The position numbers and the translations under genes are program-made. From sequence record SRR31156797_14741: DNA of 64,000 nt. One strand, 5' to 3'. The notes under the pieces are model-generated. The model was not told where the DNA came from. It ran no database searches and saw nothing but the letters and a program-made list of their open reading frames with translations. The first letter of the stretch is position 1. Every line of letters begins with the position of its first letter. Shown here in pieces: positions 1 through 64,000 of this stretch.

Positions 1-73
1 GGGGGTTTAGCTCAGCTGGGAGAGCATCTGCCTTACAAGCAGAGGGTCAGCGGTTCGATCCCGTTAACCCCCA
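1..73 (+). tRNA. tRNA-Val(TAC)
   Basis: Cloverleaf with TAGCTCAG D-arm, anticodon TAC and GGTTCGATC T-loop. Confidence 0.95.
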
Positions 74-76
74 TAT

Positions 77-149
77 GAGTCGTTAGCTCAGTTGGTAGAG
101 CATCTGACTTTTAATCAGAGGGTCACAGGTTCGAGCCCTGTACGACTCA
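77..149 (+). tRNA. tRNA-Lys(TTT)
   Basis: GAGTCGT/ACGACTC acceptor stem; anticodon loop CTTTTAA. Confidence 0.95.
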
Positions 150-163
150 TAGTAATAACCTAT

Positions 164-245
164 GCGGGTGTGGCGGAATTGGCAGACGCACTAGATTTAG
201 GATCTAGCGCCTTCGGGCGTGGGGGTTCAAGTCCCTTCACCCGCA
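164..245 (+). tRNA. tRNA-Leu(TAG)
   Basis: GCGGGTG/CACCCGC stem, long variable arm, anticodon TAG. Confidence 0.95.
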
Positions 246-252
246 CTTCATT

Positions 253-325
253 GCCGGCTTAGCTCAGTTGGTAGAGCATCTGATTTGTAATCAGAGGGTC
301 GAGGGTTCAAGTCCTTTAGCCGGCA
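253..325 (+). tRNA. tRNA-Thr(TGT)
   Basis: GCCGGCT/AGCCGGC stem; anticodon TGT. Confidence 0.95.
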
Positions 326-335
326 TCAGGAATAC

Positions 336-407
336 GCGGAAATAGCTCAGTGGTAGAGCACCACCTTGCCAAGGTGGGGGTCGCGGGTTCGAACCCCGTT
401 TTCCGCT
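336..407 (+). tRNA. tRNA-Gly(GCC)
   Basis: GCGGAAA/TTTCCGC stem; anticodon GCC. Confidence 0.95.
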
Positions 408-425
408 TTGCCTTAGCAATTTTCA

Positions 426-511
426 GCCGGGGTGGCGGAACTGGCAGACGCACAGGACTTAAAATCCTGCGGTGAGTGATCACCGTACCGGTTCGATTCC
501 GGTCCTCGGCA
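426..511 (+). tRNA. tRNA-Leu(TAA)
   Basis: GCCGGGG/CCTCGGC stem, long variable arm, anticodon TAA. Confidence 0.95.
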
Positions 512-522
512 TTTCATAATAT

Positions 523-596
523 GCGCCCATAGCTCAATTGGATAGAGTGTTTGACTACGGATCAAAAGGTTAGGGGTTCGACTCCTCTTGGGCGCG
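523..596 (+). tRNA. tRNA-Arg(ACG)
   Basis: GCGCCCA/TGGGCGC stem; anticodon ACG. Confidence 0.95.
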
Positions 597-626
597 TAGT
601 CTTTTTATTTGTTTCATTTTTATTAT

Positions 627-700
627 CGGGAAGTAGCTCAGCTTGGTAGAGCACTTGGTTTGGGACCAAGGGGTCGCAGGTTCGAATCCTGTCTTCCCGA
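627..700 (+). tRNA. tRNA-Pro(TGG)
   Basis: CGGGAAG/CTTCCCG stem; anticodon TGG. Confidence 0.95.
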
Positions 701-709
701 TTTTTTGAT

Positions 710-738
710 GCCTGAAGCATTCGCTTCAGGCTTTTTTT
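710..738 (+). terminator. Intrinsic terminator of the tRNA array
   Basis: GCCTGAAGC-ATTC-GCTTCAGGC followed by T7. Confidence 0.85.
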
Positions 739-803
739 GTGTTTTCAGCCAGTGAGAAGACCTGAAAATATGATACAATAGTAAAAAACGAGGAGGAAAT
801 TGT

Positions 804-1688
804 TTGAAGGGACAAATCATCAAAGCGCTAAGCGGATTTTATTATGTGGCATCAGAAGATGAAATCTTTCAAACCCGCGCTCGAGGAAATTTTCGAAATC
901 GAAAAATCACTCCTTTGGTTGGGGATGAAGTGATTTTTGAAAGCAGCAATCAAACAGACGGCTATCTTTTAGAGATCTTGCCGCGAAAAAATGAGCTGGT
1001 TCGACCGCCAGTCGCAAATGTGGATCAAGGAGTGGTCGTGACAAGTCTAGTTGAGCCGAACTTTTCCTATAATCTATTGGATCGCTTTTTGGTGACCTTA
1101 GAGTATGAGGGGATCGAACCGATCATCTTTTTGACAAAAGCGGATCTTGTGAAAGATCTTGCCGCAATGAAAGCAATTGAGGAGACCTATCAAGCAATTG
1201 GCTACCACGTGATCACGTCAAAAGCAGAAGGCGAAGATCTATTGGAACTTCAACGGTACTTCCCTGAGCGGATCACCGTCTTTATGGGGCAATCCGGTGC
1301 TGGAAAGTCTACGCTATTGAATCGAATCGTCCCGGAATTGGCATTGGAAACAGGAGTGATCTCAGAATCTCTCGGACGGGGGAAACATACGACCCGTCAT
1401 GTGGAGCTCTTGCCGATTTGTGATGGATTGGTTGCCGATACACCAGGATTTAGTTCGATCGATTTTCTGGAAATCGAAGCAGTAGAGTTACCAAAGCTCT
1501 TCCCTGATTTTTTAGCAGTAGCTTCCAACTGCCGCTTTAGGGAGTGTATGCACCTCAATGAACCTGATTGTGCAGTTAAACAGGGAGTTGCAGCAAATGA
1601 GATTGCTGCAACTCGTTACAAAAATTACGTGCAATTTTTAGAAGAGATTGAAAACCGACGTCCGGTTTATAAAAAGAAGAAAAAGTGA
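804..1688 (+). CDS. rsgA: Ribosome small subunit-dependent GTPase A
   Basis: OB-fold N-terminus, circularly permuted GTPase motifs (TKAD, GQSGAGKS, GKHTT, DTPG), CRFRECMHLNEPDC Zn site; TTG start with GAGGAGG RBS. Confidence 0.96.
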   Translation: MKGQIIKALSGFYYVASEDEIFQTRARGNFRNRKITPLVGDEVIFESSNQTDGYLLEILPRKNELVRPPVANVDQGVVVTSLVEPNFSYNLLDRFLVTLEYEGIEPIIFLTKADLVKDLAAMKAIEETYQAIGYHVITSKAEGEDLLELQRYFPERITVFMGQSGAGKSTLLNRIVPELALETGVISESLGRGKHTTRHVELLPICDGLVADTPGFSSIDFLEIEAVELPKLFPDFLAVASNCRFRECMHLNEPDCAVKQGVAANEIAATRYKNYVQFLEEIENRRPVYKKKKK

Positions 1689-1697
1689 GGGAAAAGC

Positions 1698-2351
1698 ATG
1701 ATGAAACTAGCACCATCTATTTTAAGTGCCGATTTTGCAAATCTTCAAAGAGACATTGAGTTAGTGGAACGCCATGGCGCAGATTACATTCACGTAGACG
1801 TGATGGACGGTCATTTCGTCCCTAATATTACCTTAGGCCCAAACATCGTTAAAGCGATTCGCCCAGTTACCAAGCTGCCGTTGGATGTTCATCTAATGAT
1901 CACCGAGCCAGAAAAGTATATCCATGCCTTCGCGGAAGCTGGCGCAGATATCATTGGTATCCACGCGGAAGCAACGCCTCATATCCATCGTGCGATCCAA
2001 ATGATTGTGGCAGAAAATGTCAAAGCAGAAATCGTCATCAACCCAGGTACACCAGTTTCAGCCATTGAACATGTTTTATCCATGTGTGATCAAGTGTTAG
2101 TTATGACGGTTAATCCAGGGTTTGGTGGGCAATCCTTTATTGAAGAATCACTGGAAAAAATTGCGGCGCTGGCTGCTTTAAAAGAAGAAAAAGGCTACCG
2201 TTATGATATCGAAGTAGATGGCGGGATCGTTCCTGAGACAGCCAAACGCTGCCTGGAAGCAGGCGCAAATGTCTTTGTAGCAGGAAGCTATATTTACGAT
2301 GCCGATGAACCTGCGGCGCAAATCAGAGCCTTGAAAGAAGCTTTGCAATAA
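1698..2351 (+). CDS. rpe: Ribulose-phosphate 3-epimerase
   Basis: APSILSADF, HVDVMDGHFVPN, MTVNPGFGGQ, VDGG motifs. Confidence 0.96.
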   Translation: MMKLAPSILSADFANLQRDIELVERHGADYIHVDVMDGHFVPNITLGPNIVKAIRPVTKLPLDVHLMITEPEKYIHAFAEAGADIIGIHAEATPHIHRAIQMIVAENVKAEIVINPGTPVSAIEHVLSMCDQVLVMTVNPGFGGQSFIEESLEKIAALAALKEEKGYRYDIEVDGGIVPETAKRCLEAGANVFVAGSYIYDADEPAAQIRALKEALQ

Positions 2352-2984
2352 ATGAAGATTTTGTTAGCGGCAGGTGGAAGTCCTGAAAATTGGCCACAGT
2401 TGATGGCGTATGATAAATACATTGGAATTGATCGTGGGGCCCTGTTTTTGCTTCAGCACCAACGGCCAGTCGATCTGGCAATCGGTGATTTCGACTCCCT
2501 GACCGCAGCAGAACTGCAAGCGGTCAAACAACAAGTTAAGACAGTGATCCAAGCCCCTGCTGAAAAAGATGATACAGATACTCAATTGGCATTGGTTGAG
2601 ACGTTGCGTCTTTATCCAGAAGCGCAAATCGACGTGATTGGTGCAACGGGGGGACGCCTTGACCATCTTTTAGCCAATCTGTGGTTAGTTTTAGAAGATC
2701 GGTTTCGTCCATTTGCCCCAAATTTGCGTTTTTTAGATCGTCAAAATGTCGTTCAGTTCTTTTTACCAGGCACCTATCAATTGGAAAAAGAACCTGGGAT
2801 GCAGTATTTGGCGTATTGCTGTTTGACGCCGGTAACAGATTTGACGTTAACAGGTAGCAAGTATTTATTAGAAAACGTCCAAGTACCGTACCCAACTTCT
2901 TATGCTAGCAATGAATTTCTGACACAAACAGCAGGTTTTTCCTTTAGCAGCGGGATGATAGCAGTCATTCAAAGTTGTGATTAA
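2352..2984 (+). CDS. thiN: Thiamine pyrophosphokinase
   Basis: DRGA, GDFDS, KDDTDT, GGRLDH, SNE motifs. Confidence 0.93.
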   Translation: MKILLAAGGSPENWPQLMAYDKYIGIDRGALFLLQHQRPVDLAIGDFDSLTAAELQAVKQQVKTVIQAPAEKDDTDTQLALVETLRLYPEAQIDVIGATGGRLDHLLANLWLVLEDRFRPFAPNLRFLDRQNVVQFFLPGTYQLEKEPGMQYLAYCCLTPVTDLTLTGSKYLLENVQVPYPTSYASNEFLTQTAGFSFSSGMIAVIQSCD

Positions 2985-3007
2985 GAGACGGAACGTCTCT
3001 TTTTTTT
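2984..3007 (+). terminator. Intrinsic terminator after thiN
   Basis: AGAGACG-GAA-CGTCTCT followed by a T-tract. Confidence 0.75.
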
Positions 3008-3126
3008 GTTGAAAATTTCAGAAACTTAATTACAAAAAAAACATTAAGACGGACAACTTAGCTTTTGTTTGCAGGGTATTAATGGTAAAATTGGAACTAC
3101 AGTTTGGAATTATTTGAGGTGTCTTT

Positions 3127-3984
3127 GTGAAAAAGTTTAATCCTAATAAAAATATTATCATCACATTGATTATTGTGATTTTAGTTGTCACCGTATTAAG
3201 CGTGACGATCGCCCGCCGAGCAGCGGGAAACTCCACCAATGCCGTGCAATCTACGGTCAATGACTCCGTTGGCTTTATCGATAAAATGATTACCGCTCCT
3301 TTTCGTTGGATCGAAAATGGTGCCAATTCAGTCAAAAATTTGTTTGTGACCTATGAAGAAAATGAACGTTTAAAAGAGAAATTGGACAGTTTTGAGGAAC
3401 TGGAACAAGCGAAGGACAATGCGCAAAGAGAAATCGATGCCTTGAAAGAAGAGCTAGAGCTGAATGCAACCTTGACGAATTATGAACGGATCTCCGCCAA
3501 TGTCATCAATCGGTCACCTGATACTTGGCAAGATATGCTGATCGTGGACCGAGGCTCAAGAGATGGCGTTGAGGTCAACATGGCAGTCATGTCGCAAAAA
3601 GGCTTGATTGGTCGTGTCATTGAGGTCAATGCAGCTTCTTCTAAAATTGAACTTTTGACTTCTGAAAACCAGAATTCCAACCACTATCCGGTTCGGATCA
3701 GCGGCGAAGATGGGTCAAACTTTGGGATCCTAAGTAGTTACGATCAAAAAGAACGTTCCTTAGTCATTACCCAATTGACGGGGGACAATGAGCTGAAGGA
3801 AGGCGATGTCGTGCAGACCTCTGGATTAGGAGGAAACTCGCCCGCCGACTTAGCGATCGGAACAGTGATCCGTACCACCAAAGATGAGTTTGGTCTTGAT
3901 ACCCAAGTATTTGTAAAACCGTATGCCCAAATGTATGATATTCAAGCAGTAACGATTATCAAACGCTTGGCAGGTGAGGAATAG
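3127..3984 (+). CDS. mreC: Rod shape-determining protein MreC
   Basis: N-terminal TM, coiled coil, DRGSRDGV..NMAV..GLIGRV and TSGLGG motifs. Confidence 0.95.
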   Translation: MKKFNPNKNIIITLIIVILVVTVLSVTIARRAAGNSTNAVQSTVNDSVGFIDKMITAPFRWIENGANSVKNLFVTYEENERLKEKLDSFEELEQAKDNAQREIDALKEELELNATLTNYERISANVINRSPDTWQDMLIVDRGSRDGVEVNMAVMSQKGLIGRVIEVNAASSKIELLTSENQNSNHYPVRISGEDGSNFGILSSYDQKERSLVITQLTGDNELKEGDVVQTSGLGGNSPADLAIGTVIRTTKDEFGLDTQVFVKPYAQMYDIQAVTIIKRLAGEE

Positions 3985-3986
3985 CC

Positions 3987-4496
3987 ATGAAAAAGCATGA
4001 CTACATCAAATACCTGGCAGCGGGCGTCTTCTTTTTGATGATGTTGGCAGATGGACAACTGACGCGTTTTTTGGAAAAATGGACCCAAGACAATTATATC
4101 GCCAGTGCGCATCTTTTATTGATCGCCCTTTTATGTGGCGCGAAGTATTTGCCGAAAAACTTTTTGATTACCACGGCGCTGGTGATCGGCTGTCTCTATG
4201 ACGTGTATTATGTCGGTGTGATCGGCATCTACACGGTGGCGTTTCCCTTGATCGTGTGGATTATGTATATTTTGAAAAATACGCTTTATCAAAATGTATT
4301 TACCATGTTTTTCGGAATGATCATCTTTGTTACCAGCTTAGAAGTTGTGACATTGGGGGTTCAATTGCTGTTTAAGATCGCATCAGTTAGCACGTCATTC
4401 TTTGTTTCCCGCTTTTTAGCACCAACGCTTTTATTGAACATCCTTTTGTTTATCCTTTTAGTTGTTCCATTCATGAAGCTATTCAAAGACGAATAG
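3987..4496 (+). CDS. mreD: Rod shape-determining protein MreD
   Basis: Multi-TM protein directly after mreC, with GCLYDVYYVGVIG motif. Confidence 0.92.
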   Translation: MKKHDYIKYLAAGVFFLMMLADGQLTRFLEKWTQDNYIASAHLLLIALLCGAKYLPKNFLITTALVIGCLYDVYYVGVIGIYTVAFPLIVWIMYILKNTLYQNVFTMFFGMIIFVTSLEVVTLGVQLLFKIASVSTSFFVSRFLAPTLLLNILLFILLVVPFMKLFKDE

Positions 4497-4538
4497 CTTC
4501 ATTTTTTTTGCGTTTGACTGTATAAAAATAACAGAGAT

Positions 4539-4555
4539 TGAAATGTTTTTGTAAT
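4539..4555 (+). promoter_or_regulatory. Putative WalR (VicR) box
   Basis: TGAAAT-N5-TGTAAT, one mismatch to TGTWAH-N5-TGTWAH, upstream of a PcsB/SagA-type hydrolase. Confidence 0.5.
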
Positions 4556-4681
4556 ATTCCTTTTATCTCTCTGACATACGGCTGTGTTACAATCACACTA
4601 TCGTGAAGGACTTTAGGTATTCTTAAGCATTTATACATAAAAAAACCATATTAGGGGAAGCAACAGCCGGAGGAATGAAGA

Positions 4682-6043
4682 GTGAAAAAGCGAATTTTAT
4701 CTTTATTGTTAGTAAGTTCAATTGTTCTTACTTCTGCAGCAGCACCGACACTTGTCTTTGCATCAGATTTTGACAATAAAATTGAAGAAAAAAATCAAGA
4801 GATCTCTGACTTGCAAAACCAGCAAGCGAGCATCCAGTCACAAGTAGCAGCACTTGAAAGCGACGTGACTGCAATCAATGAAAAAGCCCAAACTTTGTTG
4901 CAACAACAAGGGGATTTGCGTGCGGATTCTGAAAAGTTGAAGCAAGAAATTGCCGATTTGAAAGTCAGAATCGAAAAGCGTGAAGAAGCGATCCAAAAAC
5001 AAGCTCGTGATGTTCAAGTCAATGGACAAAGCACGAACTTTATTGATGCAGTATTAGAAGCTGACTCTTTAACAGATGCTATTGGCCGTGTGCAAGCAAT
5101 GACGACGATCGTCAATGCTAACAAAGATCTTGTGGATCAACAAAAAGCAGACCAAGAAGCAGTTGAAGCGAAAAAAGCGGAAAACGACGATAAATTGGCA
5201 GAGATCGCAGCGAACCAATTTGAATTAGAAACACAATTAGGGGATCTACAAGCCAAACAAGCTGATTTGAATGTTTTGCAAGCGGAATTGGCTGTTCAAC
5301 AAGCATCTAAAGAAGATGAAAAAGCTGATTTAGAAAAACAAAAAGAAGAATACGAAGCAGAACAAGCTCGCATCGCTGCAGAAGAAGCGGCGGCAGCAGC
5401 AGCTCGTGAACAAGCAGCACAAGAAGCAGCGGCTCAAGAAGCGGCAGCAGCTGAAGCAGCTACTCAGGAAGCAGCACCAAGCGAATCTTCAACGTCGAAT
5501 TCAACGACATCAAGCGCCACAACAAATTCTAGTACGACGACTGATACTACGCAAGGCAGTTCATCACAAGGCAGCGGTTCAGCAAATACGACACCATCGA
5601 CACCTGTCAATAATAACAATAGCAATAACAACCAAGGATCAAATAATAGCAGCAACGGTTCAAGCAGTACTCCTGCACCCGCACAAACGGTCAATGGTTC
5701 AGCAATCGTAGCAGAAGCAATGAAATACATTGGTACCCCTTATGTTTGGGGTGGTACGACACCAGACGGCTTTGACTGTTCTGGCTTTACACAATATGTA
5801 TTTGCTAAAGTTGGGATCTCATTACCACGGGTAACTTACGCACAAGAATTTTCCGGTACGGTAATTTCGATCAACGAAGCAAAAGCCGGTGACTTGTTAT
5901 TCTGGGGTAGCCGCGGAAGCACACACCACGTGGCGATCGCTATGGGTAACGGACAATACGTTCATGCACCAACACCTGGTCAAAATGTTTCTGTCAGCAG
6001 TTACTCTTATTACTCACCAGATTTCGCGGTGCGCGTAAACTAA
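4682..6043 (+). CDS. Secreted coiled-coil NlpC/P60 peptidoglycan endopeptidase (SagA/PcsB/CwlO-like)
   Basis: Signal peptide, PcsB coiled coil, Ala/Glu then Ser/Thr/Asn linker, PYVWGG..FDCSG..HVAI..HAP catalytic domain; follows mreCD. Confidence 0.9.
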   Translation: MKKRILSLLLVSSIVLTSAAAPTLVFASDFDNKIEEKNQEISDLQNQQASIQSQVAALESDVTAINEKAQTLLQQQGDLRADSEKLKQEIADLKVRIEKREEAIQKQARDVQVNGQSTNFIDAVLEADSLTDAIGRVQAMTTIVNANKDLVDQQKADQEAVEAKKAENDDKLAEIAANQFELETQLGDLQAKQADLNVLQAELAVQQASKEDEKADLEKQKEEYEAEQARIAAEEAAAAAAREQAAQEAAAQEAAAAEAATQEAAPSESSTSNSTTSSATTNSSTTTDTTQGSSSQGSGSANTTPSTPVNNNNSNNNQGSNNSSNGSSSTPAPAQTVNGSAIVAEAMKYIGTPYVWGGTTPDGFDCSGFTQYVFAKVGISLPRVTYAQEFSGTVISINEAKAGDLLFWGSRGSTHHVAIAMGNGQYVHAPTPGQNVSVSSYSYYSPDFAVRVN

Positions 6044-6061
6044 ATCAATTGAAGCTACTTC

Positions 6062-6091
6062 AAAAGCTGGCGTTTTACGTCAGCTTTTTTT
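6062..6091 (+). terminator. Intrinsic terminator
   Basis: AAAAGCTGGCG/CGTCAGCTTTT stem plus T-tract. Confidence 0.75.
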
Positions 6092-6178
6092 GATTTCTGT
6101 TTTAAAAAACGTATGCTTTTTTTGTTTTCAGTCTTGCCAGAACATCTTATAATAGAAAAGAGAAAGGAAGCGGATAAA

Positions 6179-7861
6179 ATGAACAAGACCTCGTCTTCCA
6201 GAGAAAAAATGATAACGGTTAAGTTTTATACGAATTATCTTTCTCGCATGATGATGCCGAATCTAAGTATTTTTATTGCATGGATGCTGATTTCATTCCT
6301 GCTGCCTTTGTTTTCAGTCGATCAACAAGTGATCCAGCAAATGGAACAAGGGGTCTTGACTGTGTTGCTGCCCCTCATGATTGCTTATACAGGTGGGCAA
6401 ATGTTGGCACCTGAGCGAGGTGGGGTCGTAGGAGCAGTGGCGGTCTTAGGGGCTATTCTCGCAACGGATATTCCCCAAGTCTTTGGGGCGATGCTACTGG
6501 GTCCACTGGCAGGCTGGCTGTTGTATCGCAGTGATTCGTTCGTGAGTAAGGTCAAAAGTGGCTATGAGATGCTGGTGCGCAATTTTATTGCAGGTGCGCT
6601 TGGCGGACTCCTTTTTTTAGGTAGTTATTTCCTATTGGCGCCGCTTTTTAATTGGTTCAGTCTCGGCAGCTATCAGCTCGTGGATTATTTCGTTCGGCAA
6701 AATGTCTTGCCCTTTATTCATATCATTGTAGAACCATTGAAAGTTTTGTTTTTTAATAATATTGTCAACCATGGACTATTTACGCCGCTAGGAATCGAAG
6801 CCGCGGCAGTTAACGGTCAGTCGGTTTTATTTTTGATCGAGGCCAACCCCGGTCCGGGATTAGGGGTCTTAGCGGCGTATCTTTTCTTTGGTTCAAAGCG
6901 AAACCGAACGAATGCCGCAGCATCCATTTTTGTGCAGGCTATTGGTGGGATTCATGAAGTGTATTTCCCGTTTGTTCTGCTCGATCCTTGGGTGTTGCTC
7001 GGTCCGATCGTTGGTGGTTTCAGCGGTACACTGATCTTCCAATTTTTAGGAGTAGGCTTGAGAGCACCGGCGTCCCCGGGCTCGATTTTGGCGATTTTAC
7101 TCAATACACCGGCTTCTATGATCCTTGGTGTCTTAACTGGGATTGTCGTCAGTACGGTCGTATCGTTTGCGATCGCTAGTGTGCTATTAAAACGGAAGAC
7201 CAATACAGAAAATGAGGAGCGTAAGATGCCGAAAATGAAGAAAGTCACGGAGATCGTCGTGGCCTGTGACGCAGGGATGGGGTCCAGTGCGATTGGTGCC
7301 AGCATACTAAAAAAACAGTTGCAAGAAGCCCAGCTAACGTTTCCTGTCCGCTATCAGTCGATTTATCGTGTGACGGATGATCCCAAGCTGTTAGTGATCA
7401 CCCAACGGGAATTAGCAGCTATTGCCCAAAAGCAGACACCACACGCACAGCATTATGTGTTAGATAATTTTTTGGCGGCAGATGAGTATGCCCCGCTGAT
7501 CCAAGAATTACAAAGAAGAGAACAGGATCCGCAAAAATCGCTGCAAACCGAGGCAGCAAGTTCGCTAGGGTTTTCAACGATCATCTTTTTGTATACTGGA
7601 AAAAAACGCGGTTCACAAACGATGGCAGTGGAGATACTAAGAAAAATGGCCCGCCAACAAGCGCTTCCTTTGACCATCAAAAAAATGGCATATGAAGGAC
7701 AAGCTCTTGATCCTAAGACAGTCTATATCCTCCCGAAAGAACTTGCAGAAAAGTGCCCGATCCCAGATGTTCCTTTACTGGTGGTGGATGATTTATTGAC
7801 GACAGATGCGTATCGTCAGTTACTGACAGAAGGAGTCGACTATGTTTTTGACCAATCGTGA
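6179..7861 (+). CDS. Mannitol-family PTS IICB (divergent paralog) with an extra C-terminal IIB-like domain
   Basis: MMMPN, EANPGPG, GGIHEVYFP, PASPGS and ACDAGMGSSA motifs; ATG at 6179 has an AAGGAAG RBS. Confidence 0.88.
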   Translation: MNKTSSSREKMITVKFYTNYLSRMMMPNLSIFIAWMLISFLLPLFSVDQQVIQQMEQGVLTVLLPLMIAYTGGQMLAPERGGVVGAVAVLGAILATDIPQVFGAMLLGPLAGWLLYRSDSFVSKVKSGYEMLVRNFIAGALGGLLFLGSYFLLAPLFNWFSLGSYQLVDYFVRQNVLPFIHIIVEPLKVLFFNNIVNHGLFTPLGIEAAAVNGQSVLFLIEANPGPGLGVLAAYLFFGSKRNRTNAAASIFVQAIGGIHEVYFPFVLLDPWVLLGPIVGGFSGTLIFQFLGVGLRAPASPGSILAILLNTPASMILGVLTGIVVSTVVSFAIASVLLKRKTNTENEERKMPKMKKVTEIVVACDAGMGSSAIGASILKKQLQEAQLTFPVRYQSIYRVTDDPKLLVITQRELAAIAQKQTPHAQHYVLDNFLAADEYAPLIQELQRREQDPQKSLQTEAASSLGFSTIIFLYTGKKRGSQTMAVEILRKMARQQALPLTIKKMAYEGQALDPKTVYILPKELAEKCPIPDVPLLVVDDLLTTDAYRQLLTEGVDYVFDQS

Positions 7862-9872
7862 AACACTTTTATTAACGGAATTGATGAATAGTACCGGTCC
7901 AGTTTCTTTAGATCGCATGATGCAAGTCTTAAAAGTCAGTAAACGAACGGTGTACCGTGAACTGGCTAATCTAGAAAAATCCTTAGAAACAGTAGATGCT
8001 ACCTTAGAGAAGGTCGGTCGTGGTCATTTCCAAATTTTTGCATCAGAAACGAGCATTCGCCAATTGCAAGAAGCCATTATGGCAGATACCGATCAAGCAT
8101 TCGCGGCTAGTGAGCGACAACATCGTATTTTGTTGCAACTGACTACCGCCACGAAGCCTGTATCCAGTCATTTTTTCTTGGAGCGTTACCAAATCAGCAA
8201 TACGACGTTTTTTTCAGATATCAAACAGCTAGAAGAAAGTCTCGCACGGCTGCCGTTAAGGATCGTGCGCAATCAAGGGTATGAGATCGAAGGCTCCGAA
8301 AAATATCGGCGGTTGATCACAGCCAATACACTAGTGATGGAGATCAATGAGTACCAATTTTTCCATTTACTGGAAAGCGATGATGAAGCCCCGTTTATTT
8401 TTCAATTTCTGTCCCGCGACCACCTATTACTAGCCCAGCGGTTGATTCGCGAAACCATCGAGCCGCAGTTCAAGGAACTTAGTGACCGCAAATTGGCCTT
8501 TATCGTCTTGATGCTGGCGCTAGCCATGGATCGGGTAGCTTTGGGCTATACGGTGGAAGAAGAGACGTACCCGAGTCAGATCAACAAAGACTTGCTGAAG
8601 GTGGCGAAAAAGATTTTTGCTCAGATCGCCGAAAAGACCAAACTGCTTTATTCCATCAACGAAATCGTCTTTTTTGCCGTGTTACTAGGTGATTTTGCCA
8701 ATTCCTTTGATCGTGATTTTTTTGATGACAATTTTGATACTGACTTGGCTTATCGCGTGAAACGCTTGATCGAATTGGTCAGTGAGCAAACGGAAGTGGC
8801 GTTTTATGAAGACACGAACTTGTATAAAATGCTGCTGACCCATATCTCAGGAGTGATGACGCGGGCGATTTTAGAAGAAGATCATTTGAACAACCCTATC
8901 CTAGAAAAAATCATGAACCAGTATGTCGAGATCGCCAGCGGGATTCGCAATCATCTGCCGCAAGTCTTTCCGCAGCAGCAGTTCTCGGAAGAAGAAATCG
9001 CCTATATGGTCCTGCATTTTGCCAATTCGTTGGAAAAAAATCCGAAAGTGTTAGAAGTCAATATTGCAGGGATCTCTCCTAGCGGATTAGCCTCCATCAG
9101 TTTGTTAGAGATGCAGCTGCGGAAACATTTTCCCTTTATCAATCAAATCACCTTCTTTCGAGTGGGGGATGTCAAACGGGAAAACATCGAGGAGACCTAT
9201 GACTTGGTGATCTCGACTTCATTGCTACCAGGGTATCAAGGAGAGTACAAACTCGTTTCACCGATCCTGCTAGAAGAAGACATTCAAGAGTTGAAGAAGG
9301 CCTTCCAAGCCATTAGTCAGAAAAAACGTTCCGCCAAAAAAGCGCCCTCTGCTTTGGTCAAAGAGGAATCCTATGAAGCGGTCTTGGCTTTTATCGAAGC
9401 CATTAACCAGCTATTGGCGCTGTTTCAAGTGCAGGCCATTGATAACCCAGCGGACTTGGAAGAAACGTTGCAGCTGGTGCTGACGTTTTTTGATGAGCAT
9501 GTTGTTTTGGATCGTGAGAAAGTCGTTGATCGTCTCTTACGGCGCTACTTTCAAGCACCAGTGGGCATTCCTGATACCCACTTCGCCTTGTTTCACGCGG
9601 CGAGTTCGGCGATCCTGCAACCAGTTTTTCGTATTTTCGACTTGAAACAGCCTTTGCCACTTTTAGCGATGGATAAAAAAGAAATCGCTGTTACCCGTTT
9701 ATTAGTCATGCTGGCGCCCTATCCTATCAATGAAACAAGCTCTCAGATGTTAGGGAAGATCAGTGGTTCGATCATTATGAATGATCTAAATACGGAGATT
9801 TTTAATTCCGGCAATGATTCGATTATTTATCAGTTACTCTCTTCGCTCTTGATTGAAGAAGTAAAACAATAG
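7842..9872 (+). CDS. mtlR: PRD-containing mannitol operon activator
   Basis: HTH (VSKRTVYREL), Mga-like HTH, PRDs, EIIB-like and EIIA-like domains; located in the mtl locus. Confidence 0.88.
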   Translation: MFLTNRETLLLTELMNSTGPVSLDRMMQVLKVSKRTVYRELANLEKSLETVDATLEKVGRGHFQIFASETSIRQLQEAIMADTDQAFAASERQHRILLQLTTATKPVSSHFFLERYQISNTTFFSDIKQLEESLARLPLRIVRNQGYEIEGSEKYRRLITANTLVMEINEYQFFHLLESDDEAPFIFQFLSRDHLLLAQRLIRETIEPQFKELSDRKLAFIVLMLALAMDRVALGYTVEEETYPSQINKDLLKVAKKIFAQIAEKTKLLYSINEIVFFAVLLGDFANSFDRDFFDDNFDTDLAYRVKRLIELVSEQTEVAFYEDTNLYKMLLTHISGVMTRAILEEDHLNNPILEKIMNQYVEIASGIRNHLPQVFPQQQFSEEEIAYMVLHFANSLEKNPKVLEVNIAGISPSGLASISLLEMQLRKHFPFINQITFFRVGDVKRENIEETYDLVISTSLLPGYQGEYKLVSPILLEEDIQELKKAFQAISQKKRSAKKAPSALVKEESYEAVLAFIEAINQLLALFQVQAIDNPADLEETLQLVLTFFDEHVVLDREKVVDRLLRRYFQAPVGIPDTHFALFHAASSAILQPVFRIFDLKQPLPLLAMDKKEIAVTRLLVMLAPYPINETSSQMLGKISGSIIMNDLNTEIFNSGNDSIIYQLLSSLLIEEVKQ

Positions 9873-9884
9873 GAGGGATCAGCG

Positions 9885-10319
9885 ATGTATATTCCACAGG
9901 AGCGGATTTTGTTGGATCAACACTTTACCGATGCCACAGAGGCTCTGACAAAAATTGGCGAGTACTTAGTCAACCAGGAGATCGTCTCTTTACCTTATGT
10001 CAAAAGCTTTTTGCGGCGTCATCAAAAAACAGGTGTTTACATCGGTAACTTTGTTGCACTGCCCCATGGGGAAGAAGAAGCCCAGCAATGGATCAAGGAA
10101 GAAGGGCTCTTTTTGATCCAAGTGCCGGATGGCGTCGACTTCGGCACGAAGGAACAACCCAAAATCGCTACGATCCTTTTCGTAGTCGTCCTAAAAGAGC
10201 AGCAATTAGCTGTTTTGCAAGAAATCGCCTTTTTTTGTTCCGATATGCAAAATGTTCGGGCGCTGAGTGATGCCGAATCGGTTGAAGAGATCCAACAGAT
10301 TTTGCTGGCAGAAGAATAA
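9885..10319 (+). CDS. PTS IIA (fructose/mannitol family), paralog 1
   Basis: YIGNFVALPHG phospho-His motif; QVPDGVDFG. Confidence 0.9.
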   Translation: MYIPQERILLDQHFTDATEALTKIGEYLVNQEIVSLPYVKSFLRRHQKTGVYIGNFVALPHGEEEAQQWIKEEGLFLIQVPDGVDFGTKEQPKIATILFVVVLKEQQLAVLQEIAFFCSDMQNVRALSDAESVEEIQQILLAEE

Positions 10320-10382
10320 GCGGTCAGCAGCAGATTGGCTTGTAACAAGAGAAGCGAACAAAATGAGTGAATGAGCTGCCTC

Positions 10383-10436
10383 CGTGTGCTCGCTCTTTCT
10401 ACCTTGTGTAGAAGGAGCGGGTACACGTTTTTTTTT
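10383..10436 (+). terminator. Intrinsic terminator separating the two mtl operons
   Basis: 20-bp stem (with G-U pairs) plus T9. Confidence 0.85.
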
Positions 10437-10460
10437 GTTTTGGCAAAAACCAGATAGAAA

Positions 10461-10476
10461 TGCTCCACGTGAAACA
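10461..10476. promoter_or_regulatory. parS (ParB/Spo0J binding site)
   Basis: TGCTCCACGTGAAACA, one mismatch to TGTTNCACGTGAAACA; intergenic. Confidence 0.7.
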
Positions 10477-10541
10477 TAACAAAAAGCCAGTGAGTGTAGG
10501 GGCTACTCGTGTTTTTTTGTTCAGTCTGTTTGGCTACAAGT

Positions 10542-10565
10542 TTTGGCACAGTTTTTTGTGCCAAA
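10542..10565. promoter_or_regulatory. Putative MtlR operator
   Basis: Perfect inverted repeat TTTGGCACA-N6-TGTGCCAAA upstream of mtlA; half-sites resemble Bacillus MtlR TTGNCACA. Confidence 0.65.
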
Positions 10566-10585
10566 GTACGACTTTCGACCGTTTT

Positions 10586-10599
10586 GGGAAGCGCCTACA
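10586..10599 (+). promoter_or_regulatory. Putative cre (CcpA) site overlapping the -10 (TACAAT) of mtlA
   Basis: GGGAAGCGCCTACA, a near match to TGWNANCGNTNWCA. Confidence 0.5.
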
Positions 10600-10633
10600 A
10601 TAAGGGTGTAAGCAGACGAGAGGAGAGAAAAAA

Positions 10634-12406
10634 ATGGAACAGACACAAAAAGCAGCCAAATCATCAGTAAAAGCAAAAGTTCAAAAATTAGGCAGTACGT
10701 TGTCGAGTATGGTGATGCCAAATATCGGCGCATTGATTGCATGGGGTGTATTAACGGCATTATTTATTCCAGATGGGTATCTACCAAATGAAGCCTTTGC
10801 AACGATGGTCGGTCCAATGCTAACGTATTTGATCCCAATCTTGATCGGGTATACCGGCGGGAAAGTGATTGCTGGCGACCGCGGGGCCGTGGTTGGGGCG
10901 ATCGCGACGATGGGGGTCATCGTCGGAACGGATATCCCAATGCTCTTGGGTGCAATGATCATGGGTCCTTTAGGCGGTTGGGTCATCAAGAAATTTGACG
11001 AGATCTTCCAAGACAAAGTTCGCGCTGGCTTTGAAATGTTGGTCAACAACTTTTCATCAGGTTTGATCGGTTTTGCTTTAGCATTACTGGGCTTTGTAGC
11101 AATCGGGCCAGTTGTTAATACCTTGACAGAAGCAATGGCAGCAGGGGTAGAAGTGATCGTCAATGCCCACTTGATTCCATTAGCCAATATTTTTATTGAA
11201 CCAGCAAAAATCCTATTCTTAAACAATGCCATCAACCATGGAATTTTGACACCACTAGGTACTGAGCAAGTCAGCGAATTTGGGAAATCAATTCTTTACT
11301 TATTAGAAGCCAATCCTGGACCTGGTTTAGGAGTCTTGCTAGCCTTCACTTTCTTCGGAAAAGGAGCAGCGAAATCTTCGGCACCTGGAGCGATCATCAT
11401 TCACTTTATCGGTGGGATCCATGAGATCTACTTCCCATACGTCATGATGAAACCATTGATGTTCTTAGCAGTGATTGCCGGCGGTGTATCAGGAAGCTTT
11501 ACCTTCCAATTGTTAGGTGCAGGCTTACGGGCACCTGCTTCCCCAGGTTCGATCATTGCGATCTTAGCAATGACGCCATTCAACTCGGTGATGAGTGTCG
11601 TTTCTGTCTTAGCCGGAATTGCCGTAGGAGCAGGTGTGTCCTTTATCGTCGCTGCCGCGATCTTGAAAGCGGATGCGAAGGATACGGTGGATAATTTTGA
11701 AGAAAAAGTACAACAAACGCAAGCAGCAAAACTCAGCGCCAAAGGTTTGGCGGCTCAACCAATGACTGGCATCAATCGCATCATCTTCGCATGTGATGCA
11801 GGCATGGGCTCCAGTGCTATGGGGGCATCGATCTTACGTAAAAAAGTCAAAGAAGCGGGTCTTCCACAAAATGTTTCGAATTCCGCCATCAACAATTTGA
11901 CGGACGATGCCAATACGCTGATCGTTACTCAAGAAGAATTGCAAGAACGTGCCAAACAAAAAGCGCCAAATGCGACCTTCGTCGCGGTTGAGAATTTCCT
12001 GAACTCTCCACGTTACGATGAAATCGTAGCTACATTGTCAGGGACGAAGACAGCGGGGGAGTCAGAAAAAAAGTCTGAAGCAGGCAACCAGGCAGATGTT
12101 CCTTCCGCCAATGACCTTAAGCAAGTCAGTGAAATCATTTTGGCCCACGATGACCGCAAAGGTTCGGCAACGATGGCTCAGAAAGTCTTCCAAGATCTTT
12201 TAGCCAAAGAATCTCTGACGATGCCAATCAGAAAAAGCCATATCAATGATCTCCATGCCAACGCCTCTTCCCTGGTGATCACAAAAGAAGCCTTAACGCC
12301 GCAAGCGCAAACCTCAGCGCCAGAAGCGATCCATCTATCCGTTAATAATCTGATGGGAACGACGAACTATCAACGGATCGTGGCATCGATCAAAGCAGCG
12401 AATTAA
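10634..12406 (+). CDS. mtlA: Mannitol PTS IICB with an extra C-terminal IIB-like domain
   Basis: SSMVMPNIGA, GGIHEIYFPY and FACDAGMGSSAMGA motifs. Confidence 0.95.
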   Translation: MEQTQKAAKSSVKAKVQKLGSTLSSMVMPNIGALIAWGVLTALFIPDGYLPNEAFATMVGPMLTYLIPILIGYTGGKVIAGDRGAVVGAIATMGVIVGTDIPMLLGAMIMGPLGGWVIKKFDEIFQDKVRAGFEMLVNNFSSGLIGFALALLGFVAIGPVVNTLTEAMAAGVEVIVNAHLIPLANIFIEPAKILFLNNAINHGILTPLGTEQVSEFGKSILYLLEANPGPGLGVLLAFTFFGKGAAKSSAPGAIIIHFIGGIHEIYFPYVMMKPLMFLAVIAGGVSGSFTFQLLGAGLRAPASPGSIIAILAMTPFNSVMSVVSVLAGIAVGAGVSFIVAAAILKADAKDTVDNFEEKVQQTQAAKLSAKGLAAQPMTGINRIIFACDAGMGSSAMGASILRKKVKEAGLPQNVSNSAINNLTDDANTLIVTQEELQERAKQKAPNATFVAVENFLNSPRYDEIVATLSGTKTAGESEKKSEAGNQADVPSANDLKQVSEIILAHDDRKGSATMAQKVFQDLLAKESLTMPIRKSHINDLHANASSLVITKEALTPQAQTSAPEAIHLSVNNLMGTTNYQRIVASIKAAN

Positions 12407-12421
12407 GAAAGGATGAGCCGA

Positions 12422-12859
12422 ATGCAAGTATTAGAAAAAGACATGATTGAATTGAACAAACAATTTGCGACCAAAGAAGCAGCCATTCGTTACTGCGGCG
12501 AAAAACTGCTGGCGGCAGGCTGTGTGGAAAAAGAATACGTCGAAGCCATGCTTGAGCGTGACGAGATGCTCTCAGTCTATATGGGGAACTTTATTGCGAT
12601 TCCTCACGGTACGGATGAAGCCAAAAAATACGTCAAAAAATCAGGTATCTGTATCGTGCAAGTGCCTGATGGCGTGAATTTCGGTACAGCGGACGAAGAA
12701 AAAATCGTCACCGTCCTTTTTGGTATCGCGGGCAAAGGGGAAGATCATCTGCAATTGGTCCAACAAATCGCCCTCTTTTGCAGCGATATCGATAACGTTG
12801 TCGAATTGGCGGATGCCTTAGATAAAGAAGAAATCGCCCAAAGTTTGACCGTAGCATAA
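12422..12859 (+). CDS. mtlF: Mannitol PTS IIA
   Basis: [22 protein letters not shown] motifs; alternative start at 12413. Confidence 0.93.
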
Positions 12860-12881
12860 GGATTTAAGGAGGAGACAAGAC

Positions 12882-14030
12882 ATGAAGGCAGTTCACTTTG
12901 GTGCAGGTAATATTGGTCGCGGCTTTATCGGCGAGATATTGGCTGCCAACAACTTTGAAATCACATTTATTGATGTCAATGAAACGATCATTGACGCCTT
13001 AAAAGCAAGACAAGGGTATACCATCGAATTAGCCGATGAGACCCAAGAACAGATCCACATCGAGCATGTGACAGGATTGAACAATGCCAAAGAACCAGAA
13101 GCGGTGATCCAAGCGATCGCCGAGGCAGACATCCTTACGACCGCCATTGGTCCCAACATTTTGCCGCATATCGCTGAGCTGATCGCCAAAGGCTTAGAAG
13201 CACGTCAGCAACACCCAGACAAGCCAGCCATTGATGTGATCGCCTGTGAGAATATGATCGGCGGATCGACCTTTTTAAAAAGCGAAGTGCAAAAATACAT
13301 TGCGGATTGGTCAGCGTTGGAAGCGACGGTTGGTTTTCCAGATGCAGCGGTGGATCGCATCGTACCGCTGCAGCACCATGAAGATCCCTTATTCGTTCAA
13401 GTAGAACCCTTCTGCGAATGGGTGATCCAAGAGTCAGGGATGAAATCCTCGATCCATCTGCAAGGGGTCCATTATGTGGCGGATCTGGAACCGTATATTG
13501 AACGGAAATTATTCAGTGTCAATACGGGTCATGCCACGGTAGCGTACACAGGCGCCCTCCAAGGCTATCAGACGATCGATGAAGCGATGCAGGACCATTT
13601 AGTGGTGATCCAATTAAAATCCGTTCTCGAAGAAACTGGCCGGCTTTTAATTGAGAAATGGGCCTTTGATCCTGAAGAACATGAACGGTATATCGAAAAA
13701 ATCATCCAACGCTTTAAAAACAAGCACATTTCCGATGCCATCACTCGGGTGGCACGGACACCTGTCCGCAAATTAGGGACCGAAGAACGCTTTATCCGAC
13801 CAGTCCTTGAGTTAGAAAAACGCAACATGCAGCCAGATCATCTCTATGAAACGATCGGCATGATCTTCAATTACAAAGACCCTGAAGATGAGCAAAGCCA
13901 ACAGTTACAAGCACTTTTGGATGAAAAATCACTACCGGAAGTCATTGCAGAAATCACTGGCTTGCGTGATGAAGACATGATTGAAACGATCCGACAAAAC
14001 ATTGAAAAATATGCGTATGTTGCCGCATAA
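12882..14030 (+). CDS. mtlD: Mannitol-1-phosphate 5-dehydrogenase
   Basis: MKAVHFGAGNIGRGFIG, IACEN, VDRIVP, ERKLFSVNTGH motifs. Confidence 0.97.
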   Translation: MKAVHFGAGNIGRGFIGEILAANNFEITFIDVNETIIDALKARQGYTIELADETQEQIHIEHVTGLNNAKEPEAVIQAIAEADILTTAIGPNILPHIAELIAKGLEARQQHPDKPAIDVIACENMIGGSTFLKSEVQKYIADWSALEATVGFPDAAVDRIVPLQHHEDPLFVQVEPFCEWVIQESGMKSSIHLQGVHYVADLEPYIERKLFSVNTGHATVAYTGALQGYQTIDEAMQDHLVVIQLKSVLEETGRLLIEKWAFDPEEHERYIEKIIQRFKNKHISDAITRVARTPVRKLGTEERFIRPVLELEKRNMQPDHLYETIGMIFNYKDPEDEQSQQLQALLDEKSLPEVIAEITGLRDEDMIETIRQNIEKYAYVAA

Positions 14031-14043
14031 AAACGAGTAACAC

Positions 14044-14144
14044 ACAGAACAAGCAGATAAATTGCCGCATCCGTAAAAGCTAGCCCAACAAGTGAGCTTT
14101 TGCGGATAGGTCAATTTCTTTCAGCGCTTGTTCTGTATTTTTTT
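14044..14144 (+). terminator. Long imperfect hairpin with T-tract after mtlD
   Basis: Nested stems ACAGAACAAGC/GCTTGTTCTGT, AAATTG/CAATTT and ATCCGTAAAAGCT/AGCTTTTGCGGAT. Confidence 0.7.
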
Positions 14145-14205
14145 GCTCACCGATTGACCTTTGCTGCCAACTTGACGATAATAAGAAAAGAAATGAGGGA
14201 GAGCA

Positions 14206-14505
14206 ATGGAACGTTGGTTTGAAGAAGCCCAGCTTCAAGTAATTGAGTTGCCGATCGAATGGCAGGAAAACCGTCCCGTCTATCGGGCCTTTATCCGTGA
14301 ATTGCCGACGATCCAAGGGGAAGGAACTTCGCGGCAAGCTGTTTATCGGCAGTTGGCAGAAGCCTACGCGGCTTACCTTGCCCAACTTCGAGAGGTCAAT
14401 GAGGCGCAGGAAGAAATGACGTCTTCCTTATTATCGACGGAAGAATTATTGCGCTACTATGATGGCGAGACCTTCGATGGTTTTGAGTTGCCCTCTGACG
14501 AGTAA
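14206..14505 (+). CDS. Small acidic protein with a HicB-like N-terminal fold
   Basis: GAGGGAG RBS; YRAFIRELPTIQGEGTS..AVYRQLAEAYAAYL resembles the HicB partial RNase H motif. Confidence 0.6.
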   Translation: MERWFEEAQLQVIELPIEWQENRPVYRAFIRELPTIQGEGTSRQAVYRQLAEAYAAYLAQLREVNEAQEEMTSSLLSTEELLRYYDGETFDGFELPSDE

Positions 14506-14545
14506 CAGGAAACGAGCCATGAACTGAAAACTGAAAAGCTACGCA

Positions 14546-14614
14546 AGAAAAAACCGCTCAGCTGCAGCTCGATCGATACGAAGGATCAAACGCTGCAACT
14601 GGCGGCTTTTTTTC
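14546..14614. terminator. Bidirectional terminator between convergent genes
   Basis: A-tract, CCGC..CAGCTGCAGC / GCTGCAACTGGCGG stem, T-tract. Confidence 0.65.
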
Positions 14615-14642
14615 TATCAAAGAAACCACGTCTTATTCGCGG

Positions 14643-15155
14643 TTAGTTCAATGCCTCAGTAATCGCTTGATTGAAGGCATCTAAGTCATCTGGGTTCCGA
14701 CTGGTGATCAACCGATAGGTTTCGTCGATCACGACGGGCTCATCTTTGACGGTGGCACCTGCGTAGGCTAAATCTGGTCGCACAGAATCATAAGCCGTCA
14801 AGGTCAAATCTTTCGTCAGTCCTGTTTGGATAAACAGTTGTGGGCCGTGGCAAATGGCAAAGACGGGACGATCAGATGTCAAAAAGTCTTTCGTCAATGA
14901 CACATAGCGCTCATCGGTCCGTAATTGGTCAGGGGAGAAACCGCCTGGGATCAACAAAGCATCAAAACTGGCGGGATCGATCGTATCGATGGCCGCATCG
15001 ACGGGAAACGTTCCACCTTGTTTGCCTTTTACGGTCTCGGTGCCTTCATTACTAATAACGACTACTTCATGTCCGGCCGCTTCCAGTGCTTCTTTTGGTG
15101 ACGTCAATTCAACATCTTCAACTAGATCAGTGACAATAACAGCAACTTTACTCAT
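14643..15155 (-). CDS. DJ-1/PfpI family protein (glyoxalase III/intracellular protease)
   Basis: EDVEL, IPGGFSPDQLR, AICHGPQ, TSRNPDDL motifs. Confidence 0.93.
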   Translation of the reverse strand: MSKVAVIVTDLVEDVELTSPKEALEAAGHEVVVISNEGTETVKGKQGGTFPVDAAIDTIDPASFDALLIPGGFSPDQLRTDERYVSLTKDFLTSDRPVFAICHGPQLFIQTGLTKDLTLTAYDSVRPDLAYAGATVKDEPVVIDETYRLITSRNPDDLDAFNQAITEALN

Positions 15156-15279
15156 TCGATCTCCTCCTTATTACTTGATGAACAATTTGTTCACCTGCTA
15201 TTATTTATGCTAACGAAGATTTTCGCTGTTGACAAATCATCTGTTTGTCCGCAGCTTAAAAAAGAAAGAAGGCAACGCC

Positions 15280-15831
15280 ATGGCAACGATCCAACTATTT
15301 ATCTCTGATACTCCCCTTTGCTTTGAAAAAGCGGAATTCACTTTTATGGAAGAAACATTTGTCATCGAGAAACAGCAACTATTTGAAAAAGCCGATGCGG
15401 TGATGCATCAAGAGGTATCCTCGTCCTTGGTTTCATTGGTAGAAAAAGCCCTTTTGACGCTAGAAGCGATCGGGGAAGAAGAGGATTATTTCGACCTGCT
15501 TTATTTGACCTATGAGAATACCCGGCGTTCCCTCAGCGGACAGCAATTACTCGCACAGCCTTTTCCAGCTGTAGAGGCAGCCTTGCAGCCGGTCTTTGAT
15601 GAGTTGGCAGAACCGATCGTAGAAAAGTTTTATGAAGAGCTGACCAATCAATTAGAAGAAATCACCGATGATGAGCTGTTTAGTTCCTACTATCTGGATG
15701 ATGAGCAAGCGGTGATTCAAATCGATGCCCCGATCCAACATGAAGAAGTAATCGCATTGCCCGCCCTTTTACGGGATTACCATGGCACGTTGCACCTGAC
15801 CTTTGAAAAGTTTTATGAATACCTTGTGTAG
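15280..15831 (+). CDS. Hypothetical highly acidic protein
   Basis: Long ORF, ATG after AAGAAGG, downstream terminator; no family recognised. Confidence 0.75.
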   Translation: MATIQLFISDTPLCFEKAEFTFMEETFVIEKQQLFEKADAVMHQEVSSSLVSLVEKALLTLEAIGEEEDYFDLLYLTYENTRRSLSGQQLLAQPFPAVEAALQPVFDELAEPIVEKFYEELTNQLEEITDDELFSSYYLDDEQAVIQIDAPIQHEEVIALPALLRDYHGTLHLTFEKFYEYLV

Positions 15832-16003
15832 CGGCGGCAACTGTCGTCGTTATTTTTTGTGAAAACAGTTACATGTTTAGTTTTTTTTAAATCCTGCGAC
15901 AGAAGCCTCGGGAATCTTGACCCTTTTGTCAGAAACGATTATAAAGGTAAGAAGAGGCTGAAGGAACCGAGACTGCCGATGGGCAGAATCGGGTAAGAAA
16001 AGG

Positions 16004-16447
16004 ATGAGAATCATGCGAAAAGTCCCGCCTATTTTAAAACCAATTGCACTTTTAACGATATCAACGATCATTGCCACTGCTACCGGCGTGGTGAATTCAG
16101 GCAGTTACCGCCAACCAAGTCGTGCGACGGAAACGACAGAAACGACCGAACAAACACCAAGTGAAAGCACACCGTCTTCGATAACGGAGGACAGTCAAAA
16201 TCAAACACCTGCAAGCACGGACTCACAACCGACGAACGATGACCAGCAGACAACACCGTCATCCAGCAGTGAAGTAGTAACACCAGAAACGACCCCGTCT
16301 TCTTCGGTGCCTGCAGAAACGACGCCATCAAGCGATGCCGATGTTTCACCGGCACCATCGGAAAACAATCAGGAAACACCTTCTTCAAGTGAAGAGACCA
16401 CGCCAGATCCACAAGGGATCATGGATGAGAATCAAGGAAATGAGTAG
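16004..16447 (+). CDS. Hypothetical exported or membrane-anchored Ser/Thr/Pro/Glu-rich protein
   Basis: Basic N-terminus and hydrophobic stretch followed by low-complexity TPS(S) repeats. Confidence 0.75.
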   Translation: MRIMRKVPPILKPIALLTISTIIATATGVVNSGSYRQPSRATETTETTEQTPSESTPSSITEDSQNQTPASTDSQPTNDDQQTTPSSSSEVVTPETTPSSSVPAETTPSSDADVSPAPSENNQETPSSSEETTPDPQGIMDENQGNE

Positions 16448-16455
16448 GTGAGAAA

Positions 16456-17211
16456 ATGACGCTTATTTTAGATTTAATCAACGGCATCCACAAATTTTTG
16501 GGCTATCTTGACATCAGTCCCAAATACTTGAATCGCGCCTATACCATCCTCAGTATTATTCCAACGGCGTATATTTTACGGATCATCTATGGAATGTTTG
16601 CGAACCAAAACTATTTTCAAGCGATCCTTTATACGATCGGCTTTTTGGTCTTAGTCTATTTTTGGGTACTGAATATCTTCTATTATTTCTTGAATAAAAA
16701 TATGAAGTTCGATGTCACTCAGACCTTTGTCAAAGTCTTGCCGGATGAAGTCTTCAATATTGAAGGGGAAACTATCAGCACCACCGACATTGATCGTTTG
16801 ACGACTGAAAAAGCGGTGATCGATTTTGAAGAAGACTATCAGCTGGTATTGGCGAATCATTTGCAGACCTTGATCGCTCAAGAAGAATTGGCGATCAAAC
16901 CGTCATCCAACGGCTTTACGATTCCGAAAAATACCTTGTACCCTTACTATTTTGTCAAACAGCAAGGGAAAAACGAGTACGTATTGCAGATCGGGACCAG
17001 CTACACGGAGATGACGAAAATTGGCACGATTCAATGGACAGGCAAGCAACCTTTAGAGCCAGTGGGCTTATTTATCACTGGCGGTGATTTTGTCAAAAAC
17101 GATGTCAAATACCACGAACCATACAGTTTAAAATTGTATGTCAAAAAAGAGGTCTCCGAAGAAGAACCGCAGACCTCAAGACAGGCGTATCGACGACAAG
17201 CACGCAAATAA
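16456..17211 (+). CDS. Conserved hypothetical membrane protein (two N-terminal TMs)
   Basis: AGGTGAG RBS; TM helices then a soluble domain; co-oriented with the upstream ORF. Confidence 0.8.
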   Translation: MTLILDLINGIHKFLGYLDISPKYLNRAYTILSIIPTAYILRIIYGMFANQNYFQAILYTIGFLVLVYFWVLNIFYYFLNKNMKFDVTQTFVKVLPDEVFNIEGETISTTDIDRLTTEKAVIDFEEDYQLVLANHLQTLIAQEELAIKPSSNGFTIPKNTLYPYYFVKQQGKNEYVLQIGTSYTEMTKIGTIQWTGKQPLEPVGLFITGGDFVKNDVKYHEPYSLKLYVKKEVSEEEPQTSRQAYRRQARK

Positions 17212-17256
17212 AAAAAGCAGTCCCGACCAGAGTTTCCTCTGGGGGACTGCTTTTTT
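17210..17256. terminator. Bidirectional terminator
   Basis: AAAAAAGCAGTCCC...GGGACTGCTTTTTT. Confidence 0.8.
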
Positions 17257-17265
17257 AATTTGTTG

Positions 17266-17673
17266 TTATTCGATCGGAATGTTTTTTGCAGGTGCGTCTT
17301 TGTAGCTAGCTTTCGGTAAAGTCAGGGTCAAAACGCCGTCTTCAAACACTGCTTTGATGGACTCGTCATCAATGTCTGTGATGGTGAAGGTCCGTTGATA
17401 GGCACTGCTGGAGCGTTCTTTGCGCAAATAATGTCCGAAATCATCCTCGGTTTCAGTGGTTTCTGTTTGAGCCGCTGAAATCGTCAGCGTGTTGATGACG
17501 TAACTGACGCGGATATTTTCTTTCTTGATGCCGGGTAAATCTGCTTGAACGAGATACTTGTCTTCGTATTCTTTAATGTCCGTGTTCATTTGTCGTTCTT
17601 GCCAAAAACTGTTCATTAATTTGCCTAATAGTTCTTCGCCGCCTGCTAAATCTCTTGGAATCAAATTTGCCAT
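17266..17673 (-). CDS. Hsp20/alpha-crystallin small heat shock protein
   Basis: DIKE..ADLPG.KKENI, ERS..YQRTF, AVFEDGVLTLTLPK motifs. Confidence 0.93.
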   Translation of the reverse strand: MANLIPRDLAGGEELLGKLMNSFWQERQMNTDIKEYEDKYLVQADLPGIKKENIRVSYVINTLTISAAQTETTETEDDFGHYLRKERSSSAYQRTFTITDIDDESIKAVFEDGVLTLTLPKASYKDAPAKNIPIE

Positions 17674-17841
17674 GTGGTTCCCCCGCTTTCTTTTATCTAT
17701 TGAGTTGGTACCTCTATTTTACGAGGAACCAAGCCAAAGGGCAACCAAAATGGCAACAATCACAAAAACAAGAGAAATCACTCAACTATCTTATAAGAAT
17801 CTGCTATGATAGAACTAAATAACTATCAGATGATTGGATGA

Positions 17842-18699
17842 ATGAAGATGGAGATTATTGAAAAAGCGCCAGCTAAGATCAACCTCGGTCTCGATGTGTT
17901 AGAGAAAAGAACAGACGGTTACCATGAGTTGGAAATGGTGATGTCTAGTGTTGATCTAGCCGACCGTCTGATAATGGAAGAGATAGCAGAAGATAAGATC
18001 ATTGTAGAAACCAACAAAGCTTTTTTACCGATCGATAAACGCAATAATGTCTATCAGGCCGCCAGTATTTTAAAAAAACGCTATAGTATCAAAAAAGGCA
18101 TTCGTATTCGCATCACCAAGAATATCCCGGTGGCAGCTGGGTTAGGTGGTGGCAGTACGGATTGTGCGGCAGCGTTGCGGGGGATGGTTCGCCTTTGGGA
18201 CTTGGATCTTTCCATGGCAGAGCTGATCGATATTGGTATGGAAGTTGGTACTGATGTTCCCTATTGTCTGTATGGGACCACTGCTCATATTGCAGGAAAA
18301 GGGGAGCTGGTGACGCCGCTGCGGCCGATGCCGCAATGTTGGGTCATCTTAGTCAAACCTCGTCTGAGTGTTTCAACGGGGAAAATCTTTCAAGAAGTCG
18401 AGCTAGACCAACTGCACCATCCAGATATCGCAGCATTGTCTGCCGCCGTCTTAGCCGAAGATTACCCAGCTATGATCGCTGCCATGGGCAATAGCCTAGA
18501 AGCCATCACGATCCCGAAGTATCCGATCGTCCAACAGATCAAAGATCGCATGATGAAATATGGTGCCGATGTTGCCTTGATGACCGGCAGCGGACCGACT
18601 GTTTTTGCTCTTTGTCAAAAATATTCACGGGCACAGCGGGTCTACAATGCCTTAAAAGGGTTCTGCGACGAGGTTTATCTTGTACGTACATTGAAATGA
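17842..18699 (+). CDS. ispE: 4-(CDP)-2-C-methyl-D-erythritol kinase (GHMP family)
   Basis: APAKINLGL, DGYHEL, KNIPVAAGLGGGS, MTGSGPT motifs. Confidence 0.93.
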   Translation: MKMEIIEKAPAKINLGLDVLEKRTDGYHELEMVMSSVDLADRLIMEEIAEDKIIVETNKAFLPIDKRNNVYQAASILKKRYSIKKGIRIRITKNIPVAAGLGGGSTDCAAALRGMVRLWDLDLSMAELIDIGMEVGTDVPYCLYGTTAHIAGKGELVTPLRPMPQCWVILVKPRLSVSTGKIFQEVELDQLHHPDIAALSAAVLAEDYPAMIAAMGNSLEAITIPKYPIVQQIKDRMMKYGADVALMTGSGPTVFALCQKYSRAQRVYNALKGFCDEVYLVRTLK

Positions 18700-18878
18700 A
18701 TGAGTCAAGGACACAGGCTGGATTCGCCTGTGTTTTTTTGCATTCCTTCTATAAAATCCAGTTCAATAGTAAAGAATAAGGCAGCTGAGGTAGGGAGGAA
18801 GCATCTAGAAGCTGCCTTACAGAAAAGACCCCGACGAAAAAAAGGCGTCGGGGTCTGATTCTTTACGTAAAGCAAAGG

Positions 18879-19058
18879 CTATTCTTTTTGGTGCTGCTTC
18901 TTTGCGGATTTTTTCTTTTTGTCTTCTTCGTACAATGGTTTGTCGATCGTTTTGCGGATTTCTTCGGTTTGCTGCGATGCAGGATCTTCTGGTAAATCGA
19001 TTCGATTCAGCAGTTCGCTGTTGTTTACAGTTGGCGGCACAGTTACAAATTCGTTCAT
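18879..19058 (-). CDS. Small hypothetical protein (59 aa, Lys-rich C-terminus)
   Basis: GGAGG RBS, TTGAAA-17-GATAAT promoter (19087-19115) and a GC hairpin terminator near 18826-18856. Confidence 0.65.
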   Translation of the reverse strand: MNEFVTVPPTVNNSELLNRIDLPEDPASQQTEEIRKTIDKPLYEEDKKKKSAKKQHQKE

Positions 19059-19235
19059 CTTCGTTTCCTCCAAGTGCTTTTAAATGATTATCCTACTTAC
19101 TCTCTAATTTTTCAAGTTATCACAAAGGAAACGCATGGCCAACGGTGTAAAATAAGACGATGTTCCCGAGAGAAGAATCCGCTTCAAATGAACGTTTTCT
19201 CCTATGTTTTCCGATTTATCTCGAAATAAAAGTTT

Positions 19236-19258
19236 TAAATCGTAAAACGTACGATTTG
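19236..19258. promoter_or_regulatory. Zur box abutting the -35 of adcA (TTGACG-17-TAGAGT)
   Basis: TAAATCGTAAAACGTACGATTTG compared with the Firmicute Zur consensus TAAATCGTAATNATTACGATTTA. Confidence 0.8.
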
Positions 19259-19364
19259 TCTTGACGAACCGGAAATCATTTGATAGAGTAACTTTTGCTA
19301 ACAAAACGGAGTTGTTCCGTTTTAAAATAAAAAGATGAGTCAGCAAATGGAAGGGGAAATCCCG

Positions 19365-20312
19365 ATGAAAAAAATCTTACTTACTACAGCACTCCTTTTA
19401 GGGGGCGTGCTTCTTGGCGCTTGTGGGCAGCAAGAAGCGACAAGTCAATCCAGTGACGCAGAAAAACTGTCGATCGTCACGACCTTTTACCCAATGTACG
19501 AATTTACGAAAGAAGTCGCAGGTGAGGCAGCGGATGTCTCCTTGCTGATCCCTGCAGGAACAGAACCCCATGACTATGAGCCAAGTGCCAAAGATATGAC
19601 AAAAATTATGGATGCAGATGCCTTGGTCTACAATAGTCCTGAGCTAGAAACTTGGGTTGCTAGTTTGACGGATTCCGTCGATCCTGAGCAAACAGCAGTG
19701 ATTGAAGCGGCCAAAAACATTCAGTTGGTGGAAGGCACAGAGGAAGAGCATGGTCACGAGGACGAAGACAGCCATGAAGGCCATGATCATACGTATGACC
19801 CTCATGTTTGGACCGACCCAGTCTTAGCGATCCAAGAAGTAGAAACGATCCGCGATGACTTGATTGCGAAGTTTCCTGAGCAAAAGGCAACTTTCACGGA
19901 AAATGCGGCTGCCTATATCGAAAAGCTTTCTGCTTTAGATGAAGCCTACCAAGCGGCATTAAAGGATGCGACCCAACGAACCTTCGTTACGCAGCACGCA
20001 GCCTTTGGCTATTTGGCACGGCAGTATGATTTAGTCGAAGAATCGATTTCGGGCATTTCACCCGATCAAGAACCAACGCCAAGTCGGTTGGCTGAGCTGA
20101 AAGAATATGTGGAAGAAAAACAAGTCAAAGTTATCTATTTTGAAGAAAATGCCTCATCGAAGGTGGCTGAGACCTTAGCCTCTGAAACGGGCGTGGAGTT
20201 AGCGGTCTTGAATCCATTAGAAAGCTTGACGCAAGAGCAGATGGATAACGGCGAAACATACCTGTCTGTAATGGAAGACAATTTGGCAGCATTACAAAAA
20301 AGTATTCACTAA
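19365..20312 (+). CDS. adcA: Zinc ABC transporter substrate-binding lipoprotein
   Basis: LGAC lipobox, EPHDYEPS, His/Glu-rich loop, DPHVW, QHAAFGY; no ZinT domain. Confidence 0.92.
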   Translation: MKKILLTTALLLGGVLLGACGQQEATSQSSDAEKLSIVTTFYPMYEFTKEVAGEAADVSLLIPAGTEPHDYEPSAKDMTKIMDADALVYNSPELETWVASLTDSVDPEQTAVIEAAKNIQLVEGTEEEHGHEDEDSHEGHDHTYDPHVWTDPVLAIQEVETIRDDLIAKFPEQKATFTENAAAYIEKLSALDEAYQAALKDATQRTFVTQHAAFGYLARQYDLVEESISGISPDQEPTPSRLAELKEYVEEKQVKVIYFEENASSKVAETLASETGVELAVLNPLESLTQEQMDNGETYLSVMEDNLAALQKSIH

Positions 20313-20324
20313 GGAGGCGCCTGC

Positions 20325-21005
20325 GTGCGTTATATCGATGTAAAAGATTTGACCTTTTATTATGACGATGAGCCCGTCTTGGAAGACATTTCCTACTTTG
20401 TTGAAGACGGCGAATTCGTGATTTTGACCGGCGAAAATGGGGCGGCAAAATCTACTTTGATCAAAGCAACCCTTGGTTTGTTGAAACCTTCTAAAGGTGC
20501 AGTCACCTTGGCGACCAAGAATGCAGCTGGTGAAAAATTAAGCATCGGCTACATTCCTCAGCAGATTGCTTCCTTTAACGTCGGGTTCCCCAGCACCGTT
20601 TTGGAATTGGTCCAATCAGGTCGCTACCCAAGAGATCGTTGGTTCAAGCGACTGACGAAACGAGACCATGAACATGTCCGCCGTGCATTAGATGCCGTCG
20701 GGATGTGGGACGTGCGTCATAAACGGATCGGTGAGTTGTCCGGTGGCCAAAAACAGCGGATCAGCTTGGCACGGGTCTTTGCCACGGATCCTGATTTATT
20801 TATTTTAGATGAACCGACTACGGGGATGGATGAACAATCCCGTAATCTGTTTTATGAACTGCTGCGGCACAATGCTCATGACCACGGCAAGTCGATTTTG
20901 ATGATCACTCATGATCACGAAGATATCAAAGAATATGCGGACCGTCAGATCCGTTTAGTGCGGAAGGAGGATTCACCATGGCGCTGCTTTCATATGAATT
21001 CATGA
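20325..21005 (+). CDS. adcC: Zinc ABC transporter ATPase
   Basis: [19 protein letters not shown] motifs; C-terminal WRCFH. Confidence 0.92.
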
Positions 21006-21808
21006 GAAGAGCTTTTCTTGCGGCGATTTTTATTGCTGGTATCGCACCAATGCTGGGGGTCTTTCTGGTGATTCGACGACAGTCATTGATGGCTGATACG
21101 CTGTCCCATGTCTCTTTAGCAGGGGTGGCACTAGGCTTCTTTCTAAATCTAAATCCGAGTTTGACGACGCTATTGATCGTAGTCATTGCCGCAATCATTT
21201 TGGAATACTTGCGAACACTGTACCGCAGTTATTCAGAGATTTCGATCGCTATTTTGATGTCCGGCGGTTTAGCATTAGCCCTCGTCTTGATGAACCTTAG
21301 CGGGGGGAACTCCGCAACGAGCATCCAATCGTATTTGTTTGGGTCGATCGTTACGATCACACAAGAGCAAGTTTGGATCTTAGGCTTTTTGTTTTTAGTC
21401 GTTTTTGCTTTATTTTTCTTATTCAAACGTCCCATGTACATTTTGACCTTTGATGAAGATACCGCTCATGTCGATGGCTTGCCTGTGCGAGTGATGTCGA
21501 TGCTCTTTAATGTCTTGACGGGGGTGGCAATCGCCATGATGATCCCGATTGCGGGTGCATTGCTGATCTCTGCGATCATGGTTTTACCAGCTGCCATCAG
21601 TATGCGTTTAGGCAAAAGCTTCAACGCGGTGATTTTGATCAGTGTCGTGATCGGCATGATTGGGATGATGTCTGGTTTGACCAGTTCCTTTTATTTGGAC
21701 ACACCACCGGGAGCGACGATTACGCTGGTTTTTATCGCTCTTTTCTTAGTAATCAATTTGATCAAACGCATCGTGATCCTCGTGCAACGAAAACAACGCC
21801 TCAAATAA
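20978..21808 (+). CDS. adcB: Zinc ABC transporter permease
   Basis: [22 protein letters not shown] motifs; multi-TM. Confidence 0.92.
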
Positions 21809-21864
21809 AGGGCTTTATGAAAAAGAAACGAAGAATTTTCGTTTCTTTTTTTTAAACTCTAATC

Positions 21865-21908
21865 AAAACCGAACGATATAAGCAATATTTCAGATAATGC
21901 TCGCATTT
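21865..21908. promoter_or_regulatory. Inverted pair of PurBoxes (purR autoregulation)
   Basis: AAAACCGAACGATA and, inverted, ATAATGCTCGCATTT, upstream of the purR TATAAT. Confidence 0.6.
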
Positions 21909-21959
21909 ATCCCGAAAAAGCCTTATAATAAGGCGAATAAACTAAAGGAGTTGTCCGGT

Positions 21960-22784
21960 GTGAAAATACGTCGAAGTGAACGACTGATCGATATGACACA
22001 TTACTTGTTGAATCATCCCCATGAATTGATTTCATTGTCCTTCTTTTCTAAACGATATGCCTCTGCAAAATCATCGATTAGCGAAGATTTATCTATTATC
22101 AAAAAGACCTTTAAAGAACGAGGAACAGGCATTCTTGATACCGTGCCAGGCGCTGCTGGCGGTGTTTTTTTTGTGCCTGAAATTTCTGAAGAAGAAGCGT
22201 ATGCGTACGTCGAAGGGCTGGCAAAACGCTTGTCTGAGCAAGACCGTTTGTTGCCTGGCGGCTATGTCTATCTATCTGACTTATTGGGCGAACCGGAATT
22301 GCTGCGCCAAGTCGGCCGCATCATCGCTTCCAAATATTTAGGCGAACAAATCGATGCGGTGATGACCGTTGCTACTAAAGGAGTGCCGATCGCTCAAGCA
22401 GTCTCTTACTACTTGAATGTTCCCTTCGTGATCGTGCGTCGTGATTCCAAGATCACTGAAGGCTCGACCGTGAGTGTCAATTATGTCTCTGGTTCTTCAG
22501 AGCGAATCGAAAAAATGGAATTATCCAAACGCAGCTTAAAGCGCGGCTCTAGAGTATTGGTGGTCGATGACTTTATGAAAGGCGGCGGCACGGTCAATGG
22601 GATGAAGAGCTTGATTGAAGAATTTGAAGCCGAATTAGTCGGTATTACGGTTTTTGCCGAAACGAAATTCAAAGGCAAGCGGGCCATCAGCGATTACAGC
22701 TCTCTGCTGTATGTTGAAGATGTCGATACCCAGACCAAAACGATCTCGGTAGTACCGGGAAATTATTTTGAGAAAAAAGCCTGA
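21960..22784 (+). CDS. purR: Purine operon repressor
   Basis: KIRRSERL, AKSSISEDL, VDDFMKGGGT PRT motif; GTG start after AAGGAG. Confidence 0.96.
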   Translation: MKIRRSERLIDMTHYLLNHPHELISLSFFSKRYASAKSSISEDLSIIKKTFKERGTGILDTVPGAAGGVFFVPEISEEEAYAYVEGLAKRLSEQDRLLPGGYVYLSDLLGEPELLRQVGRIIASKYLGEQIDAVMTVATKGVPIAQAVSYYLNVPFVIVRRDSKITEGSTVSVNYVSGSSERIEKMELSKRSLKRGSRVLVVDDFMKGGGTVNGMKSLIEEFEAELVGITVFAETKFKGKRAISDYSSLLYVEDVDTQTKTISVVPGNYFEKKA

Positions 22785-22961
22785 TTTTTGTGGCTCTTAG
22801 ACTGGCGCAAGCAGCTGTTTTTCGAACGGCGGCTGCCAGTCTTTTTTTGATTGGTCTAGGTGGAGATTCCTTAAATCGTTGAAATTTACAAGTACTTGGG
22901 CTAAACTGTTTATAGGAAATTCAATGAACAAAAATCGTTCAGATTGATAGGAGTGGAATAC

Positions 22962-24335
22962 GTGGACGCACGTTTTGCAATAATTTTAGCGGCTGGAAAA
23001 GGCACGCGCATGAAATCGAAGTTATATAAAGTGTTACATCCGGTTTGCGGTAAGCCAATGGTGGAGCACATCATGAACCGAGTGGTGGAAACAAATCCTG
23101 AAGAGATCGTGACGATCGTTGGTCACGGGGCGGAAATGGTCAAGGAGCAACTGGGGGATCGCACCAATTACGCCTTACAAGCCGAACAATTAGGTACCGG
23201 TCACGCTGTCGTTCAAGCCGAATCATTTTTAAAGGGCAAAAAAGGCACGACCTTAGTAATTAGTGGGGATACGCCGTTATTGACGACGGAAACCTTGAAT
23301 AACTTGTTCGATTACCATCAAGGGAAAAATGCATCGGCAACGATCTTGACGGCACAAGCGGCAGACCCAACGGGCTATGGCCGGATCGTACGGGATCATG
23401 TCGGCATCGTGGAAAAAATCGTCGAGCAAAAAGATGCGTCGACCGAAGAAGCACTGATCCAAGAAATCAATACAGGCACGTATTGCTTTGACAATGAATT
23501 GTTATTTGACGCCTTGGCAAAATTAGATACGGACAATGCCCAAGGGGAGTACTACTTGACTGATATTATCGAGATCTTAAAGGAAGACGGCAAAATCATC
23601 GCTGCTTATCAAACCGAAGATTTCCATGAATCTTTAGGAGTCAACGACCGCATCGCCTTAGCCGAAGCCAATCGCTTGATGCGCCAGCGGATCAACCGTC
23701 AACACATGCAAAACGGCGTGACCTTGATCGACCCGGCGACGACTTATATCGACGAAGGCGTTGTGATTGGTTCAGATACCTTGATCGAAGCCGGTGTGAT
23801 CATCAAAGGGCAGACGACGATTGGAGAAGACTGTGTCATTACGGCAGCTTCTGAAATTGAAGACAGCAAGATCGGCAACCAAGTGACGATCAAGGCATCG
23901 ACGATCGAGGAGAGCATCATTCATGATGGCGCCGATGTCGGTCCCAATGCCCACCTTCGCCCCAATGCGGAAATTTTGGCCCATGCCCATATCGGTAACT
24001 TTGTGGAAATCAAAAATGCGACGATTGGTGAAGGCACCAAAGTCGGACACTTGTCCTATGTCGGTGATGCAACCTTAGGCAAAAACATCAACGTCGGCTG
24101 CGGTGTAGTCTTTGTTAATTATGACGGCAAGAGCAAATTTAAAACGACTGTCGGGGACAATTGCTTTATCGGCTCCGGGTCTAATCTGGTTGCACCCTTG
24201 ACCATCGAAGAGGAAACGATGATCGCTGCTGGCTCAACGATCACCAAAGATGTTCCTAAACACAGTATGGCGATTGCTCGCGCCCGTCAGGAAAATAAAG
24301 CGGATTACGCGAAAAAGTTACCTTATCTAAATTAG
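22962..24335 (+). CDS. glmU: Bifunctional UDP-GlcNAc pyrophosphorylase/GlcN-1-P acetyltransferase
   Basis: [19 protein letters not shown], hexapeptide repeats, HLSYVGDA. Confidence 0.97.
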
Positions 24336-24451
24336 AAATAGCGAAATGACTTGATTTCTTAAGGAAAAATGACTACTATTTATTAGGAAGAAGATTCTAG
24401 TAAAAAGGAGTCATTTTTTTCTAGATGAACGCAAAGAAAGTGGAGGTTCTC

Positions 24452-25426
24452 ATGTCAAATCATTATTTTGATCCAAGATTGAAGATTTTTTCTCTGAACT
24501 CAAATCGTCCTTTGGCGGAAAAAATCGCAGCTGCAGTAGGTGTTGAATTAGGTAAGTGTTCAGTCAAACAATTTAGCGATGGTGAAATCCAAGTGAATAT
24601 TGAAGAAAGTATTCGTGGTGCTCACGTCTACGTGATTCAATCAACCAGCAGCCCTGTAAACGATAACCTAATGGAATTGCTGATCATGATCGATGCTTTG
24701 AAGCGCGCCAGTGCGAAGACGATCAATGTAGTAATGCCTTATTATGGTTATGCAAGACAAGACCGCAAAGCGCGATCAAGAGAACCAATCACCGCAAAAC
24801 TTGTAGCAAACATGATCGAAAAAGCCGGTGCGAACCGTATGGTTACACTGGATTTGCATGCTTCACAGATTCAAGGGTTCTTTGATATCCCAGTTGACCA
24901 CTTGATGGGTGCACCATTGATCGCCAACTACTTCTTGGAAAGAGGCATTCAAGGCGATGACGTCGTCGTCGTTTCACCAGACCACGGTGGCGTGACTCGT
25001 GCCCGCAAATTAGCTGAGTTTCTTAAGTCACCAATCGCGATCATCGACAAACGTCGTCCGAAAGCCAACGTAGCGGAAGTCATGAATATCATTGGTCATG
25101 TTGAAGGCAAAACTTGTGTCTTGATCGACGATATGATCGATACTGCTGGTACCATCACATTGGCTGCGAATGCGTTGAAACAAGCAGGTGCCAAAAGTGT
25201 TTACGCCTCATGTACTCACCCTGTCTTGTCAGGACCTGCCTTGGAACGAATCGAAGATTCGGCCATTGAGCATCTAGTTGTGACAGATTCGATTTACTTG
25301 CCAGAAGACCGTAAGTCGAAAAAAATCGATGAGATCAGTGTTGGTGCCTTGATGGGCGAAGCGATCAAACGAATCCATGAGAACAAACCAGTAAGTCCAC
25401 TGTTTGAATCAAAATTATCAATTTAA
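24452..25426 (+). CDS. prs: Ribose-phosphate pyrophosphokinase
   Basis: [25 protein letters not shown] motifs. Confidence 0.97.
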
Positions 25427-25611
25427 TCGTGCCTCATAAGCATGAGAACAACAGCCAATGGTCGGTCTTTAACCGCTCATTGGTTGTTTTTTTCTGAGGA
25501 GTTTCAGGATGTTTTTAGAAAAAACGATCGCAGTCATGTTTCTTTTCACCAATTTATGGTATTCTTGAAAGTGACTTGCGAAACGCAAGCACAAAATAAA
25601 ATAGAATCTAA

Positions 25612-25698
25612 TCACAAAGGGGAGTCTGCAAAGGCTGAGAATGAGAGTACTCTAAACCCTTCGTACCTGTTTCGATCATGCGAACGTAGGAATTGTGA
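25612..25698 (+). ncRNA. TPP riboswitch (thi-box)
   Basis: P1 TCACAA/TTGTGA, GGGGAG..GCTGAGA, ACCC, ACCTG..ATGC..CGTAGGAA; an anti-SD CTCCTTT pairs with AAAGGAG; upstream of thiT. Confidence 0.85.
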
Positions 25699-25761
25699 CG
25701 AGTTGAAGTGTCTAACACTTCTCCTTTGTGAATTGTGATGATTCTAAAGGAGGAGTTTTTT

Positions 25762-26334
25762 TTGAAACGAAAAATGTCGCTGCAAGTGTGGACGGAAGGA
25801 ACGATGATTGCTGCGATCGGGGTCGTCTTGTCGTATATCCCGATCCAGACAGCCAATTCCAGTATCGACTTGTCTCTAGGGCTCGTGCCCTTGGTCTTGT
25901 ATTCGTATCGTCGCGGGGTGCTGCCGGGAATGACGGCGGGATTTATGTGGGGCTTGCTGAATATTTTGATTGGTAGCGCCATGCGTAACTTTATCACCGT
26001 TCCACAGATCATCTTTGAATACCCCTTTGCCTTTGCTTTTGGCGGGATGGGCGGCTTGTTTGCTAATAAAATCCAGCAAGCGATCCGTCAAAACAGCAAA
26101 ACCGTTACGTGGTATGTCGTCTTAGGGGGCATCGTGGCGGTGATTAGCCGTTGGTTTTGGCATTATTGGGCAGGGGTTTTTGTCTGGGGAATGTACGCAC
26201 CAGAAGGACAAAGCCCGTATCTGTATTCCTTGATCTTCAATGGAACATCGGTCATCATCAATATCGTTTATGTGGGCGTTGTATTAGGTCTCTTAGTCAA
26301 GGCAGCCCCGAAATTATTTGTGCCTAAAGCTTAG
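25762..26334 (+). CDS. thiT: ECF transporter S component for thiamine
   Basis: Hydrophobic protein with EYPFAF, HYWAGVFVWGMYAPEG and YSLIFNG motifs; preceded by a TPP riboswitch. Confidence 0.92.
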   Translation: MKRKMSLQVWTEGTMIAAIGVVLSYIPIQTANSSIDLSLGLVPLVLYSYRRGVLPGMTAGFMWGLLNILIGSAMRNFITVPQIIFEYPFAFAFGGMGGLFANKIQQAIRQNSKTVTWYVVLGGIVAVISRWFWHYWAGVFVWGMYAPEGQSPYLYSLIFNGTSVIINIVYVGVVLGLLVKAAPKLFVPKA

Positions 26335-26389
26335 TTTTAGAAATGGAACCATGAAAAAATGTCTTGATGCTCTTTGAAAAAGAGAAGCA

Positions 26390-27178
26390 TCAAGACATTT
26401 TTTTGTCGAAAAAGCCAAAAGCCAAATCTTCTTGATCAATTTCCAACGACCAGTTTTTTTTGCTGGCTGAGTAGCGCAAAACTGCAATTTGATCTAACTC
26501 TTTTTGATTGACCAATGCGCTTTTCAAGCCAGCATCTTCTGACAGATAGATTGGGATCGTATAAGTTTTATCGATCAGTTGTTCTTGTGTCAGACAGAAG
26601 ACGATGCCTTCTTGCATGATTCCCCGCAACTCTTTCAGCAAATTAAAATCGAGTTTTTCCACCGGTGTTGCTTTTTTAAAAAAGGAGAGGCGATCATTGA
26701 TTTTTTCTAAGACGATGCGGGTGATCCGATCCGCCAAGATCCGGTAATACTCATCTAAGTAACGATAATAAACGCGGGAACGTGCATCTTTTAAGTCAAA
26801 GAAAACAAAGTTATTTTGCAGTTTGTAAAAGAAAGGGGAGTGGAGGTGTGTCTTCATGTGGCCAAAATATAACAATTCGGAGATCTCTAAAGGCGTCAAT
26901 TCTTTGACCATCTCGTAATCATTAAAATCGATCCACTTCATTTCTTCGGCAATGCGACCTTTGTTGATTTGCTGAAAAAACAGTTGGACATCTTCCATTC
27001 CGCGTATCACTTTTAAGCCCGTATGACCGTCGAATTCGCCGAAATCACTGGAAGGATCAAGCAAGAGCAAATTCTTGGGCTGATGGACGATGCTCTTGTT
27101 AAAATCTTGGGGGGCAAGCCCGCGGGTCAAGACGGCATTGCTGGTTGTATCAATATGTACGTAAATCGTGTTAGACAT
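26390..27178 (-). CDS. Conserved hypothetical protein
   Basis: GGAGG RBS; 262-aa ORF with HSPFFYKLQNNF; bidirectional terminator at its stop. Confidence 0.8.
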   Translation of the reverse strand: MSNTIYVHIDTTSNAVLTRGLAPQDFNKSIVHQPKNLLLLDPSSDFGEFDGHTGLKVIRGMEDVQLFFQQINKGRIAEEMKWIDFNDYEMVKELTPLEISELLYFGHMKTHLHSPFFYKLQNNFVFFDLKDARSRVYYRYLDEYYRILADRITRIVLEKINDRLSFFKKATPVEKLDFNLLKELRGIMQEGIVFCLTQEQLIDKTYTIPIYLSEDAGLKSALVNQKELDQIAVLRYSASKKNWSLEIDQEDLAFGFFDKKMS

Positions 27179-27409
27179 GCCGATCGATCCCTCCTATATA
27201 CTAAGTTCATTCTACAACAAAGCGCTGAAAATTGCTTGTATCTTTTCGTTTAAAGTTATATTACAAAATAACAGAAAAAACAATTTTTAAGTTCCCTTTT
27301 TCGACAAAAAAAGGCAAATCTTGTCTTTTCGTAAAAAAACTGGCCAAAATTGGCGTCTTTATGAGGATTTTGGTATGATAAAAGAAGAAACTAATGGAGA
27401 CGAGAACCT

Positions 27410-28126
27410 ATGAGAAAAAAGAAAAGCAGACTTTCGAATTGGCTGAGCAATCTCTTTTTGCTTGTGCTGTTATTGATTGGTTTAGCATTGATTTTTAATA
27501 ATCAAATCAAAAATTATTTTATTAAACAAACAGGTGAAGCATACGCAGTCGGCACCATTGATCGTAGTGAGGTCGAAAAAAATATGGAAGCGGAAGCGAC
27601 CTTTGATTTTGATGCCGTGGAGCCGGCAAGTTCAGAAGCAGTCTTACGGGCGCAGCTGAGCAACAAAGCTTTGCCAGTGATCGGCGGCGTGGCGGTTCCC
27701 AGTGTTGGGATCAATCTGCCGATTTTTAAAGGCTTGGCCAACGAGGCCTTGCTGTATGGTGCTGGTACGTTAAGTCCCACCCAAAAAATGGGGGAAGGCA
27801 ATTACGCGTTAGCTAGCCATCGCGCTCAATCGCCAGAGCTCCTGTTTACACCATTGGATGATGTCGCGATCGGGGCGGCTATCTATGTGACCGATCTGGA
27901 AAATATTTACACGTATACTGCGACTTCTTCTGTGCGGGTCGACCCGACCGATGTTTATTTGCTTGACGAAGTAGAAGGCCGCAAAATGATCACGCTGATC
28001 ACCTGTGGGGAAATGGGCGGTGTCACCCGTCGTGTGATCCAAGGTGATCTGGAATCTGTAACGCCTGTCGACGAAGCAACGGATGAGATGTTGGCAGCAT
28101 TCAACATGGCACAACGAACATTTTAA
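27410..28126 (+). CDS. srtA: Class A sortase
   Basis: N-terminal TM, GNYALASH, TLITC and catalytic Arg. Confidence 0.93.
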   Translation: MRKKKSRLSNWLSNLFLLVLLLIGLALIFNNQIKNYFIKQTGEAYAVGTIDRSEVEKNMEAEATFDFDAVEPASSEAVLRAQLSNKALPVIGGVAVPSVGINLPIFKGLANEALLYGAGTLSPTQKMGEGNYALASHRAQSPELLFTPLDDVAIGAAIYVTDLENIYTYTATSSVRVDPTDVYLLDEVEGRKMITLITCGEMGGVTRRVIQGDLESVTPVDEATDEMLAAFNMAQRTF

Positions 28127-28201
28127 TCAAAAGAATAGCTCGAGTGGTACGGCAGCTGGCGTGTCATTCGTCTATTCTTTTTTGCATAAGGAGGCGTCTT
28201 G

Positions 28202-29866
28202 ATGAAAGTGAAAAAACTGACTTCGATCGATTTTCTTGCACAAAGGGCAGGATTTCAAGAAAGCCGACTCGTCTTTTCCTTTTTTGAGTCGCATTCAAAA
28301 GCGCGACGAGCCTTTCTAGCCGATATAGCGCAGCAGGGCTGGCAGATCGACAGCCGTTACGGACGTCTTTACCTTGCTGGGCAGTTTGATTTTGACCAAA
28401 AGACACTGACTATCACCAATCTGCTGGTGGAAGCGGCCGCCGAGTTTACTTGGAAACAACTGCTGGCCGTGACAGAAAACTTCGCCCGCAGTCGCTTTGT
28501 AGCAGCCGTCTTGTGGCAGCTTCCTCATCGGACCCCCTTGGCGGAGTGGTTTATCCAGCAAGGGTATCAGGTGGTCCCTCAAGGGTATCAAAAAGCGCTA
28601 GCTTATCAGACGGCGCTGGTTTTAGGCGGTGGCGGTGCTCATGGGGCGTATCAAATCGGGGTTTGGCAAGCGCTGCAAGAACGGGGCATCACCTTTGAAT
28701 GGATCACGGGAACTTCCGTCGGTGCCTTGAATGGCGCCTTGATTTTAATGAACGATGTGGAAGCGGCCGTCGATTTATGGGCAAATATCTCTAACGAGCA
28801 AGTATTGCACTATCCGCTTGCTTCGGTACGTGCCCAAACACTGCGAGATTTGATGAATCAAGCCAATTCGCTGGTCCGCGAAGCGGTCAAAAGCAACGGT
28901 GCCAGTACCGAACCGTTGGCAAAGCTTTTGCAAAAGACCTTTGATCAAGATAAATTCAGCCAAACTGCTTGTCGTTTGCTGATCTGTACGACTCGTCTGC
29001 CAGATTTCAAGGAGACGGTTTATGCCTTTGATCCATCAGCAGTAGAAGAAAACCTGCATTGGTTATTGGCATCAGCCTCATTTTATCCAGCGATGCAGGC
29101 GCAAAAAATTAATGACGTCTATTACATTGATGGCGGCTATCGCAATAACCTGCCCATCGATGTCGCTCTACAGCAAGGGGCAACGGAATGTATCACCGTG
29201 GATGTCCAAGGACCCGGCATCAATAAAAGGACGGTTTTGACGGAAGAAACTGCGCAACTTTCGTTAGGGTCTCCTTGGTCCTTAGGCAGCTTTTTGGTTT
29301 TTGATGCCCAGCGTTCGCTGGATAATATGACCTTGGGCTATTTGGAAACCTTGAAAGTGTTCGGCAAATACCAAGGCCATTGGTATACCTTTGAAAAGAC
29401 GGTTGATTTTCAGCCGTTATGGCGGGGCTTTTTGAAAGAGCTACGCCAGACAGACCCGTTGCTTTATCAGGAACTAAAGAAAAAAGAATTTTGGAAAAAA
29501 ATGCGTAAATTCTATCAACAGGATGTGCCATTTGAGCAGTGGGGGCGTATACTGATAGAGTGTACCGCGAAAGTATTGTATCTAGCGCCTACGGTGATTT
29601 ATGAGCAGGAAACGATTCTAACGGCTTTAGCTGAGAAAATTGCGCTAAAGGCAGTGGAAGAAGCCGATGCCTGGTCGATCACCGAGTGGCTGAGTTATTA
29701 TCGCGACCGTTTTTTTGTCTTGTCCGAGCAAAACCGCTTTTTCTTTTTTTATCGGACGCAGCAATTGAATCTGCCCGCCCTTCAGCAGATTCGTCGGCGT
29801 TACCCGCTGACTGCTTTGATGGCAGCGTATAGTCACTATCTTTTGAAAGGAGCAGAAAATGGATAA
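28202..29866 (+). CDS. Patatin-like phospholipase with N- and C-terminal extensions
   Basis: GGGGAHG, GTSVG and DGG motifs. Confidence 0.9.
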
Positions 29867-30074
29867 ATTTTCGTATGAAATCGTTGAAGAGATCGCCGTG
29901 CTTTCGGAAAATCAAAGAGGCTGGCGCAAAGAATTGAATTTGGTGAGCTGGAATGGGCGTCCGCCAAAATTTGATCTGAGAGATTGGGGTCCAGAGCACG
30001 AGAAGATGGGCAAAGGCGTGACCTTATCCAATGAAGAATTTGCAGAACTTAAAAAAGCCCTGCTTTCCATGTAA
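29859..30074 (+). CDS. YdbC/PC4-like ssDNA-binding protein
   Basis: [30 protein letters not shown] motif. Confidence 0.9.
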
Positions 30075-30101
30075 GAAAGCAAAATGGTAAGGAGTGATCA
30101 A

Positions 30102-30986
30102 ATGAAAAGTATGACTGGTTTTGGCAAAGGCAGTGCAGAAACGCCAGATGTGCAGATCGAAATTGAGATCAAAAGTGTCAATCAGCGCTTTTTGGACCTG
30201 CAGCTGCGAATGCCCAAACAATTGAATCCTCTAGAAGGTGCTTTACGGCAGTCGATCAAGCAGACCCTCCAGCGGGGGCGGATCGAACTGTATGTGACGT
30301 TAAAAGAAAAAACCGCAAATACGAAACAGATCGAGATCCAATGGGACTTGCTGGAACGTTTCATGCAGGAGATCGATACCGAAGCCAAAGACCGTTTTGA
30401 CCTAGCAGAGCTGCCAAAAGCAGCATTGCTGGAACAATTCCTGCTCCATGAAGCTTTTCTAACGATCTCTGATCAAGAGCCAGAAGAAAGCACCTTAGCC
30501 GATGGCGTGATGGAAGCATTAGACCAAGCGTTGGCAGCGATCGACCAAAGCCGCTGGGTGGAAGGGCAAGGCATTCTGCAGATCTTGCAAGAAAACCAGC
30601 GACAGCTGCAGGAAAAACTAACAGAACTCAAACAATTCGTGACCCTCTATGAGGCGGACTACCAAGAACGCTTTGAAAAGAAACTGACTGCCTATCTAGG
30701 GGAAGAAGTCGATCGCGATCGTTTACTGACAGAGTTGGCGATTTTATTGGAACGCGGCGATATCCACGAAGAACTGGATCGTTTAAGTATCCATTTAACG
30801 ACGATGACGGAGCTGCTGGCAGCCGAGACACCAATAGGTCGAGAACTGGATTTCTTGATCCAAGAGATGAACCGGGAAGTCAATACGATTGGTTCAAAAT
30901 CGAGTCCGATCCAAATCAAAAACAGTGTCGTCCAAATGAAGACGATCATTGAGAAAATCAGAGAACAAGTTCAAAACATCGAGTAG
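30102..30986 (+). CDS. yloC: YicC/YloC family endoribonuclease
   Basis: MKSMTGFG, IKSVNQRFLD, GRELDFLIQEMNREVNTIGSK, IREQVQNIE motifs. Confidence 0.93.
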   Translation: MKSMTGFGKGSAETPDVQIEIEIKSVNQRFLDLQLRMPKQLNPLEGALRQSIKQTLQRGRIELYVTLKEKTANTKQIEIQWDLLERFMQEIDTEAKDRFDLAELPKAALLEQFLLHEAFLTISDQEPEESTLADGVMEALDQALAAIDQSRWVEGQGILQILQENQRQLQEKLTELKQFVTLYEADYQERFEKKLTAYLGEEVDRDRLLTELAILLERGDIHEELDRLSIHLTTMTELLAAETPIGRELDFLIQEMNREVNTIGSKSSPIQIKNSVVQMKTIIEKIREQVQNIE

Positions 30987-30999
30987 GAGGAATGAACCA

Positions 31000-31281
31000 A
31001 TGAAATATTACGATATCACCTTTCACGAACTGAGCGGAAAAAATGTCATCAAGCGCAGTATTCCCTCTGATAAAGAGAATTTCTCTGCGTGGGAAGATGC
31101 CTGCGTAGCCATCGAGCCGGATTTTCTTCATCTACTAGTTGATGGCGTAGCGGTTTCTTTAAATCGTCGGTACATCGTGCGTATCGATTGCCAAGAAGTG
31201 ACGGATCCGACCGAAAAAGCGATCACTGCCAAAGACGAATTGGCAGGGGTCATCAATACCTTAAGCAACATGGGCTTTTAA
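31000..31281 (+). CDS. Small hypothetical protein
   Basis: AGGAGG RBS immediately after the yloC stop; 93 aa. Confidence 0.75.
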   Translation: MKYYDITFHELSGKNVIKRSIPSDKENFSAWEDACVAIEPDFLHLLVDGVAVSLNRRYIVRIDCQEVTDPTEKAITAKDELAGVINTLSNMGF

Positions 31282-31393
31282 GAAAGCAGCCGAAGTGTAG
31301 ACTAGCAATTTCATGAAATTCCCATTATAATAAAGTAGTTCTTGAAAGTTGCTGAAAAAAAGTGCAAAATAGACGTTAAGCAAATGTCAGTGA

Positions 31394-32020
<627 letters not shown>

Positions 32021-32025
32021 GAAAT

Positions 32026-32331
32026 ATGATGTTAAAACCTTCAATCGATTCTTTGTTGGATCGTGTCAACTCAAAATATTCATTAGTGATCTTAGCAAGC
32101 AAACGGGCGCATGAACTTGATGCCGGTGCGCAAGCAACATTAGAAAACTTTGATTCAGTGAAAAGCGTGGGTCAAGCGCTTGAAGAAATCGAAGCGGAAT
32201 TAGTCGTTAATGATCCGCATCCGGAAATCAAACGGGCCCGTTTGAAAATGGAACAAGAAGAGCGCAAAGCGCAAAAAGACCAAGAACAAAAAGAATTAGA
32301 AGCGCGTATCCGCGACGAACAAAAGCTATAG
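32026..32331 (+). CDS. rpoZ: RNA polymerase omega subunit
   Basis: PSIDSLL..SKYSLV..SKRA motif; follows gmk. Confidence 0.95.
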
Positions 32332-32459
32332 ACAAAAGCAAGCTAGAGCACGCCTGTGTTCTGGCTTTTTCTTTTGAATGGCGATGGTTAAATTTTTGTA
32401 AGGGGTACAGACAAACCCCAGCCCATTTAGTAAAATAGAACCTAAAAGGAGGAGAAGAG

Positions 32460-34862
32460 ATGGCGTACATAGCAGAAGTGATCGTGGATGTTCCCACGAT
32501 GCAGACCGATCAGCCTTTTACTTATCTGATCCCATCAGAATTACAAGCCGCCATTGAGACAGGAATGCGGGTCGAAGTGCCATTTGGCAAAGGTGACCGT
32601 CATATCCAAGGGTTCGTCGTCGGGCTTTCAGAAGTTGCCGAACCGCAACAGACCTTAAAACCAATCGTTCGTTTGTTGGATTTGTCGCCTGTCGTCAATG
32701 AAGAACTTCTCCAATTAGCCGACTACATGAAGGAAACGACCTTTGCCTTTAAGATTACTTGCTTGCAGACGATGCTGCCTAGTGTGATGAAAGCCGAGTA
32801 CCAAAAGCAGATCGTTTTACTCGAAGGAAATCATCCCATCAAAGAATATTTTCCCGAAGACGGCATCCTCAGCTGGCAAGCCGCCGAAAGTGCAGGGCTG
32901 CTGCCGCAGTTGAAGCCTTTGCGGGAAGCCGCAGTAGTTGAACTGCAGTACCTCGTGAAAAATAAAAACAAAGCGAAAATGACCCGTTATATTGAACGTA
33001 AGATCGAGCCAGCAGAAATCCCCGCCGTCCAGCAACAGCTGCGCAAAGGGGCCAAACGCAAGCTGGAAATCTTACAGATTTTGACAGAGGAAGCCCGCTT
33101 GCCGGTTTCCTTTTTTACCGAACAAGGGATTTCCACCGCGGCTTTGAACCAAGCACAAGAAGCTGGCTGGCTGACCTTTACGGAAGTTGAAGCCTACCGT
33201 GATCCTTACAAAGACCGTCAATTTCAAAAAACGGTCCCCCTTGAATTAAATGAAGAACAGGCAGCTGCAGTAGCGCAAATCACTGCTTGTGCGGATAACC
33301 AAGAGGCGCAGACTTTTTTACTGGAAGGGATCACCGGCAGTGGAAAAACAGAAGTCTATCTGCAAGCGATCGCCCAATTGCTGAAACAAGGCAAAACCGC
33401 GATCATGCTCGTACCGGAGATCGCTTTGACCCCGCAAATGGTCGAACGCTTTAAAAGCCGTCTCGGCGACGCAGTGGCTGTTTTACACAGCGGCTTGTCC
33501 CAAGGTGAAAAATACGATGAATGGCGTAAGATCGAACGTGGGGAGGCGCAGGTGGTGGTTGGCGCCCGCTCGGCGATTTTTGCTCCGTTGAAAAACATCG
33601 GGGTCATCATCGTCGATGAGGAGCACGAAGCTTCCTACAAGCAAGATGAAGCCCCTCGTTACCATGCGAGAGATTTAGCGATTTGGCGCAGCCAGTACCA
33701 TCATTGTCCAGTGGTGTTAGGTAGTGCGACGCCGTCATTAGAATCTCGTGCTCGGGCCCAAAAAGAAGTCTACCGCTTATTGAAATTGAATCAGCGGGCA
33801 AAAACCAGTGCGCAATTACCGCAGATCGAAGTCGTGGATATGCGTACCGAATTTGCCAACAAAAAGTATCAAACCTTTTCTCGTCCGTTACAGGAAAAAA
33901 TCACAGACCGCTTGGCCCGGAAAGAACAGATCGTCTTGCTGCTGAATCGGCGCGGCTACTCTTCCTTCGTGATGTGCCGCGATTGTGGGTATGTTTTGCC
34001 TTGCCCAAATTGCGACATCTCCTTGACGCTCCATATGGATACCAAAACGATGCGCTGTCATTATTGCGGACATGAAGAACACATCCCCCATCGTTGCCCC
34101 AACTGTAATGCAGACAAGATTCGTTATTACGGAACGGGCACGCAAAAAGTGGAAGAAGAGTTGAAGGAACTGTTTCCCGAAGCGCGGGTTTTACGGATGG
34201 ATGTCGATACCACCCGCAAAAAAGGCGCCCACGAAAAAATCTTGACCTTGTTTGGGGAGAAAAAAGCGGATATTTTGTTAGGGACTCAAATGATCGCCAA
34301 AGGCTTGGATTTTCCTGATATCACGCTGGTAGGGGTCTTGAATGCCGATACGGCCTTGAACTTGCCAGATTTTCGTTCGAGTGAACGGACGTTCCAGCTG
34401 CTGACTCAGGTCAGTGGTCGGGCAGGTCGGGCGGAAAAAACCGGCGAAGTGGTGATCCAAACATTCAACCCTGAGCACTATGCCATCCAGTTGGCGCAGT
34501 CGCAAGACTACGAAGATTTCTATCAAAAAGAGATGTGGATGCGGCACCAAAGCGGTTATCCACCGTATTATTTCACCGTCAAAATCACCTGCAGCCATCC
34601 CGAAGAGCAAGTCGCCGCTCAGAAGATGTTTGCGATTGCGCGGGATCTGCAGCAGGAGCTGTCACCGCGCAGTATTTTGTTGGGTCCGGCACCAAGTGCG
34701 ATTTTGCGGGTAAAAAACCGCTATTACTACCAATTGATCATTAAATACAAAAATGAACCGCAGCTACCTGCTTTGTTGACCCGTCTGTTGGATCAAAGTC
34801 AAATCGATCAGCGCAAAGGATTGTACGTATCGATTGACCAAGAGCCGTTGAATTTTATTTAG
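32460..34862 (+). CDS. priA: Primosomal protein N'
   Basis: GITGSGKTEVY, DEEH, SAT, Cys-rich Zn region, QVSGRAGR. Confidence 0.97.
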   Translation: MAYIAEVIVDVPTMQTDQPFTYLIPSELQAAIETGMRVEVPFGKGDRHIQGFVVGLSEVAEPQQTLKPIVRLLDLSPVVNEELLQLADYMKETTFAFKITCLQTMLPSVMKAEYQKQIVLLEGNHPIKEYFPEDGILSWQAAESAGLLPQLKPLREAAVVELQYLVKNKNKAKMTRYIERKIEPAEIPAVQQQLRKGAKRKLEILQILTEEARLPVSFFTEQGISTAALNQAQEAGWLTFTEVEAYRDPYKDRQFQKTVPLELNEEQAAAVAQITACADNQEAQTFLLEGITGSGKTEVYLQAIAQLLKQGKTAIMLVPEIALTPQMVERFKSRLGDAVAVLHSGLSQGEKYDEWRKIERGEAQVVVGARSAIFAPLKNIGVIIVDEEHEASYKQDEAPRYHARDLAIWRSQYHHCPVVLGSATPSLESRARAQKEVYRLLKLNQRAKTSAQLPQIEVVDMRTEFANKKYQTFSRPLQEKITDRLARKEQIVLLLNRRGYSSFVMCRDCGYVLPCPNCDISLTLHMDTKTMRCHYCGHEEHIPHRCPNCNADKIRYYGTGTQKVEEELKELFPEARVLRMDVDTTRKKGAHEKILTLFGEKKADILLGTQMIAKGLDFPDITLVGVLNADTALNLPDFRSSERTFQLLTQVSGRAGRAEKTGEVVIQTFNPEHYAIQLAQSQDYEDFYQKEMWMRHQSGYPPYYFTVKITCSHPEEQVAAQKMFAIARDLQQELSPRSILLGPAPSAILRVKNRYYYQLIIKYKNEPQLPALLTRLLDQSQIDQRKGLYVSIDQEPLNFI

Positions 34863-34872
34863 AGGAGAAAAT

Positions 34873-35364
34873 ATGCGTTATCCTATTATTATCACCCCCG
34901 ATGAACGTCTTCGTCGGCAAGCAAAACCCGTCAAAGTAATTACCGATGAACTCGTTCAGCTACTAGACGACCTTTATGAAACGATGGTCGCCCATGACGG
35001 GATCGGTATTGCCGCACCGCAAGTCGGCAAAAACCTGCAAGTGGCGATCGTGGAAGTCGAAGAAGACGATCGCTTTGAAATGATCAACCCTGAGATCATC
35101 GCTTCTTCTGGTGAATCCCTTGATGTGGAAGGCTGCTTGAGTATTCCCCACACCTTTGGGACCGTCAAACGAGCAGACGAGATCACTGTCCGCTATTTCG
35201 ATCGAGAAGGAGAAGAAATGGAAGTGGAAGCATTCGGCTACTTGGCGCGTGCGATGCAGCATGAGATCGATCATTTAAATGGCGTGCTGTTTGTCGACAA
35301 GCTCGTCGAACGCATTCCTGAAGAAGACTTAGAAAAGTATATGGAGGAACATGAAAATGACTAA
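34873..35364 (+). CDS. def: Peptide deformylase
   Basis: GIGIAAPQ, EGCLS, HEIDH motifs. Confidence 0.96.
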   Translation: MRYPIIITPDERLRRQAKPVKVITDELVQLLDDLYETMVAHDGIGIAAPQVGKNLQVAIVEVEEDDRFEMINPEIIASSGESLDVEGCLSIPHTFGTVKRADEITVRYFDREGEEMEVEAFGYLARAMQHEIDHLNGVLFVDKLVERIPEEDLEKYMEEHEND

Positions 35365-36310
35365 AATCGTCTTTATGGGTACCCCGGCGTTTTCCGTCCC
35401 AATTTTAGAAGGCTTGCTTGAAGCCGGCTATGAAGTGGCAGCAGTCGTGACACAGCCGGATCGTCCCGTCGGTCGCAAAAAAACCATCACTCCGACACCC
35501 GTCAAAGAAGCGGCGTTGAAGCATGGCTTGTTGGTTTTACAACCAGAAAAAATCAGTGGGTCACCAGAAATGGAGCAGATTCAAGCTTTAGCACCTGATC
35601 TGCTGATCACGGCAGCTTTCGGCCAATTTTTACCTAGTGCTTTACTAGAAGTACCGAAGTATGGCGCTATCAACGTTCATGCGTCCCTACTACCGAAATA
35701 TCGGGGCGGAGCACCTGTGCATTATGCCATCATGGAAGGCGAGCAAGAAACGGGTGTAACCATCATGGAAATGATCAAAAAAATGGATGCTGGCGGTATT
35801 TTTGCTCAAGCTCATTTGCCCATCACGGCACAAGATGATGTGGGTACGATGTTTGATAAGTTGAGCCTATTAGGCAAAGACTTGCTGCTGGAAACTGTGC
35901 CGAAAATCTTGTCAGGAGAGTTGCAGCCGGTTCCGCAAGAAGAAGCGAAAGTAACCTTCTCGCCGAATATCAGCCGTGAACAAGAAGCCATTGACTGGCA
36001 GAAAACGGCGGTGCAAATCGATGCCCAAGTCCGAGGCATGCGGCCATGGCCGATCGCCTTTACGACACAAAACGGCAACCGCTGGAAGCTTTGGCAAGTA
36101 ACACCGCTGGAGCAAACGACGACAGCCCAGCCAGGAACGATCATTGAACGGACGAAAAAAACGTTGCTGATCGCTTGTGGGGAAGGCACGGTATTGGCTA
36201 TCGATGAATTGCAGCCAGCTGGAAAAGGCCGACAAGACATTGCCGCATTCTTAAACGGCAGTGGACAACAGATTCAAAAAGGGGATCAGGTAGGTACCTA
36301 TGAAGCGTAA
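35357..36310 (+). CDS. fmt: Methionyl-tRNA formyltransferase
   Basis: FMGTP, NVHASLLPKYRGGAP, MDAG motifs. Confidence 0.96.
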   Translation: MTKIVFMGTPAFSVPILEGLLEAGYEVAAVVTQPDRPVGRKKTITPTPVKEAALKHGLLVLQPEKISGSPEMEQIQALAPDLLITAAFGQFLPSALLEVPKYGAINVHASLLPKYRGGAPVHYAIMEGEQETGVTIMEMIKKMDAGGIFAQAHLPITAQDDVGTMFDKLSLLGKDLLLETVPKILSGELQPVPQEEAKVTFSPNISREQEAIDWQKTAVQIDAQVRGMRPWPIAFTTQNGNRWKLWQVTPLEQTTTAQPGTIIERTKKTLLIACGEGTVLAIDELQPAGKGRQDIAAFLNGSGQQIQKGDQVGTYEA

Positions 36311-37658
36311 TCTTGGAGACATACAATATACAGTGCGTTTTGTGGCACTAGAAGCGTTGTTGCGAATCGAAAAAGGCGGTGCTTATTCCAATCTACTGCT
36401 GCGGGAATTGATGAATCAAGGGCGTTTAAATGACAAGGACGGTCGCTTACTGACTGAATTGGTGTACGGCACCATCAGTCGTCAGCTTTTATTGGATTAT
36501 TATTTGGACCGGTTTATTAAAAATGCCCGCAAAGTCGACCCGTGGGTCAAAACGCTGCTGCGGCTTTCCTTGTATCAGATGCTGTATCTCGATAAAGTAC
36601 CCGCCCATGCCATCATTCATGAAGCCGTGGATATTGCGAAAGCCAAAGGCAATCCAGGGACTGGTAAATTCGTCAATGGCGTGCTGCGCACGATCCAACG
36701 ACAAGGAGTGCCAGACTTGGCATTGATCAAAGATCCAATGGAACGTTTAGCAACGGAAATCAGCCTGCCCTTATGGCTAACGAAGAAACTAGTCAAACAA
36801 ATTGGGATCGAAGAAACCAGTGAGCTAGGCTATGCCTTATTTGAACCCAATCATGCCAGTGGTCGTATCGACCTGCAGCGCATCTCGCAAGCAGCAGCGA
36901 TCGAACGGCTGCAAGAAGAAGGCATTGACGCACGACCAAGTGAGCTTTCCCCCTATGGGGTTGTGGCTGACAAAGGCTTTATGGCGGGCTCTTCCCTCTA
37001 CAAAGAAGGCTTACTGACGATCCAAGATGAAAGTTCGATGCTGGTTGCCCCCGTTTTACAAGTAGCCCGGGACCATCAAGTATTGGATGCCTGCGCCGCA
37101 CCAGGAGGCAAAACGACCCATATCGCTGCCTTCTTGTCTGCCGCAGAGGGCGGTAAAGTGACAGCATTGGATATCCATGCCCATAAGGTTAAGCTGATTC
37201 AGCAAAATGCCCAACGTTTAGGCGTCGAAGCAGTTGTGGAGACCCGCGTGATGGATGCGCGGGAGACGGCTCAAACCTTTGCCCCCGAACAATTTGATCG
37301 CATCTTAGTGGATGCCCCTTGTTCTGGATTAGGGTTGATGCGCCGTAAGCCGGACATCAAATACAGCAAGACGGAGGCCGATTTCCAACGCTTGCCGCGG
37401 ATTCAGCGAGAGATTTTGGAAAGTGCCGCCCCAACCTTGAAAAAATCGGGTATAATGGTCTACAGCACATGTACGATTCTAGAGGAAGAAAATCAACAAG
37501 TCGTGGCAGCGTTTCTCGCTGACCATCCTGAATTTGAGCAAATGCCTCTTGCGGTAGGACCGCTGGCAGCCGAAGCGGTTCAAGAGGATATGTTGACGAT
37601 CTATCCGCAAGATTTTATGACAGATGGCTTTTTTATCAGTTGTCTACGCAAAAAGTAA
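36300..37658 (+). CDS. rsmB: 16S rRNA m5C967 methyltransferase
   Basis: NusB-like N-terminus, DACAAPGGKT, DAPCSG, YSTCT. Confidence 0.96.
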   Translation: MKRNLGDIQYTVRFVALEALLRIEKGGAYSNLLLRELMNQGRLNDKDGRLLTELVYGTISRQLLLDYYLDRFIKNARKVDPWVKTLLRLSLYQMLYLDKVPAHAIIHEAVDIAKAKGNPGTGKFVNGVLRTIQRQGVPDLALIKDPMERLATEISLPLWLTKKLVKQIGIEETSELGYALFEPNHASGRIDLQRISQAAAIERLQEEGIDARPSELSPYGVVADKGFMAGSSLYKEGLLTIQDESSMLVAPVLQVARDHQVLDACAAPGGKTTHIAAFLSAAEGGKVTALDIHAHKVKLIQQNAQRLGVEAVVETRVMDARETAQTFAPEQFDRILVDAPCSGLGLMRRKPDIKYSKTEADFQRLPRIQREILESAAPTLKKSGIMVYSTCTILEEENQQVVAAFLADHPEFEQMPLAVGPLAAEAVQEDMLTIYPQDFMTDGFFISCLRKK

Positions 37659-37672
37659 CGAGGTGAAAGAAA

Positions 37673-38413
37673 TTGGAGATTCGTTTTCAAACAGATGTCG
37701 GCAAACGTCGCAACACAAACCAAGATTTTGCAGCAACCTATGTAAATAAAGCCAATGTGACATTGGCCTTGCTTGCCGATGGCATGGGGGGCCACCGGGC
37801 CGGAGATGTCGCTAGCCGTCAAGCAGTCAGTGAGATTGGCACCGCTTGGGAACAGACAGAGCTGACAGACAGTGAAAAAACTGCCCAATGGTTGATCCAA
37901 AAAATCCAAGCAGAAAGCCAAGTGATTTTCCAAAAAGGACAAGAACAAGAAGAACTTAGCGGCATGGGCACCACGATCATTGCTGTGGCCTTATTAGGCG
38001 ACCAGTTTACGATTGCCAATGTCGGGGACAGCCGTGCCTATCTTTTACGCAATCAAGTGCTGACCCAAATCACAGAGGACCATTCACTGGTCAATGAATT
38101 GGTGAAGTCAGGACAAATCACAGCAGAAATGGCCTTGAATCATCCTCGCAAAAACGTTTTGACCCGATCGATCGGCATGCCAAGCGAAGTCGAAGTCGAT
38201 GTGGCGATCCACTTTATTGCAGACGGGGATTATTTGCTGCTGTGTTCAGACGGATTGACCAACATGGTCTCAGATGAAGAGATCACAGCAACGATCCAAG
38301 AAACCCCTGTGCTGGAAGAAGCAGTGCAATCATTGATCGATCAAGCCAACGAACGCGGCGGTGTCGACAATATCACGGTATTATTGATTAAAGTTGGAGG
38401 AGAGCGCCCATGA
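37673..38413 (+). CDS. ireP: PP2C Ser/Thr phosphatase (Stp1/IreP)
   Basis: [24 protein letters not shown] motifs. Confidence 0.93.
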
Positions 38414-40413
38414 TCGAAATTGGGAAGAAGATAAACGGCCGATACAAAATCATCGGCAATATCGGCAGCGGCGGAATGGCAAATGTGTTTTTGGCGCATG
38501 ACTTGATCTTAGACCGTGAAGTGGCAATCAAAGTGCTTCGTTTTGACTTCCAAAACGACCAAAGTGCGATTCGGCGCTTTCAACGAGAAGCCTTGGCGGC
38601 GACTGAGCTGGTTCATCCCAACATCGTAACCGTTTATGATGTCGGCGAAGAAGACGGCATGCAGTTTTTGGTGATGGAATATGTCAAAGGGATGGATCTC
38701 AAGCGCTATATCCAAACGCACTATCCAGTACCTTATTTGCAGATCGTTGATATCATCCAACAAATCTTATCAGCGGTAGCGCTGGCCCATCAACACCGCA
38801 TCATTCACCGGGACCTCAAGCCCCAGAATGTGCTGATCAATGAAGACGGCGTGGTGAAAATCACCGATTTTGGGATCGCGATCGCCCTATCAGAAACATC
38901 GATCACCCAAACCAACTCGATGCTAGGCTCGGTGCATTATCTTTCACCAGAACAAGCACGAGGCAGTATGGCGACCAATCAATCAGATATTTATGCGATT
39001 GGGATCATTCTCTATGAAATTTTAACCGGCAAAGTACCTTTTGATGGCGAATCAGCCGTAACGATCGCCTTGAAACATTTCCAAGATGAGATCCCTTCGA
39101 TTCGGATCTATGACAAAAATGTTCCGCAATCGTTGGAAAACGTCGTATTGAAGGCAACCGCTAAAGAACCGGCGGATCGGTACAAAACTGCCGATGAAAT
39201 GCGAGCGGATCTTGATACTGTATTGTCACCTGACCGACTCAATGAACCGAGATGGGAACCTCATGCCCTGATGGATGAAACGAGAGTGCTGACCCCTGTA
39301 GAAGCAGCCCAAGTTGAAACGCCGCCAGTGGAAGAACCCGTGGCAGAAACGGCTGCGGATCAAGCCGAAGAATCAGCGAAACCGAAAAAGAAAAAACGCA
39401 AACGCTGGCTGCTGCTGCCGGTCATTATGGTGATCGCACTGCTAGGCATAGGCAGTTACTTCCTATTCGGCGGTGGTCGGGGGGATGTAGCGATTCCTGA
39501 AGTCAACGGCCAGACAGAAGCGGCCGCTCGGGCCGAACTGGAAGCCGCTGGCTTGCAAGTGGCAGACGAGGTAGAAGAAATCGAAGACGATGAAGTCGAA
39601 GCAGGCAATGTCGTCAAGACCGATCCGCCAGAAGGCAATGAAGTCAAAAAGAATTCCGTCGTGACCCTCTACATCAGTAGCGGAACCAAGAAAATCACCC
39701 TTGATGACTATGAAGGCCGCTCCTTTGATGATGTCCAAAAAGAGTTGATCGATTTGGGCTTTGATGAAGACAGAATCAAAGAAGAGCTAGAGTCGTCAGA
39801 TGATGTCGATGAAGGGGATATTATCAGTCAATCACCAGCAGCAGGGCGGGAAGTTTCCCCAGCAGAAGACGAAATCACCTTTAAGGTCAGCTCCGGACCA
39901 GATAGCTTCGCAATGGACAACTATTATGGCATGACAGAGGCAGATGCACGAGCAGCATTGACTTCTCGCGGTGTCGACCGATCACAGATCGAAGTGAACT
40001 ATCAATCCAGCAGTCAACCATCAGGCACGATCATCGCCCAAGCACCCGCAACAGGTGAAACGGTGGTGACTTCTCAAACGACCATCACTTTGACGGTCAG
40101 CAGTGGGCAGGAAATGGTCAATGTACCAAGAATCGTTGGGAAAAGCCAAGCCGATGCAGAAGCAGACTTGAATGAAGCGGGATTGGACTCAACTTTTGAG
40201 GAAGAGGACGGCTATAATGACTCGGTACCAGCTGGACATGTTGTCCGTGTCTCTCCAGGTGCTGGAACCTCCGTCGAAGTTGGCTCTACTGTAACGGTCA
40301 CGATCTCTAGAGGACCTGAACCAGATGATTCGTCCTCATCGACGCCAAGCAGTAGTTCAGATGATTCCTCTGATTCAAGCGCTACGAGTGAAAGTAGCTC
40401 AGAAAGTGATTAG
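38410..40413 (+). CDS. ireK: PASTA-domain Ser/Thr kinase (Stk1/PrkC/IreK)
   Basis: [19 protein letters not shown] helix, PASTA repeats, Ser/Asp-rich tail. Confidence 0.95.
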
Positions 40414-40607
40414 AAACTAGCTAAAACCAAATACTTTAACCAAGCAGCCTTCGGGGACCAAAGAATTCTCTTTTTGTTCCCCGTCCAGCTGCTTGTTTTT
40501 GTTTCTAAACCTTATAGTGAGGCACAGGTGTCTTTAAAATTTCCTTTAGTCCTGCCATTTGTGCAAGCGTACATCTTTCCAAGGATTCAAAAATTGGGTA
40601 TAATGAA

Positions 40608-40624
40608 GGTCAGAATTAGTCAAG
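40608..40624 (+). promoter_or_regulatory. CtsR box just downstream of TATAAT (40599-40604)
   Basis: GGTCAGA-ATT-AGTCAAG compared with RGTCAAA-NAN-RGTCAAA. Confidence 0.7.
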
Positions 40625-40636
40625 GGAGGGAATGAA

Positions 40637-41104
40637 TTGAGTCATCACAATACTTCCGATTTGATTGAAGCATATTTGAAGAAAATTCTTGAAGATAGTG
40701 AAACCATTGAGATTCGTCGCGCGGAAATGGCAAATTTGTTCAACTGCGTGCCCTCACAAATAAACTACGTGATCAATACCCGCTTCACCGTTCAAAGAGG
40801 CTATGCGGTTGAAAGCAAACGCGGCGGGGGCGGCTATATTCGGATCGAAAAAGTCAAAATCACGGACAGCCACCACTACTTAAAAGAAATGAATCAACTA
40901 TTCGATGAAACCATCTCGGAAAAAGATGCGTATGCAATAATCCAGAAACTTTATGAGGAAGGAATCCTGTCCAAGCGAGAAGGCAACTTATTATTGACCG
41001 TCATCGCGAAAGCAGTTCTAGGACGTTCTCCTTATGAAAATAGAACACGAGCTGATTTGCTCCATGCAATTCTAGAACGATTAAGTTACGAAGACAGGAA
41101 GTGA
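40637..41104 (+). CDS. ctsR: Class III heat-shock repressor
   Basis: SDLIEAYLK, CVPSQINYVINTRF, ESKRGGGGYIRI motifs. Confidence 0.96.
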   Translation: MSHHNTSDLIEAYLKKILEDSETIEIRRAEMANLFNCVPSQINYVINTRFTVQRGYAVESKRGGGGYIRIEKVKITDSHHYLKEMNQLFDETISEKDAYAIIQKLYEEGILSKREGNLLLTVIAKAVLGRSPYENRTRADLLHAILERLSYEDRK

Positions 41105-41109
41105 AAGAG

Positions 41110-43590
41110 ATGGATGAATTATTCACCCAACGCGCGAAAGCCGTTTTGGCTATCGCCCAAGAAGAAGCAAAATACTTTAAGCACCAAGCGGTAGGTTCTG
41201 AACATATTCTATTGGCACTGGTCATTGAACAAAACGGGATCGCCGGCAAAACGTTACGGGAAATGAATATCACAGAAAACGATATTCGTGAAGAAATCGA
41301 ACATTTAACAGGGTACGGCACCGTTCGTCAATACCCAGAAAATGCCTATCTCGCGTATTCACCACGAGCAAAACATACATTTGCTTATGCAGGGGATGAA
41401 GCCAAGCGTTTAGGGGCACCGCAGATTGGTACCGAACATCTATTATTAGGCTTATTAAGAGACGAAGACATTTTGGCTTCACGAATCATGCTGAATCTCG
41501 GCTTGAGTCTCGCGAAAATGCGTCAGCTTTTGAAGAAAAAAATGGGCTTCAATGAAAGCAAAACCAACGGAAGTGCTGGTCGTCGTCGTCCAGCCCAAGC
41601 CAAAGCGCAGCAAGGAACACCAACCTTGGATTCCTTAGCCCGTGATTTGACCAAATTAGCCCGTGAAAAACGGTTGGATCCTGTTGTCGGTCGTGCCAAA
41701 GAAGTCAAACGCCTGATCCAGATCCTTAGCCGTCGGACCAAAAACAACCCTGTTCTCGTGGGGGAACCTGGTGTTGGGAAAACCGCGATCGCCGAAGGCT
41801 TAGCCCAAAAAATCATCAATGGGGAAGTCCCAGAAGACATGCAAAACAAGCGTTTGATGATGCTGGACATGGGGGCTTTAGTTGCCGGAACGAAATACCG
41901 GGGCGAATTTGAAGACCGAATGAAAAAAATCATTGATGAGATCTATCAAGATGGTCAAATCATCTTATTCATTGATGAATTGCATACACTGATTGGGGCC
42001 GGCGGAGCAGAAGGGGCGATTGATGCCTCGAATATTCTGAAACCAGCCTTAGCCCGTGGGGAATTGCAAACCATCGGTGCCACGACACTAGATGAGTACC
42101 AAAAATACATTGAAAAAGATTCTGCATTAGAACGCCGTTTTGCCCGGGTGCAAGTTGACGAACCGACACCAGAAGAAGCGGAAGAAATTTTACGGGGCTT
42201 GCGTCCTCGTTATGAAGAACATCATGGGGTGGAAATTTCTGATGATGCGTTACACGCCGCTGTGCAACTGTCCGTGCGTTACATCAATTCGCGCCAATTA
42301 CCAGATAAAGCCATCGATTTGATGGATGAATCAGCTGCCAAAGTGCGTTTAGACAAAACCGATGAAAGTTCAGAATTGGCAGATCTGCAAAACGAGATCG
42401 CCAACTTGATCGAAGAAAAAGAAGCCGCTATTCGTCAGCAAGATTTTGAAGCAGCAGCTCGTTTACGGATCAAGGAAAAGAAATTGACCCAACAGCTGAC
42501 GGAAGTAGCGTTTATGGAAGTCAAAGAAGCATCAGGCTATGCCGATAGTGTTACTGCAGAAGATGTTGCCACGGTCGTTTCCCAATGGACCGGCGTACCT
42601 TTGCAGCAGATGGAGAAAAAAGAAAGCGAACGCTTGTTGGATCTTGAAAAGATCTTGCATCAACGGGTAGTTGGCCAAGAAGAAGCAGTCAAGGCAGTCG
42701 CTCGTTCGATCCGTCGCGCCCGCAGTGGGTTGAAAGACCCCAACCGCCCAATCGGTTCCTTCATGTTCTTAGGCCCGACCGGTGTCGGGAAAACCGAGCT
42801 TGCCAAAGCCTTAGCGGAAGCGATGTTTGGTAGTGAAGATGCCTTGGTTCGTGTCGATATGTCCGAATTTATGGAAAAATACAGCACGAGCCGTTTGATC
42901 GGTTCACCGCCAGGCTATGTCGGCTATGATGAAGGTGGGCAATTGACGGAAAAAATCCGTTCAAAACCTTACTCCGTCATCTTATTGGACGAGGTGGAAA
43001 AAGCCCATCCCGATGTCTTCAATATCCTCTTGCAAGTGCTGGATGATGGCCATTTGACGGATGCCAAAGGTCGTAAGGTCGATTTCCGCAACACGATTTT
43101 GATCATGACCTCTAATATCGGTGCCCAACAAATCCGCGAAGAAAAAAGCGTTGGTTTCAATGTCACTGATTTAACGAAAGATCACCAAGCGATGCAAAAA
43201 CGGATATTAGAAGAGCTAAAAAAAGCCTTCCGTCCAGAGTTCTTGAACCGTGTGGATGAAACAGTAGTCTTCCAATCCTTAGGTGAAGGGGAGATCCACG
43301 AGATCGTGAAGATCATGAGCAAAGCGATCATCAAACGATTAGGCAATCAAGACATCCAATTGAAGATCACGCCATCTGCCATCGATGTGATCGGTAAAGC
43401 TGGTTTTGATCCAGAATATGGGGCACGGCCGATTCGTCGAGCCTTGCAAAAAGAAGTCGAAGACCGTTTAAGTGAAGCACTCCTATCAGGGCAAATTCAT
43501 TTAGGTGACAAAGTGACGATCGGTGCTTCCAAAGGATCGATCACCCTCAATGTCAAAGAGGGACAAGCACGGGTCTTGCAACAAGTTTAA
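41110..43590 (+). CDS. clpC: Clp protease ATPase
   Basis: Clp N repeats, two AAA+ modules ([16 protein letters not shown]) and a UVR linker. Confidence 0.96.
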
Positions 43591-43859
43591 GTCGAGCCAA
43601 TAACGGTAGTGGCGTTTCTATGGTCGAGCAATCGGCATCCATAGGAACGCCGCTTTTTTGTCTTGCTATGTCTAGTAGTGATCAAGAAGTCTCCACTGAT
43701 TATGATTGATGATTCACAAAAAAATATCCTTCTAAATAGCTTTATGACAACGGTTGATTAATGAGCAAAGCGCTATTCGTGAAAAAAAGAGTAACGAGAC
43801 CTCTTGGAAAGAATCCTGCTGTGTGATACTATGAATGAGTTGAAAAAAGGAGGAGTATT

Positions 43860-44780
43860 ATGGTTGAGATTATCGCCACGGTGGAATCGATCGAGCAAGC
43901 ACAGCAGCTGATCCCTTATGTTGATACATTGTTTTTTGGAGAAGAGACATTTGGGCTGCGCCTACCGGCCTCTTTTTCTCGTGAAGAGCAAATCAGACTG
44001 ATCGACATGGCCCACGAAGCTGGAAAGAAAGTGACGATCGCGGTCAATGGCATCATGCACCCAGAAAAAATGAAGCTGATTCCAGAATACCTAGCATTTC
44101 TGAAGACCAATCAAGCCGATCAAATCGCTCTCGGAGATCCTGGGATCATTTACCGCATGAAGCAAAATCCAGAATGTGCCTTGCCATTTATCTATGCAGG
44201 GGAAACCTTAGTAACAAGCGCTCGTCAAATCAATTTTTGGGGACAAAAAGGGGCAAGGGCAGCCGTTTTAGCGCGAGAAGTTCCTTTCGAGGAAATGAAA
44301 ATCATGGCCCCGCAACTAAATATTCCTGTGGAAGTATTGGTTTATGGTGCGACCTGCATTCACCAATCGAAGCGTCCGCTTTTACAAAATTATTATAACT
44401 ATACCCAACAATCGGAAGAAAAGAACCATGACCGGGGGTTGTTTTTATCCGAACCGAAAAAAGAAGAAACCCACTATTCCATTTATGAAGATAGCCACGG
44501 TACGCACATTTTTGCCAATAACGACATTAATTTGCTGCTGCAGCTGGCGGAATTAGCCGAAACAGGCTTTCAAACCTGGAAGTTGGACGGAATCTATACA
44601 CGAGGGGCAGCCTTTGTGGCAATTGCTAAACTGTTTGCCCAAGCCAAGAGCCTTGTGGAAAGTGGGGAGTGGCAAGCAGAGCAAGCTGCTGTGCTCAGTG
44701 AACATGTTGCCCAACTTCATCCGGCAGAACGTGGGTTAGACACTGGATTTTATGCCATCGATCCTGACGATATCAAGTAA
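43860..44780 (+). CDS. Peptidase U32 family, tRNA hydroxylation subunit 1 (TrhP1/YrrN-like)
   Basis: VLARE, VYGATCIHQSKRPL, WKLDG motifs; paired with a second U32 gene. Confidence 0.85.
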   Translation: MVEIIATVESIEQAQQLIPYVDTLFFGEETFGLRLPASFSREEQIRLIDMAHEAGKKVTIAVNGIMHPEKMKLIPEYLAFLKTNQADQIALGDPGIIYRMKQNPECALPFIYAGETLVTSARQINFWGQKGARAAVLAREVPFEEMKIMAPQLNIPVEVLVYGATCIHQSKRPLLQNYYNYTQQSEEKNHDRGLFLSEPKKEETHYSIYEDSHGTHIFANNDINLLLQLAELAETGFQTWKLDGIYTRGAAFVAIAKLFAQAKSLVESGEWQAEQAAVLSEHVAQLHPAERGLDTGFYAIDPDDIK

Positions 44781-44793
44781 GGAGCAAGAACAA

Positions 44794-46035
44794 ATGACCG
44801 TTAAACAAGCATTGAAACGACCAGAAGTGTTAGCACCAGCTGGTACGTTAGAAAAATTAAAAACAGCGATCCACTATGGCGCTGACGCTGTCTATATCGG
44901 CGGCAATGCCTATGGCCTACGGAGTCGCGCGGGAAACTTTACCTATGAAGAAATGGCGGAAGGGGTAGCTTTTGCCAAAGCCCACAACGCAAAAGTCTAT
45001 GTAGCAGCCAACATGGTGACTCATGAGGGCAATCAAGAAGGTGCAGGGGAGTTCTTTCGGGAATTGCGAGATGTCGGTATTTCGGCCGTGATTGTTTCTG
45101 ATCCCGCTTTGATCCAGATCTGCGCAACAGAAGCGCCGGGTCTACCGATCCATTTGTCCACCCAAGCCAGTGCCACGAACTATGAAACGTTGGAATTTTG
45201 GCGAGAAGAAGGCCTAGAACGGGTCGTCCTCGCTCGGGAAGTGTCGATGGAGGAAGTCGCTGAGATCCGCAAAAATACCAGCGTGGAGATCGAAGCCTTT
45301 ATTCATGGCGCCATGTGTATTTCGTATTCTGGCCGTTGTACTTTGTCCAATCATATGTCGATGCGAGACGCTAATCGCGGCGGCTGTTCGCAATCTTGCC
45401 GTTGGAAATATGATCTGTTTGACATGCCGTTTGCAACGGAACGAAACAGTTTGACCAAGAATGGGACAGTGGAAGAAGAATTCTCCATGAGTGCCGTGGA
45501 TATGTCGATGATCGAACATATCCCTGATCTGATTGAAAACGGCGTGGATAGTTTCAAAATCGAAGGCCGCATGAAATCGATCCACTATGTTTCAACCGTG
45601 GCGAACGTTTATAAAGCAGCCGTGGACAGTTACATGGCCGATCCAGAGAACTATGTCTGCAAACAAGAATGGATCGATGAACTGTGGAAAGTTGCGCAGC
45701 GCGAGCTTGCGTCAGGCTTTTACTATGATACCCCGAGTGAAAATGAGCAGTTGTTTGGTCCACGTCGGAAAATTCCACAATACAAGTTTATTGGGGAAGT
45801 CATGGCATATGATCCGGCAACGAAAACAGCTACGATCCGGCAACGGAACCACTTTTCCGTCGGCGATGAAATCGAATTTTACGGTCCCGGATTCCATCAC
45901 TTTCACCAAACCGTCGAAGTCATGTATAATGAAGACGGTGAATCCATCGATCGTGCACCAAATCCTATGATGCTGCTGACGATGCCGGTCAAAGAACCGG
46001 TGGAAGTCGGAGACATGATTCGGAAGAAAAAATAA
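44794..46035 (+). CDS. Peptidase U32 family, tRNA hydroxylation subunit 2 (TrhP2/YrrO-like)
   Basis: PEVLAPAG, HGAMCISYSGRC, NRGGCSQSCR, KIEGRMKS Fe-S motifs. Confidence 0.9.
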   Translation: MTVKQALKRPEVLAPAGTLEKLKTAIHYGADAVYIGGNAYGLRSRAGNFTYEEMAEGVAFAKAHNAKVYVAANMVTHEGNQEGAGEFFRELRDVGISAVIVSDPALIQICATEAPGLPIHLSTQASATNYETLEFWREEGLERVVLAREVSMEEVAEIRKNTSVEIEAFIHGAMCISYSGRCTLSNHMSMRDANRGGCSQSCRWKYDLFDMPFATERNSLTKNGTVEEEFSMSAVDMSMIEHIPDLIENGVDSFKIEGRMKSIHYVSTVANVYKAAVDSYMADPENYVCKQEWIDELWKVAQRELASGFYYDTPSENEQLFGPRRKIPQYKFIGEVMAYDPATKTATIRQRNHFSVGDEIEFYGPGFHHFHQTVEVMYNEDGESIDRAPNPMMLLTMPVKEPVEVGDMIRKKK

Positions 46036-46128
46036 GGTCGAGAGTTTCTCTCGGCTTTTTTTGTTGAATCAATCCAGCCAAAAAGGATCGATGAGAACAT
46101 AGACAATCTTAAGGAGGAAACAACAAAT

Positions 46129-47475
46129 ATGGAAACATACGACTACATAGTAATTGGCGGCGGCAGCGGCGGGATCGCCTCAGCCAATCGAGCAGGAATG
46201 CACGACGCCAAAGTATTATTGATCGAAGGCAATGAATTAGGCGGCACCTGTGTCAATGTCGGCTGTGTGCCGAAAAAAGTCATGTGGCAAGCCAGTGAGA
46301 TGTTAGAAATGATCAAGCGGGACGCAACTAGCTACGGCATTTATCCACATGTGGATAAATTTAATTTTACTGAGCTTGTGGATAACCGTGAAAAATACAT
46401 TGATTTTTTACACACAGCCTATCAAAAAGGCTTAGATAGCAATAATGTAGAAGTTATCCACGGTTATGCACAGTTTGTGGATAACCACACGGTTACCGTC
46501 AATGGGGAAAACTACCATGCAGCAAACATTTTGATTGCCACCGGTGGAAAACCTAGCGCGATGAATATTCCCGGCGGTGAGTACGCCATTGACTCGAATG
46601 GTTTTTTTGCGTTGCGAGAAGCACCAAAGCGTATGGTCGTCTTAGGGGCAGGCTACATCGCAGCCGAAATCAGCGGGGTCAGCCAACAGCTGGGCAGCCA
46701 AGTGGCTTGGGCGTACCGCAAAGAGCGGCCATTACGAACCTTTGACAAGATGCTTGCGGATAATCTTGTGGAGATGTACCAAGAATCAGGGATCGAAACC
46801 TATGCAGGCTACGTTGCCTCTCGTATCATTAAAGAAGGTGACGAGTATATCGTTCACTTTGAAAATGGTGAAACCTTGACCGGCGATTGCGTCCTTTTTG
46901 CTGGTGGTCGCGTGCCGAATACGGATAAGTTAGGCCTAGAAAACACCGATGTCCAATTGGATGAAAAAGGGTTTATCATTGTGGACAAATATCAAAATAC
47001 CACAGCTGACTCGATTTTTGCAGTGGGCGATGTCATTGGAAAATTAGATTTAACCCCGGTTGCGATCGCCGCCGGTCGTCGCTTGTCTGAACGCTTGTTC
47101 AACGGTCAAAGCGATGCGTACTTGGATTATCACCTAGTGCCGACGGTCATCTTTACGCATCCACCGATTGCCACGATTGGTTTATCCGAAGAAGCAGCCT
47201 TGGCAAAATACGGCCAAGAGCAGATAAAGGTGTATCGTTCGCGCTTTACACCGATGTACTTTGCTTTAAATGAGTATCGCCAAAAATGTGAGATGAAATT
47301 GGTGTGCTTAGGAGAAGAAGAAAAAATCATCGGTCTGCACGGCATCGGGATCGGTGTCGATGAAATGCTGCAAGGCTTCGCTGTAGCCATCAAAATGGGT
47401 GCTACAAAAGCAGACTTTGATCAAACCGTTGCCATTCATCCGACGGGGTCAGAAGAATTTGTGACGATGCGTTAA
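46129..47475 (+). CDS. gor: Glutathione reductase
   Basis: [32 protein letters not shown] motifs. Confidence 0.96.
46339..46484. promoter_or_regulatory. Intragenic DnaA-box cluster
   Basis: Perfect TTATCCACA at 46341 (+) and at 46350, 46377, 46476 (-); TTATGCACA at 46464; near matches at 46408 and 46454. Confidence 0.75.
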
Positions 47476-47476
47476 A

Positions 47477-47525
47477 AGAAAAAAAGCCTCAACGGACAGA
47501 TGATTTGTCCGTTGAGGCTTTTTTT
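47477..47525. terminator. Bidirectional terminator between gor and dmkB
   Basis: AAAAAAAGCCTCAACGGACA...TGTCCGTTGAGGCTTTTTTT. Confidence 0.9.
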
Positions 47526-47638
47526 GCGTATAAAATTCTAGCTATCAACTAAAAAGTCCCCAAAAGTAGATCAGAAATCGAACCTTGGGGGCTTATTTCA
47601 GGATGATCCCAGCTGCTGGGTTTATCCTAGATCCTTGA

Positions 47639-48625
47639 TCAGTTCTGACGCCCAAGGATCTGAGCAGTGATCTGATAAAGATATGTTTTGGTTTCATCTT
47701 TGGTCTCAGGCAATTTCTGGATCGCTTGCAAAGCTTTTTTCGTGTAGTCGGCAGCGAGTTTCTTGGCTTCGTCAATCCCGGCGCTTTCTTGGACGATCCG
47801 ATAGACTTCATGGGTATCCGCCTCAGTCATGGCAGCTTGTTTTTCCAGCAGTGGCAACAGTTGTTGGCGGTCATTTTTCAATGCCATCAACAGCGGCAAA
47901 GAATAGACGCCTTGCCGAACATCTTCCAATACTGGTTTTCCTAAGGCAGTCGCATCTTGACTGTAATCCAAGACGTCATCCATGATTTGAAAGGCAAGGC
48001 CAATGGCTTCGCCGATCTCACGGGCTTGATTGGCAAAGCGCAAAGAAGTACCGCTTTCGTAAGCCCCGATGAAGCAGCTTAAAGCAAACAACTCAGCGGT
48101 TTTGCCGCGAATGTTTTCTAAGTAATCCTCGATAGTGACGGACAAATCGTATCGTTTGCTCATTTGTCCTAATTCGCCGGCCAGGATTTTTTCCATACTA
48201 CGGGAATTCATCTGCAAGCTTTTCATGGAGCTGGCATAATCCGCCATCAATTTAAAGCAGCAGACAAAGAGGTAATCACCAGCATAGACAGCGACATCGT
48301 TGCCAAATTCGGAACGAATGGTCGGCAGCTTGCGTCGGGTGTCCGCATGATCGACGATATCGTCGTGAATCAGCGAAGCAGTGTGGAGCATCTCGATCGA
48401 AGCCGCCAATGCGACGGCTTTTTCGCGATCTTTGTCACTGCCATAAGCAGAAAAGAGCAGCTGATAAGCAGGACGCAGCAGTTTCCCACCTGAATGGATC
48501 ATGGACAGGATCGCTTGTTCGACCTCTTTGTTTTTTAGTTTTAATGATTTTTCCATCAATTGCAAGGAGGCAGATAAGTCAGCTTGCAGTGCTGGATACT
48601 CTTGCCACATGGAATGAAGTTTCAT
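47639..48625 (-). CDS. dmkB: Polyprenyl diphosphate synthase (HepT-like) of the FLEET locus
   Basis: GGKLLRP, LIHDDIVD, KTAELF, FQIMDDVLD motifs; FLEET context. Confidence 0.88.
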   Translation of the reverse strand: MKLHSMWQEYPALQADLSASLQLMEKSLKLKNKEVEQAILSMIHSGGKLLRPAYQLLFSAYGSDKDREKAVALAASIEMLHTASLIHDDIVDHADTRRKLPTIRSEFGNDVAVYAGDYLFVCCFKLMADYASSMKSLQMNSRSMEKILAGELGQMSKRYDLSVTIEDYLENIRGKTAELFALSCFIGAYESGTSLRFANQAREIGEAIGLAFQIMDDVLDYSQDATALGKPVLEDVRQGVYSLPLLMALKNDRQQLLPLLEKQAAMTEADTHEVYRIVQESAGIDEAKKLAADYTKKALQAIQKLPETKDETKTYLYQITAQILGRQN

Positions 48626-48636
48626 AATTAACTCCT

Positions 48637-49197
48637 TTATTCTGAATCCGAGCGCCATTTGACTTTGGTCTGGCGTTCATAATCAATTTGAAAACGGCGC
48701 AGTGTTTCAACACGACGCAGCAAGTAGTTGGCGGCGATCCCGATAGCGATCCCGGACAAGATCCCAAAGAAAGACAGGACCGGCAAGTAGAGCATCACGC
48801 TCCAGGATTGAGCGATCCATGAGGCGGTGATCAACTGTCCGACGTTGTGCAAGAAACCGCCAGCCGCACTAATGCCGATGATACTGACACGCTTAGGCCC
48901 CAACTGTTTCACCAAAGACATCCCAAAGTAGCTCAGTAAGGAACCACTCATACTATATAAGAAGGTCGAAACCGTTCCTCCTAGTAACGTCGTTAAAATC
49001 AGTCTTAGCCAAATCAAGAGAAAACTGTCTTTTTTCGGCATGGTGAACAAAGCAATAATGGTAATTAAATTTGCCAAACCTAGTTTCGCACCAGGCGCAA
49101 AGGCAAATGGATAAGGGATCATATTTTCAACTAAACCAATCACGACCCCTTGGGCGACCAGCAGTGAGATGAAAATTATTCGTTGTAATCGACTCAT
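48637..49197 (-). CDS. eetB: Gx transporter/heptaprenyl synthase component I family membrane protein
   Basis: PGAKLGLAN and HNVGQL motifs; multi-TM; symbol assigned by synteny with the Listeria FLEET locus. Confidence 0.75.
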   Translation of the reverse strand: MSRLQRIIFISLLVAQGVVIGLVENMIPYPFAFAPGAKLGLANLITIIALFTMPKKDSFLLIWLRLILTTLLGGTVSTFLYSMSGSLLSYFGMSLVKQLGPKRVSIIGISAAGGFLHNVGQLITASWIAQSWSVMLYLPVLSFFGILSGIAIGIAANYLLRRVETLRRFQIDYERQTKVKWRSDSE

Positions 49198-49207
49198 AAG
49201 CAAACGA

Positions 49208-49615
49208 TCAATAGATTAGATCGTCGGTCTCACTCCCATCTGCGGCTTGGATTTCGATCACCAATTTATGAGGTAGACAGACAATGGTTTCCCCATTTTT
49301 ACTGGCCCAGCCACGGCGCACACAAATCTGGTCGCCGCAATCAGCTTCCTTGATTCGGATCCGATCGCCTTCGATCTCCAGTAAATTGGTATCCCCGTCT
49401 TCATCTTCATAAAGATAGGTGTACGTTTTTTGACCTTCAACTAAGTCAAAACGTTTGATTTCTGTCCCATCGACCCGCAAGACGGCTTCTTTCTCAGCCG
49501 TTTGCGTCTGGCCAAAAATAAAAATCGGTAAAAAAGAGCTGAGGATCAAAACAAGTATGATGACGCCATCCCATGGTTTTAAATGGGCATCGCGGATAAA
49601 TTCTTTTAGTTTCAT
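49208..49615 (-). CDS. eetA: NusG domain II-containing extracytoplasmic protein
   Basis: TM anchor; ADCGDQICV..G..IVCLPHKLVI motif; symbol assigned by synteny. Confidence 0.75.
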   Translation of the reverse strand: MKLKEFIRDAHLKPWDGVIILVLILSSFLPIFIFGQTQTAEKEAVLRVDGTEIKRFDLVEGQKTYTYLYEDEDGDTNLLEIEGDRIRIKEADCGDQICVRRGWASKNGETIVCLPHKLVIEIQAADGSETDDLIY

Positions 49616-49821
49616 CAAAAAAGACTCCTGTTCTTTCATGTGATGTGTCTCATTCTAGCATAAGAAGACAAGATTCTACTAGCTGAATCCTCAATAATCC
49701 ACCGATTTCTGTGCAAGGACGATCAAGAAAAAGTTCTGTACTTGGAAAGAGACCAAGACACTGATTGAAAATCAGAATGTCTTAGTCTCATGAAGTCGTA
49801 CAGGTATTCTATTTTGCTGGC

Positions 49822-51762
49822 TTATTTATTGCCATATAAGGAGCGAGGGGTACCGTACCACCATTTTCCAAGGGTACGTTGCAACCATGGGATTACCCAA
49901 CGATCTAAACCGACTGCGCGTCCTGAACCGTTCATCAAGGCAAACGCAACTGGAATGAACCAGATGTTTACCCAGTAGAACATACCAGACATACAGAAAG
50001 TCAACACTAAAACGATGGTCGTTGCGTTCACTAACCAAGTGAAGAGACCAGCCATCAATGCAAGAGCTAAAGCAATTTCAAAGAAGACCATGAATTTTTG
50101 GAAGAACATTGCAACGTCGTTGTTTGGCATAATAAATTGCATAACTTTTGTGAACCAGTCAGGTGATTTTTCGATCACGATCATTGGTTGTTCACCGTAA
50201 GCATAGCTCAAACCAAAGTGTGCGGCTTGTGTCGCTGCATCGGCTGCTTCACCGGCGCCACTAGCGGCACTTGCTGCATCGGCTGCTTCACTAGCACCAC
50301 TTGCTGCATCAGCGACTGTTTGATATTCCCAAGTCCAAGGGAATACGCTGTTGCCTTGGAACCAAGAACCTTCACCGAACCAAGTACCAGGTTTGAAGAC
50401 TTCCCCATTCGTACCTAAAATTTTCTTGAAGGCTTCAACGAACCAGACAAGACCATAGAAAATACGAAGCGGAACACTCCACAAGACGTTACCGTAACGA
50501 GACGTGTGACCACGAGCGACTGTCCGGTCATCTTTGATGTGGAAGATTTCATGCATCAAGTATTGGAACATGTAGTAACCAGAACGAATATCAAAGAAGT
50601 ATTTCAAGTTAACGATGTGTTTCATAATGATCGCTAAGAAACCGCTCAGGTGAATCTTATTGAATAAGTTCGCCACGCCCCATTTGGCACCGATCGAAAC
50701 CATAAATCCTTGGTAGTTTCCTTTGAATTTATGTTTTTCGCCGCCTTTGATGGCTGCAACGATGTTCGTTGCTGCAGTGTGACCTGTTTGTTCAGCTGCT
50801 TGCACGATTTGTGGTGTTGGTGTATTCGGGAATTCTTCGAAGTAAACCAAGTCACCAATAATATAGATGTTTTTGTCTTCGTAGCCTTTTGCTTCCATGT
50901 ACTCATTGGCAACTAGACGGAAACCACGGGCTGTTTCTAAACCGAAATCAGCAGCATCGCTAGTTCCTTTGACACCGGCAGTCCAGATCAATGTGTGGGT
51001 TGGGATCGTTGAACCATCTTTTAGTTTGATGTGGTCAGGTGCCACTTCAACGATTGGTGCATTCAAGACAAGATCAACATTGTTTTTCTTCAAGTAGCGT
51101 TCTGCTTTGGCTGCATCGTTACGATCAAGCATGTTCAAGATCGTTGGCATTGCTTCAACGACTTTCAAGCTGATTTCACTTGGGTCCAATTTATAATCGG
51201 AAGCTAAACGATCTTTCCAATCGATCAGTTCACCGATCATTTCGATCCCGGTAAATCCAGAACCACAAACGACAAAGGTCAACATTGCTTTGCGTAATGC
51301 TGCATCTGGTTCGATCGCTGCTTTTGCGACAGTTTTTTCAATGTGTTCGCGAATACGGACAGCATCGTCAAATGACCATAAAGTAAAGCCGTTTTCTTTA
51401 ACACCAGGTGTACCAAAGTCATTCGGTTCGCCACCCATCCCTAAAATCAAGTAGTCAAATGAATAGCTACCTAATTTTGTTTGGACGGTTTTATTTTCTT
51501 TATCGATCCCAGTTACTGTATCGGTTACTAAACGAACATTTTTCTTGCGTGAGAACAAGCGCTGCAAGTCATATTGAATTGCGGTAGGTTCTACACGTCC
51601 TCCAGCGACTTCATGCAGTTCAGTCATCATCGTATGATAAGAGTGACGGTCGATCAATGTTATCTCAACATCATTGTCTTTTTTCAATTTCTTTGCCATG
51701 TACTTCGTAGCAGAAACGCCTGCATAACCGGCACCGACAACGACAATGTTTTTCTTTGCCAT
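49822..51762 (-). CDS. ndh2: Type II NADH dehydrogenase with C-terminal membrane domain (EET-type Ndh2/Ndh3)
   Basis: GAGYAG, GSGFTGIE, WTAGV motifs; DoxX-like TM C-terminus. Confidence 0.9.
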   Translation of the reverse strand: MAKKNIVVVGAGYAGVSATKYMAKKLKKDNDVEITLIDRHSYHTMMTELHEVAGGRVEPTAIQYDLQRLFSRKKNVRLVTDTVTGIDKENKTVQTKLGSYSFDYLILGMGGEPNDFGTPGVKENGFTLWSFDDAVRIREHIEKTVAKAAIEPDAALRKAMLTFVVCGSGFTGIEMIGELIDWKDRLASDYKLDPSEISLKVVEAMPTILNMLDRNDAAKAERYLKKNNVDLVLNAPIVEVAPDHIKLKDGSTIPTHTLIWTAGVKGTSDAADFGLETARGFRLVANEYMEAKGYEDKNIYIIGDLVYFEEFPNTPTPQIVQAAEQTGHTAATNIVAAIKGGEKHKFKGNYQGFMVSIGAKWGVANLFNKIHLSGFLAIIMKHIVNLKYFFDIRSGYYMFQYLMHEIFHIKDDRTVARGHTSRYGNVLWSVPLRIFYGLVWFVEAFKKILGTNGEVFKPGTWFGEGSWFQGNSVFPWTWEYQTVADAASGASEAADAASAASGAGEAADAATQAAHFGLSYAYGEQPMIVIEKSPDWFTKVMQFIMPNNDVAMFFQKFMVFFEIALALALMAGLFTWLVNATTIVLVLTFCMSGMFYWVNIWFIPVAFALMNGSGRAVGLDRWVIPWLQRTLGKWWYGTPRSLYGNK

Positions 51763-51817
51763 TGCAAATCTCTCCTTAATAAAAATAATCTATGATAATA
51801 ATTACACAATCGTTCCT

Positions 51818-51846
51818 ATTATATAGACAAATGGTTCATTTGTCTA
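51818..51846 (-). promoter_or_regulatory. ndh2 promoter TAGACA-17-TATAAT containing a perfect 10-3-10 palindrome
   Basis: TAGACAAATG-GTT-CATTTGTCTA at 51824-51846. Confidence 0.6.
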
Positions 51847-51946
51847 ACGATTCTGATGAAAAAAACGCATATTTCCTGAAATTCGTGAAAACTTGCGAAA
51901 ATCAAAAATTAAGTCCTTTTTCCGTAAAAAAGCGGAAAGGAAGCGG

Positions 51947-51990
51947 TTGACATATCGTAAATTTACTTTACAATGTTAGATGTATCACAA
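51947..51990 (+). promoter_or_regulatory. pplA promoter (TTGACA-16-TACAAT) with an overlapping Rex-like site
   Basis: ATGTTAGATGTATCACAA (51973-51990) compared with TTGTGAANNNNTTCACAA. Confidence 0.5.
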
Positions 51991-52032
51991 ACTTTTTTGT
52001 GGGGAAAATAAACAAGTAAAAGGTGGATAATT

Positions 52033-52971
52033 ATGAAAGCAAAGAAATTGATTGTAGGTATGGCGGTATTTTCATTCTCAGCAATGTTGTTAGGGGGTTG
52101 CGGAGCAGATGACAATAACACAGCTTCTTCGTCAACTAGTGAAAGTACATCACAAACTTCTGCAAGCGATTCAGCATCAACAGAAAGCACGGAAGCAACC
52201 ATTGTTGCGGGCGAGCCAATGCAAGATGGGACGTATCGTTTAGAAGAAAAGAACTATAAAAACGACTACCGTGTCACATTTGAGATCACAGTCAAAGACG
52301 GCAAAATCGTTGAATCAAAATATGACAACGTGAATGCTGATGGCGAATCAAAAACAGAAAACACTGAATACAATGAAACGATGAAAGAAAAAGCAGGCAT
52401 CAGTCCAGAAGAATTTATTCCTAAATTCAATGAAGAATTAGTTGCCGCACAAAGCCCTTCTTCAATCGAAGTAGTTTCTGGCGCGACTCATTCCTTTGAT
52501 TCCTTCCAAAACTATGCACAACAATTGATCCAAGCGGCGCAAGCAGGCAACACGGATACCATTGAAATCGACAACGGTGCAGACTTGCAAGACGGAACCT
52601 ATACATTAGAAGAAAAGAACTACTCAAACGGTTACCGCGTGGTCTTCTCAATGACTGTGGCTGACGGCAAAATCTCTGAATCAAACTACGACTACCTAAA
52701 CGAAGCCGGCGAGTCGAAAAAAGATGATACAGAATACAATGAAAACATGGAAGCAAAATCTGGTACTGGTCCAGAAGAATTCATTCCAAACTTCAATGAA
52801 GCTTTTGTTTCTGCAGTCAATGCTGAAGATGGTTCTGTGGCAGACATGGACGTCGTTTCTGGTGCAACCCACAGCTTCCACAGCTTTGTTATCTATGCAC
52901 AACAATTGTTGAATGCAGCTGAAAAAGGTGACCAAACAACCATTGAAGTCGATAACTTCGTTACTGAATAA
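52033..52971 (+). CDS. pplA: FMN-binding EET lipoprotein (two flavinylated domains)
   Basis: LGGC lipobox; duplicated DGTY.LEEKNY domain; two VVSGATHS motifs. Confidence 0.92.
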   Translation: MKAKKLIVGMAVFSFSAMLLGGCGADDNNTASSSTSESTSQTSASDSASTESTEATIVAGEPMQDGTYRLEEKNYKNDYRVTFEITVKDGKIVESKYDNVNADGESKTENTEYNETMKEKAGISPEEFIPKFNEELVAAQSPSSIEVVSGATHSFDSFQNYAQQLIQAAQAGNTDTIEIDNGADLQDGTYTLEEKNYSNGYRVVFSMTVADGKISESNYDYLNEAGESKKDDTEYNENMEAKSGTGPEEFIPNFNEAFVSAVNAEDGSVADMDVVSGATHSFHSFVIYAQQLLNAAEKGDQTTIEVDNFVTE

Positions 52972-53233
52972 TCACAACTTTTTTGAATGAAGAGGACAGC
53001 ATTCGCTTTGAGTGCTGTCTTTTTTTCGTGGGCAGCAAGGTCATAAAAGCAAGTTCGTGCAAAAGGAAGCAATCTGGCGGGAAGTTTTTTTTAAAAGAAC
53101 TGTTTTTTACAAAGAAGAAAAAGTTCGATTAAGGATTCCTAAAATACGTTGCGGAATCACGGAATGCCCCTTTTCATTCTGCTAAAAAAAGGCTATTATA
53201 TGAAGGTTGAAGACAATAGAAAAGAGGAAAATC

Positions 53234-54310
53234 ATGAAAAAGAAAGTAACGTTTTTTCTGATGTTTGTTTTTTTAGGCACAATGTTGGCAGCTTGTGGCA
53301 GTAATCAGGAAGCAACGACGCTGCGGGAAGAACCATATTTTCAAGAAGAATTTTTATTAGGCACTTATACTCGAATCCGCATTTATGATGAAGGCAAAGA
53401 GGACGCTATGAAGCCAGCCTTTGACCGCATCAGAGAATTAGGCGATAAAATCACCATCAACCAAGCAGGATCAGAGATCGATGAAATCAATGCGCAAGCT
53501 GGCATCAAACCAGTGAAGGTTTCGGATGATATTTATTATTTGCTAAAAGAAGCTTACGATTACAGTGTGAGATCAGATGGCGGCTTTAATATGGCCATCG
53601 GTGCCATCACCCAATTATGGCGAATCGGCTTTGATGATGCCCGCAAGCCAGAGCAATCTGAGATCGATGAAGCATTGAAACATATCAATTATGAACAAGT
53701 CGAGTTTAACGATGAAGATCAAACCGTTTATTTAAAAGACAAGGACATGATCCTTGACCTTGGGGCGATCGCTAAAGGCTATATCACGGACGAAGTCGTC
53801 AAAGTGTTGAAGGACAATGGCGTGACTTCCGCGATCGTCGATTTGGGCGGGAATGTCTATGTATTAGGTCATAGTAACCGCGGCACAGATGAGCCATGGA
53901 ATGTCGGAATCCAAGACCCGAACAAATCTCGCGGCTCGATTATCGGTAGTATCAAAGAAACCAATAAAACAGTGGTTACTTCAGGGATCTACGAACGCTA
54001 CTTAGAAGTAGACGGCAAAACGTATCACCATATTTTTGATTCTGAGACTGGCTATCCTTACGATAGCGATGTAGCAAGTGTGACTGTGATCACCGACAAA
54101 TCCATCGATGGTGACGGGTTGACTACGGTGGCGTTTGATAAAGGGGTCAAAGAAGGCTTGGCTTATATCGAACAGCATACCGAAAAGGGGACCGATGCGA
54201 TCTTTATCACAAAAGAAGATAAAGTGTACGTTACAGACGGCATCAAAGATACCTTTGAGCTTTCAGAGGAATCAGGCTACACGATGGGTGATCGTGCTGA
54301 TTTAGAATAG
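53234..54310 (+). CDS. fmnB: ApbE-family FAD:protein FMN transferase lipoprotein
   Basis: LAAC lipobox, DLGAIAKG, DLGGN, TSGIYERY, YHHI motifs. Confidence 0.92.
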   Translation: MKKKVTFFLMFVFLGTMLAACGSNQEATTLREEPYFQEEFLLGTYTRIRIYDEGKEDAMKPAFDRIRELGDKITINQAGSEIDEINAQAGIKPVKVSDDIYYLLKEAYDYSVRSDGGFNMAIGAITQLWRIGFDDARKPEQSEIDEALKHINYEQVEFNDEDQTVYLKDKDMILDLGAIAKGYITDEVVKVLKDNGVTSAIVDLGGNVYVLGHSNRGTDEPWNVGIQDPNKSRGSIIGSIKETNKTVVTSGIYERYLEVDGKTYHHIFDSETGYPYDSDVASVTVITDKSIDGDGLTTVAFDKGVKEGLAYIEQHTEKGTDAIFITKEDKVYVTDGIKDTFELSEESGYTMGDRADLE

Positions 54311-54322
54311 GAGGAGTGAAAG

Positions 54323-55276
54323 ATGTCTCTTTCAGTGTTTTTAGAAGTAGTGGAGATCCGTACCAAAGTGGCCAGTGTCTTCCCCTTCATTATGGGTGTG
54401 TTGTTCTCGTTGGTGTATTTTCATGAATTTCATCCTTTGAATACCGCAATCTTTTTTCTGGGGATGTTGCTGTTTGATTTGACGACGACGTCCATCAACA
54501 ATTATATGGATTTCAAAAAAGCCAAATCAGAAACCTACAAATACCAGCACAATGTGATCGGGCGAGAAAACATCTCAGAAGCTACTGTTCGCAATCTGAT
54601 TTTTGCGATGTTGGCAGGAACCTTGTTAATTGGTCTTTACTTGTCGTTTGCCACTGGCTGGTTGCTGCTAGTGATGGGGTTGGTCGTTTGCTTTATCGGA
54701 GTCTTTTATACCTTTGGCCCCATTCCGTTATCGCGGATGCCTTTAGGCGAGGTGTTCAGCGGCGTAACGATGGGATTAGGGATTTTTGCCATCACGATCT
54801 ATATCAATACTATTGATCAAAAAGTTTTTTATCTGGCACTGGATTTTGCGAACGGGACCTTTGGCTTAGTGGGGAACCTCTGGGCCGTTTGTGCGATTGT
54901 GTTGGCATCCTTGCCATTGATTTTCACGATTGCTGACATCATGTTAGCCAATAACTTACGGGATCTGGAAGCCGATATCGAAAATCACCGCTACACACTG
55001 GTGTACTACATCGGTCGCGAAGCAGGTATCCGTCTGTTTCAAGGAATGATGCTAGCTTCCTACGCCGCTATTTTATTGGGCCTCTTGTTTGGTCTCTTCC
55101 AATGGCCGATTTTGCTCGTGTTTCTGACACTGCCGAAAATCCACCAAAATTTGAAAGAGCATCAAGCTAGCCTGCCCCACCCACGTAGTTTCGGCTATTC
55201 GATTAAGAACATGATTCTATTCAACAGCAGCTATGCTTTGGGCTTGCTTTTCTGTCTGTTGTGGCAATTGCTTTAA
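54323..55276 (+). CDS. dmkA: DHNA polyprenyltransferase (MenA/UbiA family)
   Basis: NNYMD and ANNLRDLEAD Asp-rich motifs; multi-TM; FLEET context. Confidence 0.88.
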   Translation: MSLSVFLEVVEIRTKVASVFPFIMGVLFSLVYFHEFHPLNTAIFFLGMLLFDLTTTSINNYMDFKKAKSETYKYQHNVIGRENISEATVRNLIFAMLAGTLLIGLYLSFATGWLLLVMGLVVCFIGVFYTFGPIPLSRMPLGEVFSGVTMGLGIFAITIYINTIDQKVFYLALDFANGTFGLVGNLWAVCAIVLASLPLIFTIADIMLANNLRDLEADIENHRYTLVYYIGREAGIRLFQGMMLASYAAILLGLLFGLFQWPILLVFLTLPKIHQNLKEHQASLPHPRSFGYSIKNMILFNSSYALGLLFCLLWQLL

Positions 55277-55320
55277 AAAAAAGATCGACCCGCTCTTGAA
55301 AGAGCAGGTCGATCTTTTTT
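55275..55320. terminator. Bidirectional terminator
   Basis: AAAAAAGATCGACC.GCTCTT/AAGAGC.GGTCGATCTTTTTT. Confidence 0.88.
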
Positions 55321-55613
55321 ATGTGGGGAATGAAATAGCGCATAAAAACTGTAGAAAAGACATGATAAAAGAACAAGCATCCTACTTAGTATGAAAAGAT
55401 GAGGCTCGCTTTCTCTGCGATCCTGATTGCAACAGTAAAGTTTTGGTGACAGTGGCTAAACCCGATAGAAAGGGGAGCTGCCTAGGTTGTTCTTTTGTAT
55501 GACTCCTCGGAATAAGCAGGTCAGCTTATGGAGCATTTGTGCTTGCGCTTGCTTTAACTGATTGCCTACGAAAGCAGCGAATCAGCAAGCTGGTTTGCGG
55601 TTTTTTCGCAGCA

Positions 55614-56576
55614 TCAATACCGTTCCAAACTGATTTCTCCAGAAGAAAGCACCTTGCGCTCCGTCGCTGTTTCCACCACTAATTCACCGGTGTTGGTAAT
55701 GTCTTTGGCGATCCCTTCATAGGTCACACCTTGTTGCGTAAATTGAACGGTGCGGCCCAAAACGAAGGATTTCTGCCGATAGCGGGCCATATAATTCATG
55801 TCAGGCAGTTGCGCTAACAATTGGAAGAACCGACGCCAAATTTCTTGGATCAACGCGGCCCGAGAAAAGGTTGGATACTCTTCACCAGGAAAGAGTGATG
55901 TCGCTTTTTCCCGAATCTCTGCTGGAAACTGCTGTTGCGGAATTGAAAAACTGATGCCGATACCGATCACAACCGAAGTAATACGGCCTGTCTCAAAGTC
56001 ACTGGTTGCTTCAGACAAAATACCGCAGATTTTTTTTCCATCTAAGTACAGATCGTTGACCCACTTAATGGCCGTTTCCTTCATTAGAAGGGCATCGATG
56101 GCTTCGGCAACTGCTACCGCCGCCAGAACGGTATATTGCGGCAATTCTTGAAACGCTTGGTTTGGTTTTAAAAGCAAGCTCATATAGATCCCTTGTTTTT
56201 TCGGTGAGAAAAACGGTCGTTCGAAGCGGCCATGACCGCCTGTTTGCGTTTCGGTCAAAAAAAGGGCGGGGGTTGCCAGTCCACTATCCAAAGCGGCAAT
56301 CTTGGCTTCTTTCATGGTGGATTCAACAGCTTCCTTGATTTGAATCGTGGGAATCATCGGCAAGGCTGCCGCAAGTGCTGCTTGATCGTATCGATCATCC
56401 GAGACAAAGCGATAGCCGTTGGCCAAGTGTTCGAAATGATAGCCTTCTTTCTCGAGTTCTTTAATGGCTTTCCAGACTGCTGTACGGGAGATCGACAAAG
56501 CTTGGGCCAGTTTCTCTCCAGATAGCACAGTATCTTCTTTTTGTAATAAGGTCAGTATTTTTTCTTTTGTCGTCAT
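55614..56576 (-). CDS. birA: Bifunctional biotin ligase/repressor
   Basis: SGEKLA..ISRTAVWK HTH, QTGGHGR, KWVND, KICGILSE motifs. Confidence 0.95.
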   Translation of the reverse strand: MTTKEKILTLLQKEDTVLSGEKLAQALSISRTAVWKAIKELEKEGYHFEHLANGYRFVSDDRYDQAALAAALPMIPTIQIKEAVESTMKEAKIAALDSGLATPALFLTETQTGGHGRFERPFFSPKKQGIYMSLLLKPNQAFQELPQYTVLAAVAVAEAIDALLMKETAIKWVNDLYLDGKKICGILSEATSDFETGRITSVVIGIGISFSIPQQQFPAEIREKATSLFPGEEYPTFSRAALIQEIWRRFFQLLAQLPDMNYMARYRQKSFVLGRTVQFTQQGVTYEGIAKDITNTGELVVETATERKVLSSGEISLERY

Positions 56577-56593
56577 AAGGATATCCTTCCTAA

Positions 56594-56609
56594 TGTTTCA
56601 CGTGTAACG
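56594..56609. promoter_or_regulatory. parS (ParB/Spo0J binding site)
   Basis: TGTTTCACGTGTAACG; reverse complement CGTTACACGTGAAACA has one mismatch to consensus. Confidence 0.75.
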
Positions 56610-56748
56610 TTTTCGTTAGCATAGCAAGAAATCGGCAAAAAGCAAAGTAGTTTCTTACGAAAAACCGTCCACACCATCCTTGTTTTTTTCTTTAGAAAAT
56701 CTTAGGAAATGGGTGCGCCAGAAAAGCATTGGAACTTCCAATGAAAGC

Positions 56749-56777
56749 TTGACAGAGAAGTGCTTCATCTGTATAAT
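56749..56777 (+). promoter_or_regulatory. rpoBC sigma-A promoter
   Basis: Perfect TTGACA-17-TATAAT. Confidence 0.85.
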
Positions 56778-56852
56778 AAGGAGTTGCAAAAACTATCTGA
56801 ACGAAAAAAGCAGAAACGAAATATTGTCCGTTTCGGCTTAGGAATAAGGAAA

Positions 56853-56891
56853 CAAAAGTAGAAAATGCCCAATGCATCCGTTCTATTTTTG
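56853..56891 (+). ncRNA. Hairpin in the long rpoB leader (candidate Lacto-rpoB motif)
   Basis: CAAAAGTAGAA/TTCTATTTTTG stem around an AATGCCCAATGCATCCG loop, in a 5' UTR of about 225 nt; family call rests on position. Confidence 0.45.
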
Positions 56892-57009
56892 GTTTTTTTT
56901 TGCCTAAAAGCCGCAAAAAATGCTTTCTGTAACCTATATTTAATTTTTGTTACAGTTTTGTAAATAATCGGATAGCCTTTTTGAAAGACTTTATGAAGAG
57001 GTGAAGAGC

Positions 57010-60627
<3,618 letters not shown>

Positions 60628-60714
60628 TAGACGGCCCTCGCTATTTCCGCCACTAGCGGAAATAGCCCCCGTTCTATCGGATATGTCCATGAAATGAAAT
60701 GGAGGGAACCTTTT

Positions 60715-63700
60715 TTGATCGATGTAAATAAATTCGAAAGTATGCAAATCGGTTTGGCTTCTCCTGAAAAAATCAGAAGCTGGTCTTATGGTGAAGTAAA
60801 AAAACCAGAAACCATTAACTACCGTACGTTAAAACCTGAACGCGAAGGGTTGTTTGACGAGCGTATTTTCGGTCCAACCAAAGACTGGGAATGTGCTTGC
60901 GGCAAATACAAACGGATCCGCTATAAAGGCATCGTTTGTGACCGTTGCGGCGTGGAAGTAACACGTTCAAAAGTGCGTCGTGAACGCATGGGACACATTG
61001 AACTAGCAGCACCAGTATCACACATTTGGTACTTCAAAGGCATTCCTTCACGGATGGGTCTTGTCTTAGACATGAGCCCACGTGCATTAGAAGAAATCAT
61101 CTACTTTGCTTCATACGTAGTGATTGAACCAGGAAACACCAGCCTTGAGAAAAAACAACTATTGACTGAACGGGAATACCGTGAAAAACGTGACCAATAC
61201 GGTCAAGAATTTTCAGCAGCAATGGGTGCCGAAGCCATCAAACAATTATTAGATGGCGTTGATCTTGAAGGCGAAGTTGCTGAATTAAAAGAAGAATTGA
61301 AAAACGCGACTGGTCAAAAACGGACCCGTGCGATCCGCCGTTTGGATATCTTAGAAGCATTCCGTGCTTCAGGAAACAAACCAAGCTGGATGGTCATGGA
61401 CGTTATCCCAGTTATCCCGCCTGATTTGCGTCCAATGGTGCAATTAGAAGGTGGACGTTTTGCCACAAGTGACTTGAACGACTTGTATCGTCGTGTAATC
61501 AACCGTAACAACCGTTTGAAACGCTTGTTAGATTTGAATGCACCAAACATCATCGTTCAAAATGAAAAACGGATGCTACAAGAAGCAGTCGATGCCTTGA
61601 TCGATAACGGTCGTCGCGGCCGTCCAGTTGCAGGGCCAGGAAACCGCCCATTGAAATCTCTTTCTCACATGTTGAAAGGGAAACAAGGTCGTTTCCGTCA
61701 AAACTTGCTAGGAAAACGGGTCGACTACTCAGGTCGTTCAGTTATCGTCGTGGGTCCATTCCTTAAAATGTACCAATGTGGTCTGCCAAAAGAAATGGCG
61801 ATCGAATTATTCAAACCATTCGTGATGCGGGAACTTGTTTCTCGTGAAATCGCGTCAAACATCAAAAATGCCAAACGCAAAATCGAACGTCAAGAAGACG
61901 AAGTTTGGGATGTCTTAGAAGATGTTATCAGAGAACATCCAGTGCTATTGAACCGGGCACCTACGCTTCACAGATTAGGTATCCAAGCATTTGAACCCGT
62001 CTTAGTTGAAGGCCGTGCCATTCGTTTGCACCCACTTGTTTGTGAAGCCTACAATGCCGATTTCGATGGAGACCAAATGGCCGTTCACGTACCATTGAAC
62101 GAAGAAGCGCAAGCAGAAGCACGTATGCTGATGTTAGCAGCCCAAAACATTTTGAATCCAAAAGACGGAAAACCAGTTGTAACACCATCTCAGGATATGG
62201 TCCTAGGGAACTACTACTTGACGATGGAAGAAGAAGGCCGTGAAGGGGAAGGCATGATCTTCCGTGACATGGACGAAGCAGTTACGGCATGGCGCAATGG
62301 CTACGTGCATTTACACACACGGATCGCCATCAATCCAAACACTTTAGGGGACAAACCATTCACGTCTGAACAAAAACAACGCTTGATGGTAACAACGGTG
62401 GGTAAAGTGATCTTTAACTCGATCATGCCACCAGAATTCCCATTCTTGAACGAACCGACAGACTACAACTTGACGGTTCAAACACCAGACAAGTACTTTA
62501 TTGAAGCTGGTACAGATGTGCCTGCCTTCATCAAAGAACAAGAGCTTGTTGGCCCATTCAAGAAGAAAAACTTAGGAAACATCATTTCAGAAGTCTTCAA
62601 ACGTTTCCGCATCACTGAAACGTCACGCATGCTTGACCGCATGAAAGACTTAGGATACAGCCACTCAACAATGGCGGGTATCACCGTTGGTATCGCTGAT
62701 ATCATGAACTTGCACGAAAAACATGAAATCATCGACAATGCCCACAAGCAAGTAGAAACGATCACGAAACAATTCCGTCGTGGATTGATTACCGATGACG
62801 AGCGTTATGAACGAGTTATTGGTGTTTGGAATGCAGCCAAAGATGAAATTCAGTTAAAACTGATGGAATCATTGGAAGCGAAAAACCCAATCTTCATGAT
62901 GTCTGATTCCGGTGCCCGTGGTAACATCTCCAACTTTACTCAGCTTGCTGGGATGCGTGGATTGATGGCCGCGCCTAACGGACGAATCATGGAGTTGCCG
63001 ATCATCTCAAACTTCCGTGAAGGTCTGTCTGTCTTAGAAATGTTTATCTCGACCCATGGTGCCCGTAAAGGGATGACCGATACCGCCTTGAAAACAGCCG
63101 ATTCCGGTTACTTGACACGTCGTCTCGTTGACGTTGCCCAAGATGTCATCATCCGTGAAGACGATTGTGGTACTGACCGTGGTTTAGACATTCAAGCAAT
63201 TCGCGAAGGAAACGAGATCATCGAATCCTTAGAAGAACGTTTGATTGGACGTTACACACGTAAATCAGTGATCCATCCTGAAACTGGCGAAGTCCTTCTA
63301 GGGGTCAATGAATTGATCACTGAAGATTTAGCTAAAGCCATCGTGGACGCTGGTATCGAAACAGTATCCATTCGCTCTGTCTTTACATGTAACACCAAAC
63401 ATGGTGTATGTAAACATTGTTATGGCCGCAACTTAGCTACTGGTTCTGAAGTTGAAGTTGGGGAAGCAGTCGGTACCATCGCTGCCCAATCAATCGGTGA
63501 ACCTGGTACTCAGTTGACCATGCGTACCTTCCATACCGGCGGGGTTGCCGGAGACGATATCACGCAAGGTCTCCCTCGTGTCCAAGAAATCTTTGAAGCC
63601 CGTAATCCGAAAGGACAAGCGGTCATTACCGAAGTTACCGGAGAAGTCATCGATATCTCAGAAGACCCTTCAACTCGGACCAAAGAAGTGACTATCAAAG

Positions 63701-64000
63701 GGGAAACCGATACGCGTACGTATACCGTTCCTTATACTGCCCGGATGAAAGTAGCAGAAGGCGACTTTATCCATCGTGGTGCGCCATTGACGGAAGGTTC
63801 GATCGATCCAAAACAACTGTTACAAGTTCGCGATGTCTTGTCTGTTGAAAACTACCTATTACGGGAAGTTCAACGCGTTTACCGGATGCAAGGGGTAGAA
63901 ATCGGCGACAAACATATCGAAGTAATGGTTCGTCAAATGCTGCGTAAAGTCCGCGTCATGGATCCAGGTGATTCAGGCATCTTGCCAGGAACATTGTTGG
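60715..64000 (+). CDS. rpoC: RNA polymerase beta' subunit (partial, runs off the window; absent from the ORF track)
   Basis: TTG after [40 protein letters not shown] at about 62052-62072; still in frame at the window end. Confidence 0.98.

Follow-up and report, generated by a model that had tools for sequence, protein, structure and literature searches.

The window, a single 64-kb stretch of DNA, contains the glutathione-disulfide reductase gene (gor), and a dense cluster of DnaA boxes is written into its reading frame. For comparison, the window was grouped by taxonomy with eight species (casseliflavus/gallinarum) as genus g1; the boxes are also borne by the enterococcal genera g4, g5, g6 and g12. 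The features are as follows, in positions of the window.

46034-46058: terminator-like hairpin 5′ of gor
46129..47475, plus strand: gor, glutathione-disulfide reductase gene and host of the cluster (ORF, 448 aa)
46339..46360, both strands: perfect 22-nt palindrome of two abutting perfect boxes, 46341-46349 (plus) and 46350-46358 (minus); encodes I-Y-P-H-V-D-K
46377..46385, minus strand: perfect DnaA box; codons (L)CTT-GTG-GAT-AA(C), reading L-V-D-N
46454..46462, plus strand: one-mismatch box TTATCCACG, in tandem with the next box and 1 bp ahead of it
46464..46484, both strands: core module, TTATGCACA at 46464-46472 (plus), a 3-bp spacer and TGTGGATAA at 46476-46484 (a minus-strand box); an inverted head-to-head pair encoding G-Y-A-Q-F-V-D-N
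46755..46763, minus strand: fringe one-mismatch box TTATCCGCA, in 4/9 g1 sequences only
46980..46988, minus strand: fringe one-mismatch box TTGTCCACA, perfect in the nearest genome, G001, and in sequences of g4 (2/3) and g12 (1/2)
47479-47525: inverted repeat with 23-nt arms, directly 3′ of the gor stop codon

The gor ORF stays open across the boxes, and its product contains YPHVDK, LVDN and a third box-encoded segment. Gor carries the Pfam domains Pyr_redox_2 (1.5e-65) and Pyr_redox_dim (4.6e-35) together with the redox-active segment, as its class assignment requires, and orthologues were found in 114 of the 121 family genomes searched. The gene is probably monocistronic.

Perfect TTATCCACA boxes occur four times in the whole window, at 46341(+), 46350(-), 46377(-) and 46476(-), all of them within gor; dinucleotide shuffles of the window hold 0.44 perfect boxes on average, and 0/100 reach four or more. 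With the TTATGCACA box at 46464(+), all five matches of the window to the relaxed consensus TTATNCACA fall within 46341-46484 (144 bp of gor), and the stretch 46339-46484 (146 bp) includes six boxes with at most one mismatch. The boxes occupy +212 to +356 of the ORF, with further ones beyond. One-mismatch boxes are mildly enriched window-wide (22 vs 13.8 expected; 2/100 shuffles reach 22), and the signal is that of a local cluster, not of the window as a whole. The first-pass annotation had described this arrangement, and a rescan of the sequence returned all its box coordinates and the uniqueness of the four perfect boxes in the window, as well as the perfect palindrome formed by the first two (11-nt arms, 100% complementary, no gap) and the one-mismatch boxes at 46755 and 46980, both on the minus strand. 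Its two near matches fared differently: the one at 46454 has a single mismatch, whereas TTACACACA at 46408 is present with two. Its description of an intact ORF in DNA with two codes agrees with the open frame across the boxes.

The cluster had been said not to be oriC, and this holds: no dnaA was detected by tblastn in the 64-kb window, no TAG/TAA trio runs of at least three were present on either strand at 46200-46700, and no 40-bp stretch above 75% A+T was present in 46000-47000. The oriC of relatives flanks dnaA. The distance from gor to dnaA, read in box-bearing relatives and thus inferred for the window's own genome, is 80.7 kb in G007, approximately 78 kb in G008, approximately 95 kb in G012, 114 kb in G040 and 75 kb in G041. 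A span of 75-114 kb in complete genomes of relatives bears out the earlier placement near the origin, and the enterococcal host proposed for gor was likewise borne out. In Bacillus subtilis, the action of DnaA-box clusters (DBCs) depends on closeness to oriC, according to the cited part of Okumura et al. (PMC3245932).

The distribution of the cluster across genomes is sharply bounded. All 28 genomes of the five box-bearing genera have the 21-nt inverted pair TTATGCACA-NNN-TGTGGATAA within gor, and it was detected there in 0/106 of the other family genomes searched; a single perfect box occurs in 2/51 sampled gor genes of other genera, and most enterococcal genera are without the cluster. Beyond the family, 50 gor genes of six other families of the order, sampled from 115 non-family genomes with a match, contained no perfect box, and convergent gain elsewhere in the order was rejected on this basis. 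The genome-wide box density scan suggested earlier identifies gor as one of three loci with at least three perfect boxes in the genomes G007, G008, G001 and G002, the other two being oriC and the sua5-prmC spacer. In the complete genome G007 (3.12 Mb), 15 of the 37 perfect boxes lie in these three loci. Among the individual boxes, 46341 is perfect in 9/9 and 46350 in 8/9 g1 sequences, all nucleotides of 46339-46355 being invariant across g1, and both boxes are partly retained in g5, g4, g6 and g12. Box 46377 is perfect in 17/20 sequences of the five genera, with one mismatch in 2 more, and none of the 20 sequences sampled from g1, g4, g5, g6 and g12 lacks either box of the core module.

Selection on the DNA itself is indicated by synonymous sites, which are frozen in the boxes while the rest of gor diverges, a conservation that the first-pass annotation had proposed to look for. 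Across g1, the usable codons of the perfect boxes show no synonymous variation (12/12 invariant vs 68/365 elsewhere in gor), a value reached in 0/100,000 permutations; in the box-free genus g16, variation at these codons is ordinary (diversity 0.375 vs 0.431). The codons CTT, GTG, GGT and GCA are fixed in 20/20 box-bearing sequences and variable in other genera; Leu83 is encoded by the rare codon CTT in 20/20 vs 6/51 sequences in other genera, and only box-bearing genera have the residues that permit the boxes (YPH, VDN/VDK). The core module provides its own control: across 28 genomes, its spacer varies at the synonymous site (GTT 13, ATT 13, GCT 1, TTT 1), whereas the six synonymous sites in the flanking boxes never do, all 18 box positions being fixed.

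A functionless origin of the boxes from Gor amino acids, codon bias and shared ancestry is scarcely tenable against these data. It could draw on the three minus-strand boxes in one frame (x-V-D-N/K), on F-V-D being common in Gor of many genera, and on the resampling mean of 0.39 boxes per gene expected given the protein, far above the genome background. Synonymous codon resampling of Gor with the codon usage of the window, however, produced four boxes in only 2/20,000 trials, and both the invariance of 12/12 against 68/365 and the rare codons fixed in 20/20 sequences speak against it. The module is matched exactly in all 28 genomes, in which Gor identity to the window falls to about 68-72%, and recent transfer of one allele is opposed by high synonymous divergence outside the boxes. 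Judged from these sequence comparisons, the box cluster is neither chance nor a by-product of the protein. The frozen synonymous sites and the dnaA distances of relatives support the earlier notion of a non-origin, origin-proximal box cluster inside gor, and retention of the cluster by selection in gor of Enterococcus casseliflavus and its relatives implies that it probably helps control the timing of chromosome copying.

The conserved nucleotides might instead serve the structure of gor mRNA or another palindrome-binding protein, which we consider very unlikely. As RNA, 46330-46495 has a folding energy of -47.1 kcal/mol vs -30.1 for shuffled sequences (z = -4.5; 0/200 as good), and both conserved units are palindromic; a strong fold, however, is the necessary result of inverted copies of one 9-mer. 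The lone box at 46377 is conserved as well as the pairs, the arms are invariant without compensatory changes while the spacer drifts, and the 9-mers are the exact DnaA consensus, as at oriC and the intergenic clusters. No opposite-strand ORF of at least 60 aa was found over the cluster. A parS reading of the palindrome was also rejected, as it is not among parS matches even at three mismatches.

The closest known relatives of the gor cluster are the DBCs of B. subtilis. Outside gor, the inverted pair with its 3-bp gap is found again at 25 sites upstream of rlmH and at 13 in the sua5-prmC spacer, forming a recurring unit of enterococcal non-origin clusters, and in G007 it is present in both non-origin clusters and not in oriC. 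The genes sua5 (ywlC) and rlmH (yydA) are homologues of two proven DBC loci: yydA and ywlC are among six B. subtilis DBCs described in the cited parts of two studies as bound by DnaA in vivo, and combined deletion of the DBCs leads to early initiation (PMC3245932, PMC4447404). Like these DBCs, which hold several consensus boxes in 150-300 bp (4-12 sites per 300 bp; PMC4447404, Table 1), gor has five TTATNCACA boxes (four perfect) in 144 bp. Like them also, the gor cluster lies outside oriC yet near it, as inferred for its own genome from relatives, and its position is lineage-specific, Bacillus species placing such clusters beside different genes (Okumura et al., PMC3245932, in the part cited). 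The enterococcal homologues at sua5 and rlmH furthermore share the inverted box pair of gor. By contrast, the six B. subtilis clusters are intergenic, several on promoters, whereas the gor boxes all lie within the ORF and their cost is borne in codons and residues; binding and an effect on initiation are demonstrated in B. subtilis and predicted at gor. The eight regions bound in vivo in B. subtilis are all intergenic in the account cited (PMC4447404). Boxes inside reading frames do occur among the B. subtilis regions bound in vitro (codV, rplB and others; PMC4447404, Table 1), although these have 2-5 sites, with apparent Kd 5- to 100-fold weaker, and even at the strongest (codV, rplB) binding in vivo is given as undetectable in the portion cited, the authors suspecting that transcription evicts DnaA from intragenic sites (PMC4447404). 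The gor cluster differs from them in its 5-6 sites (at most one mismatch) in 146 bp and its clear signature of selection.

The explanation we favor, with a probability of approximately 0.6, is that the gor cluster is a lineage-specific, fully intragenic and dual-coded DBC acting as an origin-proximal DnaA sink. Binding of DnaA at gor is inferred, as is any consequence for initiation or for gor transcripts. DnaA would bind four or five high-affinity boxes, i.e., two inverted pairs and a single box, and a stable complex would form approximately 80 kb from oriC. This complex would keep DnaA off oriC, as the non-origin DBCs of B. subtilis do, and duplication of the cluster a minute or two after initiation would double the sink and damp early re-initiation. 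Five enterococcal genera (the casseliflavus/gallinarum, italicus and willemsii groups and two more) presumably inherited the cluster from an ancestor, in which it would have been built by codon choice and amino-acid changes at permissive Gor positions, and purifying selection on the DNA itself has probably kept it since. Single DBC deletions in B. subtilis leave ori/ter without measurable change in the table cited (PMC3245932, Table 1), and since they are silent, the selection required to keep approximately 18 positions frozen over such a time is not obviously explained by titration alone.

Selection of the DnaA sites for control of gor itself is a less probable explanation, which we regard as rather unlikely. 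DnaA at +212 to +356 would block or slow RNA polymerase, such that high free DnaA would give less full-length gor mRNA and the redox or thiol supply would be tied to the replication cycle; in the other direction, vigorous transcription of gor would strip DnaA. In favor of such control, the whole cluster sits within the transcribed part of gor, a gene that is probably monocistronic, and its boxes have both orientations, satisfying any orientation rule for a block. Reportedly, Schaefer and Messer found in the late 1980s that DnaA bound to a box inside transcribed sequence can halt Escherichia coli RNA polymerase. DnaA regulons elsewhere take in nucleotide-supply genes, as indicated in the part cited of PMC11317965, whereas the known DnaA repression in B. 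subtilis, as presented in the part cited of PMC4447404, is at promoters. The 500 bp upstream of gor held no perfect box at the 30 loci checked and is box-free in 7/8 g1 species, the eighth (L006) having two one-mismatch boxes. Two perfect boxes in the spacer directly upstream of gor, seen only in Candidatus E. huntleyi (L109, another genus), speak for control of the gene, but they are absent from its congener G025. A gor-specific need should moreover recur, and no convergent gain was seen in the 50 genes of six families or in 10 other family genera. Four of 22 public RNA runs were compared with the window: contigs bridge gor in X3 and X4, and unitigs of X1 and X2 (one study) break at 46447-46487. 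All 22 runs are assembled contigs, uninformative on transcript ends, level and strand, from libraries that may contain DNA.

A further view makes the intragenic site itself the point, the cluster being a transcription-gated DnaA reservoir that would link redox state and initiation timing; we consider this improbable. While gor is weakly transcribed, DnaA would sit on the boxes and be withheld from oriC; upon induction of gor, e.g., by oxidative or thiol stress, RNA polymerase would sweep DnaA off, and DnaA would in turn throttle gor. We know of no DBC, datA or DARS that is a transcription-gated reservoir, and our analysis found nothing that would favor a link with expression of gor over a simple sink for DnaA.

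Comparison with E. coli raises another replication role, namely DARS-like nucleotide exchange or an anchor that would loop to oriC or recruit DnaD, DnaB or YabA, which we hold to be distinctly improbable. In its favor, the conserved units at gor are inverted, not the tandem pairs preferred in E. coli binding in the part cited of PMC11317965, and the oriC of G007 is without the inverted pair that both non-origin clusters have. In DARS1 and DARS2, head-to-head boxes are likewise the key unit: boxes I and II, in opposite orientation with a 5-bp gap, form the essential core for ADP release, and box III, in tandem with II, is required for the reactivation of DnaA (Sugiyama et al., 2019, PMC6868365, in the part cited). 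At gor, head-to-head pairs are present with gaps of 3 bp and 0 bp, which argues against a DARS, and the fixed third box in the DARS arrangement is missing. DARS reactivates DnaA, whereas the B. subtilis homologues of the sua5 and rlmH clusters, which share the inverted pair, act negatively (PMC3245932, in the part cited). Exchange by a DARS-like site is disfavored on other grounds as well. DnaA of B. subtilis exchanges nucleotide rapidly on its own, and a DARS would scarcely be needed.

Like the sink that we favor at gor, E. coli datA is a chromosomal box cluster off oriC; it reduces the potential for initiation, and its dose goes up once it is replicated; unlike gor, it is non-coding sequence. 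Firmicutes are, to our knowledge, without IHF. The datA locus acts via IHF-dependent hydrolysis of DnaA-bound ATP, as stated in the part cited of PMC13036160. The double DnaA box of E. coli is closer in geometry: in the cited part of Stringer, Fitzgerald and Wade (2024, PMC11317965), in vivo sites are pairs 2-3 bp apart, single consensus boxes are often unbound (13/32 bound) and one DnaA region (dnaN) is intragenic. The conserved unit at gor is likewise a pair with a 3-bp gap, although the E. coli pairs listed there are tandem and the enterococcal pairs inverted.

A literature search joining DnaA box, glutathione reductase and Enterococcus found nothing in its scope, which lies outside subscription journals, and within that scope ChIP or other binding results for DnaA of enterococci did not turn up. 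Among the matches listed, by title and abstract, for DnaA-box and oriC literature, none concerned enterococcal non-origin clusters; nothing relevant to the DnaA box as a synonymous, coding-region or overlapping code was among the matches listed, and the match to "intragenic" in the part seen of PMC5835720 is a reference-list entry only. The significance of the locus follows from its placement. That DnaA-box clusters outside the origin contribute to the control of initiation is accepted, but they have been studied in very few organisms. At gor, such a cluster is written into the reading frame of an enzyme and held across five genera at the cost of rare codons and altered residues, which makes it a clear-cut natural example of bacterial DNA in which a protein code and a DNA-binding code overlap. 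The gor boxes can be broken by synonymous changes with protein and promoters untouched, and the roles of the DNA site and of the neighboring gene are thereby separable, unlike those of intergenic clusters.

DnaA-box clusters are evidently gained, lost and moved between lineages. The rlmH cluster is absent from G007 and G008, which have no boxes upstream of the gene, and weak in G001, and both rlmH and gor clusters are present in G040 and G041; the gor cluster as a replacement for a lost rlmH cluster was therefore rejected, with no clean compensation across genomes. Within the gor cluster, box 46454 occurs in 6/9 g1 and 1/2 g12 sequences only, with variable synonymous sites, and is probably a young or dispensable member. 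Extra boxes are found at the positions of 46497, 46920 and 46980 in g4, g5, g6 and g12, and such turnover of boxes within a persistent cluster is consistent with selection for the number of boxes and not for any single fixed position.

Every perfect DnaA box of the window lies within gor, in the layout claimed by the first-pass annotation, i.e., four copies of TTATCCACA, TTATGCACA at 46464 on the plus strand, and a perfect 22-nt palindrome formed by the boxes at 46341 (+) and 46350 (−). The features of the locus are as follows.

46034–46058: terminator-like hairpin upstream of gor
46341, plus strand: perfect DnaA box TTATCCACA (exact match)
46350, minus strand: perfect DnaA box TTATCCACA (exact match)
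46377, minus strand: perfect DnaA box TTATCCACA (exact match)
46454, plus strand: one-mismatch box TTATCCACG (mismatch scan)
46464, plus strand: one-mismatch box TTATGCACA (mismatch scan)
46476, minus strand: perfect DnaA box TTATCCACA (exact match)
46755, minus strand: one-mismatch box (mismatch scan)
46980, minus strand: one-mismatch box (mismatch scan)
47479–47525: inverted repeat with 23-nt arms, 3′ of the gor stop codon

The claim that the window holds no further perfect box is also correct, and dinucleotide-preserving shuffles contain 0.44 perfect boxes on average per 64 kb, with 0/100 reaching four. The relaxed consensus TTATNCACA, quoted as the DnaA-box consensus for Bacillus subtilis (PMC4447404), is matched five times in 64 kb, every time inside 46341–46484. 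As for the two near matches claimed, that at 46454 stands with one mismatch, but TTACACACA at 46408 has two mismatches and is not conserved. Between the box groups, 46420–46437 (TATCAAAAAGGCTTAGAT) is near-invariant, including synonymous sites, within the casseliflavus/gallinarum genus (g1) and not across the five box-bearing genera.

The open reading frame at 46129–47475 (+) contains the whole cluster and encodes 448 aa; the product is glutathione reductase (Gor), having the Pyr_redox_2 and Pyr_redox_dim domains as well as the redox-active segment. Gor is 99% identical to that of E. casseliflavus NBRC 100478, E. entomosocium, and E. innesii and 86–88% identical to that of E. gallinarum, Enterococcus sp. 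DIV0876, and Ca. E. testudinis; the nearest genome (G001) has 98% identity to the window over gor. The gene is probably transcribed alone, because the hairpin precedes it and the inverted repeat follows its stop codon. The boxes span +212 to +356 within the reading frame. All three on the minus strand share one frame, x-V-D-(N/K), and those on the plus strand encode Y-P-H and Y-A-Q. By sequence reading, a perfect plus-strand box in this frame requires Y-P-(H/Q); the conserved TTATGCACA encodes Y-A-Q, and therefore it deviates from the strict consensus solely in having an Ala codon in place of the Pro codon of a perfect box. Two adjacent peptidase U32 genes (306 and 427 aa; 43860–46035) lie directly 5′ of gor.

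Conservation of the boxes goes beyond what the protein sequence requires. Three to four perfect boxes are kept at identical codons in 8/8 species of g1. In a codon alignment of 71 gor genes (the window, 30 loci, and 40 from 114 family genomes with a match), the synonymous conservation that the first-pass annotation had proposed to look for is present: among nine g1 sequences, grouped by taxonomy, synonymous sites are invariant in 12/12 usable perfect-box codons vs. 68/365 elsewhere in gor, with an equally low value in 0/100,000 permutations. Among 15-codon windows of g1 gor, the lowest two begin at codons 70–71 and the next three at codons 103–105, spanning the second box group, whereas in the box-free genus g16 (18 sequences) the codons at box positions vary like the remaining gene (0.375 vs. 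0.431). Across the five box-bearing genera (20/20 sequences), Leu83 CTT, Gly112 GGT, Ala114 GCA, and Val117 GTG are fixed, and Leu83 CTT occurs in 6/51 sequences elsewhere, although this codon comparison is descriptive only because the groups are defined by box presence itself. Synonymous resampling of this Gor with the codon usage of the window yielded four boxes in 2/20,000 trials, and a chance origin of the boxes is ruled out for practical purposes. The invariant-nucleotide footprint matches the box positions. An RNA structure, or another protein, as the target of the conserved nucleotides is highly improbable, the sole point in its favor being a fold z-score of −4.5; the boxes are very probably selected DnaA sites. 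Unitigs of two metatranscriptomes of one study (X1, X2) break exactly at the conserved core (46447–46487), where a 41-nt unitig is deeper, as expected if several enterococcal strains have only this invariant piece in common; the break was rejected as functional evidence and considered a technical effect.

The cluster is lineage-specific. In g1 and four other enterococcal genera (g4, g5, g6, and g12), gor carries two to five perfect boxes in 20/20 sequences, vs. a single box in each of 2/51 sequences from ten other genera; no perfect box occurs in any of 50 sampled gor genes from six families outside this one. The core boxes across carriers correspond to 46377(−), 46464(+), and 46476(−); the palindrome is found mainly in g1 and g5, and extra boxes occur at the 46497, 46920, and 46980 positions in other genera. 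The last two core boxes form a 21-nt inverted pair with a 3-bp gap (the module, 46464–46484), and a search of 134 family genomes with the pattern TTATNCACANNNTGTGGATAA, gor being located by coordinates, found it inside gor in 28/28 genomes of the five genera and inside gor nowhere else; a control with the pattern reversed had no match anywhere in the 134. All 18 box positions are fixed in the 28 carriers, and the spacer (GTT 13, ATT 13, GCT 1, and TTT 1) varies at its first base, the third position of a Gln codon. Among the named carriers are E. casseliflavus, E. gallinarum, E. italicus, and Ca. E. willemsii; the cluster is missing from E. avium, E. raffinosus, E. dispar, and Tetragenococcus muriaticus. 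In a quick Gor tree with codons 69–120 masked, 20/20 carriers fall inside one 31-row group (SH-aLRT 94) together with 11 non-carriers of genera g14 and g15; the carrier label changes four times, only one change being forced by well-supported branches, and a single gain with later losses is possible. One g16 genome has two equally scoring gor copies separated by 3.2 kb (G100:C5:256849–261364), suggesting a tandem duplication.

The origin-proximal position claimed for the cluster is found in the genomes of relatives. In the complete genome G007 (3,116,607 bp; dnaA at the record start), the gor boxes (3,035,834–3,035,977) lie 80.7 kb from the origin, and gor is co-oriented with the fork; gor–dnaA distances are ~78 kb in G008, assuming that its scaffold closes on itself, ~95 kb in G012, 114 kb in G040, and 75 kb in G041. 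Two genomes of g16, with box-free gor, have the gene 33 kb from dnaA. The cluster is not oriC, as already stated in the first-pass annotation, because the window has no dnaA, its GC skew is positive in 29/32 bins of 2 kb, and neither an AT-rich stretch nor a DnaA-trio run flanks the boxes. Two apparently intergenic parS-like sites (10461–10476 and 56594–56609), each one mismatch from TGTTNCACGTGAAACA, fit an origin-proximal region; matches with ≤3 mismatches number nine vs. 2.7 expected, and 0/100 shuffles reach nine.

Among 37 perfect boxes in G007, 15 lie in three places: the oriC halves (3+3), the prmC–sua5 spacer (5, at 2,798,991–2,799,402), and gor (4). G008 repeats this pattern, as do G001 (54 perfect boxes) and G002 (42), in which the third cluster was recognized from matching box spacing alone and dnaA was located in G001 only. 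Inverted pairs with the 3-bp gap occur in the gor and sua5–prmC clusters of G007, with none in oriC. The 73 distinct module sites of the family comprise 28 in gor, 25 immediately upstream of rlmH (placed by coordinates, three by Pfam SPOUT_MTase), 13 in the sua5–prmC spacer (four with Pfam confirmation and nine assigned by ORF layout or an identical sequence), and seven unplaced. The genes sua5 and rlmH are ywlC and yydA, whose loci are two of the six non-origin DnaA-box clusters (DBCs) of B. subtilis; both are bound in vivo and repressed by DnaA, and joint deletion of the six is described as causing early initiation dependent on the distance from oriC (PMC3245932; PMC4447404). The gor cluster therefore has its building block, the module, in common with the enterococcal rlmH and sua5 clusters, homologues of which are experimentally established. 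The prmC–sua5 cluster (L093 3990–4415 = G007:C1:2,798,991–2,799,415; also L127–L133 and L137) has five to six perfect boxes and includes two inverted pairs with the 3-bp gap, one box lying within sua5 and one pair overlapping the last prmC codons, and looks like the enterococcal counterpart of DBC[ywlC-ywlB]. The rlmH cluster adjoins an HtrA-like protease gene (L135, L136, L138, and L142–L144, from G107, G112, G020, G041, G109, and G040) and occurs in many genera, including 20/21 g8 genomes with a module match; G007 and G008 are without it, G001 has a weak version (L141), and the cluster repertoire differs even inside one genus.

The most likely role of the gor cluster, with a probability of roughly 0.6, would be that of an origin-proximal DnaA sink comparable to the DBCs of B. 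subtilis. Against this, intragenic sites bound by B. subtilis DnaA in vitro are reported as unbound in vivo, perhaps cleared by transcription (PMC4447404), single DBC deletions had no measurable effect in the table concerned (PMC3245932, Table 1), and no clean trade-off was found between the gor and rlmH clusters. The main rival, a DnaA roadblock controlling gor, fits the intragenic position of the boxes and the presence in Ca. E. huntleyi of two perfect boxes ahead of gor, but gains no support from gor promoters or convergent evolution and is unlikely. The upstream boxes (L109 1264–1344) lie in the spacer ~160–240 bp from gor, which retains only one-mismatch remnants at the 46350 and 46377 positions, and are missing in the congener G025 (L045). 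Head-to-head box pairs also recall the DnaA-reactivating sites (DARS) of Escherichia coli; however, DARS are described with a 5-bp gap (PMC6868365) and the gor module has 3 bp, and a DARS-like or architectural role is improbable. Content and position mark the locus as a DnaA-box cluster, yet it is fully intragenic, dual-coded, and lineage-specific; no description of it was found in open-access papers and bioRxiv.

Many draft genomes from other genera have gor beginning 5.6–7 kb from a contig end (e.g., G115:C58, G044:C44, G083:C69, and G104:C4), which suggests that a repeat (probably an rRNA operon) lies upstream at a constant distance. A row of eight tRNA genes occupies 1–700 of the window; such rows occur after rRNA operons. 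Furthermore, a TPP riboswitch is present at 25608–25709 (62.7 bits vs. a gathering score of 54.3).
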